A stretch of 24,000 nucleotides of DNA, taken from the NCBI RefSeq assembly GCF_004341945.1, contig NZ_SMBP01000018.1, forward strand, positions 23,817 to 47,816, read 5' to 3'. Source of the DNA: Longicatena caecimuris (GTDB taxonomy: Bacteria > Bacillota_I > Bacilli_A > Erysipelotrichales > Erysipelotrichaceae). Numbering within the stretch: position 1 is the stretch's first letter; every line of letters begins with the position of its first letter. Under the pieces are notes generated by a model. It searched no databases. It saw only the letters and a list, made by a program, of their open reading frames with translations, and was not told the DNA's origin. Shown here in pieces: positions 1 through 24,000 of this stretch. The position numbers and the translations under genes were made by a program.

Positions 1-177
1 GAGATGTTTGATAAGAAGAAAAACATGGCTTTACATGCATTCTTTCGTTGCTTAACGGCTTAAAAAATGTTATTATTTAATATAGAGATAGAGATATGGA
101 AGCGTTTAGAAAACCACGTTTCTATCAATATAAAACACTTTTTTTATAAGTTGCAAGAGTAAGAGGAGGATGTACTT

Positions 178-1878
178 ATGTTAAAAGGTATTGCAGCATC
201 AGCGGGAGTTTCCATCGCAAAAGCATACAAATTGGAATCTCCAAAAGTTGAGATCGTTAAAAAAGAAGGAGATCCTGCAATTGAAGTTGAAAAATTCAAT
301 GCAGCACTCGAAAAGACAAAAACAGATATCGAGGGTGTAAAAGAAAGAGCAGCAGCACGTCTGTCTGAAGAAGAACTGGCTGTATTTGATGCTCATCTGA
401 TGATGGCTGGTGACCCTGAATTCGCATCACAGATTGTCGGCATGATCGAAAATGATAAAGTAAATGCAGAATATGCTGCTGATACGGTTGCCAACCAGAT
501 GGTAGCTATGTTTGAGTCTATGGATAATGATTATTTCCGTGAAAGAGCTGCGGATATCAAGGATGTTACGTATCGTTTGAAATGTAACCTGCTGGGACTG
601 ACAATTCCTGATTTATCAAGCATCAGTGAAGATTCTATTATTGTTGCTTATGATTTAACACCATCAGATACGGCACAGCTGAATACATTTGTAAAAGGCT
701 TTGCGACTAGTATTGGCGGTAAAACAAGTCATTCTGCCATCATGGCAAACTCTTTAGAAATACCAGCAGTTGTAGGATGTGGAGATATCCTGAGTGCTGT
801 TGAACATGGGGATACATTAATCCTGGATGCTTTAGATGGCGAAGTATTTGTAAATCCTGATGAAGAAACAATTAAGAAATATGAAGCAAAAGCAAAGGCT
901 TATGCTGAAGAAAAAGAAGCATTAAAAGTTTTAGTGAATGCGGAATCTGTCACAACAGATGGACATAAAGTTGAATTAGCTGGTAATATCGGTGGTTTTA
1001 AAGATGTTGAAGGTGTATTGAAAAACGGTGGTGAAGGCGTAGGCTTATTCCGTACGGAATTCTTATATATGGACAACGATCACTTCCCAACAGAAGAAGA
1101 GCAGTTTGAAGCATATAAGGCTGTATTAGAAGGAATGCAAGGACGCCGTGTCGTTGTTCGTACCTTAGATATCGGTGGAGATAAGAAATTATCATACTTT
1201 GAATTCCCAGAAGAAATGAATCCATTCTTAGGCTATCGTGCAATTCGTCTGTGTCTGGATCGTACAGATATCTTCCGTACACAGTTGCGTGCCTTGATTC
1301 GTGCTAGTGTTTATGGTAGATTATGCATCATGTTCCCGATGATTGCAACCGTAAAAGAATTCTGTGACGCAAAAGCTATTTATGAAGAAGAAAAGGCAAA
1401 ATTGATTGCCGAAGGTGTAAAGGTTGCCGATAATATCGAAGTTGGTATGATGGTGGAAATTCCTGCTGCAGCTGTTAATGCGGATAACTTTGCTAAACAT
1501 GCAGACTTCTTCTCTATTGGTACAAACGATTTGATTCAGTATTCAATGGCCGCAGATCGTATGAGCGAGCATGTATCTTACTTATATCAGCCATACAATC
1601 CATCTGTATTGCGTTTAATCAAGATGACGATTGATGGTGCACATAAAGAAGGCAAATGGGCTGGTATGTGTGGCGCAATGGCTGGAGAACCATATGCTGT
1701 ACCTTTGCTGTTAGGTATGGGATTGGATGAATTCTCAATGTCTGCTACACAAATTCTGAAAGCACGTAAGATGGTAAACGGTTTAAGCAAAGATGAAGCA
1801 GCAAAACTTGCTGATGAAGCATTAAAACTTGCTACTGCTGAAGAAGTACTTGATTTAGTTAAAAAAGCAGTGGATTAA
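178..1878 (+). CDS. ptsI: Phosphoenolpyruvate-protein phosphotransferase (PTS Enzyme I)
   Basis: 566-aa ORF with a strong SD (AAGAGGAGGA) about 7 nt before the ATG. Full-length EI layout: phospho-His context [11 protein letters not shown], plus PEP-utilising motifs [22 protein letters not shown] and the GMCG Cys region. Confidence 0.95.
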
Positions 1879-1932
1879 TCATTGAAAAGGGTATCTTATT
1901 GTAGTGACCTCCTAAAGTGAGTCTAACTTTTG

Positions 1933-1964
1933 AAGGGTAATATCACGCAAAGATATCCTTTTTT
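1933..1964 (+). terminator. Rho-independent terminator after ptsI
   Basis: Left arm AAGG[GTA]ATATC (1933-1944) pairs with GATATCCTT (1952-1960) across a 7-nt loop, and runs into a T tract (1959-1964). A second copy of the left arm, AAGGGTATCTT at 1887-1897, can pair with the same right arm as an alternative long-range stem. Confidence 0.6.
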
Positions 1965-2495
1965 GCTTTATTAGTAATACGATATAGGAGATTCTAAGAG
2001 GATCGCTAATCGTTGTGTGGAAGTATGTTGAAATAGATAAGAGATCGCATGCTGAATAGGATACGAATTGTATGCTTATGAGTACGTAAATTCAAATGTA
2101 GGACGTTGGAATCATCAATAAAAAGAAGGTGTCGTACCTCTTATCGTATAAGATAAAATGTAGCGCATAGCTCTTTTGGCATTGAAATTAGCAAAATTAA
2201 ATAAATATGCGAGATGTGAGAATCTGATTGTAGCGCTTACGACAATAATTTGCTAAAAATGACAAGATATTTCTTATTTCGTAAGATATAATTATTTTGT
2301 AATTAGCGGATAGCAACCCCGCAGTACAGCATCATCTGTATGCACATCTTTTCTTAAGAAAACCCTATGACATGAGTCAGTTCAAGGAAAAAGATGAGGA
2401 ATCATGGTGTGAGGACCTTGATTTTAGCGACATGTGGTGGAAAGAAATGATTCTTACAATCCCTTTCAAGAATCATTTTTTTTTATGCTTAACTA

Positions 2496-2504
2496 TGTTA
2501 AAAT
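2496..2504 (+). promoter_or_regulatory. Candidate extended -10 promoter (TGTTAAAAT) for the three-component sensor operon
   Basis: TGnTAAAAT lies about 26 nt upstream of the ATG at 2530. No convincing -35; the T-rich stretch 2476-2481 sits at that position. Confidence 0.35.
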
Positions 2505-2529
2505 AATGAAAAGAGGAAAGGGATTACAT

Positions 2530-3468
2530 ATGAAAAAAGCAGTACTAGCGGCATCGCTCATGCTTTTGTGCGGATGTCAAACAATGAAGAAGGAAACAGA
2601 AAAACCATTATATTTTGTGTTTGCAACACCATTATCTACACATACCCTATGGCTGCAGGCAAAAAGCGGTATGCAGGATGCTTGTGATCTACATCATATA
2701 CAATGTGATTGGCAAGGACCAATCAAAATTTCAACAGAACAAATGGAGGATGTAATTCAGACAGCAATTTTGAAAAAAGCAGATGGTATTATTACACAGG
2801 GAGTTATCAAGAAAACATATATCATGGAATCAATGGAGCAAAATGTACCGATCGTTCTTGTTGATTCACCGGTAGAAGACGCAAAGCCCCTTGCAACTAT
2901 TTGTAAGGATTTTGAACAACAGGCACAGATGCTTTTGACGGATATTGAAAAACGGATAGGAAAGAATGAACATCTGCGCATAGGAATTCAGGTATCGGAA
3001 CAAGATTTCGATTTGGCCAAACAGCAGATTGAATCCGTCCGTACGGTATTTAAAAAACATCCGGGCGGTTTTGAAATCGTTGCAATCAGTGAATCTAAGT
3101 CAGATCAATCCCGTTCACGTAATGAATGGATCAGCGTTTTGCAAAAAGAAAAAAATTTAAATATCACGCTAAATTTTGCCGGTGAAAGTGCGATTGGCTG
3201 TGTGATGGCGCGTGAATATCTGAATATGCAAGATGATCTGCTGATCTATGGTGTTGATGATATGGATGATACGGTAAAGATGATCAAAGAAGGTAAAATT
3301 GCCGGAAGTATAGTTACATCTTTTTATCGTTACGGATATGATTCCGTGGAGATGTTATATGAGTATGTAAGAAATGGAAAAGAGCCGGTGAAAGAGCTTC
3401 AGCCAGCGCAAATTCTATTGCTTAATAAAGGAAATCTAAAAACATATGAAAAGGAGCTGAAGGAATGA
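2530..3468 (+). CDS. Lipoprotein with type-1 periplasmic sugar-binding (RbsB/LacI-like) fold; likely ligand receptor of the adjacent two-component system
   Basis: The track ORF starts at 2434, but the ATG at 2530 follows the purine-rich SD AAGAGGAAAGGG. It opens a signal peptide, MKKAVLAASLMLLCGC, with a lipobox-like L-C-G-C (Cys16). The mature part shows the alternating beta/alpha pattern of PBP type 1 (ADGIITQGV, PIVLVDS, LIYGVDD). Its stop overlaps the next start (ATGA at 3465-3468). Confidence 0.8.
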   Translation: MKKAVLAASLMLLCGCQTMKKETEKPLYFVFATPLSTHTLWLQAKSGMQDACDLHHIQCDWQGPIKISTEQMEDVIQTAILKKADGIITQGVIKKTYIMESMEQNVPIVLVDSPVEDAKPLATICKDFEQQAQMLLTDIEKRIGKNEHLRIGIQVSEQDFDLAKQQIESVRTVFKKHPGGFEIVAISESKSDQSRSRNEWISVLQKEKNLNITLNFAGESAIGCVMAREYLNMQDDLLIYGVDDMDDTVKMIKEGKIAGSIVTSFYRYGYDSVEMLYEYVRNGKEPVKELQPAQILLLNKGNLKTYEKELKE

Positions 3469-4955
3469 TGAAACGGTGGTTGCGTCATAATGATCAGCTG
3501 GAAAGCTTCAGCGATAAGATTTTTAATTACAATCTCATGTTAATCGTCATTGTAGCCTTTGTTTGTTCGACATATGTCATGCTGAATATACGAATTATCG
3601 ATAAGTTTAATGATACCTATGTGAGCTACAATGATTTAAATGGCTTTTATTTTCATGTGAAGGAAATGAATGATAATTTTCAGGTCTATTTATATCAGCC
3701 CAGTGATGCAAATTATAAAGCTTTTCGTGATTCTTATAATGCATCCGGAAAAAACATAGATAAGATCATGCTGAGCCTAAAAGGGAATGAGCGAAAATGG
3801 CGTTTTGAACTCTTGCAGAATATGATTGATAAGTATTATATCGATGCTGAATTGGTCATTGCCAGTAATCTACAGCAAGAAGAAGACTTTAATCAGAAGT
3901 ATCAGAAGTTAATACATGAATATGAGCTGATAGCAAAGACAAGTGGAGAATATTATGATATTGTAACCGAAGATATGCAGCAGCAGAAAATTGCGGTAAA
4001 TGATAATCAGCGAACGCTGCATCTAGTATCTTTATTCTTTATTCTGTTTGTGATTACCTGGCTTGCTTATTTTTCCATTACGATGATTCGTTCGATGACA
4101 GATCCGATTGAGAAAATCATGAATAATATGAATCGCATTAAAATGGGTGAATACGACTTATCAAAAATTTCCAATGTAAACAAAGAAATGAATGTGCTTT
4201 GTTTGGCGTTAGAGGACCTTTCAAGAAGTATACAAAAAAATATTCAATATGCGAATGATAAATCCGATCTAGAGAAACGTGTATTGGAGCAGCAAAACGA
4301 AAATTTGAAAAAAGATGAACTGCTTGCGCAAAGTGAATTGAGGGTATTGCAAAATCAAATTAATCCTCATTTCTTATTTAATACCTTGAATATGATTTAT
4401 AAAAAGGCTTATAGTGAAGGTGCATATGAAACAAGTGAGCTGATGGAACGCACCAGCCGTCTGTTGCGTTATGCTTTGGATAATACCAGCCGCATCAGCA
4501 GTTTGAAAAAAGAATTAGCAGCTATTGAAAACTATAATTATATTCAGGCGAAACGTTATGGAGAACGTATTCGCTTTATTGTCGAGGCAGAAGAGGATCT
4601 TCCTGATATACGCATGCCAGGCATGATCTTACAGCCGCTTGTTGAAAATGCAGTTCTCCATGGTTTACAGGATGTTACGGAAGATGGTGAGGTCATGATT
4701 GAGGTTACGCAGCAAAACGATCATGTAATCATCAGTGTAAGTGATAATGGTGTTGGTATGGCCTCAGATGAATTGGAAAAATTAATTTTAAATGATTATG
4801 CCAAAGGAAGCGATGATCGTGTGCATCTGGGCTTATACAATGTTACCAGCCGCTTGAAGAAATTTTATGGTGATGAAGTGAGCATTATCATCAATAGTCT
4901 GGAAAACTGTGGCTTTGAGATTAATATTAAGATTGATCTAAGGAGGCGTTCCTGA
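3465..4955 (+). CDS. Sensor histidine kinase, YesM/LytS type (His_kinase + HATPase_c)
   Basis: SD AAGGAG lies 8 nt upstream. Two hydrophobic segments (about res 24-43 and 186-209) flank a roughly 140-aa extracytoplasmic region. Signature phospho-His box LQNQINPHFLFNTLN. ATPase motifs QPLVENAVLHG, SDNGVGM and GLYNV. Confidence 0.9.
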   Translation: MMKRWLRHNDQLESFSDKIFNYNLMLIVIVAFVCSTYVMLNIRIIDKFNDTYVSYNDLNGFYFHVKEMNDNFQVYLYQPSDANYKAFRDSYNASGKNIDKIMLSLKGNERKWRFELLQNMIDKYYIDAELVIASNLQQEEDFNQKYQKLIHEYELIAKTSGEYYDIVTEDMQQQKIAVNDNQRTLHLVSLFFILFVITWLAYFSITMIRSMTDPIEKIMNNMNRIKMGEYDLSKISNVNKEMNVLCLALEDLSRSIQKNIQYANDKSDLEKRVLEQQNENLKKDELLAQSELRVLQNQINPHFLFNTLNMIYKKAYSEGAYETSELMERTSRLLRYALDNTSRISSLKKELAAIENYNYIQAKRYGERIRFIVEAEEDLPDIRMPGMILQPLVENAVLHGLQDVTEDGEVMIEVTQQNDHVIISVSDNGVGMASDELEKLILNDYAKGSDDRVHLGLYNVTSRLKKFYGDEVSIIINSLENCGFEINIKIDLRRRS

Positions 4956-6484
4956 TGTATAAAATTTTAATAATCGAGGATGAGCAAATTGAACGCGAGA
5001 CACTTTATAAAATCTTACACGATAACTTTACTTTAAAAGGATTGTATATGGCGAAAAACGGGAAAGAAGCACTGGATGTTTTTGAACGTGAAAAGCCGGA
5101 AATTGTCTTAGCCGATATCAATATACCGGGAATCAATGGCTTAGAGGTCATACGGCGAATCAAACAACAGCAACAAGACACTTCCTTCCTTGTATTATCC
5201 AGTTATAACTATTTTGAATATGCACAAGAGGCCATTCGCCTAGGTGTGAGTGATTTTATTTTAAAGCCATACAACATAGAACATTTGAAAGAAGTCGTAG
5301 ATAGATTGATACACCAGCATCGAGAAAAACGTAAAGAGCAGCAACAGCATGATGAATTATTGGAGAAGATTGAAAAAATTACTCCGGTAGTTGAAAATGA
5401 ATGTTTGTATGCGATCATCTCAAATGAGAACGAATTAGAATTAAAACGTTCTTTACGACTATTAAGTCCCCATATCTGTAGTGGTTTTTGTATGATCATG
5501 CAGAGTTTGACATGTGCTTTTCATACCACAGCCATGGATACCATTTGTGAAAACTTTAAAAAGCAGGGATATCGCTGTATCAAAGAATTGTTTCATGGAC
5601 TGCAAATTTTCTTTATCCTTTTTGAGCGTCCGATTGACCAACAGGAAGTCCGACAGCTGGCAGGATATATCGATGGTTTGCGTAGTGAATATAAAGATGT
5701 CGTAATTGGTATTGGTCCTATTGTTTGTGAATTAATAAAATTTCATCATTCCTTTGATTTGGCGAGAGATCGATTAAGTGCTCAGGCACAGCCAGCTTTG
5801 AAGCTATTGATAGAAGATGAAAAAAGCAGTGAAGAAAATGCGGTAAATATTGCTACACAGGTAGAAGTATTCATGAAAGCATTTCAGAAGATGGATGAAG
5901 AATCTTTAAAAAAACATTTGAATCAATTAAGTCTTCAACTGATTCAGGAGGAAAAAGAACAATTGTATAAAGATGTATCTGAATTAATTACGTCTTTGAA
6001 AAACAGTTGTGAAAAACAATATCCGGAAATTGATTTTACTAAAGTCAAAATTACACCTTTGCGTGTGACAAGCAGTATTCACCAAGAAGTACCTTTATAT
6101 TTACATATGCAAATACATCGCTTGTATGATCTGATTGCTGAGGAGAAATTCCGTAATACGAATTTACTGGTACGTCATGCCATTCGTTATATTGACAGTA
6201 ATTATCGCAAACAAATTACATTGAGTGATATGGCAGATGCATTGCAGGTATCGCCTTATTATATTTCCAAATTACTCAGCAGCTCTTTGAATAAAACATT
6301 TACGGAACTAGTGAGTGAACGACGTGTAGAGGCTAGTAAAGAATTACTGAAAACAAATAAACGTATAAAAGAAATCGCTTATGAAGTAGGATTCCAAGGG
6401 CAAAATTATTTCACTAAAGTATTTAAAAATTATACCGGCGTTACCCCGAAGGTATATAAAAATACCTTTGAGAACAAGGAATAA
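4955..6484 (+). CDS. Response regulator with C-terminal AraC/XylS DNA-binding domain (YesN type)
   Basis: SD AAGGAGG lies 8 nt upstream, and the start overlaps the kinase stop by 1 nt. Receiver motifs: EDE at res 8-10, D54 in VLADINIPG, and K in ILKPY. C-terminal double HTH: ITLSDMADALQVSPYYISKLL ... IKEIAYEVGFQGQNYFTKVFKNYTGVTPKVYK. Confidence 0.9.
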   Translation: MYKILIIEDEQIERETLYKILHDNFTLKGLYMAKNGKEALDVFEREKPEIVLADINIPGINGLEVIRRIKQQQQDTSFLVLSSYNYFEYAQEAIRLGVSDFILKPYNIEHLKEVVDRLIHQHREKRKEQQQHDELLEKIEKITPVVENECLYAIISNENELELKRSLRLLSPHICSGFCMIMQSLTCAFHTTAMDTICENFKKQGYRCIKELFHGLQIFFILFERPIDQQEVRQLAGYIDGLRSEYKDVVIGIGPIVCELIKFHHSFDLARDRLSAQAQPALKLLIEDEKSSEENAVNIATQVEVFMKAFQKMDEESLKKHLNQLSLQLIQEEKEQLYKDVSELITSLKNSCEKQYPEIDFTKVKITPLRVTSSIHQEVPLYLHMQIHRLYDLIAEEKFRNTNLLVRHAIRYIDSNYRKQITLSDMADALQVSPYYISKLLSSSLNKTFTELVSERRVEASKELLKTNKRIKEIAYEVGFQGQNYFTKVFKNYTGVTPKVYKNTFENKE

Positions 6485-6649
6485 TAGCTTTGTATGGGGT
6501 TAAACACAAAGAATTGCTAAAGATAGCTAAATTTTACTATTTTTTCATTCTATAATAAAAATGCAGATAAAGAGACTATAATAATACTATCTGCAATACC
6601 ATAATGTAAGGCTGTTACCAGCCAGCCTTAGATGAATCCTTTTTCTTTA

Positions 6650-6684
6650 AAAAAGTCATGTTACTCCCAGAACATGACTTTTTT
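6650..6684 (+). terminator. Rho-independent terminator (A/T flanks make it potentially bidirectional)
   Basis: GTCATGTT (6655-6662) pairs with AACATGAC (6671-6678) across an 8-nt loop. An A run lies 5' and TTTTTT (6679-6684) lies 3'. Confidence 0.75.
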
Positions 6685-6701
6685 ACATGATGTGTTTGTT
6701 T

Positions 6702-6727
6702 AGTAAGCATGTTAGCTTACTTTTTTT
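6702..6727 (+). terminator. Second tandem rho-independent terminator
   Basis: AGTAAGC (6702-6708) pairs with GCTTACT (6715-6721) across a 6-nt loop, followed by a 7-T run to 6727. Confidence 0.6.
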
Positions 6728-6802
6728 AGGTTTTATTTACCGATAATTCTAACATAAGTAAAAATGACTTTTTTTCTTTGTAGGAGAATGTAAGGATAAA
6801 AG

Positions 6803-6816
6803 TGACATATATGTCA
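6803..6816. promoter_or_regulatory. Perfect 14-bp palindrome TGACATATATGTCA; candidate operator upstream of the Dlt-like operon
   Basis: The exact inverted repeat is read directly from the sequence. Its centre is about 50 bp upstream of the -10 at 6861. The regulatory role is inferred. Confidence 0.3.
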
Positions 6817-6823
6817 TTTAGAA

Positions 6824-6840
6824 TTAAGAACCCTTAAGAA
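6824..6840 (+). promoter_or_regulatory. Direct repeat TTAAGAA-N3-TTAAGAA over the -35 region of the Dlt-like operon promoter
   Basis: Two identical heptamers at 6824-6830 and 6834-6840, with 10-bp phasing, end 20 nt before the -10 hexamer. This layout is typical of sites for direct-repeat-binding activators. The regulatory role is inferred. Confidence 0.3.
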
Positions 6841-6857
6841 GTAAAAATGCATCTAGA

Positions 6858-6866
6858 TGCTATAAT
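6858..6866 (+). promoter_or_regulatory. Extended -10 promoter TGCTATAAT of the Dlt-like operon
   Basis: Perfect TGnTATAAT 51 nt upstream of the ATG at 6917. It lies downstream of two terminators, so the operon needs its own promoter. No good -35 hexamer. Confidence 0.55.
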
Positions 6867-6916
6867 ACAGGTGAACAGGAAGGGAGTTTCCTTCTTATGT
6901 AAAGGAGCTAATTGTT

Positions 6917-8431
6917 ATGAAGAATATAGTAGAGATGCTGGAAAACAGTTGTTCTCGTTATCCTGATAAAACAATGCTGATGGAACCGGAAAAGAGCATT
7001 ACATATAAAGCGTTTGTCAATGAAGCAAAAGCGATTGCTTGTAAGATTATAGAAAAAATACCATCACAGAATCAGCCTGTTGTCATTTTGATTGATAAAA
7101 GCATTCAGGCTCTCGTATCAATGATGGGAGTGTTATATAGTGGAAATTATTATACGATCTTAGATGTAAAGATGCCCGTTGAGCGTATGGAATGTATACT
7201 GAATACGTTGCAGCCAAGCCTGCTTATTAGCGATCATAAGCAATGGAAAACAGCCGAAAAGTTAAATTTTAAAGGAGATTTGTTGCTTTATGAAGAAAAC
7301 AAGACCTATGCGATAGAAGAAGCAAACTTATTATCCAGGCGAAGAAAGATGATTGATACGGATCCGGCATATGTATTGTTTACTTCCGGCTCAACCGGTA
7401 TTCCGAAAGGAACAGTTGTATCACATCGCAGTGTGCTTGCCTATGCCCATTGGGTTGTTGAAACCTTTGCAATCGATGAAACAACGATCTTTGGTAATCA
7501 GACACCGTTTTATTTCAGTATGTCTGTGCTTGATATTTATGCAACCCTTTTATCAGGTGCTAGTCTTTATTTGCTGCCAAAACTTTATTTCTCTTTTCCA
7601 GCAAAGCTTTTGGACTGCATGATTCAAAATAAGATCAATACCATTTACTGGGTGCCGAGTGCTTTAGGTATCGTGGCAAACTTAAAAGGTTTAGAAGTAT
7701 TGCCGCCTAAAGATGTAAAAAAGGTGTTGTTTGCAGGTGAAGTAATGCCAACAAAGATTTTAAATATCTGGCGCAGACATTTACCTGATGCTTTATATGC
7801 AAATTTATATGGTCCAACAGAAGTTACCGATATTTGTACGTATTATATTGTAAACCGTGATTTTGCGGATGATGAAGCTTTGCCAATCGGAAATGCTTGT
7901 AACAATTGTGATGTTATTGTGCTAAAAGAAGATGGTACACAAGCAAAAGGCGATGAAGCCGGTGAACTTTGTGTACGAGGAAGTTTTTTTGCAAATGGAT
8001 ATTATGATCAAGTGGAGAAAACAAGCGAAGTGTTTATTCAAAATCCATTGCAGCCTCATTATCCAGAGCTTATTTATCGCAGTGGTGATATTGTGAAATA
8101 CAATGAATACGGTGAGCTGATGTACTTATCACGTAAGGATTTTCAAATCAAGCATATGGGATATCGCATTGAACTTGGTGAAATTGAAACCGCTATGTTT
8201 GCGATAGAGGGGATGGATGCCTGTGCGTGTATCTATGATACACAAGCGAAATGGATCATCTTATATTATCAGGGCAAAAATTTAACGGAAAAAGCAATTT
8301 TGGAACAGGCAAAGGCCAAGCTGCCCAATTACATGTGGCCCAATAAATTTATTCCTATAAAACGCATGCCTTATAATGCAAATGGGAAAATAGATCGGAA
8401 AGCTTTAAAAGCTATGTATGCAGGAGGATAA
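6917..8431 (+). CDS. DltA-like stand-alone adenylation enzyme (amino acid/carboxylate--carrier protein ligase, ANL superfamily)
   Basis: SD AAAGGAG lies 9 nt upstream. 504 aa, which is DltA-sized. Adenylation core motifs: FTSGSTGIPKG (7382-7411), NLYGPTE, YRSGD, GELMYLSRKDFQIKHMGYRIELGEIE and NANGKIDRKAL. Followed 5 nt later by a DltC-like carrier gene. Confidence 0.9.
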   Translation: MKNIVEMLENSCSRYPDKTMLMEPEKSITYKAFVNEAKAIACKIIEKIPSQNQPVVILIDKSIQALVSMMGVLYSGNYYTILDVKMPVERMECILNTLQPSLLISDHKQWKTAEKLNFKGDLLLYEENKTYAIEEANLLSRRRKMIDTDPAYVLFTSGSTGIPKGTVVSHRSVLAYAHWVVETFAIDETTIFGNQTPFYFSMSVLDIYATLLSGASLYLLPKLYFSFPAKLLDCMIQNKINTIYWVPSALGIVANLKGLEVLPPKDVKKVLFAGEVMPTKILNIWRRHLPDALYANLYGPTEVTDICTYYIVNRDFADDEALPIGNACNNCDVIVLKEDGTQAKGDEAGELCVRGSFFANGYYDQVEKTSEVFIQNPLQPHYPELIYRSGDIVKYNEYGELMYLSRKDFQIKHMGYRIELGEIETAMFAIEGMDACACIYDTQAKWIILYYQGKNLTEKAILEQAKAKLPNYMWPNKFIPIKRMPYNANGKIDRKALKAMYAGG

Positions 8432-8436
8432 AAAAT

Positions 8437-8664
8437 ATGGAGAAATTACTAGCAATCTTAGAAGATATGAAACCAGGAGTCGATTTTAAAAAAGAAAAGA
8501 AACTTATTGAGGATGGTATTTTGGATTCCTTCGATATCGTTGAAATTATTGCGGCTATTGATGATGAATTTGATGTTGAAATTCCAGTTATGGAAGTACA
8601 GCCAGAGATTTTCAATGATGTAGAAAAGCTATATGCGCTGATTGAGCGATTAATGGAAGAATAG
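8437..8664 (+). CDS. DltC-like (D-alanyl-type) carrier protein
   Basis: 75 aa with SD AGGAGGA 8 nt upstream. GILDSFDIVEIIAAIDDEFDVEIP closely parallels the DltC phosphopantetheine region (GLLDSFGTVELL...). The candidate attachment residue is Ser31, codon 8527-8529. Confidence 0.85.
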   Translation: MEKLLAILEDMKPGVDFKKEKKLIEDGILDSFDIVEIIAAIDDEFDVEIPVMEVQPEIFNDVEKLYALIERLMEE

Positions 8665-8674
8665 GATTTGTATC

Positions 8675-10237
8675 ATGTCATTGATATCGCTGCCATTCAT
8701 GCTGTTAGTGACAGCATCTTGTGTGCTTTATTATCTTGCGCCGAAACAGTGGCGATGGTGTATTTTGCTCTTAGCAAATGTCATCTTTTATGTTGCGGCC
8801 TCGCAGGCATTGATCATTTTCCTGATAGGTAGTATTTTGAGTGTATATATCGGCGGCTTAGCTATTAACAAACAGATAAAGCTGCAAAAAGCTACCATAA
8901 AAAGTTTAGAAAAAGACCAAAAGAAAGCCTATAAGGCTATGATGAAGAAACGGAAGCAACTGATTTTGATCGTCGTATTGGCAATCAATATTGGTATCTT
9001 GTGCTATTTAAAATATTACGGTTTTTTTGCCGGTAATCTGAATGCCATAAATGCTTTATTGCATGTTAATGTTAATATCGCAGTAAAAAAATTTGTACTG
9101 CCACTTGGAATCTCCTATTATACCTTAATGGCCATCAGTTACATGGTAGATGTGTATAGAGGCAAATACGAAGCAAGCCCTCAGCTTGGGAAAGTCGCTT
9201 TGTATTTGTCCTTCTTCCCACAAATGACAGAAGGTCCGATCTCACGTTTTGATCAGTTAGCCGATCAATTGTATGCGGGCAATGAATTTGACATTATAAA
9301 ATTCAAGAGTGGTTTATATCTAATTCTTTGGGGACTTTTTAAAAAATTAGTCATCGCTGATCGAGCTGCGCTATATGTGAATCCAGTATTTAGTGGTATG
9401 CATGGAGGTTTTACCGCTTTTTTAGCTGTTGCCTTATATACATTACAAATATATGCTGAATTTAGTGGCGCTATGGATATCGTACGTGGAATTGGCTATT
9501 TGTTTGGTGTTCACATGGAGAAAAATTTTGAACAACCGTTTTTCTCAAAAAGTATAGCTGAATTCTGGCGTCGCTGGCATCGTACGTTAGGGACTTGGCT
9601 AAAAGATTACGTATTTTATTCAATATCATTATCTAAAATGAATATGAATTTGAACCGTTCTGTGAAAAAGCATATGAAAGGGAATTTCGGAAGATTTATC
9701 CTAAGCGCATTTCCCCTCTTTTTTGTCTGGTTTTTCAATGGATTCTGGCATGGCGCCAGCTGGAAATATATTGTATATGGTTTATATTATTATCTAATTA
9801 TGATGATGGGCTTGTTGCTTGCCCCTGTTTTTACGAAAATCAAAGATACGTGGCATCTTCATGAACAGCGAAAAGGCTATCGTCTCTTTTGTATCTTACG
9901 TACGGTATTGATTGTTTTTGGTGGCATGCTGATCTTTCGTGCGCACTCACTAGATGATGCCTTGCAAATGCTGTTGCGGATTTTTACGATGCAGGAAACG
10001 GATATCTTAGCACATGGGCTGACTCTTGTTGATTTTGGCATTTTGATATGGGGATTGGTATTGATGTTTATAATAGCAGGCTTAAAGGAAAGACGTGTAA
10101 ATTTATTTGCATTATTCGATCAGAAAAGTCTGTTGTTGCGTTATGGTATTATCCTTATCATAGGGGTATCCATTATCGTATTTGGTATTTATGGTCATGG
10201 TTATCAAGCAAGCGATTTTATATATGGTGAATTTTAG
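8675..10237 (+). CDS. MBOAT family O-acyltransferase (DltB/AlgI-like) with fused C-terminal DltX-type acyl-shuttle tail
   Basis: 520 aa and polytopic. MBOAT signatures: FPQMTEGPISRF, FWRRWHRTLGTWLKDYVFY, and FNGFWHGASW with the conserved His at res 359. The C-terminus ends HGYQASDFIYGEF-stop, which fits the F-x-Y-x-x-F hexapeptide. Confidence 0.9.
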   Translation: MSLISLPFMLLVTASCVLYYLAPKQWRWCILLLANVIFYVAASQALIIFLIGSILSVYIGGLAINKQIKLQKATIKSLEKDQKKAYKAMMKKRKQLILIVVLAINIGILCYLKYYGFFAGNLNAINALLHVNVNIAVKKFVLPLGISYYTLMAISYMVDVYRGKYEASPQLGKVALYLSFFPQMTEGPISRFDQLADQLYAGNEFDIIKFKSGLYLILWGLFKKLVIADRAALYVNPVFSGMHGGFTAFLAVALYTLQIYAEFSGAMDIVRGIGYLFGVHMEKNFEQPFFSKSIAEFWRRWHRTLGTWLKDYVFYSISLSKMNMNLNRSVKKHMKGNFGRFILSAFPLFFVWFFNGFWHGASWKYIVYGLYYYLIMMMGLLLAPVFTKIKDTWHLHEQRKGYRLFCILRTVLIVFGGMLIFRAHSLDDALQMLLRIFTMQETDILAHGLTLVDFGILIWGLVLMFIIAGLKERRVNLFALFDQKSLLLRYGIILIIGVSIIVFGIYGHGYQASDFIYGEF

Positions 10238-10254
10238 TGAAAGGAGCAAACATC

Positions 10255-11298
10255 ATGAAAAACAGACGTAAATCTATCCTAGCCTTTACATCCTTTATTG
10301 TTATTTTTGCTCTATTATTAAACTTATTTTCCATGATATTAATTCCCAAAGATAATAAGATGAGCAAAACGATACGTGGCTTCTATGAAGAAAAGAAAAA
10401 CTCATTAGATGTTTTATTTCTTGGTGATAGTAGTATGTATCGCAGTATCATACCTGCTAAGTTGTGGAAGGAAAATGGTTTTACCAGTTATGCACTGGGC
10501 GCTCCTTCGGTAAGAACCTATGCTTTGTATTATTTATTGGAAGAAGCATTAAAAATGCAAAAGCCAAAAGTAGTCGTTATGGAAGTGAATTGCGCATTTA
10601 ATGATCATAAATATTCTATGGGAAATAAACGAAAGATTATCGATCACATGAAACTTTCGATGAATAAAATTAATATGATTCAAGATGCAGCATTTCAATT
10701 TTCTTTAACTGATAAAATAAGTTTATTATTCCCTGTCTTTTTATATCATAATCGTTATAATGAAATAAATGCGGTTGATATAGCTGAAACCTTTGGTTCG
10801 CCAATGAATGATACGAAGGGCTTTATTAGTAGCTACAAGCAAAAACCGTATAAAGGGAAGACCAATTATATGCGTGCATCTTCACAGGCGATGTTTGATG
10901 CGAATAGTAAAAAATATATGGATATGATTCATGATATATGTAAAAAGAATCATATTAAGCTTATGTTATTAAAAGTACCGGGTGCCAAAGAATGGAATCA
11001 AAGTAAAAAAGAGGCAGTAGAGTTGTATGCAAAAGAACGACATCTGCCATATTTAGATTTAAATACGAATATGGAGAAGAACATCGATTGGAGAAGGGAT
11101 ACGAATGATTCCGGAGTACATTTGAATATCTTTGGTGCAGAAAAGGTGACGATGGAGCTCAGTCAGTATTTTCGTCGTCATTATCGACTGAAAAAAACAA
11201 CTGATCAAGAAGTAATTACTTCCTTCAATAAAGCTTATCGCTTATTTAATGAGAAACGAAAGTCTTATAAAAGACCTGTCAAGACAGTTACTATTTAA
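10255..11298 (+). CDS. Membrane-anchored SGNH/DltD-like extracytoplasmic (trans)esterase
   Basis: The track start is the GTG at 10237, but the ATG at 10255 has SD AAGGAG 8 nt upstream. One N-terminal TM segment (ILAFTSFIVIFALLLNLFSMILI). A block-I-like motif VLFLGDSSMY and a late DSGVH Asp/His motif are present. The gene occupies the position that dltD has in dlt operons. Confidence 0.7.
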   Translation: MKNRRKSILAFTSFIVIFALLLNLFSMILIPKDNKMSKTIRGFYEEKKNSLDVLFLGDSSMYRSIIPAKLWKENGFTSYALGAPSVRTYALYYLLEEALKMQKPKVVVMEVNCAFNDHKYSMGNKRKIIDHMKLSMNKINMIQDAAFQFSLTDKISLLFPVFLYHNRYNEINAVDIAETFGSPMNDTKGFISSYKQKPYKGKTNYMRASSQAMFDANSKKYMDMIHDICKKNHIKLMLLKVPGAKEWNQSKKEAVELYAKERHLPYLDLNTNMEKNIDWRRDTNDSGVHLNIFGAEKVTMELSQYFRRHYRLKKTTDQEVITSFNKAYRLFNEKRKSYKRPVKTVTI

Positions 11299-11337
11299 GA
11301 ATACCTATTATGAAATGAATCTTACAGGTATATGTAC

Positions 11338-11374
11338 CTCTATATTGGATAATCCAATATAGAGTTTTTTTTTT
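11338..11374 (+). terminator. Rho-independent terminator of the Dlt-like operon
   Basis: CTCTATATTGGA (11338-11349) pairs with TCCAATATAGAG (11353-11364) as a perfect 12-bp stem with a 3-nt loop, followed by a 10-T run. Confidence 0.85.
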
Positions 11375-11381
11375 GACTTCC

Positions 11382-11693
11382 ATGAAGACGGATGATTACA
11401 AAAAAGCTTGTGAATATGCAGGTATTAATTTTGATCAAACATCCTATGATAAAAGCTCGGCATTGCAGAAAAAGACAACGAAAGAAAGCTATGCCGCTAT
11501 GGTATTCAAAGTAGGCAAGCAAAAAGTGTCAAAAAAGAAAGTCACAGTAGATGTTGAAATCATAACTACGGATTATTTAGAAATTATGAATCAGGCCGTA
11601 TATGATACTATGAAAATTAAAAAAGATGATGCATATACATATAGAGTATTTTCTAGTATCAAAATAGAGAAGAATAAGCTTCTAAATTGTTGA
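11382..11693 (+). CDS. Hypothetical protein, possibly a 5'-truncated gene remnant
   Basis: 103-aa ORF from the first ATG; the track TTG start at 11373 lies inside the terminator T tract. No SD, no signal peptide, and no motif I recognise. Confidence 0.3.
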   Translation: MKTDDYKKACEYAGINFDQTSYDKSSALQKKTTKESYAAMVFKVGKQKVSKKKVTVDVEIITTDYLEIMNQAVYDTMKIKKDDAYTYRVFSSIKIEKNKLLNC

Positions 11694-11772
11694 TACCTAG
11701 CAGTTAAAAAAACGATGTATGATACAGCATTTTGTTGTTTGTGTTTTATGAAACAATACAATTAGAATATGC

Positions 11773-11827
11773 AAAAAAAGCGGTATCTACATGCCATATT
11801 AAGATATGGCGAATAGTTACCGTTTTT
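11773..11827. terminator. Bidirectional terminator (serves pepF on the minus strand)
   Basis: Inner stem GCCATAT (11793-11799) pairs with ATATGGC (11804-11810) across a 4-nt loop. Outer stem CGGTA (11781-11785) pairs with TACCG (11818-11822). Flanked by A7 (11773-11779) and T5 (11823-11827). Confidence 0.65.
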
Positions 11828-11842
11828 ATATGAACATAGGGT

Positions 11843-13609
11843 TTATTTGTTATAGGACTCGCTCAGAGTTAAGAATTCATTTACTCTTTCCTCAGCGGTT
11901 TTTAAACAACTGATCCAGAAATCTTTAGAAGTCAGATCAATGTCAGCCAATTTAGCAACATCTTCAACATCGGATACCGTTGTCGCATGTAGCAATTCAC
12001 GATATTTTGGTACGAAAGCATCCTTCATTTCATGATATTTTACAATTAAGCCACGGGCAAATAAACCGCCAAAAGCGTAAGGGAAGTTGTAAAAGCTCAG
12101 AGCTGATGAATAATAATGGCTCTTATTGATCCACATATAAGGATGCAAATACTGCTCATCTAAGCCATCACCATATGCTTGTTTTTGTGCATCCAACATC
12201 ATCGCTTCTAGTTCATCCGGGAATAGGAACCCCTCTTTACGTTTTTCAAATACCTTTTTTTCAAATAAGAAACGAGAATAGATATCACACATAATCTGTG
12301 TAAGATCTTGAAGCTGTGTTTCTATTAATGCCAGTTTTGTTTCACCTTCTGCTTCATCAATTGCAGCATTCATGATGATATTTTCATTAAAGGTAGAAGC
12401 AGTTTCGGCAACTGGCATGGAATAATCTGTATTAAGCATCTTGTGATCCTGGATCATCATACCATGATATGCGTGTCCTAATTCATGAGCCAATGTCACA
12501 ACATCGCCTAAGGAACCATCAAAATTCGTTAAAACACGACTTTGTTTCAAGAAAGGGAGATTTTCGCAGAATGCGCCTCCAACCTTACCCTTACGTGGAT
12601 AGAAATCAATCCATTCATCTGCAAAGGCTTCTTCCATCATATCCGCCATATCCTGTGCAAAAGGCGCAAAATGTTTCAACAGATAGTCTTTTGCTGTTTC
12701 AATCGTGAATTTTGTATCGTCTTTTCCAATAGGTGCAAATAGCTCATACCAAGGAAGTCCGTTTTGATAACCTAACATTTCCGCCTTGCGTTTTAAATAT
12801 TTACGGAATACCGGCATATAATCATCCATGGCCGATAGCATGGCATCTAAGGTTTCCTGTTTCATATGGGACTGATGCAGTGTCATTGCTAATGGAGAAG
12901 CGAAACCGCGCAATTCACATTCTGTTAAGACTTGTGCTTTGATGTTGTTTAAAGAAAAGGCAATAGCATCACGAATCTTGGCATAAGCAGCTAATTCTGC
13001 TTCATAAGCGCGTTTACGCACCTTTTTATCAGAGTCATATGCCAAGTTGCGAATCTGTGAAAGGGTAGTTGTTTTTCCATCATAGTCTACTTCTAAGGTG
13101 CTGGTCAGATAGCTTTGCATGGTTTCCCAAGCCTGTCCTGCCGAGATATCCATCTTGGATAATACTTCTTCTACATCATCACTGAGTAAGTAACGACCAT
13201 CTTCTTGAATCGAATGTAACAAGTAGGTGTATTCCTGTAATGCTTCTTCTTTTTCCAGGCAAGCATCAAGATCTTTTATTTGTGCAATATAGCGATTGAA
13301 TTTTGCTTTTGCTTTTGCCACGTTGCTTGTTTTCTTAGTGATCTTATCTAAATAAGCTGCTGTTTGCGCATCAGTGGTATCACAGCTTTGGCGCAGATTG
13401 GCATATGCCAACAGCTGGTAGCTGACCTGTTCTAATTCATTTAATGTAGTTAGAATTTGTTTCAAGGTAGCAGTTTCATCCTTATCGGATAAGGTGTCTG
13501 CCAAGGTATTGCATTGTGCAATCAATTCATCAAGTTTCTTGATATCTGCTTCAAATTGCGGATCATCATAACCCTTATAGAGGACATCAAGTGACCAAGT
13601 TTCTTTCAT
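11843..13609 (-). CDS. pepF: M3-family oligoendopeptidase (PepF type)
   Basis: 588 aa. Zinc site HELGHAYH with a downstream Glu (ETASTFNE). The length and overall layout are typical of oligoendopeptidase F. Confidence 0.85.
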   Translation of the reverse strand: MKETWSLDVLYKGYDDPQFEADIKKLDELIAQCNTLADTLSDKDETATLKQILTTLNELEQVSYQLLAYANLRQSCDTTDAQTAAYLDKITKKTSNVAKAKAKFNRYIAQIKDLDACLEKEEALQEYTYLLHSIQEDGRYLLSDDVEEVLSKMDISAGQAWETMQSYLTSTLEVDYDGKTTTLSQIRNLAYDSDKKVRKRAYEAELAAYAKIRDAIAFSLNNIKAQVLTECELRGFASPLAMTLHQSHMKQETLDAMLSAMDDYMPVFRKYLKRKAEMLGYQNGLPWYELFAPIGKDDTKFTIETAKDYLLKHFAPFAQDMADMMEEAFADEWIDFYPRKGKVGGAFCENLPFLKQSRVLTNFDGSLGDVVTLAHELGHAYHGMMIQDHKMLNTDYSMPVAETASTFNENIIMNAAIDEAEGETKLALIETQLQDLTQIMCDIYSRFLFEKKVFEKRKEGFLFPDELEAMMLDAQKQAYGDGLDEQYLHPYMWINKSHYYSSALSFYNFPYAFGGLFARGLIVKYHEMKDAFVPKYRELLHATTVSDVEDVAKLADIDLTSKDFWISCLKTAEERVNEFLTLSESYNK

Positions 13610-13641
13610 TTTAGACCTTCTTTCTCTGTTAGATTACCCCT

Positions 13642-13650
13642 ATTATAGCA
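13642..13650 (-). promoter_or_regulatory. Extended -10 promoter TGCTATAAT for pepF
   Basis: The reverse complement of 13642-13650 reads TGCTATAAT, about 33 nt upstream of the pepF ATG. Confidence 0.5.
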
Positions 13651-13758
13651 TAGAAATTCCAAAATGAAGGAGAAGATTATGGAAGGTTTATTTTCTTAGA
13701 AGGAAGAGTGTGTAAGCCGTAAGCAATTCTTCTTTTTTTGATGAATGTGAAGATAATA

Positions 13759-14403
13759 CTATGCTATCTCTTTATGACTTTTCTCATAAATCATACAGGC
13801 AATGCTGATGATGAGAATGGAATAGATGATATAGAAAAAGGGGGCTGCTGGATAGGCCTCAAACAAGGTAATGGAGCCAAAGAGAAAGAAGAAAAAGGAA
13901 GAAACTACTTTAACACTATCTTCACTTAAATGGGCAAAGATAAATTTTCCAGCAAAGATACCAAAAATATTCGCCATGATAAGGCCTAAGGATGCTCCCA
14001 GAAAAACTTGTAGGTGCTGGTCCATGTGATCGGCTGAAAGTGCTACGGTTGCTAATTGCGTCTTATCACCGAGCTCAGCTAGAATAAAGGTAAAGGCAAT
14101 AGAAAAAATAGGCAATCCTAAGGAAATATGATGCCCCTTGCTTTCTTCTTTTGTAATGCGTAAGTTAAAAAAACCAAAGCCTAGAAACATTGCGGCAGCG
14201 GCCAATTTGATAAACTGCATAGGGATCATATCGCCTATCAGATCTCCGGCCAATGTAGAAAAAGCACTGATGATGATGACCCCTAATATCATCCCTAATA
14301 TCACACTTTTCATACGATAGCGATTGGTGAGCGCCATCATCATAAGTTGTGTTTTATCAGCCATTTCCGCGATAAAAACAAATAAAAACGTATGCAGCAA
14401 CAT
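13759..14403 (-). CDS. UPF0016/GDT1 (TMEM165) family cation (Mn2+/Ca2+-type) transporter
   Basis: The ATG at 14403 is preceded by AAGAGGTG; the track start at 14460 has no SD. Two copies of the family signature, AEMADKTQL and AELGDKTQL, each sit at the start of a three-helix repeat. Confidence 0.85.
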   Translation of the reverse strand: MLLHTFLFVFIAEMADKTQLMMMALTNRYRMKSVILGMILGVIIISAFSTLAGDLIGDMIPMQFIKLAAAAMFLGFGFFNLRITKEESKGHHISLGLPIFSIAFTFILAELGDKTQLATVALSADHMDQHLQVFLGASLGLIMANIFGIFAGKFIFAHLSEDSVKVVSSFFFFLFGSITLFEAYPAAPFFYIIYSILIISIACMIYEKSHKEIA

Positions 14404-14544
14404 AAGATCACCTCTTATTTTACTATATGTGAAATAAAGAGCTTTCATGTATAAAATCATCCTTTCCCTGCTGCGACAAAATAAATATGAAGAAGGAAAG
14501 GTGTAAGCGTCAGTAAAATAGGGATTAATTTGAAAAAGCCCTAA

Positions 14545-14575
14545 GCGAAAGAAAACCCGTACGAATCATACGGGT
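14545..14575 (-). terminator. Rho-independent terminator after the M42 peptidase gene
   Basis: On the minus strand, ACCCGTA pairs with TACGGGT across a 7-nt loop and is followed by TTTTCTTTC. Confidence 0.7.
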
Positions 14576-14589
14576 AAGAAATGCATTCT

Positions 14590-15624
14590 TTATTCCTCGC
14601 AAATATAGGCAAGGATCAATTTCATGGTGTTAAGGACACCATCGATATGTGTACGTTCCATACCATGAGAAGCGTGAACACCCGGGCCAATCAATGCCCC
14701 TTTGATATCATTTCCGGCATTTCTTGCGGCACTGACATCTGAACCATATTGTGGATAAATATCAATTGCATAGGATACGGTTTCACGTTTAGCCAGCTCA
14801 ATAAGTTTGCTGGTAAGATCATAATCATAAGGACCACTGGAATCTTTGGCACAGATAGAAACATCTTGTTCTGTGCATGCCAAATCTAAGCCGATGCATC
14901 CCATATCGACAGCTAAAAGTTCAGCAATTTCATCTGGGATATGCGCCATACCATGTCCGACTTCTTCATAGGTGCTCATCATAAAGATCAAATCATAAGC
15001 AGGGGTAATGGCATTTTCTTTTAAATGATGTAAAATGCCCATCAACGCAGAAACGCTGATTTTATCATCTAAGAAACGAGATTTAATAAAACCACTTTCG
15101 GTAATTTGTACTTTTGGATCGATGGCAACAATATCTCCATTTTGAATCCCGAGTTTCTGCGTATCTTCCTTTGTATAAGTGACTTCATCAATGCGTACTT
15201 CCATTTCATCAATTTCACGTTTCTTCGTGCTGGCATCTTTATAGACATGGGCTGCTGGAGAAGTGGATAAAATCGTTCCGCTATAGCATTGACCATCTCT
15301 TGTATAGATACGGCAATATTCCCCATCCAGTGTCGGAATGATAGGACCGCCTAAATTGGTTAAGGCAAGCTTTCCATCACTTTTTATCGAGCGGACCATA
15401 AGACCTAAGGTATCGCAATGGGCGCATAAACCAAGTGTCTTATGATGATGATTACCTTTTACATAGATCCATAAATTGCCTTTGTGATTACGTTTTGTCT
15501 GATATCCGAATCGCTTTGCTTCTTCTTCAACGAAGTCGATGGCTTTTTTGGTATACCCGGTAGGGGAATCAATTGCTAATAACTTTTTTGCGAATGCTAC
15601 AACATATTCTTTATTCATCATCAT
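14590..15624 (-). CDS. M42 family metallo-aminopeptidase (FrvX/YsdC/PepA-like)
   Basis: 344 aa. Metal-ligand contexts CAHCDTLG, DDKISV, TYEEVGHG and VHASHGMERTH. Size and order match M42 glutamyl-aminopeptidase/'endoglucanase' family proteins. Confidence 0.85.
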   Translation of the reverse strand: MMMNKEYVVAFAKKLLAIDSPTGYTKKAIDFVEEEAKRFGYQTKRNHKGNLWIYVKGNHHHKTLGLCAHCDTLGLMVRSIKSDGKLALTNLGGPIIPTLDGEYCRIYTRDGQCYSGTILSTSPAAHVYKDASTKKREIDEMEVRIDEVTYTKEDTQKLGIQNGDIVAIDPKVQITESGFIKSRFLDDKISVSALMGILHHLKENAITPAYDLIFMMSTYEEVGHGMAHIPDEIAELLAVDMGCIGLDLACTEQDVSICAKDSSGPYDYDLTSKLIELAKRETVSYAIDIYPQYGSDVSAARNAGNDIKGALIGPGVHASHGMERTHIDGVLNTMKLILAYICEE

Positions 15625-15654
15625 CTTACCTACTTTCTATTTTTACTTAGTGAT

Positions 15655-16170
15655 TTAACGTGAGATGTACACACCATCACAATCATCAATTTCTTCAACT
15701 TTTACGCGAATCTGTTCCTGTAAAGAGCTAGGAATGTTTTTGCCGATGTAGTCTGCGCGTATCGGTAATTCACGATGACCGCGATCAACCAAGACGGCCA
15801 ATTGTATCTCTTTTGCTCTTCCATAATGCATAATGGCATCCATGGCAGCGCGCACGGTTCGTCCTTTGAATAAGACATCATCTACTAAAATAACTTTCTT
15901 ATCCTTTACCGGCATGGTTTGGTTTGGTAAAGGGTGTGCCTGCTCCAGATCATCACGCCAATGGGAAACATCCAATGCATAACAAGGTACCTGTACTTGC
16001 TCTACACGCGCAATCATTTTAGCTAAACGCTGAGCGAGAATTTCACCTCTGGTCTTGATGCCGACAAGAACGATATCTTCAACACCTTTGTTATGTTCAA
16101 TGATTTCATGTGTAATTCTGGTTAAACTGCGGCGCAATCCTAAAGCGTCGATTATCTCTTTTGTTTCCAT
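15655..16170 (-). CDS. pyrR: Bifunctional pyrimidine operon regulator / uracil phosphoribosyltransferase PyrR
   Basis: The ATG at 16170 follows GGAGGA. Near-collinear with Bacillus PyrR: VLVGIKTRG, the PRPP loop [20 protein letters not shown], and [26 protein letters not shown]. Confidence 0.92.
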
Positions 16171-16227
16171 GCAGATCCTCCTTGAAAACACTACTCATAG
16201 TATACCTGTTTCCGCCTTTAAACGCAA

Positions 16228-17679
16228 TCATTTCCCGTCTAGGATTTCATCAAGAATAGCATTTGCCAATCGCTCAAAAAGAAATTGTTTCTGATACGGT
16301 GTTCCCTTCGTACTCAGCTCATAAATACCTACGTTTTGTGTATATAGAATGGTTAAAAATTCATGAATGAGTTCTTGGCTTTTTACCTGATGATCATAAG
16401 CAGCTAAGGTTTGACAGAAGAAATCTTCTTTATCATGATGACCGAGAAATAAAGCGATGGCATCATCCAAACTCTCAACTTTTCGCCATCCTTGAAACTT
16501 TGCCTTTGCGTTTAAATAGAATAAGGCATGGACCGGATAAAATTGCAGACTGCTTTCATAGGTTGTCAAAGGAGTGATCTGATAACGAATAGTATCTTCT
16601 TCTTTTAGAAAGATGCCGGATGCATAATGTGCGAATAGTTGTTGCTTTTTTACATAAGAGATATCTTTACAGGCACTGACCTCACTACCGGTACTGACGA
16701 TGGCATTATCAAGATAGTGCAAAATGCCGCTATCATCATAATAAGCACTTGCGGCTATCTTGCGGGTATGACAACTTTTCAATATGGCATCTAATAATTC
16801 ACTTTTACCACTGTGGGTCATCCCGGCAAAGACAAGATTTTGTTGCTGTTGCGAACATGCAATATGCACCATGGAGGCATGAATAGGGAGATCATGCTTT
16901 TGAATACAAAGCGCATTGTATAAGGTTAAAATCATTTCTTTTAAGTAGAGAAAATGTAACATCTCATCCCCACCGCTGACCATACCGATGTATAAGGCAT
17001 TTGTCTGATCGTAATAGTAACTCCGCTGTTTACGATGGCTTTGTAACCCAAACAAGAGAAGGAAATCATAAGTAACACCTGGTTCTGTAATAGGATACAT
17101 GGCGGATAGAGCTGCCGCAAACCACAATGCTTTACGATGTAAAAAAACAATGCCTTGAAAATTGCCGATGCGGATACAGATGCCAAGATAGCTAGCGGCA
17201 TCCATACTGATATCCCGATATAAAAAAGTATCGCTTTTTCGTATCGGATATTGATGAGAATGTTTTGCCATAGCGATGACCGGAACACTGTGTAACTGTA
17301 CTTCGCTTAAGAAAGGAATATGACTCAAGGGAAGGTGCGCATAGGGATGCGATAAGGGGTGTTTCTTTACTTGATAGGTAGCATCAAAAGCAAATTGATG
17401 CATGGGTAAAATGGAGCCTGATTGTTGAACAAGACGACTCATATTTTCCCAAAGATGCTGTAAAGAGGGAGAAGGAACATCTGGCTTGGTGATGATGTGA
17501 ATTTTACCAATAGCAGAAAAGTATTGCAGAAAAGTTAATAAAGGACGGTAAGGGAAAGGGTTTTTTGTTAAAAGAGAAAGCACCATGGTCTCTTCAATAT
17601 CGTATGGATAACATTTTAATAATTCTTTTAAATAAGAGCGAGCACTGACTTCCTCATCAAATTCTAATGCAAACAGCAT
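16228..17679 (-). CDS. Uncharacterised protein with HPr-kinase-like P-loop domain
   Basis: 483 aa with SD AGGTGA 6 nt upstream. Walker A GMTHSGKS (res 286-293, nt 16801-16824) sits in the context IHASMVHI-x10-NLVFAGMTHSGKSELLDAIL...IAASAYYDD. This resembles the HprK/P kinase core (HG..V..GVLI.G.SG.GKSE.AL.L....LVADD). I do not recognise the N-terminal 260 aa or so. Confidence 0.6.
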   Translation of the reverse strand: MLFALEFDEEVSARSYLKELLKCYPYDIEETMVLSLLTKNPFPYRPLLTFLQYFSAIGKIHIITKPDVPSPSLQHLWENMSRLVQQSGSILPMHQFAFDATYQVKKHPLSHPYAHLPLSHIPFLSEVQLHSVPVIAMAKHSHQYPIRKSDTFLYRDISMDAASYLGICIRIGNFQGIVFLHRKALWFAAALSAMYPITEPGVTYDFLLLFGLQSHRKQRSYYYDQTNALYIGMVSGGDEMLHFLYLKEMILTLYNALCIQKHDLPIHASMVHIACSQQQQNLVFAGMTHSGKSELLDAILKSCHTRKIAASAYYDDSGILHYLDNAIVSTGSEVSACKDISYVKKQQLFAHYASGIFLKEEDTIRYQITPLTTYESSLQFYPVHALFYLNAKAKFQGWRKVESLDDAIALFLGHHDKEDFFCQTLAAYDHQVKSQELIHEFLTILYTQNVGIYELSTKGTPYQKQFLFERLANAILDEILDGK

Positions 17680-17784
17680 AGTATATCACCTGTTAAATAG
17701 GTATGCCCGCCATTAACAAAATAGTCAAATGATCTGTTGAAAACATACTTTCCTAGCAATCATCGTTATGTGTAAGAATAGATG

Positions 17785-17793
17785 TGCTATAAT
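17785..17793 (+). promoter_or_regulatory. Extended -10 promoter TGCTATAAT for the DsrE-like/NUDIX pair
   Basis: Perfect TGnTATAAT 35 nt upstream of the ATG at 17828, within the divergent intergenic region. Confidence 0.5.
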
Positions 17794-17827
17794 AAAAAAA
17801 AAGAATGCACAGAAAGAAGTGTTGAAT

Positions 17828-18178
17828 ATGAAAAAAGTTGTATTTCATATAGATGAAATGAAGAATTGGTCATTAACATTAGGAAATGTGAAGAATCTTA
17901 TCACGTTTTATGAACATCATGATGAGGTGTTTCAAATCGTCGTCGTAGCAAATGGTGAAGCCGTAAAAGGATATGGGAAAGAGGATACACAGGAAAATAT
18001 TGCAAAGGAAATCCTTGCTTTATTTGCTAAGGGAATATCTTTTCACGCATGTCAAAATGCGTTGCGTGCACAGCAGTTAGAAGCTGTCGATCTTCTTGAG
18101 CATATCGTCATTGTTGAAGCAGGTGTGGCTGATATTGTCGCATTGCAAGAAAAAGGTTTTACCTATATAAAACCATAA
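17828..18178 (+). CDS. DsrE/DsrF-like family small protein
   Basis: 116 aa from the internal ATG. The pattern KKVVFHIDE...IVVVANGEAVKG...ISFHACQNAL...IVEAGVADIVALQEKGFTYIKP is typical of DsrE-related (COG1416-type) proteins. Confidence 0.65.
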   Translation: MKKVVFHIDEMKNWSLTLGNVKNLITFYEHHDEVFQIVVVANGEAVKGYGKEDTQENIAKEILALFAKGISFHACQNALRAQQLEAVDLLEHIVIVEAGVADIVALQEKGFTYIKP

Positions 18179-18210
18179 CAATTGCATGAAAAATGAGAAG
18201 AGGTGGTCTT

Positions 18211-18657
18211 ATGAAAATCAAATTTTATGAAAAGGTTGATGATGAAAAGTTGCTATTTGCGGTCATAGTGGCTAAATATAAGGAACAATGGGTCTTTTGT
18301 AAACACAAACAGCGCAACAGCTATGAATTATGCGGCGGACATCGAGAAGCAAATGAGTCTATTCTGGATTGTGCAAGACGGGAGTTTTATGAAGAAAGTG
18401 GAGCGAAGGAATATCAACTAATTCCCTTGTGTGTGTATTCCTGCCTTGGTAAAACACGCGTAAAAGAAAGCAGTGATGAGCATGAAACATTTGGTATGTT
18501 GTATTATGCAGAGGTGTATGACTTTGATGAACTTCCTGAAAGTGAGATACAGGAAATTGCTTTCTTCACGGATGTAAAGAAGATACCAGAGTGGACATAT
18601 CCTCAGATACAGCCGATATTATTCGCAAAGGCACAATCCATGTTAACAAAGAAATAA
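18211..18657 (+). CDS. NUDIX hydrolase
   Basis: The ATG at 18211 follows AAGAGGTGG. Complete Nudix box GGHREANESILDCARREFYEESGA (G-x5-E-x7-REUxEExGU). Confidence 0.85.
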   Translation: MKIKFYEKVDDEKLLFAVIVAKYKEQWVFCKHKQRNSYELCGGHREANESILDCARREFYEESGAKEYQLIPLCVYSCLGKTRVKESSDEHETFGMLYYAEVYDFDELPESEIQEIAFFTDVKKIPEWTYPQIQPILFAKAQSMLTKK

Positions 18658-18723
18658 AAAAGCGTTGAAAAAAAGCTTGTTTCTATAACTAAAAAAACGT
18701 TGAAAATCTTATAGACGAAATGA

Positions 18724-18772
18724 AAGAGGCTGTCCTTAAAAGCATATGCGCTTTGCAAGGATCCAGCCTCTT
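18724..18772. terminator. Long interrupted hairpin between convergent genes (bidirectional terminator)
   Basis: Three stacked pairings: AAGAGGCTG (18724-18732) with CAGCCTCTT (18764-18772); TCCTT (18733-18737) with AAGGA (18757-18761); AAAGC (18739-18743) with GCTTT (18750-18754). U-rich tails on both sides are weak. Confidence 0.55.
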
Positions 18773-18783
18773 GTTCTTGTAAG

Positions 18784-21700
18784 TTAGAATAAATCCATAA
18801 TTTCATCTTTGCTCATGCTAGTAATCAAACCGTCATTCAAGTGAATGATACTATCACTTAAATCTTGTTTTAATTCTTGTAAATGCATGATTTTTTCTTC
18901 GATTGTATCTTTGGCAATTAGTTTAACGACCTGTACATTGTTGTGCTGTCCGATGCGATAGGCTCGATCGGTAGCTTGATTTTGGGCAGATACATTCCAC
19001 CATGGATCAAAGTGAATGACAACTTCGGCACTGGTAAGATTCAACCCGGTTCCTCCGGCTTTTAAAGATATCAAAAAAACCGGTGTAGCATCAACATTAA
19101 AGGCATTTACATATTGCTGACGCTGTACTTTTGGGGTGCTGCCTTTTAATAGATAGTAATCAATTTCGCGTTGCTTTAGCTCTTTTTCAATCAACGATAA
19201 CAGTGAGGTAAACTGTGAGAATAATAAGACTTTTTTACCCGATGCACGACAGTTTTCGATAAATTCCATGCACGCGTTAATTTTATTGCCTACCCCCTGG
19301 TAATTTTCATACAGCAAGCGGGGATCACAGCACAATTGGCGCAATCTGGTCAACATACTCAGCACCATGATCTTACTATTTTCAAAGCCTTTTTGTTTAA
19401 AGCTTTTATGCAAATCTTCTCGTATCAAAGATACATTTGCCATATATAATTTTCGGGTTTCTTCATCTAATTCGATCATCATCGTATGTTCGACTTTTTC
19501 AGGAAGTTCTTTTAAGACATCTTTCTTTACACGGCGCAAGATGAACGGTTCTACCATTCGCTTTAATTCCTTTAAGGTTATAGGATCATTTTCTTTCACG
19601 ATAGGAATCTCATATTGCTTTTTGAAGTAAGGGTAGGTATATAGATAACCTGGCATTAAGAAATCAAAAATGCTCCATAATTCCGCTAATGAATTTTCAA
19701 TCGGTGTTCCGGTTAAGGCAAATCGATGGGCTGCCTGAATCTGTTTGACAGATACGGCATTCTTCGTATTATGGTTTTTGATATACTGAGCTTCATCAAT
19801 GATTTGATAAGTAAAGTGGAAATTTTCATAGTGTTCAATATCACGTTTGAGATAATCATAAGAGGTGATCACGACATCATAATCTTTCGCTTTGTAGATT
19901 AAGGCTTTTCGTTCCTCCATATTCCCGGTAATCAAAATGCTCGTTAAGGCATCAGAAAATTTCGCGATTTCACTTTGCCAGTTCAAAATCAGTGAACTTG
20001 GACAGACAACAAGAGAGATAGCCTGTGGATCATGGAGCTTTTCATCTTCCAATAAAGTAATTACTTGCAAGGTCTTACCAATGCCCATATCATCAGCTAA
20101 AATTCCTCCAAAACCATAATTGGCCATCGTTTTTAGCCAGCGGAAACCATCTTTTTGATAATTTCGCAAAATGTTTTTCAGACTGTGAGGAACCTTAAAA
20201 TCAGAGTCCTTAACATTGCGTATACTACGGATGATATCTTTAAAAGTCGCATCGCGCTCAACCTTGATCATCTCAGCATCTTTTAGGCTTTTATCGATGT
20301 ATAAAGAACGATATTTGGGAACCTTGATTTTACCACTTTCGAGCTCTTTTTCACTTACATGCATGCCATCTAAAATAAAAGACAACTCTTGCAAAGCACT
20401 ATCTTCAATATTGACAAAAGAACCGTTGCGCATACGATAGTATTTTTTATTCAAACGGTATGCTTTTAATACCTCTTGCAACTCTTCGACAGGAAAATCA
20501 AAGGTATCAAAATCAATTTCTAGCAAATCACTTTCAATACGTACACCCATAGAGATATTCACACTATCACGTATCTGCAGTTTGCGGAATTTCTCACTGG
20601 CAAACATTTCACAGGTCTGTGATAATTCTTCAAAGCCTTTATTTAAAAATTCATATATGGCATCTTGTGAATGTTCAATATAGGCAAGTCCTTCCATCGC
20701 GTCAATCCGTGTCATATATTTGGTAAAAATCAGACGTACGGCAATTTCATCATTGAAGTTGCGACTGGCGGATAAGGAAGTATCACTGAACGCATTATAC
20801 ATATCATCTCCATAACAATACAGCAAACGTGCAGATATGACATTTTGTTTCGGCATATCGATATACACCTTACATTCTAATGGTAATGGCGCATACATAG
20901 AAATATCTTCACCATGCAGAGGCAGATATTTTTTGACATTTAAAATAACATTATTATAGAAAGCACTCATCAAGCCATCTGACACGGTTAAGGTATTATG
21001 ATGTTCTAAGCATCCGCTGAGCATTGGCTCACAGGCTTTTGTAAAATCTTTATCACAACGATAAAGGATATGATTCATAAGAACATATAGATGGTTTCGT
21101 CCTTTAAACAGACGATAGTCTCCTTCATTCAGAGAAATATGAAAAATCTGCTGGGCATCTTTGTGTATCTGTAAAGAAAAAGGGGGATTGGTAGCAAGAA
21201 AGCGCATGTTGATCAATGTTTTTTCTTTCATGCGATGCATGACATCCTGATCGGTATATAATTCATAAAATTCATCTAAAGCATCCGGCGTCATGCAAAT
21301 ATTACGGGATTGCGGGGCTTTTTCTAAGGCAGGATGATTTAAAAAATACAAAACATCATGTTCATGATGACGCATGAAATCAATCAGCTTTTGACTCGTT
21401 TCATCAAAGCTATAATAATTATGCATGAATTCCAGTTCCTTACCATAGGCTTTTTTTACATTATGGGCAATATCATCCAGAAATAATGCGATGTCTTTGA
21501 CGATATATTGTTTTTCATTGCCGATTTTTAAGGTTAACGCAAGAATGTTTTTTTTACGTATTTCTAATACGGGTTCCAAATGAATGGCTGTTTTTAAGTT
21601 CATGGCCAATGAAGAATAGACGATTTGTTCTTCGTAGATATTCATGATCTGAATGGCATGTTTATCGACTACTTTATTTTCCATCTGTTCCTTTTCCGCG

Positions 21701-22011
21701 TTTTTGCGCTTACTGTCTTCCATTAGGCGCAGCAAAACAGCAACACAATGTGCACAGGTCATTTTTTGGGCATGCTCTTCACAGCCACACAAATGAGCTC
21801 TTACGATGAAGTCATCCTTATCGATTGACATATTCACTTCCCGATATACTTTTTTATCTACGACATTAGCATTGACCATAATGATCTCAGGACTTGAAAA
21901 GTCATCGATATCCAACGATTTGATGGCTTTTTCCTTCATCAATTTTTCTCCCTTTTCAAATGTTTGCTCATCGCCTGCAAAGTCACGTATCTGAGCTATT
22001 GTAAATTCCAT
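18784..22011 (-). CDS. SNF2-family ATPase/helicase with N-terminal SWIM zinc finger (YwqA-like)
   Basis: 1075 aa with SD AAGGTGA. SWIM motif C75-x-C77...C86-x-H88 (nt 21748-21789). SNF2 core from about res 613: LRNYQKDGFRWL, ILADDMGIGKTLQ, DEAQYIKN, LTGTPIENS, and GGTGLNLTSAEVVIHFDPWWN...QATDRAYRIGQ. Confidence 0.9.
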   Translation of the reverse strand: MEFTIAQIRDFAGDEQTFEKGEKLMKEKAIKSLDIDDFSSPEIIMVNANVVDKKVYREVNMSIDKDDFIVRAHLCGCEEHAQKMTCAHCVAVLLRLMEDSKRKNAEKEQMENKVVDKHAIQIMNIYEEQIVYSSLAMNLKTAIHLEPVLEIRKKNILALTLKIGNEKQYIVKDIALFLDDIAHNVKKAYGKELEFMHNYYSFDETSQKLIDFMRHHEHDVLYFLNHPALEKAPQSRNICMTPDALDEFYELYTDQDVMHRMKEKTLINMRFLATNPPFSLQIHKDAQQIFHISLNEGDYRLFKGRNHLYVLMNHILYRCDKDFTKACEPMLSGCLEHHNTLTVSDGLMSAFYNNVILNVKKYLPLHGEDISMYAPLPLECKVYIDMPKQNVISARLLYCYGDDMYNAFSDTSLSASRNFNDEIAVRLIFTKYMTRIDAMEGLAYIEHSQDAIYEFLNKGFEELSQTCEMFASEKFRKLQIRDSVNISMGVRIESDLLEIDFDTFDFPVEELQEVLKAYRLNKKYYRMRNGSFVNIEDSALQELSFILDGMHVSEKELESGKIKVPKYRSLYIDKSLKDAEMIKVERDATFKDIIRSIRNVKDSDFKVPHSLKNILRNYQKDGFRWLKTMANYGFGGILADDMGIGKTLQVITLLEDEKLHDPQAISLVVCPSSLILNWQSEIAKFSDALTSILITGNMEERKALIYKAKDYDVVITSYDYLKRDIEHYENFHFTYQIIDEAQYIKNHNTKNAVSVKQIQAAHRFALTGTPIENSLAELWSIFDFLMPGYLYTYPYFKKQYEIPIVKENDPITLKELKRMVEPFILRRVKKDVLKELPEKVEHTMMIELDEETRKLYMANVSLIREDLHKSFKQKGFENSKIMVLSMLTRLRQLCCDPRLLYENYQGVGNKINACMEFIENCRASGKKVLLFSQFTSLLSLIEKELKQREIDYYLLKGSTPKVQRQQYVNAFNVDATPVFLISLKAGGTGLNLTSAEVVIHFDPWWNVSAQNQATDRAYRIGQHNNVQVVKLIAKDTIEEKIMHLQELKQDLSDSIIHLNDGLITSMSKDEIMDLF

Positions 22012-22184
22012 ACCATCACCTTATCTTTCATCTTATTATTGTATCATTATTTCAGATGAAACGCGATGAAGATTAAAAAATTTATCAATGTAAGAAGGAA
22101 AGAATTCATCAGAAGAAAGCGTAGAAATGCTACCACCATTCGTATTGGCAAATACCACCAATTTGTGAATACTTTGTATGCAAT

Positions 22185-22193
22185 AGTATAGCA
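22185..22193 (-). promoter_or_regulatory. Candidate extended -10 promoter TGCTATACT for the SNF2 gene
   Basis: The reverse complement of 22185-22193 reads TGCTATACT. If this is the promoter, the 5' leader is about 165 nt. Confidence 0.4.
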
Positions 22194-22250
22194 TCACATA
22201 TTCAAGATTTTACCTTTTTAACTTTTATAAAGTGAGAAATCACAAGATGG

Positions 22251-23543
22251 CTATGACGGTTTCTGCTTTAGGTAATAACAAACTTCATCAAAGTAGGTAC
22301 CATCGTAATATTCATAAGCATCATGCAAGGTGCCTTCAAATTGAAATCCCAGTTTTTCGATAACACGTTTACTTTGTATATTAAAAGGGAAATGATAGAC
22401 ACTGATCATTGTGCAGTGCAGATCTTCAAATGCATAGCGTAAGACTTCTTTTGCAGCCTCGACAACAATGCCCTTGCCCCAATAGGGTTTTCCGATCCAA
22501 TAGCCCAACATGCGATAGCCATTGCGAGGACGATGTTGATCCGCATCTAAGCTGATGAGTCCATACAGAGTATTATCCGTTTTCTGATAAATGCCCCATG
22601 TGTGATCGTTTATCAGAAAATTAGATAAGATTAGTTTTGTTTCTTCCAGAGAAGCATGCGGCTTCCATCCACACATGCGAGCAACGTCAGGATCTTTAGC
22701 CATCTCGTACATTTGTACATGATCTTGCATAGACAGTCGCTGCAGCCGTAAACGCGTTGTATCCTGTAAACGTTGACGTGTTTTATGGGATTGCAAAATA
22801 CTAATGAGATGATTGGAATGTGCAAGTTGCTCTCTTTGTTCACAAATGGCCAGATGAAAACGCAGCCATTCTTCATATTGTGGTTTTGTTAATGCGTTGA
22901 TCCGTTCTGCCAATACTTCTGAAAGTCCATCTTGACTAAAGGTTTTTAAAAGCGTAAAGCCCATGCTTTGAAAGAGTTGCTCTGCTTTCTGCACATAGGT
23001 GCTTACAAAGGGATCATTGATGACTTTAAAGGTAGTTGGATCATATTGTGAGCTATTCAAAAAAGAACTATTCGGATATAAGGCTTCCGTGGTAAACACG
23101 GCAAGGTTACTAAGAAATGCACAAAAGATAATTCCACCATCTTTTACAACGCGATGCATTTCATCCAAACAGATTCGTTGCTCTTCTTCTTTAAGATGAT
23201 ATAGAGGTCCCATACATAGTATGATATCAAAACTATCATCTGAAAACCTGGAGAGATCCATAGCATTTCCTTGGTGAAGGGTCAGCTTCATCTGTTTCTT
23301 CTTTTGTTGTTTCAAACGATTTAGGTGATGGGGCATCAGATCCATGGCACATACCTCATAGCCTGCTTCAGCAAGCGGTAAAGCATAAGCTCCAGTGGCA
23401 GCTCCTAAGTCTAAAATACGTTCATGTCCATGCAAATATTGTGTAAGATACTGCATGGTCGTAAGAAATTCGATATGCGCTGCGGGTGATTTCTGTAATC
23501 GTTCTTCTTCATGAACATGTTGATAAAGTTCTTCTAAATTCAT
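22251..23543 (-). CDS. Fusion protein: class I SAM-dependent methyltransferase (N-terminal) + GNAT (RimJ/RimL-like) N-acetyltransferase (C-terminal)
   Basis: The ATG at 23543 follows AGGAGG; the track start at 23606 has no SD. SAM motif I ILDLGAATGAYALPLAEAGYEVCAMDL, then DIILCMGPLYHL and VKDGGIIF. The GNAT part runs from about res 285 in track numbering: GYWIGKPYWGKGIVVEAAKEVLRYAF...NIQSKRVIEKLGFQFEGTL. Confidence 0.8.
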   Translation of the reverse strand: MNLEELYQHVHEEERLQKSPAAHIEFLTTMQYLTQYLHGHERILDLGAATGAYALPLAEAGYEVCAMDLMPHHLNRLKQQKKKQMKLTLHQGNAMDLSRFSDDSFDIILCMGPLYHLKEEEQRICLDEMHRVVKDGGIIFCAFLSNLAVFTTEALYPNSSFLNSSQYDPTTFKVINDPFVSTYVQKAEQLFQSMGFTLLKTFSQDGLSEVLAERINALTKPQYEEWLRFHLAICEQREQLAHSNHLISILQSHKTRQRLQDTTRLRLQRLSMQDHVQMYEMAKDPDVARMCGWKPHASLEETKLILSNFLINDHTWGIYQKTDNTLYGLISLDADQHRPRNGYRMLGYWIGKPYWGKGIVVEAAKEVLRYAFEDLHCTMISVYHFPFNIQSKRVIEKLGFQFEGTLHDAYEYYDGTYFDEVCYYLKQKPS

Positions 23544-23567
23544 AAATATCAGCCTCCTGTAAAGCTT

Positions 23568-23595
23568 ATTGTACCACTGATAAAATGCCTTCCAA
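23568..23595 (-). promoter_or_regulatory. Sigma-A type promoter for the methyltransferase-GNAT gene
   Basis: Read on the minus strand: -35 TTGGAA (23590-23595), a 16-nt spacer, then the extended -10 TGGTACAAT (23568-23576). Confidence 0.55.
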
Positions 23596-23674
23596 TAAAT
23601 CTGCATGTATAGGTAAAAGACGCTTGTTAAGAAGAAAAAAACAAGGCATATGCAAAAGAAATGGGAAAAGATAG

Positions 23675-24000
23675 TTAGGCGAGATTTAATCTATCTTCAA
23701 ATAACAATAGTTGTTTATAATTGCGTGTTAGAGGAAGCAGAGCTTTTAACTCATCGTGGTAAACCTTATGAAATTCCGGTGCCAGAGTCTGTAAGACAGG
23801 TAACAGTGTTTTCATGATATAGGTTTCCAATGTCTGGGCATTTTGACCATCACGCTTTAAGATAAAATAGTGCCAACAATCGCGTAATGCTTTACTGCAG
23901 GCTTGTACATCAATTTTTTGCATGATACAGGTTGGCAATGTTTTATCAAGACAGAATTGTGCATGACACATCCATATCAATAAAGGCAAGGGGGAATGGC
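23675..24000 (-). CDS. Hypothetical protein, 3' part only (ORF open to the window edge)
   Basis: The frame stays open from 23675 to base 24000. The track TTG start at 23989 has no SD, so the gene probably starts outside the window. I recognise no motif. Confidence 0.4.
   Translation of the reverse strand, partial: HSPLPLLIWMCHAQFCLDKTLPTCIMQKIDVQACSKALRDCWHYFILKRDGQNAQTLETYIMKTLLPVLQTLAPEFHKVYHDELKALLPLTRNYKQLLLFEDRLNLA

Follow-up and report, generated by a model that had tools for sequence, protein, structure and literature searches.

In the Dlt pathway, DltB moves D-Ala from the carrier DltC to the tyrosine of the FXYXXF motif of DltX, from which it passes to a serine of DltD (PMC12148441). 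Other bacterial MBOATs carry this motif themselves, on two extra TM helices; the tyrosine of one of them, PatA, is auto-acetylated (the Y445F substitution abolishes labelling), and the acetylated hexapeptide serves PatB as donor (PMC12148441). The non-Dlt MBOAT/SGNH pathways are stated to operate with no carrier protein because they are fed by acyl-CoA (PMC12148441). In OatA, the membrane domain acylates an extracytoplasmic tyrosine, which donates to the serine of an SGNH domain (PMC12148441). As presented, the acyl-tyrosine shuttle is thus a dichotomy: a carrier donor goes with a separate DltX, and an acyl-CoA donor goes with a fused motif. A fused tail by itself is not new, since published work treats it as the norm for bacterial MBOATs outside Dlt.

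Here we analyze a stretch of 24,000 nt (the window; all coordinates are positions in it, and all features lie on the + strand) in which four genes, encoding an adenylase, a carrier, an MBOAT and an SGNH-fold protein in this order, form an operon at 6917-11298. We consider it probable that this operon acylates a cell-envelope polymer through a relay that mixes features of the two known systems, with chemical steps that we infer from its proteins. An earlier reading of the letters alone (the sequence-only reading) had named both the acyl-tyrosine biochemistry and the fused motif of other MBOATs, and the published account (PMC12148441) contains both.

The genes are closely packed: the first three are at most 10 nt apart, and a gap of 17 nt precedes the SGNH gene, counted to its ATG. 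A terminator-like hairpin (6702..6721) lies between upstream sensor/regulator genes and the operon, and a strong terminator-like hairpin with a 12-bp stem and a T run (11338..11364) marks its end. An ORF at 11373-11693 was considered as a further member of the system and rejected, as it lies past this terminator-like site and has no homologue in the related loci. Translation of the SGNH gene probably begins not at the GTG at 10237 but at the ATG at 10255, which has an AAGGAG ribosome-binding site and agrees with the gene calls of locus L001. Rfam models, run over all of the window, gave neither a riboswitch nor a T-box as a clue to the substrate.

The MBOAT (8675..10237, 520 aa, Pfam MBOAT PF03062) has its putative catalytic histidine, His302 (codon 9578-9580), within WRRWHRTL. 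At least 90% of the homologue sequences keep this residue, which aligns with the histidine of DltB WNRWH; His359 is invariant in the homologue alignment. The AlphaFold2 model, for which 120 homologues were used (pLDDT 89.2, pTM 0.87), predicts a fold whose top Foldseek matches are DltB (6bug and 8jem), with HHAT and PORCN also found. By NCBIfam the protein scores 137.8 bits against the DltB model TIGR04091, where the cut-off is 375, and in alignment it has an N-terminal insertion relative to DltB. Residues 60-112 form a K/R-rich cytoplasmic hairpin. We considered this hairpin as a carrier-docking device and rejected it as carrier-specific, since carrier-less relatives have it too.

Inspection of the MBOAT's C-terminal end reveals the feature that separates it from DltB. 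The protein ends in ...GIYGHGYQASDFIYGEF, followed by a TAG stop, and its last residues are SDFIYGEF; the TAT codon at 10223-10225 encodes Tyr517. The segment that begins at nt 10019, residues 449-520, includes the hydrophobic stretches LTLVDFGILIWGLVLMFIIAGL and YGIILIIGVSIIVFGIYG. The first extra TM helix, at about residues 449-472 (10019..10090), is placed by AlphaFold2, charge pattern and DltB alignment and would run from outside to inside; in the AlphaFold2 model it spans 451-472, and after it come the KERR loop, on the cytoplasmic side, and a short helix (477-482). The last TM helix, residues 486-503 (10130..10183) in the AlphaFold2 model, is predicted to return from inside to outside. 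Residues 504-520 (10184..10234) make up a flexible tail, predicted from sequence, conservation and charge bias to be extracytoplasmic, and the putative acyl-shuttle hexapeptide F515-I-Y517-G-E-F520 (10217-10234) closes it. The tail is modelled with low confidence (mean pLDDT 53 for residues 511-520). The sequence-only reading had described precisely this anatomy, a 72-residue end with two hydrophobic helices and a terminal SDFIYGEF with its tyrosine at 10223-10225, and the model (helices at 451-472 and 486-503) and the codon and ORF, read directly, bear it out.

We aligned the protein with reference DltB sequences taken from the dltXABCD loci of E. faecalis and Leuconostoc. The extension of about 85 residues (two TM helices and the tail) is, by this alignment, genuine and absent from DltB, because canonical DltB, a protein of about 400 aa, stops opposite MBOAT residues ~425-435. 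The terminal motif is also no chance match. A six-frame search of the 24,000-nt window for stop-terminated ORFs of at least 20 aa that end in x[ILVMFT]Yxx[FYW] returned a single ORF, the MBOAT. The same scan gave no further ORF with the terminal motif that might be a separate dltX, in agreement with the earlier statement that the window has no dltX gene.

How well is the motif kept? Among 120 close homologues (46-100% identity), 119 have an F-I-Y-x-x-F terminus, and F515, I516 and Y517 are invariant columns of the 120-sequence alignment. At 33-50% identity, in a set of 150 cluster representatives, nearly all full-length homologues retain a tyrosine at position -4 and a terminal aromatic residue, while the first position of the motif varies (F, P, L, M, A or S). 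We also collected 80 loci from genome assemblies, mostly of Lachnospiraceae, Oscillospiraceae, Acutalibacteraceae and other Clostridia, and the motif, in the form x-[ILVM]-Y-x-x-[FY], ends the MBOAT at 78 of them; of the remaining two, one MBOAT runs off its contig, and the other ends without the motif, perhaps because of a frameshift. Conservation of the terminus among homologues, which the sequence-only reading had made a test of its proposal, is therefore borne out in both the close homologues and the loci.

The tail can also be compared with DltX itself. All 38 annotated DltX proteins (PF12459) have an invariant FIYNEF terminus. A profile made from 32 diverse 48-residue MBOAT tails matches the DltX profile in hhalign with a probability of 74% and an E value of 2.8e-5 over 33 columns, and the match spans the TM helix and the tail and keeps register through to the final residue; the Pfam DltX model, run against the window MBOAT, reaches residues 505-520 with an E value of only 0.8. 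Homology of tail and DltX thus has moderate support from sequence, while the correspondence of layout is exact, and on this alignment the last TM helix (486-503) corresponds to the one TM helix that DltX has. The proposal that the end of the MBOAT reproduces DltX, a TM helix followed by a C-terminal hexapeptide, holds in this form. The order TM helix, short cytoplasmic helix, TM helix and tail is likewise the published layout of PatA alpha15-17 (PMC12148441).

On which side of the membrane does the tail lie? Over 262 homologues the last loop between TM helices holds a mean of 4.26 K/R residues and the tail 0.32, and the loop exceeds the tail in 99.6% of them. The window MBOAT has AGLKERRVNLFALFDQKSL as its loop, and its tail contains two acidic residues and zero K/R. 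The same bias is seen in DltX, where 3.6 K/R precede the helix and 0.37 follow it. Because the loop is rich and the tail poor in K/R, the positive-inside charge bias predicts that the tail is outside the cell, as in DltX, and the topology check that the sequence-only reading had proposed comes out in its favor. Taken together, the fold, the two helices, the invariant tyrosine, the predicted-outside tail and the SGNH partner make this MBOAT one of the fused-motif (PatA/AlgI) type.

The SGNH partner (10255..11298, 347 aa) is a membrane-anchored SGNH-fold protein by AlphaFold2 (pLDDT 89.2), Foldseek and alignment. It has an N-terminal helix/anchor, and in the alignment G57-x-S59, Asp285, His289 and Asn291 are invariant; Ser59 of GDSS (codon 10429-10431) is the likely nucleophile. 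Foldseek finds SGNH acylhydrolases, DltD (6pfx, with an E value of 5e-6, and 3bma) and PatB (7tlv). The likeness to DltD stays at the level of the fold: the protein gives no match to Pfam DltD (PF04914) and no BLAST similarity to DltD.

The donor side of the operon looks different from that of any fused-motif pathway described above. Its first gene (6917..8431) encodes a DltA-like stand-alone adenylation enzyme of 504 aa (Pfam AMP-binding, E 6.9e-58) with 28% identity to E. faecalis DltA. It scores 288.5 bits against the NCBIfam DltA equivalog TIGR01734, far from the cut-off of 559.85, and 318 against 317.4 for the NCBIfam amino-acid adenylation domain model. We aligned its pocket with LgrA and with the DltA proteins of E. 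faecalis and Leuconostoc. Ser201 occupies the position of the Asp that binds the alpha-amino group in DltA and NRPS A domains (FYFSMSV, against YSFDLSV in DltA and FSFDGS or YIFDIS in LgrA), and an Ala replaces the Cys of DltA (LFAGEVM against LFCGEEL). Pocket positions past 235 are assigned by what we take to be the GrsA-PheA numbering, in which the window's class has Ser at 235 and Asp at 330. Given its Ser in place of the amino-binding Asp, we do not read the adenylase as an orthologue of DltA. The same substitution argues against D-Ala as substrate, and possibly against any alpha-amino acid; since the alpha-amino-binding Asp is missing, the acyl group is probably other than D-alanine.

The second gene (8437..8664, Pfam PP-binding) encodes a DltC-like acyl carrier protein of 75 aa. 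Its Ser31, in GILDSFD (codon 8527-8529), is the predicted phosphopantetheine-attachment site, and its DS motif aligns with that of DltC LLDS. The best NCBIfam matches of the carrier are DltC models, both below cut-off (39.8 against 68 bits and 34.6 against 52.35 bits).

We now consider how common this combination is. A DltC-like gene is present at 56 of the 80 loci, at 53 of them together with an adenylase; when the count is confined to the 59 loci whose flanks reach 3 kb or more on both sides, the carrier is present at 44. The carrier gene directly adjoins the MBOAT gene at 44 of the 80 loci, in many genera. The pairing of carrier and adenylase with a fused-motif MBOAT contradicts the published generalization that such pathways have no carrier. 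The sequence-only reading had called the pairing with a DltA/DltC-type donor unusual, and this is half right: it departs from the published generalization but is frequent, being found at those 56 Clostridia loci.

The other 24 of the 80 loci, also related fused-motif MBOAT loci, have no carrier gene nearby; these carrier-less members, a basal group and some scattered ones, presumably use acyl-CoA. Because of these 24 loci, we conclude that the fused-MBOAT fold can work without a carrier, and that linkage alone is no proof that the carrier is the donor.

The adenylases of these loci fall into several pocket classes. The window's clade has FYFS[ML]S, with the Ser throughout; other loci have FDFDVSVK, FYFDNSIL (with the DltA-like Cys), FYFD[LA]S, or a distant, acyl-CoA-synthetase-like class with LNHS. 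In a neighbour-joining tree, MBOATs that share an adenylase class mostly fall together, and beyond the window's clade the classes mix to some extent. That the MBOAT tree tracks the adenylase pocket class supports, by sequence comparison, functional coupling of MBOAT and adenylase over chance adjacency.

The likely acceptor is suggested by neighbors. The window itself contains no polymer-synthesis genes. Two related operons of its class lie among such genes: at one (L004) we find a TarI-like gene, a TarJ-like gene, a GT2-TagF fusion, a GT-C protein and an AT3 protein, and at the other (L010) a TagF-like/GT4 gene, an ABC-2 exporter and an LCP ligase. From these neighbors, the acceptor is probably a teichoic-acid-like polymer.

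Putting these observations together, we propose the following relay. In the cytoplasm, the DltA-like adenylase would activate a small carboxylic acid and load it onto Ser31 of the carrier as a thioester. The loaded carrier would dock at the cytoplasmic face of the MBOAT, where His302 would catalyze transfer of the acyl group, via the membrane tunnel, onto Tyr517. The flexible tail could then swing the acyl-tyrosine ester over to Ser59 of the SGNH protein, which would esterify the polymer. In this scheme the tail would do the job of DltX inside the same polypeptide, as in the published PatA-type proteins, and the donor side would be Dlt-like.

It is easy to see how such an operon could be taken for a true D-alanylation Dlt pathway, with dltX fused to dltB and D-alanyl teichoic acid as product. 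The best NCBIfam matches of three of its proteins are indeed the DltA, DltC and DltB models, related operons sit in teichoic-acid-type loci, and the SGNH partner is DltD-like in fold. We consider this unlikely all the same: the three scores are far below their equivalog cut-offs (288/560, 40/68 and 138/375), all of the window's clade has Ser for the amino-binding Asp, and Ala stands for the Cys of DltA, the partner does not resemble DltD in sequence, and the gene order is A-C-B-SGNH. It is rather improbable, too, that the MBOAT is an ordinary acyl-CoA-fed O-acetyltransferase of the PatA/AlgI type, with an adenylase and carrier that serve some other purpose or are linked to it by chance. The published generalization on fused-motif pathways would lead one to expect this, the 24 loci with no carrier gene agree with it, and so does the K/R-rich cytoplasmic hairpin, common to carrier-linked and carrier-less members. 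It sits poorly, however, with a carrier gene that adjoins the MBOAT gene at 44 loci in many genera, with an MBOAT phylogeny that follows the adenylase pocket class, and with tightly packed genes between two terminator-like sites.

A quite different explanation is that the hairpin and motif at the C-terminus have a structural role alone, for example in packing or in docking of the partner, with no acyl-tyrosine formed. Acyl-tyrosine in this MBOAT family is indeed inferred only, and the last residues of the model have low confidence; yet the tyrosine is invariant amid variable neighbors and is as far from the C-terminus as the tyrosine of DltX, and we regard a purely structural role as very improbable.

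The carrier-fed relay through Tyr517, our preferred reading, has consequences beyond this operon. The operon and dozens of its relatives mix both halves of the published dichotomy, so that donor type and shuttle arrangement are independent of one another. In the literature on MBOAT/SGNH, Dlt-like and carrier-linked systems, of which our coverage is incomplete, we found no description of a carrier-fed fused-motif hybrid. As a tentative generalization, one that we hold with somewhat less than even confidence, there may be a large group of carrier-fed MBOAT-SGNH systems in gut Clostridia, with the shuttle tyrosine inside the MBOAT, at least four to five adenylase pocket types and a repertoire of non-acetyl, non-D-alanyl acyl groups on teichoic-acid-like polymers, in a layout that bridges PatA/AlgI and Dlt. 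If so, the window's class (Ser 235, Asp 330) could install an acid without an alpha-amino group. The hybrid would then be an evolutionary bridge from acetyl-CoA-fed PatA/AlgI to Dlt and would suggest a possible origin of DltX, in a fission that set the last helix and the tail free. It would also offer a natural single-chain system in which to study transfer from carrier to tyrosine without a dissociable microprotein. Finally, it points to cell-wall modifications, possibly charge-altering, in abundant gut commensals, and such modifications could affect antimicrobial-peptide resistance and host recognition.

How, then, does the operon stand beside the described systems? One of them, OatA, uses the same chemical logic of tyrosine to SGNH serine; its membrane fold is AT3, unrelated to MBOAT, its SGNH domain is fused, and its donor is acetyl-CoA. 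Another is Dlt. The operon and Dlt both have an adenylase and a small carrier as donor, DltB is the closest solved structure to the MBOAT, the terminus is FIYGEF in the window and FIYNEF in DltX, both use an anchored SGNH-fold protein as final transferase, and the relatives of the window operon lie in teichoic-acid-type loci. The two differ in that the Dlt shuttle is a microprotein of 45-50 aa and that of the window is part of the MBOAT; in that the window proteins fall below every Dlt equivalog cut-off and the adenylase has Ser for the amino-binding Asp; and in gene order (X-A-B-C-D in Dlt, A-C-B-SGNH in the window) and in a partner that is outside the DltD Pfam family. With PatA/PatB (Gram-negative peptidoglycan O-acetylation) and other fused-motif pairs such as those of AlgI and WssH, which we liken to it by description, the operon shares two extra C-terminal TM helices, a terminal F-x-Y-x-x-F with its invariant tyrosine, a predicted-outside tail, an adjacent but separate SGNH gene and no DltX microprotein. 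Such systems use acetyl-CoA and are described as having no carrier, whereas the operon in the window encodes an adenylase and a carrier of its own.

The substrate of the acylation operon can be considered through the pocket of its DltA-like adenylase, in which we find the pocket segment FYFSMSVLDIY at window 7509-7541 (residues 198-208) and a further segment, LFAGEVM, at 7713-7733. Ser occupies the position of the alpha-amino-binding Asp of DltA and NRPS A domains, Ala stands in place of the enantiomer-selecting Cys of DltA, and an Asp is present at a position taken to correspond to pocket residue 330 in GrsA-PheA numbering. This pattern (Ser for Asp, Ala for Cys and the mapped Asp) is kept across the window's clade and suggests that the window adenylase activates a substrate other than D-Ala.

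Related operons of another pocket class, FDFDVSVK, carry additional genes. In this class, as seen at L028, a PLP-dependent decarboxylase gene of the Orn/DAP/Arg type (4550-5770) lies between the adenylase and carrier genes, and a Na:alanine symporter gene (8590-9969) lies 3' of the SGNH gene. This arrangement suggests that in FDFDVSVK-class systems the acyl group is remodelled while carrier-bound; no gene of this kind is present in the window. A second operon type, with the order MBOAT, carrier and distant acyl-CoA-synthetase-like ligase, occurs at L043, L048, L053, L054, L066, L067, L070, L072, L074, L077 and L080. Here the ligase (20-26% identity) lacks an NRPS-type pocket, and the MBOATs retain the fused Tyr tail.

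The genes immediately 5' of the window operon, on its strand, encode a periplasmic sugar-binding protein together with a histidine kinase and a response regulator of the AraC type (2434-6484); a terminator-like hairpin lies between these genes and the operon. On the 3' side of the operon terminator is a small ORF of 103-106 aa (11373-11693), conserved solely in near-identical contigs (L001 and L002); family searches gave no match for it, and we found no counterpart among the 80 related loci. Two relatives of the operon sit amid TarI/TarJ-like, TagF-like, GT-C, AT3, ABC-2 exporter and LCP ligase genes (L004, 1038-4207 and 8669-13075; L010, 1350-3683 and 8657-11331), and these surroundings are wall-teichoic-acid-type loci.

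The MBOAT itself contains an insertion relative to DltB, a long cytoplasmic helical hairpin encoded at window 8852-9010 (residues 60-112), in which 12 of the 53 residues are K or R. Carrier-linked and carrier-less fused MBOATs have this K/R-rich hairpin in common.
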